The notes beneath the pieces are model-generated. The model made no database searches. It saw nothing but the letters and a program-made list of their open reading frames with translations, and was not told the origin of the DNA. The position numbers and the translations under genes are program-made. Source: Candidatus Amesbacteria bacterium RIFCSPLOWO2_01_FULL_48_25 (GTDB lineage Bacteria; Patescibacteriota; Microgenomatia; CAZETR01; Amesbacteraceae). From it: a stretch of DNA of 47,106 nt. Positions 1 through 47,106 of the stretch are shown here, piece by piece. The number at the start of each line of letters is the position of its first letter. Position 1 is the stretch's first letter. The stretch lies in contig MEXN01000003.1 of assembly GCA_001773695.1 (NCBI GenBank), positions 91,547-138,652 of the forward strand. The letters run 5' to 3'.

Positions 1-184
1 GTTTTTCTGAATCCCCTGCTATCACTGTGACTTTTTTATCCAATGATTTTAGGACGTGCATCATGGCCAGAACCCCGCCGATACTATCTCCATCAGGGCT
101 GGGATGGCAATGAAGAAGAATACTGTTTGCTTTTTGGATTTCGGACCAAATTATTGGAGCGAGTTGTTTGACTTTATTGGACAT
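1..184 (-). CDS. DHH-family phosphoesterase (NrnA-like), N-terminal part, runs off window
   Basis: Manual translation from ATG at 184: MSNKVKQLAPIIWSEIQKANSILLHCHPSPDGDSIGGVLAM..., containing DHH motif I (HxxPDGDSIG). Not in the ORF track. Confidence 0.85.
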   Translation of the reverse strand, partial: MSNKVKQLAPIIWSEIQKANSILLHCHPSPDGDSIGGVLAMMHVLKSLDKKVTVIAGDSEK

Positions 185-455
185 TATTTTTGGGAATCAG
201 GGTTAACGGCCGGGGACCGGATAATCCAGTCTCGATTGAGACAATTTCGTAATTGGGGAAGTGGGCTTGAACTTGGCCTCGAACCCTACTCCACCATGTT
301 TTGTCTGTTATTCCGGCCTTTTTAAGAATTTGTTCTAGCGCTACTCCTTTATTGTTTATTGCGGCGGTAAACAATAACTGGATGGCTTCATGAACTTCTG
401 GTGGACAATCGTCCGGACAATTGTACTTAATATCGGGAAATGGAGAGGGTTCCAT
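174..455 (-). CDS. Hypothetical protein (93 aa)
   Basis: ORF fills the gap between the glycosylase and DHH genes on the same strand; no recognised motif. Confidence 0.6.
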   Translation of the reverse strand: MEPSPFPDIKYNCPDDCPPEVHEAIQLLFTAAINNKGVALEQILKKAGITDKTWWSRVRGQVQAHFPNYEIVSIETGLSGPRPLTLIPKNNVQ

Positions 456-467
456 GTGGGGGCAATT

Positions 468-1076
468 TTAATCGCTATCAAGGGATTTCCACAAGTACCA
501 GCAGGCGACGGTGCGGAAAGGGCGCCAGGGATGGGCGATTTTTTCCATACGATGTTTTAAGGTTTTGTGCGATCTATTTAAGCGATAATGTTTGACAAAT
601 GCGTTTTGAATACCTACGTCGTCCAGAGGAAACACGTCGGGCGAGTGAAGATTGAACATGAGAAACATCTCAGCCGACCAGCGACCGATGCCTTTGACCC
701 ATGTGAGGTGGGTTACAATTTCTTCGTCAGACATGATTGACAAGTCGTCTAGCCGGACAGTTTTGTCCTGAATCTTTTGCGACAAGTCATGCAGACTGCG
801 GGCTTTGGCCCAAGATGTTCCAATTCCACGCAATTTTTCCTGAGGGACATTGAGAACTAGTTGGGGGGTAAGTTTTCCCTGGGGGAACAGTTTTTCAAAG
901 CGGGAGTAAATAGTGTGAGCGGCCTTGCTAGAAAGCTGCTGTTCGATAATTGAATAAACCAACGACTGGAAATGGTCACGGCTGGGGCGATAATTTAAAA
1001 GGCCATATTTATCGATAAGACTTGCTAAGACTGGATCGGATCTAAGATGAATGATGGCCTTTTTCAAATGCCGCAT
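468..1076 (-). CDS. alkA: DNA-3-methyladenine glycosylase II (HhH-GPD family)
   Basis: IIEQQLS, HhH VKGIGRWSAEM, FPLDDVG catalytic Asp, WRPFRT. Confidence 0.9.
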   Translation of the reverse strand: MRHLKKAIIHLRSDPVLASLIDKYGLLNYRPSRDHFQSLVYSIIEQQLSSKAAHTIYSRFEKLFPQGKLTPQLVLNVPQEKLRGIGTSWAKARSLHDLSQKIQDKTVRLDDLSIMSDEEIVTHLTWVKGIGRWSAEMFLMFNLHSPDVFPLDDVGIQNAFVKHYRLNRSHKTLKHRMEKIAHPWRPFRTVACWYLWKSLDSD

Positions 1077-1590
1077 ATATTTTGGCCAAGGCTTTCTTGG
1101 CCCGGTAGAGTCGACCCTCTAGGGCGCGGGGGGAGAGGTTTAACTTGAGGCCGATTTCGCGGGTAGACAGTTCTTGGTAGTATTTGAGGTGCAAAAGTCG
1201 CCTGTATTCGATGGGCAACAAATTTAGGCACTTGTTGACTTGGGATTTGAGTTCATCCAGAGTTAGTTTTTCTTCCGGTGAGAGACCAGGATCGATCAGA
1301 AGGTTGAATTGCTCGATTGACGGGACAAAAACCTTGGATTTGTAATGAACTTGGTCACGGTAATAATCTGCTAATTTGTTGAGGGCTATTTTACAAATCC
1401 AGGTAAAATATGTACTCTTTTTGTGAAAAGTGTGAAAAGATTTGAGTACAGAAATAAATGTGCCTTGAAGGACTTGTTGTGCCGCTTCTAAGTCTCCGCC
1501 AGTGCGTTTGAGGATGAACCTTATTACGGGCTTACTTAAAGTGCGGTATAATTGGGTCAGCGCAATTGCGCTTTTTTTGGGTATGGACAT
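1042..1590 (-). CDS. ECF-type RNA polymerase sigma-70 factor
   Basis: Region 2 (LYR...VIRF...TWICKIALNKLADYYR) and region 4 HTH (LSTREIG...LEGRLYRAKKAL). Start moved to ATG 1590 because the ORF-track extension is antisense to typA. Confidence 0.85.
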   Translation of the reverse strand: MSIPKKSAIALTQLYRTLSKPVIRFILKRTGGDLEAAQQVLQGTFISVLKSFHTFHKKSTYFTWICKIALNKLADYYRDQVHYKSKVFVPSIEQFNLLIDPGLSPEEKLTLDELKSQVNKCLNLLPIEYRRLLHLKYYQELSTREIGLKLNLSPRALEGRLYRAKKALAKIYAAFEKGHHSS

Positions 1591-3361
1591 ACGCAACATA
1601 GCTATTATCGCACACGTAGACCATGGAAAAACAACCCTGGTTGACGGGATGTTGAAGCAGACCCACACTTTCCGGGAAAACCAGGCGGAGATGTCCCAAA
1701 CGACCATACTCGACAGTAACGAACTGGAACGAGAGAAGGGGATCACCATCTTAGCTAAAAATACGGCAGTGTATTATCGGGACGTCAAAATTAACATTAT
1801 CGATACGCCGGGACACGCAGATTTTGGTGGAGAGGTAGAGCGAGTACTAAATATGGCTGATGCGGCTCTCTTGGTCGTGGACGCTTCCGAAGGTCCCCTA
1901 CCCCAGACTAAGTTTGTTCTGGAGAAGGCATTTGCTGCCGGACTGAAAATAATCGTAGTAATTAATAAAATTGACCGGAAAGATGCCAGAACTGATGATG
2001 TGCTGACTGAAACCGAAGGGTTATTTTTGAGACTAGCAACTGACGAGGGTCATTTGGAATTTCCGGTGATTTATGCCGTAGGTCGGGAGGGTCGAGCAGG
2101 ACTAACTCCAGACCATCTAGCCCCAGATTTGGGGCCGCTTTTTGAATTGATTCTTAAAGAAACTAAAAATGCGGTAGTTGACCTGGACAAGCCGGTGCAA
2201 ATGCTGGTTTCTACATTGGATTTTGACCCGCATTTGGGGCGCTTGGGGATAGGGCGTGTCAAACGTGGGGTTTTAAAAGTGGGGCAAAGAGTAGTTTTGG
2301 TCGGACATGGGGCATTTAACGTCGAGAGATTGTATACGAGTAAGGGAATAGAACGAGTCGAAATAAACGAGGCTATGGCCGGAGACATTGTAGCAATTGC
2401 GGGGATAAAAGACATAGAGATAGGGTTGACAATTGCCGATCCGGGGATGCCAGAGGCGTTACCTATAATTACGGTCGAGGAGCCTACTCTAAAAATGACC
2501 ATGGGTGCGAACACTTCCCCACTTGCAGGACGTGAGGGGAAATATCTCACCAGCAGGCAAATTGGGGAAAGATTGGAGAAAGAAATAGAGAAGAATTTGG
2601 GCATGAAATTTAAAGATCTGGGAGGTGGAGAATTTGAAGTAGCTGGACGGGGAGAGTTACATCTAGCCATACTTCTGGAGACGATGCGGCGAGAAGGATA
2701 CGAAATGCAGGTGTCCCGGCCGCAGGTAATTATGAAGGACAACCTGGAACCGTACGACGAAGTTACCATCGAAATGCCCAACGAGTTTGTGGGGGTGGTG
2801 ACGACCGAAATGGGAAAACGAAAAGGGCAAATGCGGGATATGACGGCCACAAAAATAACTTACTTGATCTCGCAGCGGAATATGATTGGAGCTAGAAATA
2901 TTCTCTTAACCCAAACCAAAGGAACGATGGTAATGCATACTCAGTTTGCCGGTTACAAAGAGACGGGGCTGGTGGCTCAGGATTTGCGGCCGGGGGTATT
3001 GGTAACTCTGGATAGCGGTAAGGCCTTAGCGTACTCGCTGGAGAATGCTCAAGAGAGGGGTATTACTTTTGTCGATCCAGGAGAAGACGTATATGAAGGT
3101 ATGATTGTGGGACTGGGAACCCGTGAAAATGATGTGGAATTGAACGTTTGTCGCGGTAAACACTTGACCAATACCCGGGCGGCTTCAGCGGACATCAAAA
3201 CCGTACTCACACCGGCTCTCAAGATGTCCCTGGAGCAGGCACTGGATTTTATTGCTGACGACGAACTTCTGGAAATTACGCCAAAATCACTAAGACTGAG
3301 AAAGAAATATTTGACTAGACTTGAACGCGTGAGAAATTCTCGGAAACAGCGTGCCAATTGA
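1583..3361 (+). CDS. typA: Translational GTPase TypA/BipA
   Basis: [61 protein letters not shown]. True start MDIRNIA at 1583. Confidence 0.97.
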
Positions 3362-3923
3362 CAATGTTCCACCAAGCAGTGATGTATTCGGCGCGGCGAT
3401 TTTGATACTTGAGGTAATAAGCATGTTCCCAAACATCCAAACCAAGAATAGGGGTATTACCGTGAATTAGTGGGCTATTTTGAAACGAATGGCGTTTGAG
3501 TGATAAAGTGCCATCCGGTTTTTTTATTAAGAATGCCCAACCGCTGCCGAATACTGACATAGCCTTGGCGGTAAATGCTTCTTTGAATTTGTCGATATTG
3601 CCAAAAGTGGAATTGATGGCCTCTAAAAGTTTGCCAAAGGGAGGGGGTGATTTGGGAGACATAATAGTCCAGAAAAAGCTATGGTTGGCATGGCCGCCGC
3701 CATGGTTGATGACCGCCTGACGTGAACCCTCTGGGACTTGATCCAAATTTTTAAGCAATTCTTCAACCGGAAGGTTGAGTAACTTGTCATTCCCGGCTAG
3801 GGCTTTATTGAGGTTGTCGACATAGGCGGCATGGTGCTTGCCATGGTGGATCTCCATAGTAGTCTTATCGATATACGGTTCCAGGGCGTCACTGGGATAT
3901 GGTAGATCCGGTAGAATGAACAC
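3315..3923 (-). CDS. sodA: Superoxide dismutase Fe/Mn family (Mn-type signatures)
   Basis: HHGKHH, NHGGGHANH, FGSGW, DVWEHAYY; GTG start. Confidence 0.95.
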   Translation of the reverse strand: MFILPDLPYPSDALEPYIDKTTMEIHHGKHHAAYVDNLNKALAGNDKLLNLPVEELLKNLDQVPEGSRQAVINHGGGHANHSFFWTIMSPKSPPPFGKLLEAINSTFGNIDKFKEAFTAKAMSVFGSGWAFLIKKPDGTLSLKRHSFQNSPLIHGNTPILGLDVWEHAYYLKYQNRRAEYITAWWNIVNWHAVSENFSRVQV

Positions 3924-3927
3924 TTAC

Positions 3928-4881
3928 TTATGATAACACCGTATACAATGCTCCGCGAGTGACACCTTGTTTTTGGATGAGTCTATGCTTTTGCAGATAT
4001 TGTAGATCCCGATGTAAAGAAAGGGGGTTAACATTAATAAACCGGCGACGAAGAAAATCGAACGAACGCTCAGGGTGGTCTTTAATTATTCCTAACAATT
4101 CCCTCCTCCTGGGAAGTAATGTGCTTTCGGGGGTCTGAGGTGGGGGGTTTTTGATTTCTTCCAACACCGAGTTGGCCTGAGTAGTCATGGCCTCGAGCAT
4201 ATAGTCGAGGAACTCGGAGCAGTTATGGGATGGTTCTAGAGTACGGTAATACCAATCACGATGCTCGATAATGTATCGTTCCAGTGGAACCAGGCCACCT
4301 AGTCCATATCCCGTTTTGTGGAGCATGTATGCGGAAATTAACCTGCCAGTTCGACCGTTGCCATCGGCGAAGGGGTGAATCTTTTCAAATATAAATTGAC
4401 CTGCGGCGGCGACTATGCAAGGATGAGCTTTTAGGGCATTGATGTAATCTACGAATTCGGACATTAATGCCGGAAGCAGTGTGTGCAATGGCGGGTGATG
4501 GATTTCTTCACCTGCCTGATTAAAAACTCCCCAAGGCTCGGTGCGAAATTGGCCAGCAAACCTTGAAATTCCAAGTAGTGCTTTTTTATGAAGATCTTTA
4601 ATGATGTTGACAGAAAGTGGAGATAAATTGTGGCTGGTATATATCCAGGTGTAGGCAAGTTCTAGGTTTTTACCTTCCTTTCGAGGATACTGAATAGTAG
4701 ATGGAATATTTTCGATCTGGGCAGACGAAACTGCGCTGTTGAGAATTGATTTTCGACGAATTATTTTGATCATTGCTTGGGGCAAGGGTAATTTTTCAAA
4801 AACTTTCCGAAGAATATCTATCTCGTCTAGAAATTTTTTAGTCTGCAATGAAATTGTCCATTTATAATCACTTAACTTCAT
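3928..4881 (-). CDS. Fic-domain protein with N-terminal autoinhibitory motif and C-terminal winged HTH
   Basis: Canonical HPFADGNGRTGR motif; SSAQIEN fits (S/T)xxxE(G/N); C-terminal LHRDLQYL...GVTRGALY resembles a wHTH. Confidence 0.9.
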   Translation of the reverse strand: MKLSDYKWTISLQTKKFLDEIDILRKVFEKLPLPQAMIKIIRRKSILNSAVSSAQIENIPSTIQYPRKEGKNLELAYTWIYTSHNLSPLSVNIIKDLHKKALLGISRFAGQFRTEPWGVFNQAGEEIHHPPLHTLLPALMSEFVDYINALKAHPCIVAAAGQFIFEKIHPFADGNGRTGRLISAYMLHKTGYGLGGLVPLERYIIEHRDWYYRTLEPSHNCSEFLDYMLEAMTTQANSVLEEIKNPPPQTPESTLLPRRRELLGIIKDHPERSFDFLRRRFINVNPLSLHRDLQYLQKHRLIQKQGVTRGALYTVLS

Positions 4882-4895
4882 AAATTACTTATATC

Positions 4896-4935
4896 AGAAA
4901 TGATAATATACGACAAGAAACGATAATATACGAGA
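4896..4935. repeat. 20-bp tandem direct repeat upstream of fic
   Basis: agaaatgataatatacgaca / agaaacgataatatacgaga (18/20 identical). Confidence 0.85.
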
Positions 4936-4940
4936 AGATA

Positions 4941-5345
4941 TTAGGAATTGGAGAGGATGGTGGGGGGAGTGGTTTTGAAGTCGGTGTAGCGCCACCAGGC
5001 GGGAGTAAATTTAAGAAAGATGGTTTTATCGTCCATGTGTTTTTCTGACTCCGGATATTTAGACAGAATCAGCTTTTTGGCAAAAGACGCTTCCATTTTT
5101 TCGATGTGACCGTCTAGTTGCAAAGTAATCCAATCTTGCTCACTAAACCCCACTGCGACCGAGACCGCTGTATGACCTATGTCTAAGCCAGAAAGTTTGC
5201 GATTACCAAAATGAGTAGAGAAGATAAGGACGTCCGTATCGTAAACAAAGTGCATAGCGGAAGCGTGGGGCGAACCGTCTGCCAAAGTTGTTGCTAAAAC
5301 ACACATACGCTCTCTTGCTAGAAAGTCCGATACTTGGGGTGGCAT
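4941..5345 (-). CDS. Pyridoxamine 5'-phosphate oxidase-like (split-barrel flavin-binding) protein
   Basis: VLATTLADGSPHASAMHF...STHFGNRK...LQLDG pattern. Confidence 0.8.
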   Translation of the reverse strand: MPPQVSDFLARERMCVLATTLADGSPHASAMHFVYDTDVLIFSTHFGNRKLSGLDIGHTAVSVAVGFSEQDWITLQLDGHIEKMEASFAKKLILSKYPESEKHMDDKTIFLKFTPAWWRYTDFKTTPPTILSNS

Positions 5346-5355
5346 GCTTTTGATA

Positions 5356-7806
5356 TTACACTTTTTTAATTTTGTAAGTGTGAGAGGCGAGGTCAGGGGT
5401 GATTTCGATGCGGGAGCCTTCGGAAATTTCGCCAGATAATAGTTCCCTGGCGAGAAAATCGCCCAAATCCAGATCTACCAGGCGGCGCATGGGGCGGGCA
5501 CCGTTTTCGGGTTCGTAGCCGGTTTTGGCTAAATACCGGCAAAGCTCATCGGTAATTATCAGCTCAATACCTTGTTGGTGTAAGCGGTCTTTGAGTTCTA
5601 CTAGCATGAGGTGGGCGATCTTCACCAATTGATCCGGCTCGAGCGGGGAATAGACAACTACGCCGTCGAATCTATTAAGAAATTCCGGGGAGAAAGTGCC
5701 GATTTTTTGGACATAATCGATGACTGTTTTTTGCAACCGATCCCCGGTTATGCCTTGGGAAACTAACTGACGGATATATTCTGATCCGGCGTTTGAGGTG
5801 GCAATAACAAACAGATGTTGGCAAATGATTTTTCTATTGAATGCGTCGGTGATAAAGCCCTCGTCCAAAAGTGTGAGCAAAAGATTGTAAATTTGAGGTG
5901 GAGCTTTTTCGATTTCGTCTAGAAGAAGGAGGCTAGTGGGACGATTTTTGATAGCCGTAGTGAGAGCCCCGGGAAGGTTTTGCTGGACGGAGCCGATTAG
6001 ACGGGATAAACCTTCGAACCCGGCGTACTCGGCCATGTCAAAACGTAAGATGTGGCTGGGACTTCCGTAATAGACCTGGGCTAGGGCCTTGGCAGTTTGG
6101 GTCTTGCCGACTCCAGTTGGGCCTAAAAATAGAAACGAGCCGATGGGCCGATTTTCATTTTTGGTGCCGAGACTTCTGGCCCGTAGGCTTTTGGCAATCA
6201 GTGACACGGCGGCGTCTTGGCCGACCAATTGAGAATGGAGAGTGGTTTCTAGATTGGCGAGAATTTTTTTGTCCTGGGGTGTAAGCCTCGTTAGGGAAAT
6301 GCCAGTTTTTTGGGACAGAATGGCGTTGACATGATCGACAGTGATAGTTTTAACTTTGTGCGAGCCAGCGTATGTTACCAACTCATCTAAAATATCCAGG
6401 GCTTTTTCAGGAAATGGTGTGTCGGTTATAAATCGATCGCTACCGTCAATGATTTGGCGTAGGGCAGGTAGGGCGAAAATAATGTTTTTGGTCAATTCTG
6501 CTGAATTGGCAGCAGTAATCAATATATCTAAAGCTTCTTTGGGAGAGGGTTGAATAATTTCCATGGGTTCTAAGTATTTTTTCAGGCGCTGATTGGCAGA
6601 TAAAAAGCGTTCGTAATCGGCAGAGGAAGAAATGGCAATGATTTTGAGGTCCCTTTTATCTAAATACTGTTCAAAAACATCGGTGAAATCTACGCCTTCC
6701 ACTTGAGGGTTGGTTAGACGATGCAAGTCCTTGATAACTAAGATGATGTTTCCAGCCTCGCTGGCTTCGGCTAAGATTTGTCCCAGGCGGAATTTTTTGG
6801 TATTGATATCCAGAGTTTCGCTGAGTAAAAAATTGTAATCGAGCTCTAAGATGCGCCGATAAGATAATTTGGGGTTCAATAGACCCTCTTTGGCACGATA
6901 AGCAAACTTGAGAGCGACTGTGTGCTTGCCTACTCCGGGAAGGCCTACAAGAACCACACTATTGCCAGACAGAAGTGCGGATTCCATTCTGGAAATCAGG
7001 TCTTGCCGGCCGACTATTAGATGACTAGAGAAGGACTGAGGGGTAGCCAGATCGGTGGCGAAATTATCAAGCGTCGGAGTATAGCCAAACAACAGTTCCG
7101 TACCTACGCCCGGCTGGCCAAATCTGAGCGGGATTTTTTCATCTTTTGGCTGGAGATTGTCCCACCACTGGGCTGCGGCGAGTAAATCCTGCGAATTGCA
7201 GCCACGGGGATGCAGGAACTCGTCTTTTATAACCTGGTGGTCTAGCAAAAATTGAATAACTTCAGTAAACGTCTCTAGTTTTTCCGGCCAAGGAAGTGAC
7301 GGTGCCGGAAGCTTAGCTAATTCTTTTGGGTCAAGGCTGGTGTGGGTAAGAATAAATTTGCCGGCAGGTGAGGAGAAAACAGTAGCCAAAACTCGGTCTG
7401 GATGGGCTTTGATTTTGTAAAGTAAGCCAGCTGTGACCAAATCCAGACGATTTTGATATTCTTTGAAGCTTGTGAGGCTAACCGGAGGAAAAATGAGCCA
7501 AAATATTAGCCCCACGGGGCCGCTAGCTAGAATCAAGAGTAAAACTGCAACACCTGTGAGAAACAAAAAAATTCTAACTACAGCTCCGATCCCCCTGGAA
7601 ATAAGATTAAAACTGAGCTTTTCCAGCTCCCGGGAGAAGTTAAATCCGGTCGTGGGGGAAGTATCGATGAGGCGTTTCCAGGGTGAAAATAATGACTGGG
7701 GTAATTGGGGAAGGGAAAAGTAGTGAATGACCCTGAGTAAGGCATACCCCCATAGGCGCCAGTAGATTTTTAGGCCTTGGGAATAATGCCAGGAAATCAG
7801 AGACAT
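5356..7806 (-). CDS. ClpA/ClpB-like double AAA+ ATPase with N-terminal transmembrane segment
   Basis: D1 GLPGVGKH and PEKALDILDE; D2 GPTGVGKT, RFDMAEY, LLLDEIEKA, FSPEFLNRFD, GARPMRR; hydrophobic stretch at about aa 70-110. Confidence 0.9.
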   Translation of the reverse strand: MSLISWHYSQGLKIYWRLWGYALLRVIHYFSLPQLPQSLFSPWKRLIDTSPTTGFNFSRELEKLSFNLISRGIGAVVRIFLFLTGVAVLLLILASGPVGLIFWLIFPPVSLTSFKEYQNRLDLVTAGLLYKIKAHPDRVLATVFSSPAGKFILTHTSLDPKELAKLPAPSLPWPEKLETFTEVIQFLLDHQVIKDEFLHPRGCNSQDLLAAAQWWDNLQPKDEKIPLRFGQPGVGTELLFGYTPTLDNFATDLATPQSFSSHLIVGRQDLISRMESALLSGNSVVLVGLPGVGKHTVALKFAYRAKEGLLNPKLSYRRILELDYNFLLSETLDINTKKFRLGQILAEASEAGNIILVIKDLHRLTNPQVEGVDFTDVFEQYLDKRDLKIIAISSSADYERFLSANQRLKKYLEPMEIIQPSPKEALDILITAANSAELTKNIIFALPALRQIIDGSDRFITDTPFPEKALDILDELVTYAGSHKVKTITVDHVNAILSQKTGISLTRLTPQDKKILANLETTLHSQLVGQDAAVSLIAKSLRARSLGTKNENRPIGSFLFLGPTGVGKTQTAKALAQVYYGSPSHILRFDMAEYAGFEGLSRLIGSVQQNLPGALTTAIKNRPTSLLLLDEIEKAPPQIYNLLLTLLDEGFITDAFNRKIICQHLFVIATSNAGSEYIRQLVSQGITGDRLQKTVIDYVQKIGTFSPEFLNRFDGVVVYSPLEPDQLVKIAHLMLVELKDRLHQQGIELIITDELCRYLAKTGYEPENGARPMRRLVDLDLGDFLARELLSGEISEGSRIEITPDLASHTYKIKKV

Positions 7807-7816
7807 ACCTCATTTG

Positions 7817-7826
7817 ATGATATCAT
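7817..7826. promoter_or_regulatory. Palindromic bidirectional extended -10 element (ATGATATCAT)
   Basis: Reads TGaTATCAT on both strands, 10 nt from ATG 7806 (-) and 10 nt from ATG 7837 (+). Confidence 0.65.
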
Positions 7827-7836
7827 GGAAACAGGC

Positions 7837-10296
7837 ATGAACCGGCTGGATTACTGCGCTAGATCTGTAGCTGAAACGTTGACATTTTGGAATACATCCC
7901 AGATTGGGCTATCTGGGGGAGAAGCCGCCCAAAGGCTGGTTGAATACGGAGTAAATGAGATCGAGGAGAAGCAACTTGTTTTTTGGGATATTATTATTCG
8001 GCAGTTCAAATCGCCGCTGGTGTATTTATTAATACTGGCCGCCGGGTTGGACATAGTCTTACGACAAGCCAGGGACGGGCTGATTATCGGGGCGATAGTG
8101 CTTATTAATGCCAGCTTGGGATTTGTCCAGGAATTCCGATCGGAGCGGACATTAAGACTCCTTCGTAAATATTTAGTAGCCAAAAGTAGAGTAAGAAGAG
8201 ACGGCCTGACAATTTTGATTGAATCAACTCAGATAGTTCCCGGGGACATTGTGGAACTAACCACCGGGAACATTATCCCAGCGGATATGAGAATTATCGA
8301 GTCCGAAGGGCTCACTGTGGACGAATCGGCGTTGTCCGGTGAATCGATGGCAGTGCTCAAAGACTCCCGGGCGATGACGCCTGCGCCTTCGCAAATTTTT
8401 GCGGCTCGATGTTTGGGATTTGCCGGAACTACGGTTGTCCGGGGACGGGGGGTAGGGGTTGTCGTAGGGACGGGAAATAGGACTTTGTGGGGAGAGATAG
8501 CCCGGGACACTACAGTCATCAGGAGAGAGAGCGGGTGGGAAAAGGATTTAAACAAATTTAGCGGGTTTATTTTGAAGCTCATTATGATCACTTTGGTGGG
8601 AGTGTTGGCAGCTAATATTTTTCTTAAAGGTAGGCAGGCAAACATTAGTGAGCTGTTGATCTTTTCGATCGCACTGGCCGTAAGCGTAATCCCGGAAGCG
8701 TTACCAGTAGTTATTACCTTCTCTCTATCCCGGGGAGCGGCGCGATTGGTCGGCCGACGGGTAGTAGTTAAGCGGTTATCGGCAATCGAGGATTTGGGAG
8801 CAATTGAGGTGTTGTGCACCGACAAAACAGGGACGTTGACAGAAAATAAATTGAAACTGGTAAGTGTTTGGGGGAAAGAAGAAGCCGTGGTGACTGAGGG
8901 GATAAAAGTCGCATTGCCTAGTATTTCGGCCCACTTGCCGCTGGATGCATTTGATACGGCACTTCTAGAAAAGATAGGCATTGATGGGCAAGAACAGATT
9001 AAAAATAAGTATGAGGTGATAAAGGAGATCCCCTTCGACCCCGAATTGAGAGTGACCAGTGTTTCTTTGCGAGGTCCTGCAGGCGTTGAAACTATAACCC
9101 GTGGAGCCGTGGAGGCCATATTAAGCCATAGCTTGGGACTTACACTTAGGGAAAAAAAGGAGATAGACAAGTGGTCTAGGAAGCAGGGGTCTTTGGGCCG
9201 ACGGGTAATTGCTGTCGCTAATAATAGAAAACTTACTGGATTGCTTTCGTTTTCGGATCCAGTCAAATCGACCACCCGGACGGCCGTACACGAAGCGCAA
9301 AAAATGGGAGTGCGAATAATAATGCTCACCGGAGACAGTCCAGTTGTAGCGGGGGTAGTGGCAAAAGAGATTGGATTAATTAGTGATCAGTTGTCAGTTG
9401 TGGATGGGGATAGCTTTGAGCAAATGGACGCTGGAGAACAACACAAGCTCGTGGAAAAAAACTTGGTGTTTGCCAGGGTAACGCCTAGTCAAAAAAATAA
9501 AATTATTGACTTGCTGCAAGAAAAATATCGGGTGGGATTTTTAGGGGAAGGGATTAATGACGGGCCAGCTCTAAAAAGTGCTGATGTGGGTTTAGTAGTT
9601 GCTCACGGGGCGGATGTGGCTCGGGAGGCGGCGGATATAATCCTTTTGAAAAAGGACCTGAAAGTGATTGTGGATGGAATTGGTGAGGGAAGAATAATTT
9701 CCGGCAATATCAAGAAATATATTACGGCGACGTTGTCTTCTAATATGGGCAATTTTTATGCAGTAGCGGTGGCGTCATTACTAATTGATTTTTTACCCAT
9801 GCTACCTATTCAGATACTGCTTCTGAACCTGCTATCTGATCTGCCGATGATTGCCATCGCCACTGACAATGTTGATCGGGAGGAGCTGGAGAGACCGCAG
9901 GTGTTTGGTTTGCGGCAGTTGGTGTGGTTGGCCATGATTTTGGGAATAGTGAGCACGGTATTTGATTTTATGTTTTTCGGATTGTTTTACCGGCAAGGGG
10001 CGGGAACATTGCAAACTGCCTGGTTTGTAGGCTCAGTATTGACCGAGCTGGTATTCGTGTTTTCGGTGCGAAACAAGAACTGGCTGTGGAAGGGAGTGCC
10101 GCCTTCAAAAATCCTAATGGGGCTGACTGGGCTGGCTGGGGTACTCACTTTGGCACTACCAGCGAGCCGGTGGGGGCAGGAAGTATTTAAATTTTTCCCC
10201 CTGGCGACATCTCATTTGGGACTGATTTTGATCGTGGTCGCGGCGTATCTAATTTCTACTGAGTTGGTCAAGAGGGTAGTTTACTCGAAAGCATGA
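7837..10296 (+). CDS. P-type cation-transporting ATPase (MgtA/P3B-like)
   Basis: DKTGT, SGES, PEAL, TGD, FARVTPSQK, GEGINDGPAL, SSNMGN, PFLPM-like DFLPMLPIQILL. Start 7837 preferred (alternative 7825). Confidence 0.9.
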   Translation: MNRLDYCARSVAETLTFWNTSQIGLSGGEAAQRLVEYGVNEIEEKQLVFWDIIIRQFKSPLVYLLILAAGLDIVLRQARDGLIIGAIVLINASLGFVQEFRSERTLRLLRKYLVAKSRVRRDGLTILIESTQIVPGDIVELTTGNIIPADMRIIESEGLTVDESALSGESMAVLKDSRAMTPAPSQIFAARCLGFAGTTVVRGRGVGVVVGTGNRTLWGEIARDTTVIRRESGWEKDLNKFSGFILKLIMITLVGVLAANIFLKGRQANISELLIFSIALAVSVIPEALPVVITFSLSRGAARLVGRRVVVKRLSAIEDLGAIEVLCTDKTGTLTENKLKLVSVWGKEEAVVTEGIKVALPSISAHLPLDAFDTALLEKIGIDGQEQIKNKYEVIKEIPFDPELRVTSVSLRGPAGVETITRGAVEAILSHSLGLTLREKKEIDKWSRKQGSLGRRVIAVANNRKLTGLLSFSDPVKSTTRTAVHEAQKMGVRIIMLTGDSPVVAGVVAKEIGLISDQLSVVDGDSFEQMDAGEQHKLVEKNLVFARVTPSQKNKIIDLLQEKYRVGFLGEGINDGPALKSADVGLVVAHGADVAREAADIILLKKDLKVIVDGIGEGRIISGNIKKYITATLSSNMGNFYAVAVASLLIDFLPMLPIQILLLNLLSDLPMIAIATDNVDREELERPQVFGLRQLVWLAMILGIVSTVFDFMFFGLFYRQGAGTLQTAWFVGSVLTELVFVFSVRNKNWLWKGVPPSKILMGLTGLAGVLTLALPASRWGQEVFKFFPLATSHLGLILIVVAAYLISTELVKRVVYSKA

Positions 10297-11696
10297 AGAT
10301 TGACGCCTGATTTCCAATCGATTTGGGAATATTTGTGCAAAATTTCTGCGATTGAGGTTTTTAAGCTGTCATATTGATCTTGCGTCCGGCCTTCGAATTT
10401 GACTGTAATATACGGGCCGTTTTGACTGGCCCGAATAATAACCATCTCCTCTACTGTATCCGCTCGGAAACCGTCTATGTCTGTATATTCGGCTTTGGGG
10501 AAAAGATTTTTGATATCCTGACTAATATTATCTTGAATAAGTTTGAATTTTATATCATCAGCTAGACCCAATTTTATTTCAGGACTAGAAATATATTTGG
10601 GAAGTTTACTTACTGCCTCCTGAAGTGTTTGGCTTGTTCTTTTGAGATAAGCGAGAAGTCTCAGGGTTGAATAGGCTCCATCGTCATGGCCGTAAAAATT
10701 GTCCATGAAGAAAAAGTGGCCAGAGAGTTCCCCGCCAAATGGTGCGCGTGTCTCTTTCACTTTCGCCTTAATGAAACTGTGACCCGTTAGCCACATGACT
10801 GGGTTTCCCCCGGAATTTTTTATGGCATCGGATGTAGCCTTGGAACACAGAGCGTTAAAGACTATCGAGCTTCCAGGCAAGTAGTGGAGAATATCTTGGG
10901 CAAACAGAGCGACTAATACGTCGTTCCAGATTAAGTTTCCTTGGGAATCTACGATACCGACCCGATCACCGTCAGAGTCATAAGAGAGGCCCAAATCTGC
11001 CTTTTCGGCTATCACTCGCTTGGCTAGTCGTTCTAAGACATCTTTTTCAGTCGGATCAGGCGTGCCGAGGGGAAAAGAACCGTCTAAATTAGTGTTTTGT
11101 TCAATTACGACGCATCCTGCTTCGCGCAAAATTTGGGGAAGAAATGCACCGGTAGTAGCGCAAGATGAGTCGATTACTACTTTGAGACCGCTGTCATGAA
11201 GGGGAACTCGTTTAAAAAGATCGTTTTTGTATGCGGGAAAGACATCGTCTTGCTTATAATTGCCCTTTTGTGGCCAGGCTTTGAAACTCTCAGCTTCGCA
11301 AATTTGTCTGACTTCTTGAATTTCTTGGGAAATTAGAGTGTCAGAAAAACCGACCGCCAATTTGAGGCCGTTATATTCTTTGGGATTGTGGGAGGCGGTG
11401 ATAATTGCGCCTCCCTTTGAGAGATAGTTATATTGGGCAAAATACATAATTTGAGTCAAAGTTAGTCCAATATCGTAAACATTTATCCCTGAATCGATCA
11501 GTGCTTGGACAAATGCTTGCTTGTAGCTTTGTGAGCTCTGCCTGATGTCCATACCAACCACGCACTCACGAATCTGACGGCGGAACAAAAAGGTGGCATA
11601 AGCTTTGCCAAGGACAGTCATTATGTCTGGAGACAAATCCTTGTCTACTAGACCCCTGATGTCATACCCGCGAAAGATGTTTTTGTTTATCTGCAT
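10281..11696 (-). CDS. Phosphomannomutase/phosphoglucomutase
   Basis: FRGYDIRG, ITASHNP, DSDGDR, GELSGH. Confidence 0.95.
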   Translation of the reverse strand: MQINKNIFRGYDIRGLVDKDLSPDIMTVLGKAYATFLFRRQIRECVVGMDIRQSSQSYKQAFVQALIDSGINVYDIGLTLTQIMYFAQYNYLSKGGAIITASHNPKEYNGLKLAVGFSDTLISQEIQEVRQICEAESFKAWPQKGNYKQDDVFPAYKNDLFKRVPLHDSGLKVVIDSSCATTGAFLPQILREAGCVVIEQNTNLDGSFPLGTPDPTEKDVLERLAKRVIAEKADLGLSYDSDGDRVGIVDSQGNLIWNDVLVALFAQDILHYLPGSSIVFNALCSKATSDAIKNSGGNPVMWLTGHSFIKAKVKETRAPFGGELSGHFFFMDNFYGHDDGAYSTLRLLAYLKRTSQTLQEAVSKLPKYISSPEIKLGLADDIKFKLIQDNISQDIKNLFPKAEYTDIDGFRADTVEEMVIIRASQNGPYITVKFEGRTQDQYDSLKTSIAEILHKYSQIDWKSGVNLHAFE

Positions 11697-11737
11697 GCTA
11701 TTGAAGTGGGGTTATTATACAATGAGTATAACTGCCC

Positions 11738-13423
11738 ATGAAGAACAACCAGACTGAGCCGGAAGTGGTGTATTTTTCGCTGGAGTTTATGTTGGAAACA
11801 GACGTGCCTACGTACGCAGGGGGGTTGGGAGTATTGGCCGGGGACTTAATGCGCTCATGTGCAGATTTAGGAATCGGGGCAATTGGCATGTCTATCGTGT
11901 ACTCGGGGGACACATTTAGCCAGACGATCAACGCCGACGGGACGCAGAGTTTTACCAAGCAGGACTGGCAGAAACTGGACCAACTGACTAAGCTGCCCCA
12001 GGTAGTGGAATTGACCATTGCCAACACAAAAGTACTGGTGGGATGCTGGAGATACGATATCGTGGGACTATCTGGATATGTGGTGCCGGTGTACTTATTG
12101 GACACCAACTTGACACAGAATCCACCGTGGGTGAGAGAGATAACTCGAAACTTGTACGAGGGGGGTGAAGCCAGGCTGGCCCAGGAGATAGTTTTAGGGA
12201 TAGGGGGAGTGAAAATGCTTCGGACTCTGGGGATCGAGAGAGCGAAGACATATCATCTGAATGAAGGTCATTGCGGATTCGTGCCGCTAGCGCTTTTGCC
12301 TGAAAACAACTATCAGGACGAACTGGTGCGGCAAATGTGTGTCTTTACCACGCACACTCCGATTCCAGAGGGCCACGACCGATTTTCGTATGAGCTGGCT
12401 TATAAATTCGGCGGGAGTTACTTGCCGTGGCATATAAAAAAATTGGCCGGGGAAAATGAAATGTCCATGACGCATTTGGCCATGAACTTGAGCCGGAAAA
12501 ACCTGGCCGTGTCACGAAAGCACCAGGTAGTGTCCGAGCAAGTCTTCCCGGGCTATAAATTTGGTTATGTGACAAACGGGGTACACCACAGAAGTTGGAC
12601 CCATAATTATTTGCAGGATCTGTACAACCAGGTTATACCTGGGTGGCTGGAAAACCCCGAGACGTTGGCTGATGCTCCTGCACTCGTCCCGGACGATTTG
12701 TTGTGGAATGCCCATATCGAATGTAAGAAAAAGCTGATTACCTACGTCAACCGCCACTTAACCACGGCACTTTTGGTAGCTGGCGATTACTTGTTTGATG
12801 AGAATACGCTGACAATATCACTAGCCCGCCGGCCGGTGGCTTATAAACGACCGTTACTTTTGTATCATGACATAGAAAGATTTGTGAGAATCGGGGCGGG
12901 GAGAATCCAAGTTATTCAATGCGGTAAATCCCATCCGGATGATGACGTTTCCCAGGGGTTTGTAAGACAAATTGTAGATTTGTCCAAAAGATTTAAAGAG
13001 GTGTTGAAAATCGTGTTTTTGGAAAACTACTCGCCTAAGATTGCCAGGTTGCTCGTCAACGGGTCCGATGTATGGTTAAACACTCCCAAGCGGGGACTAG
13101 AGGCTTCAGGGACATCCGGAATGAAAGCGGCCATGAACGGGGTAATTAACCTGTCCATCCCGGACGGATGGTGGATTGAAGCTGTTGAAATTGACAGATT
13201 GGCGGGGTTTAGCATCGGGACGGCTGGGGAGACGAATGATGACTCGACTGACGCGGATATAGTTTATGAAAAGCTGGAGATGGAGATAATTCCTATGTAT
13301 TATGAAAACCGGGGTGAGTGGATAGGAAGAATGAAACGGGCAATTGCCCTGGGTGCGTACTTTAACACCCACCGGGTAGTGAAAGAGTACCGGCAAAAGG
13401 TTTGGAGAAACGCCAACGCTTAG
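11738..13423 (+). CDS. glgP: Alpha-glucan (glycogen) phosphorylase, short form
   Basis: YAGGLGVLAGD, HLNEGH, FTTHTP, TNGVH, EASGTSGMKAAMNG (PLP lysine). Confidence 0.93.
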   Translation: MKNNQTEPEVVYFSLEFMLETDVPTYAGGLGVLAGDLMRSCADLGIGAIGMSIVYSGDTFSQTINADGTQSFTKQDWQKLDQLTKLPQVVELTIANTKVLVGCWRYDIVGLSGYVVPVYLLDTNLTQNPPWVREITRNLYEGGEARLAQEIVLGIGGVKMLRTLGIERAKTYHLNEGHCGFVPLALLPENNYQDELVRQMCVFTTHTPIPEGHDRFSYELAYKFGGSYLPWHIKKLAGENEMSMTHLAMNLSRKNLAVSRKHQVVSEQVFPGYKFGYVTNGVHHRSWTHNYLQDLYNQVIPGWLENPETLADAPALVPDDLLWNAHIECKKKLITYVNRHLTTALLVAGDYLFDENTLTISLARRPVAYKRPLLLYHDIERFVRIGAGRIQVIQCGKSHPDDDVSQGFVRQIVDLSKRFKEVLKIVFLENYSPKIARLLVNGSDVWLNTPKRGLEASGTSGMKAAMNGVINLSIPDGWWIEAVEIDRLAGFSIGTAGETNDDSTDADIVYEKLEMEIIPMYYENRGEWIGRMKRAIALGAYFNTHRVVKEYRQKVWRNANA

Positions 13424-13442
13424 GTTATGATGGGGAGGAAAT

Positions 13443-14975
13443 ATGCATCCGGCGGTGGACGTACTACTTAAGGTGTTGAGTCAGGGCGGAGAGGGAGAGC
13501 CGGAAGCGGCGGAGGAACAGGCGGGGGTAGTGGGAGGACTGGCCCGGGTATATGAGCAGGCTAGAAGCGCCATGGAATATCGAGCCGAGCACTTGGTCCG
13601 CCGGGCGGCAGTGGAAAGAATACTCAAGCGGCAAATGCTGTTTAACCAGAATCCGGATTTTTTGGCCAGACAACTTCTAACCGAGTTGAGATGGGCCAGA
13701 TATGTGACGCCGTCTGAAATTGAGCATGTGGAGAAAGGAGATGTCAGCCTGATAATCGGCAAGTACCTGACGGCTCTGGCTGAAGCTGGGGACAGGCTGC
13801 CCTACGACTGGGTGGTGGGGGTGTTGTCGGCAGAAATTGAGGAGAGGCTGAACTTGAACATTGACTACGGGCATTTTACCCATTTTGCATTCCAGGTAAT
13901 AAAGCAGAAGTTGGAGGTGGTTGAGAATGAGAAGAACTGGGATTTGTTGGTATTTATCGCCACCGATAAAGCTTACGGACAATCAGATGACCAGCAAGTG
14001 GGATACCACATTGTCAAACTTTTAGACTCTGACTGGGGGAGGCTGGGAAGATCCGAGACACTTTTGGAAGCTCGAGAACTGTACGTTTATGGCATAAACC
14101 ACCCTTTGACTGTTAAGTTAGCTAAATATGTCAGATCCCAATCGGCTCCCCTGATACTTCTGCGGGACGTATATTTTGCGGCTCCGGAAAAATTCAGAGA
14201 ACTAATGGCTGATCGTGAGGCGTTTGAAAAGAGAGCGAAATCCGTCCTGTCTACCCAACTTTTGCATATGTCCGGTAGAGTTAACCGGGCGACAGCGAGA
14301 AGCGTGATATATGTATTTTTGACAAAAATGCTATTTGGAATGTTAGTGGAGGTGCCTATGGACTTGTTATTGGTGGGAGAAATCGCTACAACGCCCCTCC
14401 TCATCAACCTGCTGTTTCCACCCAGCTTGATGTGGCTGGTATCTATGGGGTCGTGGCTACCGGGAATAGTGGAGCAAAAGGCACTGGTGCACGAGACATG
14501 GAGAGTGGTGGGAGAATTTGAAACTCTGGGGGAGGAAAAATTGTGGTTGGGTGGACAATCCAGGCGGGCAAAGGGGCTTTTGTATGGGGTATTTTCGGCG
14601 ATGTATATAGTAGTGTTTTTGGCGGTGTTTGCAGCTATTTTTTATCTGCTGCAGCTACTTAAGTTTTCTCTGGCTAGCCAGATAGTGTTTGTGTTCTTCT
14701 TGTCAATTGTAGCATTTTTTGCCTACCGGATACGGCAAACATCATTAATTTATAATTGGTCACCTAAAGAAGGGGGCGGCCAGTCACTGGGGGACATGAT
14801 TGCCTTGCCGCTTCTAGCCGTGGGCAGCAAGTTAAGTCTGGGGATAAGTAAACTAAACTTTTTGGTGTTTATATTTGACTTTATTTTGGAAGCGCCGTTT
14901 AAAACTATACTGCGATTTCTCGATAGTTGGGTACAGTTTTTATCCGTCAAACGGGATGAGGTAGTGGGGAATTAG
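13443..14975 (+). CDS. Hypothetical membrane protein (helical N-terminus, several C-terminal TM segments)
   Basis: 510-aa ORF with GGAGG before the ATG; hydrophobic C-terminal half. Confidence 0.8.
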   Translation: MHPAVDVLLKVLSQGGEGEPEAAEEQAGVVGGLARVYEQARSAMEYRAEHLVRRAAVERILKRQMLFNQNPDFLARQLLTELRWARYVTPSEIEHVEKGDVSLIIGKYLTALAEAGDRLPYDWVVGVLSAEIEERLNLNIDYGHFTHFAFQVIKQKLEVVENEKNWDLLVFIATDKAYGQSDDQQVGYHIVKLLDSDWGRLGRSETLLEARELYVYGINHPLTVKLAKYVRSQSAPLILLRDVYFAAPEKFRELMADREAFEKRAKSVLSTQLLHMSGRVNRATARSVIYVFLTKMLFGMLVEVPMDLLLVGEIATTPLLINLLFPPSLMWLVSMGSWLPGIVEQKALVHETWRVVGEFETLGEEKLWLGGQSRRAKGLLYGVFSAMYIVVFLAVFAAIFYLLQLLKFSLASQIVFVFFLSIVAFFAYRIRQTSLIYNWSPKEGGGQSLGDMIALPLLAVGSKLSLGISKLNFLVFIFDFILEAPFKTILRFLDSWVQFLSVKRDEVVGN

Positions 14976-15727
14976 GCGTGAGCCAGGCGGGTGAGGTAAC
15001 CCACAATCACAACGGCCAAGACCAGGGGGATAACAACTCTATAAAATGACTTGTGTCCGGCTTTGTGGTGAATTTCGGGGATGATATCCGAGGCGGAAAT
15101 ATAAATAAAAATCCCGGCAGTGAAAGCTAGAATATATGGCAAATAAGGAGTAAACAGATGGCCAACATAGAACCCCAGAACTGCTCCGGGGAGCGTTGTG
15201 AGGGACTGAAGAACGTTGACCGCGATAATAACTTTTTTGGCCCAACCTTGATGCAATAGGACACTGAAGTCGCCGATTTCTTGGGGTATTTCGTGGGCAG
15301 CTACGGCCAGAGTAGTTACTAACCCGACTGCCGGATTGACGACATATGCCAAGGCTATAACTATCCCGTCTAAAAAATTGTGGAGTGTGTCGCCCAGTAT
15401 CAAAAGGATGGGCAAGGTCTCAGTATGATCCGAGTGAGAGTTTTGGGCGTTCGGGTGCTTGTAGACATAGGTCATGAGCAGCCGTTCCAGGACAAAATAC
15501 AGGATGAAACCCCCAAGCATCCAGATTAATACCAATTGCGGGTCGGTGGCGATTTCCAAGGCTTCGGGTAAGATATCCAATAAGGCGGCGCCTAAAAACG
15601 CTCCGGCGGCAAATGACAATAAGGGGGTGGTTAACGCTTGGGTGATCTCCCGCTTCCACAATAAAACAAATCCTCCGATGAGAGAAAAGAGTCCACCGAT
15701 TAAGCTATAAAAAATAAGTGTACCCAT
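14972..15727 (-). CDS. ZIP family zinc/metal transporter
   Basis: HNFLDG, HEIPQEIGDF, His-containing loop, multiple TM helices. Confidence 0.93.
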   Translation of the reverse strand: MGTLIFYSLIGGLFSLIGGFVLLWKREITQALTTPLLSFAAGAFLGAALLDILPEALEIATDPQLVLIWMLGGFILYFVLERLLMTYVYKHPNAQNSHSDHTETLPILLILGDTLHNFLDGIVIALAYVVNPAVGLVTTLAVAAHEIPQEIGDFSVLLHQGWAKKVIIAVNVLQSLTTLPGAVLGFYVGHLFTPYLPYILAFTAGIFIYISASDIIPEIHHKAGHKSFYRVVIPLVLAVVIVGYLTRLAHA

Positions 15728-15747
15728 TTTGTGACAAAAGCTCTTTT

Positions 15748-16389
15748 TCAGGTGGGAGTAGGACTTGGGGTGGGAGAAGGAGTGGGTGTAGGTGTGGGAG
15801 TAGTGGTAGGAATGGCCGTGGGAGCAACAGTTGCCGAAGGTGTAGCTGGGGGAGTGGTTGTGGGGGGAATTGATGTTGGTTTGTTAAAAACCCCGGTGGC
15901 CTTCCCTGGAATAATATGGATAAGTCTGGCGATGATGCCGCTGGCACCCGGCTCGCCAACTGCTGCAATTCTTTGGCCTACCGCAAGGCTGGCTGAAGAG
16001 GTAGCCTGCGACTTGAACTTAATAATCGTGTCCGGGGTGAGAATTATGGTGTATTTGGAATTGGTTTTTTTCTGGTGAGCGAGAGTGATTGTATTGCCGT
16101 TTATTTCCTCGATTACGCCCATAACTGCCTTACGTTTGAGCTGGGCAGAGGAAGTGGCTTGTTTTACTTGAATTTTGTGAACTTTGAGATTACCGCTTTT
16201 GGTTGCCGGACGATTTGAGCTAATTTGGGTCAAAATTTCTTTGACTTTGGCCGGGCCAATTTTGAGTGGGAGTTTTTCTGAACTTATCATTCGCCCGGGG
16301 ATTAGATTCGGTTTGGCGGCTAAAGCGGTAAAGGACACCGAGATAGTGGTTAAAAAAATGAAGGTGGTTATAGCTAAGAAATATTTCAT
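15748..16389 (-). CDS. Secreted protein with OB-like beta region and Pro/Thr tail
   Basis: Signal peptide; GVIEEING..TL and LAVGQRIAAVG pattern; C-terminal PT repeats. Confidence 0.75.
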   Translation of the reverse strand: MKYFLAITTFIFLTTISVSFTALAAKPNLIPGRMISSEKLPLKIGPAKVKEILTQISSNRPATKSGNLKVHKIQVKQATSSAQLKRKAVMGVIEEINGNTITLAHQKKTNSKYTIILTPDTIIKFKSQATSSASLAVGQRIAAVGEPGASGIIARLIHIIPGKATGVFNKPTSIPPTTTPPATPSATVAPTAIPTTTPTPTPTPSPTPSPTPT

Positions 16390-16871
16390 TATTGATTTTG
16401 TGAATCGTAAACTACATCTATGCTTTGGCTAGATTCGTCACCATTATCGCCGAATGCCGTGACTGTAAGAGCGTTGCTGCCTTTCCCCAGAGTGATCGTG
16501 GTTTCAAACAAGCCGGAAGAGTCACTTTCAACCGAAGTCTGATCCGATTCAGTATAGACGAGGACGGTGGTATTGGGGAGAGTTTGGCCGCTGACAATTA
16601 TTTCACCGTCTACTGCCTGTTCGCCACTGGTGGGACTGGTTAATTTCAAAAATAAAGCTTCGGGGGTAGGAGAAGGCGGGATGACTTGGGCTAATTGAGG
16701 CTGGGGGCTAGGTTTAGTGGGCCGCTTGATCCACATGATAGCGCCGGTCGCGATCAAAGCCACTAATACGACTCCCAAAACTACATAGGGAAGAGCGCTA
16801 AACTTGGAGGAAATGACAACTGGAGGCACTTCGGGAGGTGGAGGAGTTAGGGGGGCTTGGAGTGCGTCCAT
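16389..16871 (-). CDS. Membrane-anchored protein with C-terminal Ig-like domain
   Basis: Single TM; LTSP...VSGQT...GLFETTITLGKGSNALTVTAF beta-sandwich pattern; TGaTACAAT 10 nt upstream. Confidence 0.8.
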   Translation of the reverse strand: MDALQAPLTPPPPEVPPVVISSKFSALPYVVLGVVLVALIATGAIMWIKRPTKPSPQPQLAQVIPPSPTPEALFLKLTSPTSGEQAVDGEIIVSGQTLPNTTVLVYTESDQTSVESDSSGLFETTITLGKGSNALTVTAFGDNGDESSQSIDVVYDSQNQ

Positions 16872-16892
16872 CAGAGTTAGTATTGTATCACA

Positions 16893-16941
16893 TTAATTAG
16901 GGTAATGGCACTTCTTGAAGTGTCAGCTAAATAGGGTACCG
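16893..16941 (-). repeat. Displaced secA 3' end (KKCHYPN*) fused to a conserved arm; att-like site 1
   Basis: Minus strand AAG AAG TGC CAT TAC CCT AAT TAA; + strand 16905-16941 matches site 2 at 32/37 nt once the 32-bp insert is removed. Confidence 0.8.
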
Positions 16942-16971
16942 CAAAAAAAGCTAGGTATCTTCTTTTCCCTA

Positions 16972-17631
16972 TTATAAATCTTCCTCTGTTGGAAGTCGTA
17001 CTCCATGGATAAAAAGAAAGTCTCTCGAACTCCCCAATAAACCCAGGATAAACCGTTCATAATCTGGGACGGTTAGTTCTCTTTTTCGCCTAGCGCCGCT
17101 GCCGCCAAAAACTGTTGCCTTTGTCATGGGAACTAAATGCAAGGGAGCATTTGTTTGCCTTATCTTTTCACCCAGATTTTCTCCAATTTGCCAGGGCAAA
17201 ATAACCGCACAAAACCGATCGGGCGAGACGTAATGTTTGATGGCAAGAGTGCCGGTGGGATCTTTCTTGGTAAGTTCTATGTTTTTGGTGTGCATTGCAA
17301 CTAATAAACTATTGGCAAAACGTGTTTCTAAAACTGCATCCGGTAAATCACTGATGTCACCCACTGTATAATCAGCTCTTTCTGCAATCACAGGAAATAT
17401 CGACCACAATCCCTTATATAATCGCTCCTTGACATCCACTTTAGTTCTCTTCCAGTCAATAAGCCCCAATACGCCACGAGCTACCCTTATCACGCATCCC
17501 TCAATCCATTCTGAATCTCTGGACTTTGAAGTGAACATTTCTTCGCCCATATGAGCCTGATTTTTCGCTGACATTAGGCCACGACCTAATATACTATTCA
17601 CAATATTTAATTGCCTGACCTCCACTTTCAT
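16972..17631 (-). CDS. Hypothetical protein (cassette 2 cargo)
   Basis: 219-aa ORF with its own TGGACG-17-TATAAT promoter (17668-17640). Confidence 0.75.
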   Translation of the reverse strand: MKVEVRQLNIVNSILGRGLMSAKNQAHMGEEMFTSKSRDSEWIEGCVIRVARGVLGLIDWKRTKVDVKERLYKGLWSIFPVIAERADYTVGDISDLPDAVLETRFANSLLVAMHTKNIELTKKDPTGTLAIKHYVSPDRFCAVILPWQIGENLGEKIRQTNAPLHLVPMTKATVFGGSGARRKRELTVPDYERFILGLLGSSRDFLFIHGVRLPTEEDL

Positions 17632-17639
17632 AGGAGCTA

Positions 17640-17668
17640 ATTATAAGTCTATAGGATATTTACGTCCA
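17640..17668 (-). promoter_or_regulatory. Sigma70-type promoter of cassette 2 gene
   Basis: TGGACG, 17-nt spacer, TATAAT, ending 8 nt before the ATG. Confidence 0.6.
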
Positions 17669-17682
17669 TCTGAGATATTAAA

Positions 17683-17763
17683 TTAGTTAGACTGGTGGCA
17701 TTTTTTGTCCTCCTTCGCCTAGGCTTTGGACGGACTACGAAGTGTTAGCTAAATGGGGTACCG
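17683..17763 (-). repeat. Displaced secA 3' end (KKCHQSN*) fused to the same arm; att-like site 2
   Basis: Minus strand AAA AAA TGC CAC CAG TCT AAC TAA; shares gtggcattttttg with secA 18672-18684 and the arm gaagtgtYagctaaatRgggtaccg with site 1. Confidence 0.8.
17707..17738 (-). repeat. GTAG-footed REP-like hairpin insertion (32 bp)
   Basis: GTAGTCCGTCCAAAGCCTAGGCGAAGGAGGAC; imperfect stem GTCC(G)TCC/GGAGGAC; absent from paralogous site 1. Confidence 0.65.
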
Positions 17764-17772
17764 TGCAAAAAA

Positions 17773-18522
17773 TTATTGTCTGGGAGAACATCTGGTTTCA
17801 TTTAGGCTAGATTTTTTTAGGCTGTTTAGATCGAACCTTACGTGCTCTTCTATGGCGGTACCAAGCCCTCCACTCTCCCAAGAATCTTTGTCGGGGCAGT
17901 TCTCCTTTGTAACTTGTGTGTCTACCCCTTTCCAATAGTCGAATTGTCCATTTTCTATGTTTATCGGCACGTTATATCCATCGCTAAATATCATTTGGCG
18001 TTTATATAAATCGTAGATCGCAATTTCCCTTAGTGGTGGTCCCGTACCAGAATCGATAAATAAGAAGTTATTGTATAATTCTTGATACCAATCTGCTCCC
18101 TCATTTAAGATTTCATAATCCTCTAAGTTTTTTGAGTAAATACAATTGAATTTTTGGTTTATAGTTGATTTGTACCTAATCAAGAAGTTGCCTGTTTGGT
18201 TATCAACGATTACAAAGAACTTGTCGTTTTCGTGACATTCGTCTTTTGAGGGGGTCGCCGTCGGTGAATCATTAGAGCTCGATGGGTATATAGTCGGGCT
18301 GATTTGGTAATATTTGGATACTATTAAAGGTGGTGGTGTAATACTGGACTTAATTGATCCGGTGGAGACGAGCTTCTCGTATTGTATACCGAGATAAAAG
18401 CCAGCAAACGGCAAAATTATAAACAAGGCCATGGCTAAAGTTTTGGATAAGGGGGTAACTGTGGTGAGGAATGTGGGCAACTTAATTGAATGTGACTCTT
18501 GCGATTGAATCTCTTGATCCAT
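17773..18522 (-). CDS. Membrane-anchored extracellular protein (cassette 1 cargo)
   Basis: N-terminal TTVTPLSKTLAMALFIILPFAGFYLG anchor, Pro/Ser/Thr linker, domain with 4 Cys; visibly AT-rich. Confidence 0.8.
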   Translation of the reverse strand: MDQEIQSQESHSIKLPTFLTTVTPLSKTLAMALFIILPFAGFYLGIQYEKLVSTGSIKSSITPPPLIVSKYYQISPTIYPSSSNDSPTATPSKDECHENDKFFVIVDNQTGNFLIRYKSTINQKFNCIYSKNLEDYEILNEGADWYQELYNNFLFIDSGTGPPLREIAIYDLYKRQMIFSDGYNVPINIENGQFDYWKGVDTQVTKENCPDKDSWESGGLGTAIEEHVRFDLNSLKKSSLNETRCSPRQ

Positions 18523-18659
18523 TAATTATTTATACCACATGGTTCCCGATGATTATTGGTAACTAGATCATTGAGGCTGGAGAATACAAAGAACAATTGA
18601 TGCTGTTTGTTCTTAAAACTACATTTTGCTTAACTGCTATATTACGCCTATGTATAGCC

Positions 18660-21392
18660 CTAATTTGGATAGTGGCATTTTTTGTATTTCTTTCCGCTGC
18701 CGCACCAGCAGGGGTCATTGCGGCCAAGTTTTTTGTGTTCGTTTTTAACAGAACCTTTTTGTAGATTAGAGAAGGCAGACATGAAGGCGGAAGTATCGGC
18801 TGGAGCGGCGCTGGGGAGGGCCATTTCCGGCTTGGTTTCGGTGGCTTGCCCCACTTCGCCAAAAGGCTTCGTTGGGGGTGCACTACCAACTTGGATTCTA
18901 AAGAGGCGCTTACCAAACTCGGTGTCGATTTGAGTTAGCAACCGCTCGAACATGGAAAAGGCTTCCGATTTGTATTCGACTAATGGATCGCGTTGGCCGT
19001 AACTACGAAGCCCAATACCTGAGCGCAGATCGTCTACGGCATCGAGGTGGTCAATCCACAAGGTGTCTATGGAGGACAGATAGGCAAATTTAACAATTTC
19101 TTTCCAAGCATCCTCACCAACCAAGGATTTATGACGGGTGATAGCATCGGAAATAATTTGACCTATCAAAGTGGATATGGCTTCGGCCGTGCCCAGACGA
19201 GAAAACTCCCCAGAAAGATTGTGCTTGGAGTCGTCATCGAACGGGACAATCTCGGCCAGAGCGTGGGAAATTGGCAAGACTTCGGATTCCACAATGCCAC
19301 GGGGGGCGTACATGTTAACTACGTTATTTAGTTGACTAGTTAATTTGCTGATTAGTTCAGAGTCTGTTATTTCGTTGTTTAAGACGCGATGGCGGAGACC
19401 GTAGACAATCTCGCGTTGTTTGTTCATGACGTCGTCGTACTCGACCACGCTTTTCCTGGCGTCGAAGTTAAAGCCTTCGACTTTAACTTGGGCCTGTTCT
19501 ATGGCACGACTTACCATACCGTGTTCGATGGGTTCATTTTCGGGGATTTTGAGAAAGCCCATGATTTTGGCTACCTGATCACCGCCAAAAATACGCATAA
19601 TGTCGTCGTCTAGGGCCAGATAAAACCGGGACGCGCCAGGATCCCCCTGGCGACCGGAGCGGCCACGGAGTTGATTGTCGATCCGCCGGGATTCATGACG
19701 TTCAGTGCCGATAACGTATAGACCACCTAAAGACACCACTTCGTCGTGGGCCTTTTTCCAGGTAGCTAGCGCCTTTTCATATTGCTTATCGGTGAGTTTG
19801 TCTTGGCCCAAGACGAATTTGGGGTTGAGAGGCGGGGTGCCGCCTAAAATAATATCCACTCCTCTCCCTGCGATATTGGTCGCTATGGTCACGGCCCCGT
19901 GACGTCCAGCCTCGGAAATTATCTGGGCCTCTTTTTCGTGGTTTTTGGCATTGAGAAGTTGATGAGGAATGCCCTTGTGCTTGAGAAGCTCGGAGACGAT
20001 TTCGTTTTTTTCAATAGAGGTAGTACCCACAAGAGTGGGCTGGCCACGCCGATGACAGGCGGCGATTTCATCGGCCAGAGCGCTGTACTTAGCCCGGGTA
20101 GTTTTGTAGACAATGTCCGCATTATCCTTGCGGACCATTGGCCGATGGGTGGGAATGACAATGACATCAAGGCTGTATATCTTTTTAAACTCTTCGGCTT
20201 CGGTGGCGGCAGTTCCTGTCATACCGGCGAGTTTGGTATACATACGGAAATAATTTTGAAAAGAGATAGTGGCTAAAGTCTTGGATTCCTGCTGGATAAC
20301 CACTCCTTCTTTGGCTTCCACTGCTTGGTGTATCCCTTCTGACCAGCGGCGGCCGGGCATGAGCCTCCCTGTAAATTCGTCCACAATGATTACCTGGTTG
20401 TCCCGAACGATGTAGTCCTTGTCGCGCAAAAATAGAGTGCGAGCTTTGAGGGCATTTTCCAGATGGTGAATGGTATCGAAATCCTTTTCGTAAAGATTGT
20501 CTATCCCCAGCAATTTTTCCACTTTTTGGACACCATGCTCGTTGAGGTTTGCGGTTCGGTGTTTTTCGTCTATGACATAATCGGTATCGGAAGATAAGCG
20601 TTCCACGAGCTTGGCAAAATCGTAATATTTTTGGGTGGGTTCGGTATCCGGCGCGGATATGATCAAGGGAGTACGGGCTTCATCAATTAAAATCGAGTCT
20701 ACTTCGTCCACTATGGCGAAATGGTGACCGCGTTGGGACATTTCCGACGTCGCTCCCACCATATTGTCGCGTAGGTAGTCGAAGCCGAACTCGTTGTTGG
20801 TGCCATAGGTGACATCTGCGCCGTAAGCCTCTTTGCGGGAAACCGGCCTCAAGTGGGCAAGCCTGTCGTCCCCGTGTGAGGTGTCCAAATACTCAGGGTC
20901 GTAAATAAACGATTTTTCGTGAACAATTACGCCCACGGACAAACCCAAGAGATGAAAGGTGGGGCCGTTCCAGCCGGCGTCGCGGCGAGCCAGATAATCA
21001 TTGACGGTAACCAAATGGGTGCCTTTGCCGGATAGAGAGTTGAGATAGAGGGCGGGGATAGCAGATAAAGTCTTCCCCTCGCCTGTTTTTTGTTCAGCCA
21101 CACGTCCTTCGTGGAAAGCCATGGCAGCTATTAACTGGACGTCGAAGTGGCGAAGACCGATAGCACGGTCCGAGGCTTCTCGGACGGCTGCAAGAGCCTC
21201 GGGTAAGAGATCGTCCAACGTGGCGCCATCGGCTAGACGATTTTTTAGATCCGCTGTTATAGCGGCAAAATCTTTAGGGGTTTTGAGTTTGGCAAGTTTA
21301 GTCTCAAAAGCGTTAATCTGACTGATTTTGGCCTGAAAACGATCGATTTCTTTTTGGTTGAGATCGAGAAAACGAGTGAGAAATTTAAACAC
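18660..21392 (-). CDS. secA: Preprotein translocase subunit SecA
   Basis: KTGEGKT, VDEVDSILIDEARTPLIIS, QLRGRSGRQGDPG, C-terminal SEC-C GRNDPCWCGSGKKYKKCH. Likely GTG start at 21392, 6 nt after TATAAT. Confidence 0.98.
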   Translation of the reverse strand: MFKFLTRFLDLNQKEIDRFQAKISQINAFETKLAKLKTPKDFAAITADLKNRLADGATLDDLLPEALAAVREASDRAIGLRHFDVQLIAAMAFHEGRVAEQKTGEGKTLSAIPALYLNSLSGKGTHLVTVNDYLARRDAGWNGPTFHLLGLSVGVIVHEKSFIYDPEYLDTSHGDDRLAHLRPVSRKEAYGADVTYGTNNEFGFDYLRDNMVGATSEMSQRGHHFAIVDEVDSILIDEARTPLIISAPDTEPTQKYYDFAKLVERLSSDTDYVIDEKHRTANLNEHGVQKVEKLLGIDNLYEKDFDTIHHLENALKARTLFLRDKDYIVRDNQVIIVDEFTGRLMPGRRWSEGIHQAVEAKEGVVIQQESKTLATISFQNYFRMYTKLAGMTGTAATEAEEFKKIYSLDVIVIPTHRPMVRKDNADIVYKTTRAKYSALADEIAACHRRGQPTLVGTTSIEKNEIVSELLKHKGIPHQLLNAKNHEKEAQIISEAGRHGAVTIATNIAGRGVDIILGGTPPLNPKFVLGQDKLTDKQYEKALATWKKAHDEVVSLGGLYVIGTERHESRRIDNQLRGRSGRQGDPGASRFYLALDDDIMRIFGGDQVAKIMGFLKIPENEPIEHGMVSRAIEQAQVKVEGFNFDARKSVVEYDDVMNKQREIVYGLRHRVLNNEITDSELISKLTSQLNNVVNMYAPRGIVESEVLPISHALAEIVPFDDDSKHNLSGEFSRLGTAEAISTLIGQIISDAITRHKSLVGEDAWKEIVKFAYLSSIDTLWIDHLDAVDDLRSGIGLRSYGQRDPLVEYKSEAFSMFERLLTQIDTEFGKRLFRIQVGSAPPTKPFGEVGQATETKPEMALPSAAPADTSAFMSAFSNLQKGSVKNEHKKLGRNDPCWCGSGKKYKKCHYPN

Positions 21393-21409
21393 GTTTCGAT
21401 TATACCTGT

Positions 21410-22015
21410 TTACTGGCAAACTAGCAGGAGGTTGGTGAGACTGCGAATGGGGGTGACCGAAGTGAAGTATTTTTTCAGCTTTTCGGCTAATTCGAGAGCA
21501 GCGTGTTTTTGAGAGTCAGAATGAAAGAGATGATTAAGAATTACTAATTGACCTAATTGATCTAATTGACCTAAAAATTTATTAGAATACACGAATTTGG
21601 GAATTTGGTCACCCAAATACAAATCAACCAAAATATAGTCGAAGTGATCTTTGGTCTTGAATAAATAGTCATTGGCGTCTTTTATAACAAATTTCAGGTT
21701 GGGGATTTGGTCGAGGCCGAAATGTTTTTTACCGATGGCGATCATTATGGGATCGATTTCCACACCGATTATTTTGACGGGCTGAGGAATGAGGCGAGCC
21801 ACAGTGCCAGTGGCTAAGCCTAAAATTAGCCAAGATTTTAGCTTTAAGTCGATGGTCTTTAGCTTTTGAAAAACTGGCTGCCAGACGTCTTTGATGATTC
21901 CCCCACTCTGGGTCCAGTAACCGGTAGAAACGTACTTATATCCCCAGCCTTGCATGACTTTGATCTTTCCAGAATATGGTGAGTCAAATTCTTCTAATAT
22001 TTTAGGCCCAAACAT
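21410..22015 (-). CDS. Spermidine synthase-like SAM-dependent methyltransferase
   Basis: LILGLATG, GVEIDP, DA, FDYILVDLY. Confidence 0.8.
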   Translation of the reverse strand: MFGPKILEEFDSPYSGKIKVMQGWGYKYVSTGYWTQSGGIIKDVWQPVFQKLKTIDLKLKSWLILGLATGTVARLIPQPVKIIGVEIDPIMIAIGKKHFGLDQIPNLKFVIKDANDYLFKTKDHFDYILVDLYLGDQIPKFVYSNKFLGQLDQLGQLVILNHLFHSDSQKHAALELAEKLKKYFTSVTPIRSLTNLLLVCQ

Positions 22016-22020
22016 ATATT

Positions 22021-23337
22021 CTATGCCTTGGGGAGAATTTTGTCTTTGCCCATGTAGGGGCGGAGGACTTCGGGAACCGTGACAGAACCGTCGGGGTTTT
22101 GGTAGTTATCCAGAATGGTGACGATCATTCGCCCCATAGGAATTCCAGTGTCGTTGACAGAGTGAACATATTTTTTTTGACCGGTATTTACATACTGGAT
22201 ATTCATTCGCCTGGCTTGGTAATCCCAGGCGTCGGTGTTGGAGCCGAGTTCTATAAACTCGCCTTGAGTCGGAAGCCAGCCCTCAAGATCGTATTGTAAA
22301 TAGGTAGCATTGTAGCCACAATCGCGAGAGCATTTGTTGATTACTCTGTAGGGAAGTTTTAGCTGCTGCATTAACCATTCATTAATTCCCCGTAAATATT
22401 CCATCATCTCCCGCGATCCTTCTTGTGTAGTCAGGGCATCTATTTCCAGCTTGTCGAACTGGTGGACACGTTTGACTCCCCTGACGTCTTTGCCCCAGGA
22501 GCCGACTTCTGAACGGAAACATTGGGTGTAAGCAAAGAATTTCTTTGGTAAGTCTTTTTCCTTGAGGGTTTTGTTCATGTAATAAGCAAAGAGCGGAGGC
22601 TCGGAGGACCCGACTAAAAAGAGCCGTTGTTGATTTTCCACATTGTGTGTTTCGATTTCGTAGACTTGATCACGGCCTTCTGGAAAATGGCTTGTCCCAA
22701 ACAAGACTTCTTCTTTTACTAAAACCGGAACGATCATGGGCTCAAAACCTTCGGATATTAATTTATTTTTAAAAAGTTCAAACAAGGCAAATTGGAGTAA
22801 GGCCGCGTCTCCCTTTAGGTAAGCAAAACGGGAACCTGAGGTCAGGGCACTTTGCTCGATATCAATGATGTCCAACTTTTTACCGAGGTCGACGTGGTGC
22901 AAGCCGGTCTTTTTTGGCATGTGTTGGGCGCTATTTAATCCTTTACCTAATTTGGATTTGGGCAAATAACCCTCGCTTGGGAGCCAAACAGCCAGCTCGA
23001 CGTGGTCCGGGTCACCGTTTCCTTCCGGCATATCCGGTGAGGACATATTTGGGATCCTCGCCAGTAAATCTCTTGCTTGCGTTTTGGCAATTTCCAAATT
23101 GTCTTCTAATTTTTTCAGTTTCTCTCTTTGAGCACGAAGTTTTTTGAGTTCTTCTGGAGTTGGCTTAGTGCCAGGTTGGAGATTGCGTAAAGCACGAATT
23201 TCCTCTACTTGTTTGAGCAGCTTGAGGTAGTGTTTGTCTGCTTCCAAAGCCTGGGCTACCGATATTTTGCCACCACGAAAATCAACGTTTTTTTGAACTA
23301 AGTCTGGTTGTTCACGAATAAGCCTGATGTCGATCAT
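22021..23337 (-). CDS. serS: Serine--tRNA ligase
   Basis: MIDIRLIRE coiled-coil arm, SGSRF, CFRSEVG, RVHQFDKLE, DYQARR, DGSVTVPEVLRPYM. Confidence 0.97.
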   Translation of the reverse strand: MIDIRLIREQPDLVQKNVDFRGGKISVAQALEADKHYLKLLKQVEEIRALRNLQPGTKPTPEELKKLRAQREKLKKLEDNLEIAKTQARDLLARIPNMSSPDMPEGNGDPDHVELAVWLPSEGYLPKSKLGKGLNSAQHMPKKTGLHHVDLGKKLDIIDIEQSALTSGSRFAYLKGDAALLQFALFELFKNKLISEGFEPMIVPVLVKEEVLFGTSHFPEGRDQVYEIETHNVENQQRLFLVGSSEPPLFAYYMNKTLKEKDLPKKFFAYTQCFRSEVGSWGKDVRGVKRVHQFDKLEIDALTTQEGSREMMEYLRGINEWLMQQLKLPYRVINKCSRDCGYNATYLQYDLEGWLPTQGEFIELGSNTDAWDYQARRMNIQYVNTGQKKYVHSVNDTGIPMGRMIVTILDNYQNPDGSVTVPEVLRPYMGKDKILPKA

Positions 23338-23951
23338 ATAGCTTGCTTTGCTAAATCTGATTCTAAACCTTTTAGATGGCTGGTGTCATTAAGATAAATG
23401 ATTTTGGCTGGGCTGTGAGTCTCCATTAGAGTAACGGCTGTGGGCTGCATAGCCAAATGCCATATTTTGTCCAAATCCAGTTTCAATAGATAGCAAAGTA
23501 TTACCTGAATAATATTGGCGTGGGTAACGGCCGCGAAAGTGCCAGGCTGGTTAGCCAGGTTGTCAAACCAGTTGATAGTCCTGGTGGCAGTATCCGCAAA
23601 GGATTCGCCGCCGGGAAAAGTGGCAAGGCTCGGGTGAGTCTGCCACTTTTGATAAAGGTCCGGCCAGGTGGCCTGGATTTGGGCTTTGGATTTGCCTTCC
23701 CACTGGCCATGGTTGGTTTCGAAAAGGGCTGGTTCGTCCGTGGAACCGCCTAAGGCTGCTGCCGTTTGGCGGGTACGTTTGAGGGGACTCGTAAAAACTG
23801 CGTCGGGCTTTTCTGACTTGAAGCGGTTTTTAAGAGCTTGGGTTTGAAGACGACCGAGGGGAGAAAGGTCCGTGTCATATGACTGGCCCTGATAAATCCC
23901 GGCAGTGTTGGCTACCGACTCAGCGTGACGAATAAGATATATTTTGGCCAT
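23334..23951 (-). CDS. Histidine phosphatase, probable metal-independent phosphoserine phosphatase
   Basis: RHAES, SPLKR, ETNHGQWEG, GGES, VTH, LNDTSHL...AI. Start at ATG 23951 directly after the leader terminator; overlaps the serS start by 4 nt. Confidence 0.85.
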   Translation of the reverse strand: MAKIYLIRHAESVANTAGIYQGQSYDTDLSPLGRLQTQALKNRFKSEKPDAVFTSPLKRTRQTAAALGGSTDEPALFETNHGQWEGKSKAQIQATWPDLYQKWQTHPSLATFPGGESFADTATRTINWFDNLANQPGTFAAVTHANIIQVILCYLLKLDLDKIWHLAMQPTAVTLMETHSPAKIIYLNDTSHLKGLESDLAKQAI

Positions 23952-23978
23952 GAAAAAAACCGCTGGTGTTGCGGTTTC
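23952..23978 (-). terminator. Intrinsic terminator of the T-box leader
   Basis: gaaaccgc aacacca gcggttttttt. Confidence 0.8.
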
Positions 23979-24080
23979 AGGTGCCACCTCAACTAATGCT
24001 CAATTTAAAGCTATTACGGGCTTTCCCGAACCGGTTTTTGACCCCGGTCAGCTTGACAGTTGGAAGCTGTCTTATACGCT
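23952..24080 (-). ncRNA. Miniature T-box riboswitch, serine-specific
   Basis: Stem GACAG-CUUCCAA-CUGUC with UCC; CGGG-AAAG-CCCG hairpin with downstream GCUUU; GGUGGCACC; terminator AAACCGC-N7-GCGGUUUUUUU; TATAAT at 24096-24091. Confidence 0.8.
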
Positions 24081-24689
24081 TTGTGTGTTGATTATAGCGT
24101 ATTTGGGGAGGTTTTGAAAGGGATTGTTGTCAAATGTAATATTTGAGACTTTGTCCAGAACTTCGTCTATTGAAATATGGTAAACGTCAGCAAAGATTTC
24201 AGCAGCTGCGGTGATGATTTTCTTGTCCCAACTAAAGCCTAATTTGGTTGCTATGTCCTTCACTTTCTCTTCCGATTCGGCTTCGATTTCCGAGTATGGC
24301 TCAAGTCCTGGCCAAGTATCTATGGTAATTTCTGCCCCTGCGTACTCCCAAGATTCTCTAAGTGTTTCCTGATATCTTTCGGGTTTATAGCCCATTTGTT
24401 CGAAGATTTGAAGAGTTTTGTCATAGTTACTTACTTCAACGTCCACTTCTTTTTGATCACTAAGTGACCCAGTCTGGGAAGCGTGGGTTTTGGCACTGAG
24501 ACTGATTAAATTACCTTCGTCTCGGACCCGAATGTAATGGCACTTAAATTCCTGGTGAAACCTAGCGTCAAAAATCGCCCGGCGCATTTTACGCTCGGGA
24601 ATAACTAATTTTGCACCAATACTCTTCAGTTTTTGACGGTATTTGTCTTTGTTTACCGGGTAAAACTTGGCTTCGAATTCAGTGTCCAT
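24072..24689 (-). CDS. CYTH-domain (triphosphate tunnel metalloenzyme) protein
   Basis: N-terminal EFEAK (ExExK), IRVRD, YQETLRESW, ITIDTWPGL, SEIE. Confidence 0.9.
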   Translation of the reverse strand: MDTEFEAKFYPVNKDKYRQKLKSIGAKLVIPERKMRRAIFDARFHQEFKCHYIRVRDEGNLISLSAKTHASQTGSLSDQKEVDVEVSNYDKTLQIFEQMGYKPERYQETLRESWEYAGAEITIDTWPGLEPYSEIEAESEEKVKDIATKLGFSWDKKIITAAAEIFADVYHISIDEVLDKVSNITFDNNPFQNLPKYAIINTQSV

Positions 24690-24805
24690 GGGTGAGTGTA
24701 TGATATACCCAACGTATTCCGGTTTGCAGTAGCAAACCGCGTCGGTTATATATCCGTCAACTCTCGTTTGATTGCAAACTCGAGTATGACGACTATACTA
24801 TTAAA

Positions 24806-25009
24806 TTGGTGAGAGTTACACTTAACACCGAACAGGCTAGAGGGCTGTCTAACTTTTTCTTTGATGTGGCGAAAGGACTGATCTTGGGAGGTATAGGACT
24901 GTCACTTGCTGTTCCATTGGCCGCACAGATATCTTTAGTCATTGTAAGTTCACTTGCTGCTTTGGTGTGTGTGCGTATGGCTCTTTACTTGCTACAAGAC
25001 TTTAAATAA
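24806..25009 (+). CDS. Small two-TM membrane protein
   Basis: LSNFFFDVAKGLILGGIG plus a second hydrophobic helix; TATACT just upstream; start TTG 24806 or GTG 24809. Confidence 0.7.
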   Translation: MVRVTLNTEQARGLSNFFFDVAKGLILGGIGLSLAVPLAAQISLVIVSSLAALVCVRMALYLLQDFK

Positions 25010-25013
25010 AAAA

Positions 25014-25121
25014 ATGGATCAGGAAAGACTTATTACTGCTGCCTATTTATTCTTGATAATTGGGAGTATGATTACGCTAATTGGGGCATTAGTGGTTTAT
25101 TTTTCTAAAAAGAAAAAATGA
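25014..25121 (+). CDS. Small single-TM protein (35 aa)
   Basis: Manual translation MDQERLITAAYLFLIIGSMITLIGALVVYFSKKKK; starts 4 nt after the previous stop. Confidence 0.65.
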   Translation: MDQERLITAAYLFLIIGSMITLIGALVVYFSKKKK

Positions 25122-25246
25122 ATATTCAAACCTTAAACAACGTATTATTCTTAATTGCCCTAGGGCTAACTTTGGCGTCGTTATATGTGGTTTTCTATTT
25201 GATACCCAAAAAAGACAGGCGGTTAAAAGAGAAGAAGCGACTATAG
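25118..25246 (+). CDS. Small single-TM protein (42 aa)
   Basis: Manual translation MNIQTLNNVLFLIALGLTLASLYVVFYLIPKKDRRLKEKKRL; ATGA overlap with the previous ORF. Confidence 0.65.
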   Translation: MNIQTLNNVLFLIALGLTLASLYVVFYLIPKKDRRLKEKKRL

Positions 25247-25804
25247 TCCAATGTTTGGGGCAATTGATTGCATGGCGGAGAGAGATATTTGGACAAAGTC
25301 TATTAGTTTGATGCCCAGTTTTTCTTCACACATGGCAATGTCTTCGCGTTTGGCGCCGGCGGCAAAGGATTTTTGGGGGAATTTTTTTAAGACGGATTGG
25401 ACAGATAGGTCGGATAGGCGTTTTGAAGGGAGAACCAAGGCACAGGCAACGATGAGGCCAGTCAACTCGTCGCAGCAGAAAAGAGACCACTGCATTTGAG
25501 TTTGGGGTAACTTGCCCTGATGAAACCAACCATGGGATTCGATTCCCTCTAATAATTCAGGATCCGTTTCACCCAATTCACGGATCCAATTGGCCATTAA
25601 TTTGGCATGGTTGCCTGGATCGTCTTTGGTAAATTCATAATCGCCGTCATGAAGTAGTCCGACAATACCCCACTTCTCCGCCGAGGCTTCGAAGTGCTGC
25701 CCTAGCGCTCGCATCACGGCTTCTACCGACAAACAGTGCCGGCGCAGGTTTTGATTCTGCATCTTACTTATGAGCAGCTCCCAAGCCTGGTCGCGAGTAA
25801 TCAT
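25241..25804 (-). CDS. HD-domain phosphohydrolase
   Basis: LRRHC, GLLHDGD, DELTGLI, FAAGAKRE; overlaps the lysS stop by 4 nt. Confidence 0.88.
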   Translation of the reverse strand: MITRDQAWELLISKMQNQNLRRHCLSVEAVMRALGQHFEASAEKWGIVGLLHDGDYEFTKDDPGNHAKLMANWIRELGETDPELLEGIESHGWFHQGKLPQTQMQWSLFCCDELTGLIVACALVLPSKRLSDLSVQSVLKKFPQKSFAAGAKREDIAMCEEKLGIKLIDFVQISLSAMQSIAPNIGL

Positions 25805-27189
25805 TTTTCGGGGCGCAATAGTGGGAATAGGACGGTTTCGCGGATGGGAAGATCGGCTAAAAATGAAAAAAGTCTTTCGGAAACACCAAAGCCGGTGACA
25901 GGAGGCATACCGTACTCCAGGGCGGTGACAAAATCAGTGTCATTCATTTGGGCTTCTTCATCTCCCGCTTCACGCATAGCCTGCTGACCAGCAAATCTTT
26001 CCGCTTGATCCACAGGATCATTAAGCTCGGAGTAACCGTTACCCATTTCGCTGCCGGCGATGATGACTTGGTAACGCTCGACAAAGCTGGGCCTGCTGGG
26101 AATGCGCTTGGCCAGAGGAGAGACTTCCACGGGATGGCCCACTAAAAAAGCTGGGCCGGTAATTGATTTGCGAACAGATTTCCAAAGTTGGTCCAATTCA
26201 CGCGCTGGCAGAGATTTTTTACTCACATCCTGACCGGTTTTCTCCAAAATAGTTTGGGTGTAATCGATTTTTTTCCAGGGAACAGATAAGTCAACATTGT
26301 GGCCCTCAATTTCAAACTTCAACTTACCAAATGTTTTTTTGGCAACATATTTATACATTTCTTCAACTAATTGCATGGAGTTTTCATAGTTGGCATAAGA
26401 CCAATAAAATTCCATTTGAGAATAATCCTGCAAATGTTCACGGCTAACACCCTCATTTCTGAACTGACGGCCGATTTCGAATGTTTTTTCAAAACCCGCG
26501 ACCATCAGGCGTTTTTGCCAGAGTTCACCCATTGAGATGCGCAAATACAAGTCGATGTCTAAAGCGTTGTGATGAGTGATAAAGGGATTGGCATCGGCGC
26601 CTCCAACGGTGTTTTCTAATACTGGAGTTTCTACTTCCAGAAAACCCTTTTTGACCAAAAAGTCGCGCATGGATTGCCAGAAAACCGCTTTCTTGCGGAA
26701 TAGATTCTTTAAGTCATTATTTAAGAGAAGATCTATGTACCGCTGACGATAGCGGGCTTCTTCGTCTTTCAGGCCGTACCAGTCGTCGGGCAAAGGGCGC
26801 AAGGATTTGGAGAGGAGTTCGAAGTGGGCTACGTCTACTGTAATCTCGCCGGCTTGGGTTTTGATCACACTCCCGGATACGCCCAAGAAATCACCGATGT
26901 CAAAGAGCCGCAAGATGTCAAATTTATCGCCCAGGGATTTTTTTTGAAAAAACAACTGAATCTGGCCGGAGGTATCTTTGAGGTCGGCAAAGACTACATG
27001 ACCATGCTCGCGCCAGCGCAAGAGTCTGCCAACCACAAAAACCGTCTGGCCGTGGCTTTGACGGGCTTGGGAGATAGCTTGAGGGAGTTGGGAGGGTTTG
27101 GCGGGATACGGGTCGATACCTAAATCACGAATTTTTTTTAGTTTCTCAATCCTAGTCTCTCTTATTTCCACCAATCGGGAAGAGCTCAT
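25801..27189 (-). CDS. lysS: Lysine--tRNA ligase (class II)
   Basis: OB-fold N-terminus, RYRQRYIDL, FRNEG, NGYSELNDP, LEYGMPP. Confidence 0.97.
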   Translation of the reverse strand: MSSSRLVEIRETRIEKLKKIRDLGIDPYPAKPSQLPQAISQARQSHGQTVFVVGRLLRWREHGHVVFADLKDTSGQIQLFFQKKSLGDKFDILRLFDIGDFLGVSGSVIKTQAGEITVDVAHFELLSKSLRPLPDDWYGLKDEEARYRQRYIDLLLNNDLKNLFRKKAVFWQSMRDFLVKKGFLEVETPVLENTVGGADANPFITHHNALDIDLYLRISMGELWQKRLMVAGFEKTFEIGRQFRNEGVSREHLQDYSQMEFYWSYANYENSMQLVEEMYKYVAKKTFGKLKFEIEGHNVDLSVPWKKIDYTQTILEKTGQDVSKKSLPARELDQLWKSVRKSITGPAFLVGHPVEVSPLAKRIPSRPSFVERYQVIIAGSEMGNGYSELNDPVDQAERFAGQQAMREAGDEEAQMNDTDFVTALEYGMPPVTGFGVSERLFSFLADLPIRETVLFPLLRPEK

Positions 27190-27198
27190 GTCCCCATT

Positions 27199-27660
27199 CT
27201 AGCTTATAGCTACGATCGTGTATAGGATTTTTCCAGCAGGAGCCACAACTTCTACCCGGTCGCCGACTTTTTTACCCATGAGGGCCTGGCCCAGGGGTGA
27301 GGAATGGGAAATTTTTTTCTGGGCGGGATCGGCTTCCCACTCACCTACAATGTGAAACACGGTTTGGCCCCCATTGACTTTGACGGTTACTTTGTGACCG
27401 AAATTAACTTGAGAATTTGAGCTAGGATGGCTGACTTGGGCACTTTTGATCAGATCTTCCAGTTCGGCGATGCGGCCATCCACAAAAGCCAGGTCTTCCC
27501 TGGCGCTTTGGTAATCGCTATTTTCCGACAAATCCCCCATAGACCTGGCCTGAGAAAGGCGGACCACTAAATTTGGCCGACGGTCGGAATTGAGCTCATC
27601 CAGCTCTGACTTGAGTTGGTCCAGTCCAATTTGGGTAATAAGCAAAGGCTGACTGTTCAT
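27199..27660 (-). CDS. greA: Transcription elongation factor GreA
   Basis: GDLSENSDY, ISHSSPLGQALMG; start MNSQPLL at 27660. Confidence 0.95.
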   Translation of the reverse strand: MNSQPLLITQIGLDQLKSELDELNSDRRPNLVVRLSQARSMGDLSENSDYQSAREDLAFVDGRIAELEDLIKSAQVSHPSSNSQVNFGHKVTVKVNGGQTVFHIVGEWEADPAQKKISHSSPLGQALMGKKVGDRVEVVAPAGKILYTIVAIS

Positions 27661-27670
27661 GTGTTCGGGG

Positions 27671-27693
27671 AAAAAAATTGCCGCCAGCGGCGG
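27671..27693 (-). terminator. Terminator-like hairpin in the greA leader
   Basis: CCGCC-GCT-GGCGG caa TTTTTTT between promoter and ATG. Confidence 0.55.
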
Positions 27694-27719
27694 TGTGGTT
27701 TGGGCAAGACCTGCAGGGT

Positions 27720-27748
27720 ATTGTACAGGCAACTCCTTGGTTTGTCAA
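27720..27748 (-). promoter_or_regulatory. Sigma70 promoter of greA-lysS
   Basis: TTGACA-17 nt-TACAAT. Confidence 0.8.
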
Positions 27749-27781
27749 TACAATAATGTCCCTTATTATTGGGTTGTTCTG

Positions 27782-27855
27782 TGACCCCGGAGGGATTTGA
27801 ACCCTCGATTTTCTGGATGAGAACCAGATGTCCTGGACCACTAGACGACGGGGCC
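27782..27855 (-). tRNA. tRNA-Glu (CTC)
   Basis: GGCCCCG/CGGGGTC acceptor stem, TCTGG-TTCTCAT-CCAGA anticodon arm, GGTTCAAATCC T arm; CCA not encoded. Confidence 0.95.
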
Positions 27856-27894
27856 GATTGTGCCAATTTTAGCATTTGTGGTAGACTGGGGGAT

Positions 27895-28515
27895 ATGAAT
27901 AAAAATCTAATGATTGGAGTAGGTGTGGTCGTAGTGTTGTTGCTGGGGGGATGGTATGTGATGGGCCGGAAGACGAACCAACCATCTCCTCAACCTACGG
28001 AACAAATTACTCCTACTCCTGCTCGTCAGAGTGGGTCTTTAAGGCAGTTGCTGGCGGGGGGAATAGCCCAGAAGTGTACTTTTAGTTCTGAAGCGACGCA
28101 GGGCACAGTATATATGAGCGGGGGGAAAATGCGGGGGGATATGAAAACCACTGCCGATGATAAAACAATTGTGTCCCACATGTTAGTGGACGGAACGACC
28201 ACTTATATTTGGATGGACGATCAGACGGCTGGATATAAAATGAGCTGGGAGAATAGCACTCCCGCACCAACTGGAGAAGCTCGACCGGGTTTCGACCCAG
28301 ATCGAGATGTGGATTACGACTGCGGAGTTTGGGTGACTGACGGTAGCCAATTTACGCTACCTACAAACGTCACGTTTTCGGATATGAGTAAAATTATCAC
28401 CCCCTCGGGAATGGCGCCCAAGACTACTCCTGGATCCCAATCCCAATGTGATGCCTGTAACAACCTAACTGGAACAGCCAAGACGCAATGCTTGACGGCT
28501 TTGGGGTGTAACTAA
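27895..28515 (+). CDS. Membrane-anchored secreted protein with Cys-rich C-terminus
   Basis: N-terminal TM, P/T linker, beta-rich domain, terminal CDAC..C..C. Start moved downstream of the tRNA. Confidence 0.8.
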   Translation: MNKNLMIGVGVVVVLLLGGWYVMGRKTNQPSPQPTEQITPTPARQSGSLRQLLAGGIAQKCTFSSEATQGTVYMSGGKMRGDMKTTADDKTIVSHMLVDGTTTYIWMDDQTAGYKMSWENSTPAPTGEARPGFDPDRDVDYDCGVWVTDGSQFTLPTNVTFSDMSKIITPSGMAPKTTPGSQSQCDACNNLTGTAKTQCLTALGCN

Positions 28516-28521
28516 TCGGGA

Positions 28522-30936
28522 TTACGCTGTGGCGGTGAGGAAGTGGGGGGCGGACTTGGGGAATTTGATTGATGGCGAGGGGTGAAGGGCGATTTTGAGA
28601 ACATCGTCCAGGTGGGCGGCAAAGTGGAATTTGAGTTCCCGTTTGACGCTTACTGGGACGTCCTCCATGTCCTTGCGGTTGTCTTTGGGCAAAATGACTT
28701 GTTTGATCCCGGCCCGGTGAGCGGCGATGACTTTTTCTTTGACACCGCCGATTTCCAAAGCCCGGCCGCGCAAGGTAATTTCCCCGGTCATGGCCGTGTC
28801 CCTGCGAACCGGGATATGGGTGAGGGCGGAGACGATGGCTGTGGTTATGGCCAGACCGGCCGACGGACCGTCCTTGGGGACGGCACCCTCGGGGACGTGG
28901 ATATGAATATCAATTTTTTTATAGAAATCCTCTTTTAATCCAAGCTTTTGCCAGCGACTCCGGACATAAGAATAGGCGGCCTGGGCCGATTCTTTCATGA
29001 CGTCGCCCAGTTGGCCGGTAAGCTTGAGATCGCCTTTGCCGGGCATAAGAGCGACTTCGATAAATAGAACGTCGCCGCCAGCTTCCGTCCAGGCAAGACC
29101 GGTGGACATGCCAATTTCATCTTTTTTCTCCGCCAGTGTTTCCGGGATGCGTTGGGGACCTAAGTATTTTCTAACATCTGAGAGGCTAATTTGGGTAGGT
29201 GAAGTTTTTTTCTCGGCCAGATGACGAGCTACTTTGCGACAGATTTTGGCTAAATTGCGCTCCAGATCTCGGACGCCGGCCTCTCGGGTGTAGCGGCGGA
29301 TAATCTCTTTGAGGGCTTCTGAGGTAATTTTCAGTTTAGGAGGTAGGCCGGTACTTTTGAGTTGTTTAGCCCATAAATAATCCAAGGCGATATGCACTTT
29401 TTCCTCCAGGGTGTAACCGGGAAAAGTGATGACTTCCAGCCGGTCGCGAAGGGCGGGGGGGATGGTGTCTAGCATGTTGGCAGTAGTTATAAACATGACT
29501 TGTGACAGGTCAAAGGGTACTTCGAGATAGTGATCTGAAAACTCTTTGTTTTGCTCCGGGTCGAGAGCCTCTAATAGAGCTGAAGACGGGTCTCCCCGAT
29601 AGTCAGTACCGAGCTTATCAATTTCGTCAAGCATAAAGACCGGGTTTTTGGTGCCAGCGTTTTTGATGCCCTGGATGATCCGGCCGGGAAGTGAGCCCAC
29701 GTAAGTGCGCCTGTGACCCCGAATTTCCGCCTCGTCACGAATGCCCCCCAGGGACATGCGGACGAATTTGCGCCCCAGAGCCCGGGCAATTGAGCGGCCA
29801 ATGGAAGTTTTACCCACTCCTGGAGGTCCGGAGAAACACAGAATCGTGGGGACTGTGGAATTGGTGGAATCGCCGTTGTGGGTTTTGAGTTTCATGACTG
29901 CCAGGTGTTCCAAAATCCGTTCTTTGACTTTTTTGAGTCCGTAATGGTCCTCGTCTAACGTCTTGGCTGCGTTTTGAAGTGAAACCCGGCTAGTTGAGAC
30001 AGTGGACCAGGGCATACCAATAAGCCAGTCCAGATATGAGCGGACGTAACTGCCCTCGGGGTTGTGAATACTCATCTGGGAGAGACGGGTGAGCTCCTTT
30101 TCGGCTTTTTTCCTGACATCTGCAGGCATCTTGGCTAGTTTAAGCTGTTTTTTAAGAAGAGATATATCATCTAAATCGTCGTCTCCTTCCCCGGCCCCCA
30201 TTTTTTCCAGTTCCTCCTGGATAGTCTTTTTGCGCTCCCGTAATACTTGCTCGCGCATGTTTTTTTCGAATTTAGCGTGGGTTTTGGACTGGATTGATTT
30301 CTCCAGCTCCAAAATTTTGATCTCGTGCACTAATTGATCGAGGATTTTTTCCAGTCGTGTTTCCACACCCATTGTCTCCAGTAAGGCTTGCTTACCGGCG
30401 GTGGGCAGGTCCAGAGAGTTGGCAATTTGGTCGGCTAGCTCGGCTGCAGAAACCCCGGACATGAGGCGCATAAAAACCGGGAACTCTACCGACTTGCCCA
30501 AGTTAAAAGCGTTTTTGAACTCGGTGACCACTTGGCGGGCTAAAGCTTCCAACCTGTCCGATGGAGCCCATTGGTCGGAGATAATTTCTGCCGAGGCGGA
30601 GAAGTACGGCTCTGAGGTGACCAGAGGACCCAGACGAACACGGGATAAACCCTTAACCAGGGCCAAAAGTTCGTTGGAATAGGGGACGATTTGCTCGACG
30701 GAACAAAGAGTGCCAATTGTATATAGGTCTTCCGGTTGGGGGGTGGCGATGGGCTGTTTCTGAGCTACAAAAATTATTTGTTTATCGGCCCGGATGGCGG
30801 CTTCGATGCCGGCATTGCTTTTGGGCCGGCCGAAAGTCAGGTGGGCGTCGGTATGGGGAAAAACTACACCTTCACGAAGGGCGACCACCGGATAGACACG
30901 GGTGGGCTTGGGAGTTGAAGATAAAGTAAATGCCAT
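28522..30936 (-). CDS. lon: ATP-dependent Lon protease
   Basis: [38 protein letters not shown]. Confidence 0.98.
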
Positions 30937-30942
30937 GTGTAT

Positions 30943-30969
30943 TTAGCACTCTAGCAAAGTGAGTGACAA
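30943..30969. promoter_or_regulatory. CIRCE element (HrcA operator) over the lon promoter
   Basis: TTAGCACTC-N9-GAGTGACAA versus consensus TTAGCACTC-N9-GAGTGCTAA; overlaps TTGACT-17-TAGAGT on the minus strand. Confidence 0.9.
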
Positions 30970-30972
30970 GAG

Positions 30973-31437
30973 TCAAGATAGATGTTTACGAGGAAGATGG
31001 AGGCGGAAGACGATGCGGGCCGTGATGGCACCAATAATTGCTCCGCCGACGATATCGACTGGATAGTGGACGTTGCCTAAAATGCGGCTTATCGCTATTA
31101 AAAAACTTCCCACCAGCATTGTCACCCCGACTGGGCCATCATGCATGAAGGCGGAAACGCCAAAGGCGAAAGCTGCGGCGGTGTGACCCGATGGAAAACT
31201 GCCGGAAGCTGGATTGAACCCGGTGGGCATGAGACCATTTTGGAGAAATGGCCGGGGAGTGGGAAAAATTTCCTTGATGAAGCTAACTACCAGCCAGGCC
31301 GCAAAGGAGGAGAGAAGGGCGTGGACAAGCCCTTCACGGCGCTTGCGCCACCAGGCTATGGTCAAGCCGAGATACATCAAAATCAATAAATAGTTGCCGA
31401 AAGATAGGATTAGATTAAACTTGAAAATTGGGTCCAT
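30973..31437 (-). CDS. PAP2 family phosphatase
   Basis: KxxxxxxRP, PSGH, SRxxxxxH. Confidence 0.9.
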   Translation of the reverse strand: MDPIFKFNLILSFGNYLLILMYLGLTIAWWRKRREGLVHALLSSFAAWLVVSFIKEIFPTPRPFLQNGLMPTGFNPASGSFPSGHTAAAFAFGVSAFMHDGPVGVTMLVGSFLIAISRILGNVHYPVDIVGGAIIGAITARIVFRLHLPRKHLS

Positions 31438-31441
31438 GGAG

Positions 31442-32125
31442 CTATTTGTGAATTATAACTCTGGTTCCGGGGTTATCAGCACTTGAGCGAACGGCGTATT
31501 TGCCGGCAGGAAGCGACGGCTGAGTCCAATAGAAGAGTTTTTCGGCAATATTTGTAGGAGCATTGACGCAACCATGACTCATGGGGCGCCCAAAATTAGA
31601 GTGCCAATAGGTACCATGAATACCAAAGTCGCCACGGAAAAACATGGCGTAGGGAACGTTGGGCAGATAATAATAAGTACCGTTGAGGCGGCTGCCGCCC
31701 TCCATTTTGGTAGATCTGACCTTGTACCAAATACGGTATTCCCCCACGGGAGTGGAGTTCCATAAGCCGCTGGAAATAAGGCTTTGGAAAGCGATTTGAT
31801 CGCCCTCATGGGCCGTAAGTTGCTGCCGACCCAGGTCGATTTCTATCCACTTATTCTCACCATCGGAAATACCTAAGACGTTTATTTCGGACTGGGGTAA
31901 GGTTTGGGTAAGATAACTGGGTGGAGAGATGGGGCTGTTTTGCCAAAAGGCGACCGTCTGGGAAGGGTCTACCTGGCCTTCTTGAAGCAAAACTTGTGAG
32001 TCGGAAACGACTTTGCAGCCTGGAAGGTTTTGGGCTTTGCCGATGGCGGAAAAGGAGAAATACAAAAAGGCGAATGCGGCCAGACTGCCCAGACCTATGA
32101 GGGGCAGGGGGCGGAGCAGAGTCAT
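31442..32125 (-). CDS. L,D-transpeptidase (YkuD) family protein
   Basis: IHGTYWH...SHGCVN; N-terminal anchor. Confidence 0.9.
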   Translation of the reverse strand: MTLLRPLPLIGLGSLAAFAFLYFSFSAIGKAQNLPGCKVVSDSQVLLQEGQVDPSQTVAFWQNSPISPPSYLTQTLPQSEINVLGISDGENKWIEIDLGRQQLTAHEGDQIAFQSLISSGLWNSTPVGEYRIWYKVRSTKMEGGSRLNGTYYYLPNVPYAMFFRGDFGIHGTYWHSNFGRPMSHGCVNAPTNIAEKLFYWTQPSLPAGKYAVRSSADNPGTRVIIHK

Positions 32126-32137
32126 GGGCTTGGTTAT

Positions 32138-32323
32138 TTATTTATCTTTTGACAATTGTTTTTTGAGGGTCTCGTAGACTTCCTTTTTGGTTTCCTCGAC
32201 AGACATGTCCCAAACTTTGGCCATGTAGGTAAAATCGGCTTCGACGAGAGCACCACCGCCCTGATGAAGTGGATGTTTGCCCATGTCGTCGGTGGGAACA
32301 CCGCAGCCGCAGTTATAGCACAT
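32138..32323 (-). CDS. Small Cys/His-rich protein (61 aa)
   Basis: MCYNCGCG...HPLH; fits the gap with a -10-like element upstream. Confidence 0.75.
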   Translation of the reverse strand: MCYNCGCGVPTDDMGKHPLHQGGGALVEADFTYMAKVWDMSVEETKKEVYETLKKQLSKDK

Positions 32324-32356
32324 AAGCGCTTTGTTTCAATGTACAATGAATGAGAT

Positions 32357-33013
32357 ATGAACGCAAGGATCAAACAAATAGTTGATGAGGTGAAAGATAT
32401 CAAGAGTTTTCGGCTGAAACCGGAGCAGAAGTTGAGTTATGTCGCCGGACAGTGGATGTACGTTCGCCTTTCGACAGATTTAAGGCATCACTTTACTATT
32501 TCGGCATCTCCAAGCGAAGAATTTTTGCAGTTTACGACCAAATTTCGGGCAGAGTCTCTATACAAACAGGCGCTGTGGAAGAAGAAAGAGGGTGATGAAG
32601 TGGAAGTAAACGGGCCGTTTGGGAGTTTTGTCTTGGACGAAAAAGACACCACTCCAAGATTGTTTATTGCCGGAGGGATAGGAATAACGCCGTTTAGATC
32701 GATGATTAAATACGCTACTGACCGGCAAATAAATCTGCCGATAACTTTGCTTTATTCCGGAAAGAATACTGGAGAAATGGCATTTATTTCAGAATTCAAT
32801 GTTCAAAGTTCAATGTTCAGTGTTTGGGTTATTGAGACAGTGAAGGAGGGAAGGATAGATGCCAAAAAAATCCAGGATTTGGTCCCCGACTGGAGAGATA
32901 GGACGTGGTGGGTGTGCGGGCCACCCCCCATGGTCGAGGCGATGGTGGAATTGGCACAGAAAATGGGAGTCGATGCTAATAAACTTAGGTCAGAAGAATT
33001 TACTGGGTACTAG
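32357..33013 (+). CDS. FAD/NAD(P)-binding oxidoreductase (FNR-like)
   Basis: FTISAS, GPFG, AGGIGITPFRS, CGPPPM, EEFTGY. Confidence 0.92.
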   Translation: MNARIKQIVDEVKDIKSFRLKPEQKLSYVAGQWMYVRLSTDLRHHFTISASPSEEFLQFTTKFRAESLYKQALWKKKEGDEVEVNGPFGSFVLDEKDTTPRLFIAGGIGITPFRSMIKYATDRQINLPITLLYSGKNTGEMAFISEFNVQSSMFSVWVIETVKEGRIDAKKIQDLVPDWRDRTWWVCGPPPMVEAMVELAQKMGVDANKLRSEEFTGY

Positions 33014-33492
33014 CGGGTGACGGAGATGACGGGGGCGACACCGTCGATGGCTTCGGCGTCGGGAGCGGAGACGGTGATGCGACCATTAGCTGCGCTTTGA
33101 ACAACGTCGTAAGCAGTGGTTAAGGTGACATCCGCACAATCGGCTTCGAGAATCGGGTCACCGTTGTCGGTAGAGGGATCGACTGGAAGAGCGGCGATAT
33201 ACTCAGTGACCATGAGATCGCAAATATTGACCTCGCCGACGGCATTGCCGATAGTGGCCGGAGCGGCACTAGGAATACCAAGGGCGGAGATATTACCCCG
33301 GTGATCGGCTGCGTATTGGTGAATGGCGTTTAGTAAAGCGTTAACGTCGCTGCTTCTTTTAGTATTATTCGCCTGGGCGAATTGACGAGCGGGATTAATG
33401 GCGATTAAAACGATGGCCAGAAGGACTGCCAGGATGCCGATTACGACTAAGAGTTCAATTAATGTAAAACCGCGACGGAGAGCTATTTTCAT
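33010..33492 (-). CDS. Type IV pilin (likely major pilin)
   Basis: RRG|FTLIELLVVIGILAVL class III signal; two Cys. Confidence 0.92.
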   Translation of the reverse strand: MKIALRRGFTLIELLVVIGILAVLLAIVLIAINPARQFAQANNTKRSSDVNALLNAIHQYAADHRGNISALGIPSAAPATIGNAVGEVNICDLMVTEYIAALPVDPSTDNGDPILEADCADVTLTTAYDVVQSAANGRITVSAPDAEAIDGVAPVISVTR

Positions 33493-33528
33493 GACTGTGT
33501 ATATAGTAGACCCCCTATGAAATACTTG

Positions 33529-34572
33529 TCAAGGGGTAGTTTTGGCCAGAGTAATCACGATATCAAATTTGGCTTGTGGATCTTCTTTTATACCCAACCC
33601 CGGATAGAGAGGATTGAGAATGCCCAAAACCTGTTCGCGAGCAGTCGGCGGTACGGCAGAGGAGAATGTGACTTGGGCCTTTCCGGTAATTTGAGTGGGG
33701 GCGTTGCCGGTTGTTATTTGAGTGAACCCCAAAGGACGGAGCTGGGACTCGAGTGAAGACGCCTGGCCGGGGACACCGGAGCCGTTTATGATTTGTATTT
33801 TGTACTGGGAAAGATTTGGGGTAGGTAGAGTCGTGGGGACCAGGGTGGGCTGAAGAATTGCTGAAGTGGGGATAACCCGTGACGGGGAAGCTTGAGTGGG
33901 AGTAGAACGACGCTTGAGGGTAGTAATAATCATGGTTATAGAAAAGGCCACCAGGGCAATGGAGACGATAGCTATGGAGAAAGAATATTTTTTAAGAAAT
34001 GCTTGTTCTTTGCCGTGAATAGATTGGGAATCATCGGGGCTGATAAAGCTGTTGGCCATGACTAAATCCAGTCTTTTTAGAACCAGATGGCAGGCTTGGG
34101 CATCGAAGTCGGACTTGACGCCAAGAGGTTCTAAGACAAAGCCCGGGACGACGGCTAAGATGTTGAACCCGGCGGATTCGAAACTGGCATGAATGGCCTC
34201 GTAAAAATCCCTATTTATTATGACTAATCTGAAACCTTTTTGAATTTTAAAGAGTTTGGAGCTGACGGAACTAAATGGAACTTTGTCCACAAATTTTTGC
34301 ATCTCGTCACCCGTAGGCGGGATGGTGCCGGGATAAACTTTGTCAAAATAGACAGCCGGGGACAGAACTATAACCAAAGGGGAAGCGCCAACTTGGTTTT
34401 TTTGGACAAAGGCCAATAGTTCCCGTGAGAGTTCATCTGGATTCATTACCTCCAAATCTATAACAGCTGTGGGGGGGTAGGCGAAAGCGGCGGGAGTACC
34501 CGAGGTAGTGCACAGCTGCAAGCGAGTCCTGTCAATATTCACTACTGTGGGAGGGAGAGATTTGTTTTTCAT
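33529..34572 (-). CDS. Pilus-cluster membrane protein with C-terminal LytR_C-like domain
   Basis: Cytoplasmic N-domain, TM, P/T linker, IQIINGSGVPGQA...DIVITL. Confidence 0.75.
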   Translation of the reverse strand: MKNKSLPPTVVNIDRTRLQLCTTSGTPAAFAYPPTAVIDLEVMNPDELSRELLAFVQKNQVGASPLVIVLSPAVYFDKVYPGTIPPTGDEMQKFVDKVPFSSVSSKLFKIQKGFRLVIINRDFYEAIHASFESAGFNILAVVPGFVLEPLGVKSDFDAQACHLVLKRLDLVMANSFISPDDSQSIHGKEQAFLKKYSFSIAIVSIALVAFSITMIITTLKRRSTPTQASPSRVIPTSAILQPTLVPTTLPTPNLSQYKIQIINGSGVPGQASSLESQLRPLGFTQITTGNAPTQITGKAQVTFSSAVPPTAREQVLGILNPLYPGLGIKEDPQAKFDIVITLAKTTP

Positions 34573-34943
34573 GGATTGATTTCGTTCCAGGTAAGGATAG
34601 TCAACAGGCCAGCCGTATTTTGGACAGTAACCTGGACGGTGCGGGAGTACCCGGAAATAACTCCAGTTGATGTAATAACCTGGGTTCCCGACCCGGTGAC
34701 ACTTATTGTAGCGACTCCGACGCCTACTGGCAACGAGCTAGGTGGGATCTGAACGCGAATGAGGCGCAATAAGGCCTCTTCCGCTCCTGACTCGGCTATC
34801 TGGTAAGCCATGAGGCCCAATTCCTGGCCGGAGGAGGCTTGGGTATTAGCAATCATGACAGCCACTGCTCCGGTGGTGACAATAATGGCCACAGAAAAAA
34901 ATACCAGCAATAAAACCAATGTTTGACCGGGTTTAAACTTCAC
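34569..34943 (-). CDS. Minor pilin, PilX-like
   Basis: G|QTLVLLL lacking Glu5; AYQIAESGAEEALLRL. Confidence 0.85.
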   Translation of the reverse strand: MKFKPGQTLVLLLVFFSVAIIVTTGAVAVMIANTQASSGQELGLMAYQIAESGAEEALLRLIRVQIPPSSLPVGVGVATISVTGSGTQVITSTGVISGYSRTVQVTVQNTAGLLTILTWNEINP

Positions 34944-34948
34944 GATGT

Positions 34949-35410
34949 TTACTTGTCCCGCAAGGAAACGGTCGATAAATAACTTTTGGTTTTGGCCACG
35001 CCGGTAATTTGAGAACTGCGGCTGGCTAGATCGAGGGTAATTTGGAGTGAGGGATGAGTGGTTGTGCCCAGGCGAGTAACAGTAAAGCCGGTAATTTGAG
35101 AATCGTAGCTGTTGAGATTCTGGCCGGCAAATTGCAAATTGCCTGAAACCACGGCATAAGTTCCGATGTCTAATCCTAGGGAGTTGGTAGTAAGGCCAGC
35201 GGTGCCTGGGGTGGAGATGGAACTGGCCCTGTGAATATCGTAGGCTAGGCGGGCCATGATATAGCGGCCATCCTGCTCCACGGCCGAGACGGATTGAGTT
35301 TCCAATTGGACATCTAAAACCGAGATTAATATCGAGCCCAAGATAACCAAAAAGCCGGCCATGAGACCCATATAAATTAATATTTCAACAATGGTGAAGG
35401 CCCGTTTCAT
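34949..35410 (-). CDS. Minor pilin (PilW-like)
   Basis: KRA|FTIVEILIYM. Confidence 0.85.
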   Translation of the reverse strand: MKRAFTIVEILIYMGLMAGFLVILGSILISVLDVQLETQSVSAVEQDGRYIMARLAYDIHRASSISTPGTAGLTTNSLGLDIGTYAVVSGNLQFAGQNLNSYDSQITGFTVTRLGTTTHPSLQITLDLASRSSQITGVAKTKSYLSTVSLRDK

Positions 35411-37350
35411 GGCGAAAAATAAATAGTGATGTCTTCAAATACCGGCGTGGCCCCGGAACCGGTTGTGTTTAGAATGGCTTTGTAGCGGAAACACTGGCCG
35501 GGGTTTTCGTAACCGGAGCCATCGTCATCCAGAGGAATTGACCCGTCGGGGTTGGGATCGACATATATATAGGTAACGCCGGTGCAGCTGCCTGACACCG
35601 CATCTCCTACTGCGAATTGATAGGAAATAGTTGTGTCCGAAGGCAGGATGGCATTGGCTATATAACGGTTGAAAGCAGTAATTTGGGAATATCCAAGTGC
35701 TGCGGCATCGAAGATGGCTGATTCGAAAGTACCGGAAGTGGCATAGCCCCCTCCTGGTCCGCCTTCGATGATTTTGAGCTCAGCGCCGGAATCTCCAGTC
35801 ACTATATATGAATATGCCTTGCCGTTTCTAGAATCCACTATCGAGGCTACACCATTAACTCCTGAATCAAGGCCATGCAGAGGATCTGAGCCCCGGCCGC
35901 CGCAATAAACTGGAGAGCTTTCGGTGCTTATGTTTATGACCTGATACTCTTCGGCGTCATGACCGACAATTATGGCTTTGTTTCCGGTAACTAAGGTTAC
36001 TCCTTTGGGATCCATGCCGCTGGTGTCATATGTACCACCCGAGACAAGAGGTTGGGCACCATCTTTTGAAGTAACGTCGATAATGAAAAACTCGGGTTGG
36101 GTAACTGAAGCTGATGTGACTAGGTATGCCCGGGTTTGAGAGTCGTTGATATAAACATCCCGACCATCAGTGCCCGCGACATCGGCCCAGCCTACAACTG
36201 ATGGTGAAGTTGGTGGGTCAATATTGATAATTTCCAACTCACGGCTGGAGTTTCCTGAGATGGTAACGTAGGCATAGCTACCAGAAACCATCATTTTTCC
36301 GGCCGTGCCTGACAATGCAACCGATCCAAGTTGGTTGCGTGAACCGGTGTGACTAGACAAATCGAGAGTGTAAAATGTACTGCCGGCGGTCATGTAACCG
36401 GTTGCCCCGTTGACGTAGACGCTATTGGCGTCGCTTGGACCGGATGAATCAAAATTTCCTGATTCAGAGTAAGGACTGGTAGAAAGATCAATAATGACGA
36501 TCTCTTTTTGGTTGTTGTCCGTAGCCAAGTAGGCATAGTTGGTCTCGCCGAAAATATCATTGGTTTTCAGTTGGGGATTTTGGGCAAACGTCCCAACTAT
36601 TGATGTCTGGGTGGGGTCTACTGGAATGTCGATGTTAACAAATGAAACTCCTGAGGCATTGGCTCCTGTCCCGGCAAAGGCCTGGCCTTCAATTGCGGTG
36701 ATATCTGTGGGAACGCCGTTGCCGGAGAAATCTTTTGAGGCTACCGGGTTAGTGGGAGAGCACCAGTCGCCGCCGCCGCCGCCAGCTAGAGTTACCGCTC
36801 CCCCGCCATCGTTGGTAACTGTCGTGCCCACAGGCTCACCGGCTAAAAACTGCTCTTCGGTAGTTTCTGTATAAGCCAGGTTTTCTAATCTGGTGAAATA
36901 CATGGTCGATAAGATCGACGAAGCTAGGGGAGTGCCCCAACTGACGGTGATATCTACTTTTTTGGTCGAGGGATCGGGAGTGCCACCGGATGCGACAATA
37001 TCGTTGTTGGCATCCCGCTGGGCGTCGCTTATGACCATGACCCGAGTAAAGCCATTTATGAGCTGTGATCCCGAGGCCAATGTCCAACTATTGCCGGTGC
37101 CGTCTAAAACCGGATGATAAGGGCCGGTAACTGCCATATTAATCCAACCTTTTTCTCTTATTACTCGCAAGGCTTCGGCGGCTTCCCGGGCCAGTTCCGT
37201 AGCTTCGGACCGTTGGGCTAGCTGGGCCCGGCCTTCGCGGGAAGCCACTAATCCTGTTATTAAGGCCGGCAGAAGAACGGCGGTTAAACCGACGGCGGTA
37301 AGAACCTCTATTAGGGATTGCCCTTTAGTCAACTTGAGTGACCACCCCAT
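35407..37350 (-). CDS. Large pilin-like protein with LVIVD-like beta-propeller repeats
   Basis: KG|QSLIEVL, then repeated YAY..., IVIIDLS, LEIINID, FFIIDVT units. Start uncertain (ATG 37350 or TTG 37332). Confidence 0.8.
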   Translation of the reverse strand: MGWSLKLTKGQSLIEVLTAVGLTAVLLPALITGLVASREGRAQLAQRSEATELAREAAEALRVIREKGWINMAVTGPYHPVLDGTGNSWTLASGSQLINGFTRVMVISDAQRDANNDIVASGGTPDPSTKKVDITVSWGTPLASSILSTMYFTRLENLAYTETTEEQFLAGEPVGTTVTNDGGGAVTLAGGGGGDWCSPTNPVASKDFSGNGVPTDITAIEGQAFAGTGANASGVSFVNIDIPVDPTQTSIVGTFAQNPQLKTNDIFGETNYAYLATDNNQKEIVIIDLSTSPYSESGNFDSSGPSDANSVYVNGATGYMTAGSTFYTLDLSSHTGSRNQLGSVALSGTAGKMMVSGSYAYVTISGNSSRELEIINIDPPTSPSVVGWADVAGTDGRDVYINDSQTRAYLVTSASVTQPEFFIIDVTSKDGAQPLVSGGTYDTSGMDPKGVTLVTGNKAIIVGHDAEEYQVINISTESSPVYCGGRGSDPLHGLDSGVNGVASIVDSRNGKAYSYIVTGDSGAELKIIEGGPGGGYATSGTFESAIFDAAALGYSQITAFNRYIANAILPSDTTISYQFAVGDAVSGSCTGVTYIYVDPNPDGSIPLDDDGSGYENPGQCFRYKAILNTTGSGATPVFEDITIYFSP

Positions 37351-37777
37351 GGGGGTTGAAATTGAGAGTGTGAATAAGTGAACCGTCCGCATGGCCTAAA
37401 ACCAGAGCCCCTGGTGGGGCGTCCCCGCTTCCCGCTTGAAAGACGAGTGGATTGGGAACGGAAACGGCGGAAAATTGCAGGGTGCTTTCCAAATCCACTT
37501 GGGAGTTGGCAGGGTCCCCGGGCGTGTATGACGAGCCGGAAAACAAGTAGTAGGAGCCAGTCTCGAAATAGACGCCAAAATCCCCGCCCCCGTTTTCCCC
37601 AGTCATGGCCTTTAACTGCTGGTGGCGCAAATCAGCGACAACTTGAGTAAGAGTCACTTCCAAAGAAGAGCTGCGTTGAGGCCTTAAGAGATTAATGCTG
37701 GAAAAAACAAAAAGCGAGGCCAGAAGGCCCATGATGATAATCAACTCCATGAGCGTGAATCCCCTGCTTCTCTGCAT
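37325..37777 (-). CDS. Minor pilin (FimT/GspH-like)
   Basis: RG|FTLMELIIIMGL. Confidence 0.85.
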   Translation of the reverse strand: MQRSRGFTLMELIIIMGLLASLFVFSSINLLRPQRSSSLEVTLTQVVADLRHQQLKAMTGENGGGDFGVYFETGSYYLFSGSSYTPGDPANSQVDLESTLQFSAVSVPNPLVFQAGSGDAPPGALVLGHADGSLIHTLNFNPHGVVTQVD

Positions 37778-37779
37778 AT

Positions 37780-38835
37780 TTACCGGACTCCAACTTTACC
37801 AATAAGGCCATAAATTGGTCCGATGATGGCCAACATCATAGCACCGACGCTAATGCCAACGATGACCAACATGACTGGTTCCATGACGGCGGTTAAAGTT
37901 TTTAGGGCGTTGGTCACCTGATAGTCCAGGTAGATGGAAATATCCTGCATGGATTTGTCCAGGGTGCCACTTTTTTCCCCGGCTTCGACGAGCTTAATCA
38001 GAATTGAAGGGATTTTAACTTTGGAAGAGCGGAAGCCTTCGGACAAGCGTTTACCGGCGGCTACCATTTCCCGACTTTTGGAAATCAAAAGTACGGACTG
38101 TTTTTTAATTACTACGTCCTGGCAAAGTTCCAGGGCCGAGGTAATGGGCACGCCCGAACTTAACAGGAGATGCATGCCCCGGGAAAACCTGGCTAAATCT
38201 ATCTGACGAACCAGGCCGGAAATTAGGGGCCAGGAGAAAAAGAAATTGATAAATAACGAGCGATTGGTCTTGTAGATCAGGAACATCAGGGCAACAATTG
38301 CCGCCGTTCCCCCGACCAGATACCAAGTCTGGTGAACAATAATATCGGAGGCCCAAACCATGATGCGGGTGGGAAGGGGTAATTCCATACGTAACCTCGA
38401 AAAGACTGAAGAAATTTTGGGGACGACAAAAATAAGAATTGAAAAAAGGACGAGGAAAAAAACGATCATGATCAGGCTGGGGTAAATCATGGCAAATTTG
38501 ACCTTGTCCGAAAACTCAACTTCTTTTTGGACATGATCGCGCAGATCCTTGAGAGTGGTTTCCAGGGTGCCCGCCTCTTCGGCAGCCTTGACTAGGTTTA
38601 CCGTCACTTTGTCGAAAGCCCGGGGAAAAAGGGCAAATGTGGTAGACAAACGCTTACCCTGTTGAAGATCCCTTCTTATGGTATCGAGAATCTTTCTTTG
38701 ATGGCCTTTGGTATCCTCGGCTATCGAGTCGATGGCGTCCAGAATCGGAATTCCGGCCGTGAGCATGGTGCACAAATTGCTTAAGAAGCTTATCTTTTCC
38801 GAATCGGAGAGTGAGACAGAAGAGAGCGAACTCAT
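37780..38835 (-). CDS. pilC: Type IV pilus platform protein PilC/GspF
   Basis: Two T2SSF repeats (AGIPILDAI, AEEAGTL, YP, GEKSGTL, MEP). Confidence 0.93.
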   Translation of the reverse strand: MSSLSSVSLSDSEKISFLSNLCTMLTAGIPILDAIDSIAEDTKGHQRKILDTIRRDLQQGKRLSTTFALFPRAFDKVTVNLVKAAEEAGTLETTLKDLRDHVQKEVEFSDKVKFAMIYPSLIMIVFFLVLFSILIFVVPKISSVFSRLRMELPLPTRIMVWASDIIVHQTWYLVGGTAAIVALMFLIYKTNRSLFINFFFSWPLISGLVRQIDLARFSRGMHLLLSSGVPITSALELCQDVVIKKQSVLLISKSREMVAAGKRLSEGFRSSKVKIPSILIKLVEAGEKSGTLDKSMQDISIYLDYQVTNALKTLTAVMEPVMLVIVGISVGAMMLAIIGPIYGLIGKVGVR

Positions 38836-38848
38836 GATTTTTGAAGGC

Positions 38849-40543
38849 TTAACTTAAAAATTCCGACTTAGTGACACGTAAAATTTCCTCGATGGTAGTT
38901 TCACCGCGGGCAACTTTTTCCAAGCCATCTTCCAGCATGGTTTTCATACCTTCGGCTACCGCGGCTTTGAGAATCACGTCTGAGTCGGATTTTTGGATGA
39001 TGAGTTTTCTAATATTTTTATTGACTTCAAGAACTTCAAAAACACCGATGCGGCCGGAATAGCCGGATTGGTGGCAAAGTTTGCAACCTTGACCCTGGTA
39101 AATGGTAGTTTTGGCATTGGTGCCAAATGATTTTTTGACCACGTCGGCGGGAAAATTTTTGGTCATCTCGGCATAAGACACCTCGACCGGGATCTTGCAC
39201 TGTTGGCAAACCTGGCGGACGAGGCGCTGGGCGACGATGACCGAAACCGTGGAAGCTACCAAATAAGGCTCTACCTTCATGTCCGAAAGGCGGGGGATGG
39301 CTGTCGCTGCGTCGTTGGTGTGAAGTGTGGAGAGGACCAAGTGGCCGGTAAGAGCGGCGTTGACAGCGATGGCGGCTGTCTCGCTATCTCTAATTTCGCC
39401 AACAAAAATGATGTTGGGGTCTTGGCGCAAGATCGAGCGAAGACCGTTGGCAAAAGTGAGATTGGTTTTGACGTTGACTTGGATTTGATTGGCGCCGGCG
39501 ATTCTGTATTCCACCGGGTCTTCGACTGTGGTTATATTTTTCTCCCGGGTGTTTAAGATCTTGAGAATTGAATAGATCGAGGTAGTCTTGCCCGAACCAG
39601 TAGGGCCGGTGGATAGAACCATGCCGTAGGATTTGGTGTAGGCATTTGAGACTTTTTTGAGGTCTGCTTCGTTCATGCCTAAACTGGCGAAGGTGTATTC
39701 ACGGGATCGGGAGGAGAGCAGTCGCAGAACGGCTTTTTCTCCATCCACTACGGGAACGATGGAAACGCGGATATCCAAGTTTTCTTCTTCCAGTTTGGCG
39801 CGCATTTTGCCATCCTGAGCTGACAAGTGCTCATCGGTACGCAAGCTGGAGAGAACTTTGATGCGGGTGGTGATGCGATCGTGGAGATACTTGGGAATGG
39901 ATAGGACATCTGTCAGAATCCCGTCGATTCTTAGGCGGACTAGGCTTCTGTTTTCCTGGGGTTCGATGTGGATATCTGAGGCGCGTTGTTGGTAAGCCGT
40001 ATCTATGAGGGCGTCGACAATTTTGGCTACCGGAGGGTCTTCCAGAGTGGTGGTGGTTCCCCAAACGTCTGCTTTCAAAAGGTCGTCAACCAATTTTTGC
40101 AAGTCTTTTTTGAAAGAGCGCAGAAGGTGGGTTATATCGGCGTCAGTGGCGTAGTAGATAGCAATTTTTGGCAGGCCGGTTTTCTTGCGCAAAATATCAA
40201 AAATTTCCGGTTGGGTAGGGTCTGAGGTAGCAACTTTTAAAGTGTCTTTCTCTCGGGCGAAAGCGACAACTTTGTGTTTTCTGGCTACTCTTTCGGGAAT
40301 AAGGCCGGAAACTGATTCGGGGATGACCGTCTTCCCCAGGTCGACCATGGGAACTTTGAGGGCTCCGGATACCAGGGCCCCTAACTTATCGTCCGTGGCC
40401 AAGCCTTTTTCCAACAAAGCTTCATAAAGGTTGAGGCCGGAGTTAATGGCAAATTGCTCCGCTTCCGGAATAACCTTTGGGTCGACCAAGCCGGATTTTA
40501 AAAGCATGGCCTTGAATTGTTCGGGGGGCAGGGGCAGAAACAT
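38849..40543 (-). CDS. pilB: Type IV pilus assembly ATPase PilB/GspE
   Basis: ASDIHIEP, GPTGSGKT, EDPVE, LRQDP, GEIRD, TGHLVLSTLH, CxxC...CxxC. Confidence 0.95.
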   Translation of the reverse strand: MFLPLPPEQFKAMLLKSGLVDPKVIPEAEQFAINSGLNLYEALLEKGLATDDKLGALVSGALKVPMVDLGKTVIPESVSGLIPERVARKHKVVAFAREKDTLKVATSDPTQPEIFDILRKKTGLPKIAIYYATDADITHLLRSFKKDLQKLVDDLLKADVWGTTTTLEDPPVAKIVDALIDTAYQQRASDIHIEPQENRSLVRLRIDGILTDVLSIPKYLHDRITTRIKVLSSLRTDEHLSAQDGKMRAKLEEENLDIRVSIVPVVDGEKAVLRLLSSRSREYTFASLGMNEADLKKVSNAYTKSYGMVLSTGPTGSGKTTSIYSILKILNTREKNITTVEDPVEYRIAGANQIQVNVKTNLTFANGLRSILRQDPNIIFVGEIRDSETAAIAVNAALTGHLVLSTLHTNDAATAIPRLSDMKVEPYLVASTVSVIVAQRLVRQVCQQCKIPVEVSYAEMTKNFPADVVKKSFGTNAKTTIYQGQGCKLCHQSGYSGRIGVFEVLEVNKNIRKLIIQKSDSDVILKAAVAEGMKTMLEDGLEKVARGETTIEEILRVTKSEFLS

Positions 40544-40586
40544 ACCTACTTACTAATATACCAATTCTCAATATTCAATGTCCAAT

Positions 40587-41021
40587 TTATTTGCCCACAG
40601 AGACGAGTTTGGCGACGAAGATGATTTGCTTGACCTGGCCTGTCGGTGTCTCGATACTGGTTTGGCCGGTCTTGGCGTAATCGTTGAGGTAGTCGGAAAG
40701 AGTGGAATTTAGATCCTTGATGCTGGTTTTAAGGTCGGCGATTTTTTGGATTAAGTCCGCGACTGGGGGCTGTTTTTGAATTTGCTGTTTGGTTTGAGTT
40801 TTCGTTTTTTGAGCCTCTTTGGCGGCGGCTTCGTGAGCCTTATACGTAGGATCGCTGTCGTACATGGACTGGAGCATGTCTTTGAGTTTGTCCAAGCTTT
40901 CTTTCTGGCGGTCGATTTGGGCCAAGTGATTATTTATGGTGCCGGATAAATCCAAAAACGAGTCGGAGTTGGGACTATCGGTCACTATTTCTCCTTCAAC
41001 TATTTTGTCATCTTCATCCAT
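40587..41021 (-). CDS. Hypothetical coiled-coil protein
   Basis: 144-aa ORF, heptad-rich. Confidence 0.75.
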   Translation of the reverse strand: MDEDDKIVEGEIVTDSPNSDSFLDLSGTINNHLAQIDRQKESLDKLKDMLQSMYDSDPTYKAHEAAAKEAQKTKTQTKQQIQKQPPVADLIQKIADLKTSIKDLNSTLSDYLNDYAKTGQTSIETPTGQVKQIIFVAKLVSVGK

Positions 41022-41107
41022 ACCGGATTAAGTTAGCGGAAGTGCAACCCAAGTGCAAGAAGGAAAAGGGCAGAAAACTCTAAAAATTGTTACAATAAGG
41101 CCAAAAT

Positions 41108-41830
41108 ATGAACATTGTGGAGCGTGGGGTGTGTTTGGACGATATCCGTAGACGACTCGAAACGGCCGGCGTTGATTGTCGAGTCGTCGGAAGCTTGGCT
41201 GTTGCAGCCTACCTTGGTGATGGGTACAAAGTCAAAATTAGGGATGTGGATATTCTGGCCCTAACGAACAACTTGGGGCTTATCTGTGAACTTCAGTCAA
41301 GATTTGACGATGAGTATATGGGCTCAAAGGGTAAAAAAATTCGCGTAGATCTCGGTGCCGTTATCAAGTCAGATGGAGAAATTCATAGAATCGACCGGGT
41401 AAAAATCCTGCCGCAGCTATTGGCAAATATTGGCCGGGACGATTCTGGTTACTTTCTTTACTGCAATCACCTAACGCTGCCAATTAAAGATGAGATTATG
41501 AAGCCTGTTAATCAATGTTTTGGAGAAGAAAAGTTCATAACCGTACCCCCAGAGACATTGTTACACCTTTATTTTACCAGAGGCGGTTCATTAAAGCCTA
41601 AGGATTTAAAAAAGATAAAAGATCTGGCTCGATATACCAAACGACATCCTACACCGGGCCTGGTTCATGAAGACTATGAAATTTTCCATGAATTCGCCAA
41701 AAAAATGAGGCGTGATTACCCTTTACAAAATTTATTTTTCAGAATTTTGACGTTGATTGACCACATCTCTCAAGGAGCGATAAGTACGAATTATAATGTC
41801 GCAAGAGTAGTGAGAAGTGTGGGGAGGTAA
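41108..41830 (+). CDS. Putative nucleotidyltransferase-fold protein
   Basis: VVGSLA...RDVDIL (GS + DxD) motif. Confidence 0.6.
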   Translation: MNIVERGVCLDDIRRRLETAGVDCRVVGSLAVAAYLGDGYKVKIRDVDILALTNNLGLICELQSRFDDEYMGSKGKKIRVDLGAVIKSDGEIHRIDRVKILPQLLANIGRDDSGYFLYCNHLTLPIKDEIMKPVNQCFGEEKFITVPPETLLHLYFTRGGSLKPKDLKKIKDLARYTKRHPTPGLVHEDYEIFHEFAKKMRRDYPLQNLFFRILTLIDHISQGAISTNYNVARVVRSVGR

Positions 41831-41852
41831 TTTCTATCTTTAGAATCTGGTT

Positions 41853-42797
41853 TCATTTCTTGGCAAATATTATGGCGTTGGGGAGGTCGCGGCCGGGGCC
41901 GACCACATAGCGGCCGCTATTGTACAAAGCTGCCGAGCCGCCGGTATCCAGATTTAAGGCTCCGGTGGCCCCAAGAGATTTGAAAACATGGGCAAACTGC
42001 TGCATGTTTACTCCATAGGCTACTACAACCATAATATTATTGGGGTTTCTGGTACCGATACCGACTTTAGTGTTGACAGTCTTTTGTTTGTCCGACAGGC
42101 CGGATTGATTGTCATCGATTTGGACGTTGCCGCCGTCTACCAGGCCGGGATAGTTGATAATGGCGGAGTCAGGAGAACCCGGGTACTGGGTGGAGTTTTG
42201 GCGATACTGGATACCGCTCCCATCCGCGAAAATAAGCGCGCGGCCGCCCCAGCCTAAATTTCCTCCATTGATCCACTTGTGTAACCGGGAATTGAAAACC
42301 GGGAAGTCGAAGGAATTGGATTTGGAGGCGCATTCCGGATAAGTGGCGGGGCAAAAATAAGTGCCGTTGACTCCGGCGTACCCTGAGTTTCTGGAGACAA
42401 AGTTCACAAGCGACAGTACGGCGCAATTGGTGGGGCAATTGTCATCGTTTGCAATATCAGTGATCATTTTGGAAGTAGTCATGTCGATAGATAAAACGGT
42501 GGCTTTGAAACTGCCGATGGACGTCGATACAGTCACTGTTGAAAGGCCGGTTCCGGGAGGACCTATGAGGGCTGGAACCGGAATAGCGGTTGGCTTGGGA
42601 GTGACTATGGGCTTGGGAGTTGGGACAGATGTGGGGATAGGAGTAGGTGTCGTGGTTGGAGTAGGAGATAAAACGATTGTAGGAGCTGGCGATGGAGAGA
42701 CTTGCGAAAGCTTTGAAATTTGAGTGGCGGATTTGGCAGCGGTGAACAGGCCGGACAAGAGGATGATAATGGCGGCAAAGACTTTAGCTAAAATCAT
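41853..42797 (-). CDS. Phosphodiester glycosidase (NAGPA-like) family secreted protein
   Basis: Signal peptide, P/T linker, AGVNGTYF, ALNLDTGGS, R.LPNAI. Confidence 0.8.
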   Translation of the reverse strand: MILAKVFAAIIILLSGLFTAAKSATQISKLSQVSPSPAPTIVLSPTPTTTPTPIPTSVPTPKPIVTPKPTAIPVPALIGPPGTGLSTVTVSTSIGSFKATVLSIDMTTSKMITDIANDDNCPTNCAVLSLVNFVSRNSGYAGVNGTYFCPATYPECASKSNSFDFPVFNSRLHKWINGGNLGWGGRALIFADGSGIQYRQNSTQYPGSPDSAIINYPGLVDGGNVQIDDNQSGLSDKQKTVNTKVGIGTRNPNNIMVVVAYGVNMQQFAHVFKSLGATGALNLDTGGSAALYNSGRYVVGPGRDLPNAIIFAKK

Positions 42798-43275
42798 GAA
42801 GAAAATTGCCGAGCAACACCCCACTTATGGCTACTGCACCGCCTAAAAGTAACATGCGGACCCCCTGGCGGAGTGGAGGAATTTTAGCTAAATAAGCATT
42901 GAATGTCCCTAACAAAAACAAAGCGGTGATAGAAAGGATTATCGACATCCAAAGGGCCTGGAACGGTGGAAAAAAAACATAGGGCGCGAGAGGGATGAGA
43001 CCGGACAGTAAATAGGAAAAGAACATGATTACTGCCCCGGATATGGATTGGCGGGAAGGAACGTCTTGATGGTGGGCGAGCTGGCGGACGGACATTTCTG
43101 ACAAAAAGCTGCCGATGCCCATGGAAAGCGCCTCGGTGATAATTAAAAGCAGGCCGGTGATAATAATAGCTTGGCTATTGACCTGGGCGCTGGCTACACC
43201 GGACAATAGACCGACTGTGGAGGCCAAACTGTCTTCCACACCGAAAGTGAAGTTGCGGATGGAGGAGGTGTTCAT
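42784..43275 (-). CDS. VIT1/CCC1 family Fe/Mn transporter (short form)
   Basis: FGVEDSL, ALSMGIGSFLSE, SYLLSGLIPLAPY. Confidence 0.88.
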   Translation of the reverse strand: MNTSSIRNFTFGVEDSLASTVGLLSGVASAQVNSQAIIITGLLLIITEALSMGIGSFLSEMSVRQLAHHQDVPSRQSISGAVIMFFSYLLSGLIPLAPYVFFPPFQALWMSIILSITALFLLGTFNAYLAKIPPLRQGVRMLLLGGAVAISGVLLGNFLHDFS

Positions 43276-43299
43276 GTTTAATTAGTGTATCATTTTCTA

Positions 43300-43812
43300 A
43301 TGCCTGTCTGGAATGTGGACCTGGTTATTACCCAAGCAGTGCAGGCCTGGGTGCCGGTGGGAGTGGATACGGCGTTATCGGTATTTAGCCTTTTGGGTAG
43401 CTTTGAAATAATAACTCTGGTTTTGGCGATTTGGGTGGGAAAGAGAGAAGGCTTACGAAAAGTTATTTTGGTTGTGGCGATTTTTGCCCTGGGGATGGGA
43501 GTAGAAATAGCCGGAAAAATGTTTATTCCCCATCCGGGGCCGACGAGAGAGTTCCACCGATACCGTCTGCCGTTTGTTTTCCCCAGTTCGGAATTTTCTA
43601 CCGGAAATTCTTTCCCGTCTGGACACAGTTTCAGAACCGTGTTTTTAACCGTGATTGCCCTAGGCTACGTGGGAAAAAATCAGAGATTAAAATTGGCATG
43701 GATAGCATTTGCGGCAATCATGCTAGTCTCGCGGGTTTCCTTGGGCGAGCACTGGGCTAGTGATGTGGTGGGGGGAAGTTTATTGGGATGGGGAATGGCA
43801 AGAATTGCTTAG
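43300..43812 (+). CDS. PAP2 family phosphatase
   Basis: SFPSGH, SRVSLGEHWASDV; motif 1 is a KxxxxHPGP variant. Confidence 0.85.
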   Translation: MPVWNVDLVITQAVQAWVPVGVDTALSVFSLLGSFEIITLVLAIWVGKREGLRKVILVVAIFALGMGVEIAGKMFIPHPGPTREFHRYRLPFVFPSSEFSTGNSFPSGHSFRTVFLTVIALGYVGKNQRLKLAWIAFAAIMLVSRVSLGEHWASDVVGGSLLGWGMARIA

Positions 43813-45425
43813 CCGAAGGTGAAGGCGTAAAGCTCAAGGTTTGAATCTAGAAACTCCAGTCTAAGTGTATGTTTGCCGGGTTGGGAAAGCTTGATTAATT
43901 CATAAAGTTTGTCTGAGTCGACGATGATTGAAGATTGGAATTGTTCGTCGAGATAGACTTTGACTTGGCCCGGGGAAGTTTTGGCGGGGCGCATGACCAG
44001 AAAGACATCTTTGGCTTCGAAATCAAGAGTCAGTGTGGCACTAGTTTTCGGGTTGGCGTACTGGGGTGAATAATTCCACTGACCGGAAGTGGTGAAGTAA
44101 CCGGGAACCCGGCGGGCACTCCCTAAGTAAAGTTCGGGGGTGCGGGCAGTAATTTGATAAGTAGGATTGGAAACGGGCATGTCTAGCGAGAGTAGTTGCT
44201 GGATAGCTTTTTCGGTAGTGTCGTACTCCCCTTCTCCAAAATGGGCATAACGAATATGGCCGGTTTTGTCGATTAAATACTTAGCCGGCCAGTAACGGTT
44301 GGAGTAAGCCCGCCAGGTGGCATAATCGTTGTCCTGCATGACTGGGTATTTGAGGCCGAAGTCGGAAACGGCTTTTTGGACATTAATAGGATTTTTTTCA
44401 AACTCAAACTCTGGTGTATGAACGCCGATGATAACCAATCCTTTTTCACTATACTTTTCATGCCACGACTTTAAATAGGGTAAAGTTCGTATGCAATTGA
44501 TGCAGGTATAGGTCCAAAAATCCACCAAAACAACTTTGCCCCGCAAATCCTGGATGCTCACCGCCTGCCTGCCGGCAGGCAGGTTAAACCATTCCCCGCC
44601 CGGAATTAATTCGGGGGCTGGGCTGTAGTCGGATAACTGTGAATCGGTGAATTCGTTCATCGGTCGGCCGATTTTATCCGTGGGCATGGGAGTGGTGCGT
44701 AGTTGGTCGAGCTGCCGTTTGACGCCTGGATTGTCCTCTAACTGGGTAAGACCGGCCCCATACTTCGGAAACACTTGCAAAACATAGGTTTGAAACTTCC
44801 GGTCGAGGTTGAAATAAATGGCAATTGCAGTCAGAATCATTAACACCCCGAAAGTTTTTTGGATGAAGCTTGAATACGGCTGGAGACGACCCAAAACTGA
44901 ACGGCCGGTGTAAATGACTATAAACATAGGAATGGCGGTGCCCAAAGAAAATGCCAGGGTAATAGCAAAAGCCGCCAGATTGACAGAACCGGTAAGGGCC
45001 AGGGAAATAACGGAGGCGAGAATGGGGCCAACACAGGGAGTCCACAAGAGGCCGAGACCGAGTCCAAGTATCAGACCCCCGGAGAATCCTTGGCCGCTTT
45101 TCGGGGAAAACTGCGATATCTTGGAAAATAATCTCTCGGTTAAGGCTTGAAGCCTGGGCAAAATTAGAGACAATCCAAGGGTGAACACGACAACAACGGA
45201 GACCAGGCGGAGGGAGTCAGCAGAGATGCCGGTGGCTTTGACAATAGTAGTCAAAAAGAGAGTGAAGATAGTGAAACTTAAAACAAAACCGGTGACGATG
45301 CCAAAAGGCCGACGCCGGCCTTCACCTACCGATCCAGCTAGAACTATCGGGAGAACGGGGAGGATGCAAGGGGATAGAATGGTGACGACGCCGGCTAAGA
45401 AGGCAAAAACAATCAGTAAAAGCAT
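43809..45425 (-). CDS. dipZ: DipZ-like CcdA/DsbD membrane domain + TlpA thioredoxin + C-terminal beta domain
   Basis: SPCILPVLP, WTPCVGPIL, DFWTYTCINC, GVHTPEF, TPELYLG, YAFTFG. Confidence 0.92.
   Translation of the reverse strand: MLLLIVFAFLAGVVTILSPCILPVLPIVLAGSVGEGRRRPFGIVTGFVLSFTIFTLFLTTIVKATGISADSLRLVSVVVVFTLGLSLILPRLQALTERLFSKISQFSPKSGQGFSGGLILGLGLGLLWTPCVGPILASVISLALTGSVNLAAFAITLAFSLGTAIPMFIVIYTGRSVLGRLQPYSSFIQKTFGVLMILTAIAIYFNLDRKFQTYVLQVFPKYGAGLTQLEDNPGVKRQLDQLRTTPMPTDKIGRPMNEFTDSQLSDYSPAPELIPGGEWFNLPAGRQAVSIQDLRGKVVLVDFWTYTCINCIRTLPYLKSWHEKYSEKGLVIIGVHTPEFEFEKNPINVQKAVSDFGLKYPVMQDNDYATWRAYSNRYWPAKYLIDKTGHIRYAHFGEGEYDTTEKAIQQLLSLDMPVSNPTYQITARTPELYLGSARRVPGYFTTSGQWNYSPQYANPKTSATLTLDFEAKDVFLVMRPAKTSPGQVKVYLDEQFQSSIIVDSDKLYELIKLSQPGKHTLRLEFLDSNLELYAFTFG
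44564..44583. repeat. Perfect 20-bp palindrome inside dipZ (encodes LPAGRQ)
   Basis: cctgcctgccggcaggcagg equals its own reverse complement. Confidence 0.9.
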
Positions 45426-45435
45426 TGTTTACCGG

Positions 45436-45855
45436 TTAATTAGTTAATTGGTTAATTAGTTCATTGAGGCCGCCGCCGTTCCATTTGGCCAGTTCGTTGC
45501 CGTTTGTATCTACCTGAACAAACGTATGCTGATAAGTGATGCCATACTTGGCCTTGAGAGTTGTTTCCCGATCGTAATCTGTCCTGAAAATAACGACGTC
45601 GGTAGGGATTTGAGCTGCGTTTACGGTGAAGTCCTCGTTGGCGACGCTGCAAGTGGGGCACCAGGTGGCGTAAAAATAGAGCACCCTGCGTTTGTTGATC
45701 GCGGCTGCGAAAGCTGCGGGGGTGTAGTCAACATAATTGGACTGGGTGGTATCTTGTAATTGAGAAGGGGGGTTTGGTTTTTGGGTAAAAAGATATCCAG
45801 CTGCGGCTGTGGGAATCAAAATTAGGAAGGCGAGGATGACGGCTTTGGCTGACAT
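45436..45855 (-). CDS. Membrane-anchored thioredoxin-like protein
   Basis: FYATWCPTC, YGITYQHT; start MSAKAV at 45855. Confidence 0.88.
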   Translation of the reverse strand: MSAKAVILAFLILIPTAAAGYLFTQKPNPPSQLQDTTQSNYVDYTPAAFAAAINKRRVLYFYATWCPTCSVANEDFTVNAAQIPTDVVIFRTDYDRETTLKAKYGITYQHTFVQVDTNGNELAKWNGGGLNELINQLTN

Positions 45856-45872
45856 GTGACTATAATAGTAAC

Positions 45873-46799
45873 ATGCGAAAGAAGCTGGCGGTCGCGGTCT
45901 TGGTGTTGGGGCCGATTGTTCTAATGGGCGCTTACTTTGAGTGGGGATATAGTCAGAATAAAAAAGTTTCATTCGAGGGAGAGGTGCGGCAATACCGGTT
46001 GCATCGGCCGATAGGATATTTTGGCAAAGATAACTTACCACTAGTAGTTGCTTTGCACGGGTATGGAGATAGTCCAAGATTTATGGAGATGTATTCAGGA
46101 TGGTCGGCTCTGGCGGACCGGGAAAAGTTTATCGTCGCTTATCCATACGGGTCCAATGCCTGGTGGGATAAGAATTTGTCGTGGAACGGGGGATCGTGCT
46201 GTGGAGTAGCTTTAGTGGCCCAAAAAAACGATGTGGGATTTGTCAACCAAGTTATACAAGACGTAATCTCAAAATATCGAGTTGACGTAAATAAGATTTA
46301 CCTGACCGGCTTTTCCAATGGTTCGCTTCTGGCTTACCGCTTTGTGACCGAGGGAGATAGCCCGGTCCGAGCTTTGGGGATAGTAGCTGGGTCGACCGGG
46401 GGAAGAAGCCTAGGGCAGGGGGAATATTTCCGGATAAACCCTCCTTCCGACTTGGTGAGTTTGGTCATGATTCATGGGCTACAGGATAGGGTCGTCCCCT
46501 ACTCCGGAGGCCCGAACGAATATCTAAATGTAAAGGGGTTGGTGAGATTTGACGCTTTTACCGGCGGGGTTGGTCTTTGGCGAAACTCAGACGGATGCAG
46601 CACACAAGAAACAACCAAAACCGCGGAAGTAGAAATTGTGGAGTGGAAAAATTGCAGTGATGGCGCACAAGTAACGGCTTATACCGCTACCCGGCTGGGG
46701 CATACCTGGCCGGGGGGACTTATGGAGTGGCTAATGACGGGGAGAATGGGAGAATTTTCCGCCACGAAGACCATTTGGGAGTTTTTCCAAAAGATTTAG
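45873..46799 (+). CDS. PHB depolymerase/LpqC-like esterase
   Basis: LVVALHG, WNGGSCCG, GFSNG, HGLQD, GHTWPGG. Confidence 0.88.
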   Translation: MRKKLAVAVLVLGPIVLMGAYFEWGYSQNKKVSFEGEVRQYRLHRPIGYFGKDNLPLVVALHGYGDSPRFMEMYSGWSALADREKFIVAYPYGSNAWWDKNLSWNGGSCCGVALVAQKNDVGFVNQVIQDVISKYRVDVNKIYLTGFSNGSLLAYRFVTEGDSPVRALGIVAGSTGGRSLGQGEYFRINPPSDLVSLVMIHGLQDRVVPYSGGPNEYLNVKGLVRFDAFTGGVGLWRNSDGCSTQETTKTAEVEIVEWKNCSDGAQVTAYTATRLGHTWPGGLMEWLMTGRMGEFSATKTIWEFFQKI

Positions 46800-46801
46800 G
46801 C

Positions 46802-46942
46802 TTACCTAACAATGGCAGCGATGATAATGAAAACCGCTACGACCAGCACACCTCCAACAAGGACCAGGTCATTGAACATGACCGTTTGTTTGCCGGATTG
46901 AGACGGGGCAGCTGATACGGATCTAGTTACTTTCTTGGCCGT
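46802..46942 (-). CDS. Small tail-anchored membrane protein (~46 aa), possible ACG start
   Basis: GGAGGTGA-5 nt-ACG GCC AAG AAA; product xAKKVTRSVSAAPSQSGKQTVMFNDLVLVGGVLVVAVFIIIAAIVR; TTGACA upstream at 47001-46996. Confidence 0.55.
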   Translation of the reverse strand, partial: TAKKVTRSVSAAPSQSGKQTVMFNDLVLVGGVLVVAVFIIIAAIVR

Positions 46943-47019
46943 AGTAATCACCTCCAAACTGGAATGTATCCACTATGACTGAGCCGAGGTAGGCTTGTCA
47001 ATGGTAAAATTAGATTCAT

Positions 47020-47090
47020 TGGGGGATCTGCTAACGGTAGGCATACAGACTCTGAATCTGTCAATCTAGGTTCGAATCCTAGTCCCCCAG
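47020..47090 (+). tRNA. tRNA-Gln (CTG)
   Basis: TGGGGGA/TCCCCCA acceptor stem, ACAGA-CTCTGAA-TCTGT anticodon arm, GGTTCGAATCC T arm; CCA not encoded. Confidence 0.95.
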
Positions 47091-47106
47091 CACATTGGTA
47101 CGATAC

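Follow-up and report, generated by a model that had tools for sequence, protein, structure and literature searches.

The 3′ end of secA in Candidatus Amesbacteria bacterium RIFCSPLOWO2_01_FULL_48_25 is followed by two further copies of itself, which raises the question of how the coding end of an essential gene came to be repeated downstream of that gene. We analyzed a 47,106-nucleotide stretch of this genome (the window), in which secA occupies 18660..21419 on the minus strand, as do all other features whose coordinates are given below. The protein (919 amino acids as listed, with the alignment of relatives beginning at about residue 10) carries SecA_DEAD, P-loop_SecA, SecA_SW, SecA_PP_bind and SEC-C domains by domain search, and its live end, tail 1 (18660-18683, AAAAAATGCCACTATCCAAATTAG), reads KKCHYPN*. 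A degenerate pattern for this tail, AARAARTGYCAYNNNNNNAAYTRR, matches the window three times, always on the minus strand, with no match expected from 100 shuffles. The additional matches are orphan copies of 24 nt located 977 and 1767 bp downstream of the secA end, each behind a shared sequence that we call the arm. Tail 2 (17683..17706) reads KKCHQSN*, with two residues altered, and tail 3 (16893..16916) again reads KKCHYPN*, differing from tail 1 at six nucleotides, every one in a third codon position. The arm is 24-25 nt long, and its pattern, GAAGTGTYAGCTAAATRGGGTACCG, matches at 17739-17763 (arm 1, GGTACCCCATTTAGCTAACACTTC on the minus strand) and 16917-16941 (arm 2, GGTACCCTATTTAGCTGACACTTC on the minus strand), with no match expected by chance; these are the only copies in the 0.94-Mb genome, and both are at secA. 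Arm 2 abuts tail 3, and this attR-type junction contains the dyad TGACACTTC-AA-GAAGTGCCA (CACTTC-AA-GAAGTG on the minus strand). An insert of 32 nt (17707..17738) fills the interval between arm 1 and tail 2 at what would be the crossover point, and the two arm/tail sites are identical at 32 of 37 positions once it is taken out. The original prediction had described this anatomy, and its tails, coordinates, six synonymous differences, unit sizes, single unrelated open reading frames (ORFs), 32/37 match and dyad were all confirmed on recomputation.

The tails and arms bound two small cassettes, each with one long ORF. Cassette 1 (977 bp) carries a 249-aa ORF (17773..18522) with an N-terminal hydrophobic segment discerned by eye; no Pfam or PADLOC family was found for it, and its homologues (35-39% identity) are the genes directly before an arm in the relatives G017 and G016. 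Cassette 2 (790 bp) carries a 219-aa ORF (16972..17631) to which no family could be assigned and which has only four homologues among 5.8 billion proteins. Both ORFs are intact, with flanks of 9-137 nt, and the cassettes have a G+C content of 39-42%, compared to 50% for secA and 47.5% for the window. The prediction that each unit has its own −10 element is weakly supported: a promoter-like TGGACG-17-TATAAT precedes the 219-aa ORF, but such sites show no excess across the region (six found versus 5.2 expected from shuffles). The first gene past the island (16389..16871) codes for a 160-aa membrane-anchored Ig-like protein (Glucodextran_B/Big_6), and this gene and the next one (DUF5666) are syntenic with genes downstream of secA in G003. 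On the basis of this synteny, tail 3 is most likely the original secA end of this lineage, followed by its native downstream genes.

The arrangement is not peculiar to this genome. Among 18 further regions that we fetched, the arm was directly followed by a secA-type tail at 18 of 19 model matches; in seven of these regions, a secA gene of the same strand is found 0.6-2.8 kb upstream, and in G086 this distance is 5.9 kb. Arm-plus-tail junctions occur downstream of secA in many families with differing cargo and site occupancy. In family f1, orphan tails or an arm junction are present in 11 of 23 relatives with a secA match (G004, G006, G007, G009, G010, G012, G013, G016, G017, G018 and G022), and the remaining 12 have neither within the fetched stretch, which bears out the predicted variation in occupancy, cassette number and cargo. 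The cargo includes Fic, BrnT with a CopG-type antitoxin, Phd/ParE, HepT, S26 signal peptidase, NUDIX, a five-gene radical-SAM/GT2/Mur-ligase cluster, and ORFans. Comparison across these loci demonstrates that the junctions recur, vary, and are site-specific.

Orphan tails mirror the family-specific C-termini of SecA, and 26 of the 33 arm-linked tails read x-x-C-H, the other seven having lost the Cys codon, the His codon or the reading frame. These tails look like former live secA ends, as had been predicted. In G013, G016 and G022, they are clearly more decayed the farther they lie from secA; the window shows the opposite order, its middle tail being more altered than tail 3. Beside a cargo family whose members retain just 35-39% amino-acid identity, the arm is still conserved at 18-20 of 24 nt. 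Cassette-head tails and terminal tails alike are followed by GGYCTATAYATAGG (G000, the present genome, and G004, G010 and G022). Short tail-hairpin-tail mini-units also occur in G012, G016, G018 and G025; these fall outside what the model developed below accounts for, and the 32-nt insert of the window is akin to their spacer. The insert region has no significant structure (z = +0.9 versus shuffles). Because the insert splits arm 1 from tail 2, this junction does not represent a clean product of recombination and may be inactive.

Evidence that units of this kind move comes from G006 and G013, which belong to two genera. Their secA regions are 74.2% identical over 2892 nt, whereas a 4.86-kb unit that lacks a recombinase is 92-93% identical over 3944 + 746 nt, with homology ending exactly at the tail start and the arm end. 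In G006 the tail of this unit serves as the live end of secA, and in G013 it is an orphan. Since a unit bounded by tail and arm is so much more similar than the secA region, recombinase-less units move as modules, in agreement with the original prediction, and the comparison demonstrates horizontal movement of one such unit.

The probable source of the arm is evident in relatives that carry a recombinase at the same site. The live secA gene of G115 and G219 continues in frame into the reverse-complemented arm (...KKCH[I/L]NREPQ...), forming attL, and the next, convergent gene codes for a 522-aa protein with Resolvase, Recombinase and Zn_ribbon_recom domains. This domain set of a large serine recombinase (LSR) also lies next to the att site in G155. 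The G115 element closes about 13 kb away with an arm and a decayed tail (attR), and that of G155 extends for about 12.6 kb to a divergent arm and a tail, followed by a HAD-family gene that lies at or shortly past the secA end in G012 and G002; the attL-attR distance in L115 is about 9.6 kb. Hybrid junctions of both types, attL (gene half plus element half) and attR (element half plus displaced gene half), were found in G115, G155 and L115. At all 13 reference (GTDB) loci of this LSR clade (LSR 48-100% identity), the recombinase gene is convergent to secA and the secA tail is fused to the reverse-complemented arm beside the LSR stop; the same fusion is found near the LSR at nine of nine metagenome loci with flank, a set that overlaps the reference loci and is not independent of them. 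The hosts of the LSR gene are Microgenomates.

These comparisons establish attL/attR anatomy in the LSR-bearing relatives and the arm as the P half-site of an LSR attP. Two blocks around AA, GGTWCCCTAT on the outside and GCAYTTC on the inside, are common to P and the reverse complement of P′, and the host secA tail has the inner block only; the dyad centers on this AA, which is presumably the crossover dinucleotide. The junctions of G115, the one genome in which both are comparable, have only C-A-A in common at the switch point, an overlap that fits a 2-bp serine crossover and not the overlap left by a tyrosine recombinase.

Taken together, these observations make it very probable that the arm-plus-tail junctions are products of LSR recombination at an attB within secA. 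This attB would consist of the last 24 nt of the gene, comprising the two Lys codons and everything up to and including the stop, plus the codons immediately 5′, and the LSR clade would travel on integrative elements of ~10-13 kb in Microgenomates (CPR). Recombination at the central AA would yield secA joined to the other half-site of the element, which becomes the new secA end, and, at the far side, the arm joined to the old secA tail (attR). Site-specific insertion at the KK codons, 24 nt from the end of secA, with a new tail brought in and the old one pushed downstream, had been correctly anticipated. For the window as a whole, we consider it probable that an LSR-clade attachment site at the secA end has given rise to a composite island. 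The two cassettes would be delimited by a tandem pair of attR-type junctions. By this model, tail 1 is a B′-type half-site that arrived with cassette 1, the secA codons immediately 5′ of it are the B half of an attB-like site, tail 2 is an earlier, displaced secA end, and the unit nearest secA would be the latest to insert.

The window units are non-autonomous, as no LSR of the secA clade is encoded in the window or elsewhere in the genome. The only LSR of this genome is 21% identical to the secA clade, and arrays are not associated with LSRs of this general type. A homologue search found no LSR in any of the LSR-less arrays fetched, and a search of IMG/VR returned no close LSR, no palindromic attP, and no free or circular form. 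The original prediction had looked to the genome at large for a recombinase and more arm copies; two Xer-like tyrosine recombinases, the one distant LSR and no arms beyond the two known ones were found, and it is in relatives that an LSR stands beside secA. We infer that such an LSR, provided in trans, inserted the two cassettes. One difference has to be accommodated: all LSR-bearing elements seen give secA an element-type end (CH-LNREPQ...), unlike the cassettes, whose secA-proximal end is a complete native-type tail. A circle formed from such a cassette would carry an attR-like site (P plus a B′-type tail). Canonical phage LSRs, being strictly directional, are not known to recombine an attR-like site with attB, and native-tail cassettes are thus hard to explain unless this clade shows relaxed, Ccr-like behavior.

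Could the repeats be fortuitous, or the region a chimera of the assembly? Nothing spoke for either, and we regard the probability as negligible. The number of pattern matches expected from shuffles is zero, dozens of genomes show the same anatomy, and Logan contigs from four other runs span the tail 3/arm, tail 2/arm and secA/cassette 1 junctions with no differences; on these grounds this explanation is refuted. The stretch is present in 20 listed runs from 17 studies, several of which may belong to a single campaign or be the source itself. The region is genuine, and the misassembly that the original prediction had named as a risk did not occur. A more serious alternative, which we nonetheless judge unlikely, holds that the units are right-hand remnants of complete LSR elements whose recombinase side was deleted, and that they are now immobile scars, the native-type secA end having been restored by recombination with the DNA of a relative. 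The numbers lend this some appeal, as a secA-type LSR (at least 49% identity) occurs in three of 301 genomes of the class, compared to 26 arm matches with at most two mismatches in the same 301. The seven decayed tails and the disrupted arm 1/tail 2 junction also point this way, and the recurrence of GGYCTATAYATAGG behind head and terminal tails is what would be expected if tail and flank came together from another chromosome. Random deletion and patch repair, however, would not yield the G006/G013 boundaries exactly at tail start and arm end. The compact units with their intact ORFs and short flanks, the arm that is better conserved than the adjoining cargo, and the lack of homology between LSR-element genes and array cargo likewise argue against remnants. 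That the window cassettes in particular are still mobilizable, and not fixed relics, we consider slightly less likely than not.

Two other mechanisms are far less probable than decay from complete elements. A free-standing HNH endonuclease might cut the secA tail, with repair copying in foreign DNA and a replacement tail. A gene for a 200-aa protein with HNH_repeat and a weak HNH match indeed runs convergently toward the stop of secA in G017, G009 and G013, three of 27 f1 genomes, each time at secA and nowhere else there; an orphan tail follows it, and secA in these genomes has a longer variant end (CWCGKKKPDGxPVKYKHCHYPN*). Homing of this kind is nevertheless very improbable as the origin of the window arrangement, given that the gene is absent from the present genome, that the LSR attP already accounts for the arm, and that the HNH-linked orphan tail of G017 lacks an arm and differs in its homology boundary, which is longer (KKYKICHFPN*). 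The HNH gene is a second, separate invader of the secA site. Even less credible is the integron-like mechanism of the original prediction, or a Xer-type (IMEX or pdif-module-like) array, in either of which a tyrosine recombinase would move cassettes by way of folded or dif-like sites. Small, single-gene, recombinase-less units in one orientation, toxin-antitoxin cargo in relatives, and two Xer-like tyrosine recombinases in the genome are what such an array would offer. Yet both enzymes are encoded on other contigs, and their best matches are XerC/XerD; against the integron-integrase model, which has a cut-off of 265 bits, they reach 60-68. Furthermore, the arm/tail stretch folds no better than shuffles (z = −0.7), there were no Rfam matches, the inverted repeats are 2 nt apart rather than 6-8, and the arm-secA fusion lies beside an LSR gene at 13 of 13 loci. 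With the arm identified as an LSR attP half-site and no attC-like fold, this part of the prediction was not upheld.

The LSR-based island resembles several known systems to differing degrees. Integrons share its small, mostly single-gene units without a recombinase, in one orientation on a fixed platform, with toxin-antitoxin cargo, but the secA array has no IntI, attI/Pc or attC hairpins, its platform is inside the coding end of an essential gene, and its chemistry would be that of a serine recombinase. Free-standing HNH homing genes occupy the same secA site in three relatives and leave an orphan tail, but are absent from the window and unlinked to the arm. Large serine integrases of phages and ICEs (phiC31, Bxb1, A118 type) share the Resolvase, Recombinase and Zn_ribbon_recom set, hybrid attL/attR sites, and an integrase gene adjoining one att site, and their attP, an imperfect palindrome of ~50 bp, may have its like in the site proposed here; canonical enzymes of this kind are strictly directional, unlike what native-tail cassettes would call for. 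CIMEs (cis-mobilizable elements), known together with accretion with ICEs from the 3′ end of fda in streptococci, are recombinase-less units between att sites that can be carried along when a related autonomous element integrates beside them and excises via the outer site. The recombinase-less units at secA are likewise att-flanked at the 3′ end of a gene, but CIMEs use tyrosine integrases, and no LSR element was seen beside an array at secA.

The closest parallel is SCC, including SCCmec, of staphylococci. SCC inserts by means of an LSR into the last codons of the conserved gene rlmH (orfX), whose reading frame the element completes, and its att sites are degenerate inverted half-sites around a central dinucleotide, three of them alike and the fourth inside the gene (PMC13739063). 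A copy of the gene end marks each junction, and in tandem arrays the outermost unit is taken to be the oldest and many units lack a recombinase (PMC13739063). SCC and the ccr-less pseudo-SCC elements ("SCI") at rlmH share gene-end insertion with completion of the reading frame, the use of an LSR and, as predicted, att design with the secA system, whose arrays are tandem units, some recombinase-less, bounded by a gene-end copy and terminal inverted repeats. CcrB is also the best-scoring named family for the secA LSR. The differences are that the presumed central dinucleotide is AA rather than GA, that secA units can comprise just 0.6-1 kb and one gene, that LSR elements at secA give a new SecA C-terminus whereas recombinase-less units keep a native-type tail, and that no resistance genes were seen. 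The secA island is an analogue of SCC, which is integrated by CcrAB or CcrC, and not a member, as the CcrB score is 142.7 bits against a Ccr family cut-off of 900, the target is secA rather than rlmH, and the hosts are Microgenomates (CPR) rather than Staphylococcaceae.

The locus would therefore be understood as a composite island that is functionally like SCC and pseudo-SCC at the 3′ end of rlmH. Because each cassette brings a native-type tail, its insertion would rebuild an attB-like secA end that is open to further hits.

The secA gene of the window (18660..21419, minus strand) encodes the full set of SecA domains, the SEC-C zinc motif at the C-terminus among them, and the final eight codons of the gene read KKCHYPN*. 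A degenerate pattern for this tail, meaning the last 24 nt of the gene, has three matches, all within the window, where shuffled sequences predict none: the live secA end (tail 1, 18660-18683) and two orphan copies (tail 2, 17683-17706, and tail 3, 16893-16916). Each orphan tail is preceded by a repeat of 24-25 nt, here called the arm (arm 1, 17739-17763; arm 2, 16917-16941), which in its 25-nt form has two matches in the window, with none expected from shuffles. The genome-wide check proposed in the original prediction revealed no other copy of the arm in the 0.94-Mb genome. Tails 1 and 3 differ at six positions, all of them third codon positions, and the two arm/tail sites are identical at 32 of 37 positions once a 32-nt insert is removed. 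The resulting units, or cassettes, measure 977 and 790 bp, and each carries one long ORF (249 aa and 219 aa, respectively). When recomputed on the window, all figures originally reported for tails, sites, units and ORFs were reproduced.

The G+C content of the cassettes is 0.39 and 0.42, compared with 0.50 for secA. Neither ORF matched a Pfam or PADLOC family, PADLOC returned no match for seven cargo proteins, and Rfam returned none for window positions 16000-19500. A protein search with the 219-aa ORF retrieved four distant homologues, none of them named, and an AlphaFold2 model of this protein built without an alignment was unusable (pLDDT 35). The stretch was found in 20 listed sequencing runs, and contigs from four of these bridge every junction with zero differences. 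We therefore conclude that the region is not an assembly artefact, a possibility that the original prediction had itself raised. No cassette-less joint for the window's strain is present in the contigs of the four runs. In run X18, one low-depth record links tail 3 with tail 1, with 39 other letters in between; we rejected this joint as an excision product and read it instead as a tail-spacer-tail unit of another organism. Many tails, cassette-borne as well as terminal, are followed by a near-palindromic motif, GGYCTATAYATAGG (window 18645-18659; also in genomes G004, G010 and G022), which may act as a promoter or operator or belong to an extended site.

Among related genomes, secA was detected in 39 of 41, and a stretch of up to 8 kb downstream of the gene was scanned across the window's family. 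Orphan tails or an arm junction occur in 11 of the 23 family members with a secA match: three in G013, two each in G004, G017 and G022, two plus a frameshifted one in G010, at least one each in G007, G009, G012, G016 and G018, and in G006 an arm junction beyond which the contig continues. The fetched stretch of the remaining 12, which is at most 1.6 kb long in G005, G019, G023 and G024, contains neither feature. Outside the family, a scan of 301 genomes of the class revealed clustered tails in G026, G037, G066, G136, G246, G281 and G296, and the arm in many families. This arm scan yielded 26 matches with at most two mismatches, and 39 matches at three mismatches against about 22 control matches; because the looser scan is noisy, we rely on the 26 matches and on fetched regions. 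A further 18 regions were fetched, and of their 19 model hits 18 consist of the arm followed directly by a secA-type tail. Seven of these regions have secA 0.6-2.8 kb upstream on the same strand, G086 has it 5.9 kb upstream, and in four others secA and the arm lie near contig ends on separate contigs. Cargo across the arrays includes Fic, BrnT with a CopG-type antitoxin, Phd/ParE, HepT, S26 signal peptidase, NUDIX and shikimate-dehydrogenase-like genes, a five-gene radical-SAM/GT2/Mur-ligase cluster, and ORFans. The live SecA of G037 (locus L058) ends in KHCHLDKDLGR*, differing from its two orphan tails (KKCHYPN*), and the first cassette there encodes an S26 signal peptidase, which places secretion-related cargo beside the secretion motor.

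The proposal that orphan tails are former secA ends agrees with these data. The x-x-C-H signature is retained by 26 of 33 arm-linked tails (35 rows minus two misplaced junctions, G000 1295 in the window's own genome and G016 1694), and orphan tails match the SecA endings typical of their families, such as KKCHYPQL..., or KKCHMN... in G069. Given that they mirror the endings of their families, we consider them displaced host ends. In the other seven, the Cys codon, the His codon or the reading frame is gone. Tails farther from secA are clearly more decayed in G013, G016 and G022, a trend that the window does not show.

The nature of the arm is indicated by genomes G115 and G219, where arm matches lie on the opposite strand, within the live secA end. 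SecA in these genomes ends in ...KKCH(I/L)NREPQ..., the codons past the His being the reverse complement of the arm, and the gene after secA is convergent and encodes a 522-aa large serine recombinase (LSR). This secA LSR is 84% identical between the families of G115 and G219, and 50% identical in G155. The far end of the G115 element, about 13 kb off, carries the arm plus a decayed secA tail, and that of the G155 element, about 12.6 kb off, is followed by a HAD-family gene that, in G012 and G002, lies at the end of secA or a short way past it. The fused secA end and the far arm-tail together give the layout secA-B / P'...LSR...P / B'-tail, which corresponds to the hybrid attL and attR junctions of an integrated LSR element, with the arm as its attP half-site P and P' as its other half-site. 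Around a central AA, P and the inverse of P' have two blocks in common, the outer one GGTWCCCTAT and the inner one GCAYTTC; of these, the host tail has only the inner block. The arms of the window have the P form (…GCTRRCA…, in which the inverse reading gives Gln or stop for His) and not the P' form, and therefore both window sites are attR-type junctions. The alternative that the arm is a direct but degenerate tail copy (TACCCTAtTTAg) was dropped, the arm being the inverse of the element-type secA end.

Using the aligned LSRs of G115, G219 and G155 as the query, we searched public collections. Metagenome contigs yielded 13 close LSR loci, and all nine with flanking sequence show secA fused to the reverse-complemented arm; in reference genomes (Roizman-, Davies-, Woese- and Gottesmanbacteria and other Microgenomates) the fusion is present in 13 of 13 LSR loci, the two sets overlapping and including G115, G219 and G155. 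A search of IMG/VR for close LSRs and for a palindromic attP pattern came back empty, the best LSR match being 25% identical. On contig 45 of G044, a tail-like match close to an LSR was dismissed as chance, since it lies inside a 1342-aa ORF. At eight of 13 LSR loci, the secA end beside the LSR gene runs on past the zinc-finger His into a conserved extension about 30 residues long (...QE.EAYNL[YF].N...EW.RR[FY]GKK*; L110, L113, L114, L118 and L119-L122, also G115/L081), and a related version is found in an LSR subclade of 48% identity. This conservation suggests selection on the new SecA C-terminus.

The original prediction envisaged an integron-like mechanism, and this part does not stand. 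The two tyrosine recombinases of the window's genome are Xer-like, the arm is an LSR half-site, and the two junctions of G115 have just C-A-A in common at the switch, which fits the 2-bp crossover of serine recombinases and not the 6-8-bp overlap of tyrosine enzymes. Judged from the anatomy of the sites, the mechanism is instead most probably serine-recombinase att recombination of the SCC type. [quoted passage not shown] The logic of composite SCC islands is like that of the secA array, namely serial insertion at the last codons of a gene. Of the named families, CcrB also gives the secA LSR its highest score, though one far below the CcrB cut-off.

Each cassette of the window is headed by a complete native-type tail, so that an attB-like secA end is recreated, which explains serial insertion: every cassette inserted would rebuild an end open to the next. 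The observation is real, and the serial, tail-swapping insertion originally proposed is right. The suggested genome-wide search for a recombinase found one LSR along with the Xer-like enzymes and no secA-clade LSR in the window's genome. We rejected this LSR (G000:C5:28498-30045, L055; 516 aa, 76% identical in G024) as the trans-acting enzyme because it is only 21% identical to the secA LSR and its kind is independent of arrays: LSRs of this broad sort occur in 154 of 301 class genomes, with or without arrays (match at E <= 1e-30; the tally includes unpublished genome G091). LSRs are very common in the class, often with several per genome of about 1 Mb, and the window's genome also has a Y1_Tnp-like ORF (G000:C1:26396-26629, L056). 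No LSR homologue is present in any fetched LSR-less array, and no recombinase in the 8.4-kb first unit of G013 or in the common 4.9-kb unit. Every LSR-bearing element seen gives SecA an element-type end, whereas the cassettes give a native-type tail, and so a cassette circle would carry an attR-like site. Canonical phage LSRs are not known to recombine a site of this type with attB. Possible ways round this problem are relaxed, Ccr-like behaviour, accretion via alternative attR sites, or a relic model.

Random decay as the sole origin of such units is countered by a comparison of G006 and G013, two genomes of different genera with 74.2% identity in the secA region (over 2892 nt). A 4.86-kb unit with five biosynthetic genes and no recombinase is 92-93% identical between them (over 3944 + 746 nt), and the similarity runs from the first base of the tail to the last base of the arm. 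The tail of this unit is the live secA end in G006, and in G013 the unit is second in a longer array. This is how a discrete [tail...arm] module moved between lineages should look; the comparison concerns this one unit. The arm also keeps 18-20 of 24 nt beside the 249-aa ORF and its G016 and G017 homologues, a cargo family that has diverged to 35-39% identity; this hints that the arm is under constraint.

The 32-nt insert of the window (17707-17738) lies exactly between arm 1 and tail 2 and is related to the spacers of tail-hairpin-tail mini-units, in which two to three intact secA tails stand 48-135 bp apart (G012, G016, G018, G025, G026, with a unit at G026:C1:224320-224431, G066, with one at G066:C1:195128-195255, G246, G281 and G136). 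Five of ten mini-units have at the stop codon an inverted copy of the inner 9 nt of the first tail, complementary at no fewer than eight of nine bases, and this copy covaries with the tail (GAAGTGTCA/TGACACTTC, GCGATGTCA/TGACATCGC and AAGATGTCA/TGACATCTT). A second small hairpin, in one case with a UUCG loop, follows the inverted copy. The G016 mini-unit folds well (z = -3.3), whereas the 32-nt insert does not. Translational recoding across mini-units was rejected, because their spacers of 24-64 nt do not hold a constant frame.

In three of 27 family genomes, a free-standing homing endonuclease gene of the HNH_repeat/HNH type faces the secA stop in convergent orientation and has no copy elsewhere in these genomes (L039:298-900 in G017, G009:C41:511-1110 and G013:C6:97521-97886). 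An orphan secA tail follows the gene in all three, and their secA encodes a longer SEC-C variant (CWCGKKKPDGxPVKYKHCHYPN*). This gene is a second, independent invader of the secA site.

In open-access papers and bioRxiv we found neither secA as a serine-recombinase attachment site nor such arrays in CPR bacteria. The secA array is a variant of SCC-type logic in a little-known bacterial group. It extends this logic far outside staphylococci, with insertion in series, passengers that lack a recombinase, and orphaned gene ends that record the history of the site, and its LSR elements alter the SecA C-terminus itself. For CPR/Microgenomates, whose mobile elements are poorly known and for which hardly any genetic tools exist, it offers a concrete candidate integration system consisting of an attB of about 45 bp within an essential gene that is found universally, an attP half-site, and a candidate 522-aa integrase with 72-92% identity in Roizman-, Davies-, Woese- and Gottesmanbacteria. 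A bolder reading, which we consider unlikely, is that the secA tail serves as a general gene-capture and exchange platform of Microgenomates, where recombinase-less [tail...arm] modules ranging from single genes to 5 kb, the smallest of which might be mini-units of 48-90 bp, are shuttled between genera by a rare, broadly travelling serine recombinase whose choice of sites is relaxed and Ccr-like, each event rewriting the SecA zinc-finger end. If this reading were true, mobile DNA would tune or exploit protein export in bacteria whose genomes are very small.

Follow-up and report, generated by a model that had tools for sequence, protein, structure and literature searches.

Ahead of an operon that includes the seryl-tRNA synthetase gene serS, the stretch of Amesbacteria-type DNA analysed here (47,106 nt, hereafter the window) holds a leader of approximately 130 nt, measured from a predicted transcription start to the end of a U run. 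The question raised by this locus is whether so small an RNA can be a T-box riboswitch and, if so, what it might sense and how it might act on the genes downstream. A preliminary description had proposed a serine-specific T-box in which an ultrashort Stem I is coupled to a transcription terminator, and all of the elements that it listed were located, reading directly from the sequence, on the minus strand between 24118 and 23953 (Table 1).

Organisation of the Locus

The TATAAT box of the candidate promoter sits within the 3' end of the CYTH reading frame, and a hexamer of the form TAnA(A/C/T)T was present no more than 32 nt upstream in 35 of the 46 aligned leaders. The start codon that follows the leader, the ATG at 23951, is that of a histidine-phosphatase-family gene, the stop codon of which is overlapped by the serS start over four bases (ATGA). 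The Pfam assignments and the ORF table bear out the earlier claim that the leader lies upstream of serS only in so far as serS belongs to the predicted operon: the first gene is the histidine phosphatase, and serS is the second. Comparison of the phosphatase with NCBIfam returned sub-threshold matches only, to ribazole phosphatase (130 bits) and to the phosphoserine phosphatase PspA (121 bits); as the latter score falls below the cut-off of 350, the protein is at most a candidate phosphoserine phosphatase. A profile search of the genome found no serC (TIGR01364), and SHMT plus one 2-hydroxyacid dehydrogenase were found.

Table 1. Features of the leader and its flanking genes (positions in the window).
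Feature	Position	Strand	Details
CYTH ORF (upstream gene)	24689-24072	-	Pfam CYTH
Promoter-like site	24091..24118	-	TTCAAA 24118-24113, 16-nt spacer, TATAAT 24096-24091; 10/12 matches (promoter scan)
Ultrashort Stem I	24050..24080	-	outer AGC 24080-24078/GCU 24052-24050; inner GACAG 24071-24067/CUGUC 24059-24055
Specifier and following purine	24061..24064	-	UCC 24064-24062, A 24061; in Stem I tip loop
Reduced Stem II	24030..24048	-	ACCGG 24048-24044/CCGGU 24034-24030; 9-nt loop GGUCAAAAA
Stem IIA hairpin and IIB partner	24007..24028	-	CGGG-AAAG-CCCG 24028-24017; CUUU 24010-24007, complementary to loop AAAG
Purine-rich conserved motif	23999..24006	-	AAAUUGAG, directly 3' of pseudoknot; AAAUURAG-type in nearly all aligned leaders
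Antiterminator	23968..23993	-	A1 5' strand GUUGAGG 23993-23987; A1 3' strand CCGCAAC 23974-23968; 12-nt loop UGGCACCUGAAA
Sensor (predicted tRNA-end-binding)	23980..23986	-	UGGC 23986-23983, then ACC 23982-23980; in antiterminator loop
Intrinsic-terminator-like hairpin	23953..23977	-	AAACCGC-AACACCA-GCGGUUU; stem AAACCGC/GCGGUUU 23977-23957; U7 23959-23953
Histidine-phosphatase-family gene	23334..23951	-	205 aa; Pfam His_Phos_1, 1.5e-47; first gene of predicted regulated operon
serS	22021..23337	-	seryl-tRNA synthetase, 438 aa; Pfam Seryl_tRNA_N + tRNA-synt_2b; ORF table; second gene

Architecture of the Sensor

Stem I comprises 5 + 3 bp within a total of 31 nt, and is capped by a tip loop of 7 nt (CUUCCAA, 24066-24060). 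The elbow platform and distal loop of a long Stem I are absent from the leader, the AGAGA and GGUUGGUGAAAGC distal motifs of its canonical relatives being missing, and no S-turn could be recognised. At the base of Stem I, AA/AA occupies the positions at which ten of the 22 relatives have a K-turn-like GA/GA. Three of the related leaders (G002, G041 and G024) lack both Stem II and the IIA/B pseudoknot.

The CGGGAAA(A)GCCCG hairpin aligns with the IIA/B positions of the Rfam T-box model RF00230 in the canonical T-boxes of relatives, and the F-box-like CCCGUAAUAGC at IIA resembles the F-box CCGUCA given in the accessible part of a review (PMC7583486). Variants of the IIB pairing that compensate one another were recorded as UUAG/CUAA (G016), UGAC/GUCA (G008) and, with three pairs, CCG/CGG (G006). 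Such changes in several genomes favour the IIA/B-like pseudoknot of the preliminary description, although the IIB pairing is present in only 65.6% of cells. To judge from the same portion of that review, the AAAUUGAG motif may take the place of the purine string found elsewhere beside Stem III. No Stem III is present here: the 13 nt (AAAUUGAGCAUUA) that separate the pseudoknot from helix A1 hold no conserved hairpin. In all, the sensor occupies approximately 114 nt.

Antiterminator, Terminator and the Probable Mode of Output

The two strands of helix A1, GUUGAGG and CCGCAAC, pair at six of seven positions, the seventh being an A·G. The earlier phrase "almost no antiterminator A2 helix" correctly recognised a reduction but understated it, since helix A2 is wholly absent, only UGAAA separating ACC from the 3' strand of A1, and Stem III is lost as well. 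CCGC is common to the A1 3' strand and the terminator stem and this, together with covariation of the A1 helix (see below), sustains the proposal that the 5' strand of the terminator can alternatively pair with GUUGAGG.

Calculations with ViennaRNA assigned −8.8 kcal/mol to the terminator (range −8.1 to −8.8) as against −4.5 to A1 alone and, for the nascent 3' domain at the stage when the terminator 3' strand has yet to be transcribed, gave A1 as the fold of lowest energy. The terminator is modest, having 7 bp of which four are G-C, and the first three U of its U7 run pair within the stem. It was scored in this way after a simple terminator scan had not listed it, an omission for which our guess would be greedy stem extension that consumes the U's.

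Among the family serS-type leaders, a hairpin plus U run followed A1 in eight of 16, as it did in most matches from the wider taxonomic class; the 5' strands of these relatives' terminators overlap A1 by 2–5 nt, and their distance to the start codon is 16–74 nt. In five genomes (G012, G003, G013, G022 and G008) only two or three A-U or G-C pairs at the terminator base overlap A1, so that simple strand competition is weak there. No terminator was found in seven of the 15 family serS-type leaders with downstream sequence, the sixteenth stopping at a contig end, and in leaders of this terminator-less kind the ATG lies 12–46 nt after A1.

The sensor can thus evidently couple to an output other than termination, which lends some weight to an alternative that we nevertheless regard as unlikely, namely that the leader is a genuine T-box sensor with a main or additional output at the level of translation. 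The hairpin in a full-length mRNA would then occlude the ribosome landing site, whereas the tRNA-stabilised A1 fold would keep approximately 17 nt ahead of the ATG unpaired. The hairpin here ends 2 nt before the ATG, with its last paired base 5 nt upstream. Further points in favour of this alternative are that published T-boxes with an ultrashort Stem I are translational, as far as the accessible text of PMC7583486 extends, and that no Shine-Dalgarno sequence was present upstream of the ATG at 23951, the preceding GCGGUUUUUUUCAUGG being devoid of a purine-rich SD. That same feature also tells the other way, as sequestration would have neither an SD nor an anti-SD pairing to act on. A U7 run immediately 3' of a stem with G-C pairs is, moreover, what marks an intrinsic terminator, and the terminator recurs after A1 in the leaders, and at the distances from the start codon, given above.

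Homologous Leaders and Covariation

At the gathering score of RF00230 (93 bits) no match was recorded in the window, and none at E ≤ 10 between 23850 and 24200; nothing was found in the remainder of this genome, none of the 27 family genomes exceeded the cut-off, and the family serS-type leaders were missing even among the sub-threshold matches. The expectation that a standard model might miss the leader was in this respect confirmed. The same bacterial family does contain near-canonical T-boxes with a long Stem I, which score up to 85.8 bits with RF00230 and share the IIA hairpin. Weak matches to other Rfam models (RT-6, OrzO-P, Trp leader, isrK and CRISPR-DR36) fell far below their gathering scores and were treated as chance.

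In 10 of 26 relatives, a blastn search with the leader gave a match ahead of serS (E < 1e-8). Covariance models located serS-type leaders in 17 of the 27 family genomes, ahead of serS or of phosphatase plus serS, and homologous leaders in six further genomes of the taxonomic class, making 23 serS-type leaders in total; of the 151 genomes of the class that were sampled, 35 had one or more matches, whatever the specificity. The seed for these models was an alignment (A5) in which G003 was cut after the sensor. MAFFT alignments A1, A3 and A4, in which Stem I or the 3' strand of helix A1 was out of register, were left unused, and alignment A2, in which the G003 3' strand was misplaced, was replaced by A5. 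A covariance model built only from the leaders of other genomes, the row for the present genome being left out (R3), gave a single match in the 47-kb window (24081-23968, minus strand; 96.5 bits, E 1.4e-20) and one match across the whole 0.94-Mb genome. A regular-expression motif scan of the genome yielded many chance matches and one convincing site, which was the present leader. The fold of the 146-nt leader had a z of −2.14, four of 200 shuffled sequences folding equally well.

When 22 leaders were aligned, 93.6% of cells paired, as compared with 70.7% in shuffles and 32–43% in slid controls; 26 of the 28 pairs change on both sides, and none of 500 shuffles reached any of these measures, although the alignment had been fitted to the structure of the model and hence favours that structure. 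The inner helix of Stem I was paired in 100% of cells with two-sided changes at 5/5 pairs, Stem II likewise in 100% with covariation at 4/4 pairs, helix IIA in 97.4%, and helix A1 in 97% with covariation at 6/6 pairs. The covariation among serS leaders of relatives that had been put forward as a check is accordingly present in the alignment. In addition, Ser and Asp leaders with different A1 sequences have in common the UGRRA loop, the type without A2.

These data also bear on the suggestion, to which we attach a low probability, that the leader is the relic of a T-box, its charge sensing lost along with Stem III and A2, so that it would now either terminate transcription partially and constitutively or be no more than a 5' untranslated region. 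It lacks elements described in the accessible sections of PMC7583486 as indispensable or as the primary steric sensor, in this genome its K-turn motif is degenerate, and it was the sole T-box-like element found there in searches with RF00230 and R3. Yet UCC-A, UGGCACC, AAAUUGAG and the A1 pairing are conserved across genera with compensatory changes, which would be hard to account for had function not been under selection; the recurrence of the UGRRA loop on different A1 sequences points in the same direction.

Specifier, Discriminator and Downstream Gene

A lack of conservation of UCC and UGGC in homologous leaders would have counted against the preliminary description, but UCC-A in the tip loop plus UGGC in the sensor loop were kept in 23 of the 23 serS-type leaders examined. 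The tRNA-Ser(GGA) of the genome, encoded on contig C10 with G73 and no encoded CCA, has an anticodon complementary to the UCC specifier. Its agreement with UCC, that of G73 with UGGC, and the presence of serS in the operon substantiate the earlier statement that specifier, discriminator and gene are in accord.

The same model also detected sister leaders of other specificities. Val leaders carry GUC and UGGU ahead of valS (L068 and L089, confirmed by NCBIfam), Asp leaders GAC and UGGC ahead of aspS (L090) and of an aspartate aminotransferase gene (L141), and an Ile leader AUC and UGGU ahead of ileS (L076); elsewhere in the class, GCC and UGGU precede alaS (L131), and CCG or CCC with UGGU precede csaA and proS (L129 and L143). 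UGGU is accordingly found with Val, Ile, Ala and Pro leaders, and UGGC with Ser and Asp leaders. The matching Val, Ile, Ala, Pro and Asp tRNAs of other bacteria have A73 or G73; in the present work the tRNA examined was tRNA-Ser of this genome.

That codon, discriminator base and gene shift together across six amino acids is difficult to reconcile with the view that there is no riboswitch at all, merely a CYTH terminator, a promoter and an untranslated leader with a chance resemblance to a T-box. The hairpin does lie 95 nt after the CYTH stop, where it could terminate the CYTH transcript, and the search with RF00230 was negative; however, the leader is linked in relatives to serS or the phosphatase rather than to CYTH, the covariation is strong, and we consider this explanation, already disfavoured, highly improbable.

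Proposed Mechanism and Significance

Since the comparison of homologous and sister leaders supports it, through the invariant UCC-A and UGGC, the joint shift of codon and UGGN base with the downstream gene, the covariation and the G73 of tRNA-Ser, we conclude with reasonable confidence that the leader is probably a reduced serine-specific T-box that controls the histidine phosphatase-serS operon by transcription attenuation. What the analysis shows directly is the sequence elements, their homology and covariation, the accord of codon, discriminator base and gene, and the overlap between the two helices; from these, tRNA binding, charge sensing and a termination output are inferred. Transcription would start a few bases downstream of TATAAT, and UCC in the tip loop of the short Stem I would read tRNA-Ser(GGA), assisted by the small Stem II and the IIA/B pseudoknot. 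The 3' GCCA end of an uncharged tRNA would then pair with UGGC in the loop closed by A1, and the A1 helix so stabilised would keep CCGC from the terminator, allowing RNA polymerase to read through into the operon. With the tRNA charged or absent, the more stable AAACCGC/GCGGUUU stem and its U run would form, and transcription would stop 2–6 nt before the ATG.

A stronger proposition, to which we give slightly less than even weight, is that this is a natural charge-sensing, terminating T-box whose sensor of approximately 114 nt operates without elbow platform, Stem III or helix A2, and therefore without the published G·U steric gate, that relatives devoid of Stem II and pseudoknot reach down to approximately 85 nt, and that the class is widespread in the candidate phyla radiation (CPR) and invisible to the standard model. 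If true, it would mean that the 3' end of the tRNA is read by a different and leaner arrangement, in which a UGRRA cap replaces A2 and the pseudoknot directly positions the purine string.

A conserved, covarying family that combines an ultrashort Stem I with terminators, and has no Stem III or A2, would challenge statements in the accessible parts of two reviews (PMC7583486 and PMC11297988), and the leader offers a small natural construct for testing the stated requirements of T-boxes. It would also extend T-box regulation to the CPR, reveal leaders that Rfam-based annotation overlooks, and connect a histidine phosphatase of uncharacterised kind with the status of serine or tRNA-Ser. As engineering parts, too, small tRNA sensors are useful.

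Comparison with Known T-box Systems

A literature search found no paper on T-boxes in the CPR, Patescibacteria or Saccharibacteria and, judging by titles and abstracts, no description of a short Stem I or terminal-loop specifier combined with a terminator. In the portions available, PMC7583486 describes Stem III as indispensable and assigns the main part in sterically sensing the aminoacyl group to the G·U pair at the foot of A2; together with PMC11297988, it holds that rapid capture of the tRNA by transcriptional T-boxes requires the long Stem I platform.

With canonical class I T-boxes (RF00230; B. subtilis tyrS and glyQS) the leader shares a specifier codon followed by a purine, a UGGN-ACC sensor in accord with the discriminator base of the tRNA, an A1 helix that cannot form together with an intrinsic terminator, a IIA/B pseudoknot with F-box-like CCCGUA, and a position upstream of an aminoacyl-tRNA synthetase operon. 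By contrast, its specifier lies in the tip loop of a 5 + 3-bp hairpin instead of an internal loop of a long Stem I, the distal double-T-loop platform for the tRNA elbow is lacking, Stem II is a 5-bp hairpin, and there is no Stem III or helix A2.

The ultrashort-Stem-I ileS T-boxes (class II) of Actinobacteria (Mycobacterium, Nocardia), which are translational (Sherwood, Grundy and Henkin 2015, as presented in the accessible parts of PMC7583486 and PMC11297988), resemble the leader in having a terminal-loop specifier on a very short Stem I and no elbow platform, and in keeping the Stem II region and IIA/B pseudoknot. On the same partial accounts they sequester a Shine-Dalgarno sequence, whereas the present leader has a terminator, a U7 run and no SD; they have preserved Stem II with its S-turn, Stem III and an often enlarged A2, which are reduced or absent here; and amino acid and phylum differ, being Ile and Actinobacteria there but Ser and the CPR here.

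A precedent for dispensing with whole T-box domains is provided by the glyQS T-boxes, which according to the available text of PMC7583486 naturally have no Stem II or IIA/B, as in the related leaders of G002, G041 and G024. The glyQS T-boxes, however, retain a long Stem I with its elbow platform, Stem III and A2, and it is precisely these that the leaders described here have lost instead.

Structure of the leader and its operon

The leader corresponds to the intergenic region on the minus strand between a CYTH-domain gene and the ATG of a histidine-phosphatase gene, and re-reading of that strand confirmed the presence and position of every sequence element claimed in the preliminary description. 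The serS gene held to lie downstream does belong to the operon, but as its second gene, the first being that of the phosphatase. Folding of the 146-nt leader yielded a z-score of -2.14 relative to shuffles, 4 of 200 of which were equally good.

Features of the leader, its operon and the remainder of the window
Feature	Position	Strand	Remarks
CYTH-domain gene	24689-24072	minus	upstream boundary of leader
TATAAT box	24096-24091	minus	within CYTH 3' end
Promoter-like pair TTCAAA + TATAAT		minus	16-nt spacing; promoter scan, 10/12 matches
Stem I, short two-tier hairpin AGC...GCU enclosing GACAG-CUUCCAA-CUGUC		minus	tip loop shows UCC then A
5-bp hairpin ACCGG/CCGGU		minus	3' of Stem I
Hairpin CGGG-AAAG-CCCG		minus	complement of loop, CUUU, 10 nt further 3'
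A1 + sensor, GUUGAGG-UGGCACC-UGAAA-CCGCAAC		minus	upstream of terminator-like hairpin
A1 3' strand, CCGCAAC	23974-23968	minus	shares CCGC with terminator
Terminator 5' strand, AAACCGC	23977-23971	minus	shares CCGC with A1
Terminator-like hairpin AAACCGC-AACACCA-GCGGUUU		minus	runs into seven U; U run stops one base short of ATG
Histidine-phosphatase gene	23951-23334	minus	ATG at 23951; Pfam His_Phos_1, 1.5e-47
serS	23337-22021	minus	second gene; four-base overlap with phosphatase gene
Rfam RT-6 RNA match	24104-24167	plus	antisense within CYTH gene; 19.5 bits (gathering score 46.7), E 0.054; probably chance
tRNA-Glu(CUC)	27782-27855	minus	ARAGORN
tRNA-Gln(CUG)	47020-47090	plus	ARAGORN

Detection by standard and leader-derived models

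The Rfam T-box model RF00230 gave no match in the window at its gathering score, none at E <= 10 within 23850-24200, and none across the whole 0.94-Mb genome (G000), as had been anticipated for standard models. A blastn search with a 161-nt leader sequence recovered conserved matches adjoining serS in 10 of 26 family relatives (E < 1e-8). At E <= 1, a covariance model prepared from eight leaders (R1, alignment A5) had matches in 22 of the 27 family genomes, with exactly one in G000, and a second model from 22 leaders (R2) matched 35 of 151 sampled class genomes at E <= 0.001. When a third model (R3, alignment A8) was constructed from class matches of other genomes only, it returned a single match in the window (24081-23968, 96.5 bits, E 1.4e-20) and a single match in the whole of G000.

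Searches with RF00230 and R3 indicated just one T-box-like element in G000; several are present in relatives, on valS, aspS, ileS and other genes.

Conservation of specifier and sensor

Reading of the aligned R1 matches and their downstream ORFs identified 16 family leaders whose tip loop contains UCC-A and whose sensor reads UGGCA(C/U)C, followed by a histidine-phosphatase gene (8), by serS directly (7) or by a contig end (1); tblastn placed serS 0.05-0.7 kb downstream of 12 of them. Among 24 loci read from the class search with R2 were seven additional leaders of UCC/UGGC type preceding either serS or the phosphatase gene, one of them in a seventeenth family genome (G001). Both motifs are thus kept in 23/23 serS-type leaders, a count obtained with search models whose consensus itself includes UCC and UGGC but which also retrieved leaders with other codons. 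ARAGORN located in G000 a tRNA-Ser(GGA) with G73 after the acceptor stem and CCA not encoded; UCC and UGGC therefore both fit that tRNA, and the proposed agreement of specifier and discriminator with serine is upheld. These comparative data indicate that the leader represents a real serine T-box, conserved but reduced in architecture.

The same specifier and sensor logic was recorded before genes for other amino acids, the identity of ten representative downstream proteins being confirmed by NCBIfam. Two class loci fitted poorly: L136, with AAC and UGGU before an aspS-like gene, and L138, before thrS, with a badly aligned Stem I.

Specifier and sensor in leaders of other genes
Specifier / sensor	Gene	Loci
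GUC-A / UGGU	valS	L068, L089; by N-terminal likeness L087, L088, L082
GAC-A / UGGC	aspS	L090, L085, L086
GAC-A / UGGC	aspartate aminotransferase	L141
AUC-A / UGGU	ileS	L076 + five class loci
GCC-A / UGGU	alaS	L131
CCG or CCC / UGGU	csaA and proS	L129, L134, L143, L145

Four further loci (L073, L084, L074 and L079, in G004, G022, G041 and G019) have the same short Stem I with an Arg codon, CGC, in its tip loop, and add one more hairpin and, further 3', a canonical GGGUGGUACCGCG; they precede proteins of unknown family (e.g. 445 and 466 aa). At locus L137 (G067) the tip loop shows the Cys codon UGC and the sensor reads UGGA; this leader precedes a protein of 260 aa whose AHSDD motif we take to be reminiscent of PIG-L/LmbE deacetylases.

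The histidine-phosphatase gene is the first behind a Ser-specific leader in G000, seven other family genomes and two class genomes (G162, G047). Its best NCBIfam matches, ribazole phosphatase and phosphoserine phosphatase PspA, were sub-threshold, and since serC was not found in genome G000, any role as a phosphoserine phosphatase is conjectural. Two serS types occur in the family (loci L002-L030, L101-L121). The type found in G000 recurs at 74-83% identity in G007, G023, G013, G024, G018 and G017, its next nearest relatives (44-48%) being mostly non-CPR (Terriglobia, Dehalococcoidia, Gemmatimonas, Latescibacterota) with one Patescibacteria record (46%); the second type is ~40% identical, and G023 has both. 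The same leader, in some genomes with the same phosphatase gene, precedes either type, which suggests in-place replacement of serS in the family.

Covariation

Covariation was scored, with the pseudoknot added, on a 22-leader alignment (A7) which, having been made by a covariance model, is biased towards that model's own structure: 93.6% of 528 cells pair compared with 70.7% in shuffles, 26 of 28 pairs are changed on both sides, and none of 500 shuffles attained any of five covariation measures. Sliding the partners by 1-3 columns reduced pairing to 32-43%, and A1 variants include GUUGAGG/CCGCAAC, CUUCAGC/GCGGAAG and UUCUGGA/UCCAGAA, among others. The IIA/B-like pseudoknot put forward in the preliminary description is borne out by the compensatory variants AAAG/CUUU, UUAG/CUAA, UGAC/GUCA and CCG/CGG (three pairs, G006), although its pairing frequency is lower than that of the other helices. 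Because the slid control and the hand-read variants support it, we argue that the covariation signal is real.

Pairing and two-sided changes by helix (A7)
Helix	Cells paired	Pairs changed on both sides
Inner Stem I	100%	5/5
Stem II base	100%	4/4
IIA	97%	3/4
A1	97%	6/6
IIB pseudoknot	65.6%	4/4

Proposed switching

Alternative pairing of the terminator's 5' strand with GUUGAGG, as previously claimed, is corroborated by the CCGC common to A1 and terminator and by the covariation of A1. ViennaRNA assigned -4.5 kcal/mol to A1 alone and -8.8 to the terminator, and -12.3 to the 3' domain when a mini-hairpin additionally buries part of UGGC; when the transcript is truncated ahead of the terminator's 3' strand, its best fold includes A1. 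Such an arrangement of A1 and terminator would be expected if an uncharged tRNA, its 3' end paired and stacked on UGGC, were to shift the balance to A1 and so permit readthrough.

Of the 16 family serS-type leaders, 8 have a hairpin plus U run 3' of A1, as do most class matches, the terminator in several relatives overlapping A1 by just 2-3 pairs at its base. No terminator was found in seven family leaders, five of which (G007, G021, G002, G041 and G024:C23) have GCGGAAG as A1 3' strand; at least two kinds of output must therefore be served by this sensor. Among serS-type leaders without a terminator, A1 is CUUCAGC/GCGGAAG in L069/L122 (G007), L070 (G021), L078 (G002), L042 (G041), L057 (G024:C23) and L142 (G001). 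In five of these the start codon lies 12-14 nt past A1 with no Shine-Dalgarno visible, the L057 record stopping 11 nt past A1, before any start codon; those of G002, G041, G024:C23 and G001 are also without Stem II and pseudoknot, ~85 nt remaining. Because the G000 hairpin abuts an ATG lacking a Shine-Dalgarno sequence, output there may include a translational component; the predicted action is most probably attenuation of the histidine phosphatase-serS operon.

In two serS-type leaders, L072 (G006) and L123 (G162), the sensor itself is the terminator's 5' strand, GGCACCU or GCACCUC pairing with a downstream AGGUGCU or GAGGUGU ahead of the U run; here, in a layout unlike that of G000, the terminator would face direct competition from the tRNA 3' end.

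Comparison with known T-boxes

The leader is of interest chiefly for the parts it lacks and because the standard model cannot detect it. A literature search found no description of T-boxes in CPR or Patescibacteria nor, as judged by titles and abstracts, of a terminator coupled to an ultrashort Stem I. According to PMC7583486, transcriptional T-boxes "generally require" a long Stem I, an ultrashort Stem I is a feature of translational T-boxes, mainly of Actinobacteria, Stem III is indispensable, and the main steric sensor is the G.U pair at the A2 base; PMC11297988 agrees as to Stem I length, and in PMC7778990 the TBDB class II model was applied to Actinobacteria and truncated class I hits.

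Of the ultrashort Stem I and nearly absent A2 previously described, the short Stem I stands, but A2 is absent altogether, just UGAAA separating ACC from the A1 3' strand; relatives have UGAGA, UGGGA or a genuine A2 hairpin at this position. A GA/GA motif at the Stem I base occurs in 10 of 22 relatives, and AA/AA in G000. Unlike canonical T-boxes, the G000 leader is without distal Stem I, recognisable S-turn or Stem III, and shares with them the specifier with its 3' purine, the IIA/B pseudoknot with an F-box-like CCCGUA, the UGGNACC sensor and helix A1, a purine-rich AAAUUGAG being retained immediately 3' of the pseudoknot. RF00230 yields sub-threshold matches for 20 of the 27 family genomes, the best of which, at 85.8 bits, falls short of the 93-bit cut-off; no family serS-type leader is among them. 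In the two that were inspected, Stem I is long and bears AGAGA and GGUUGGUGAAAGC as distal motifs, and it is accompanied by Stem II, a CGGGAAAAGCCCG IIA hairpin, Stem III and GGUGGUACC; canonical and miniature T-boxes therefore coexist in this lineage.
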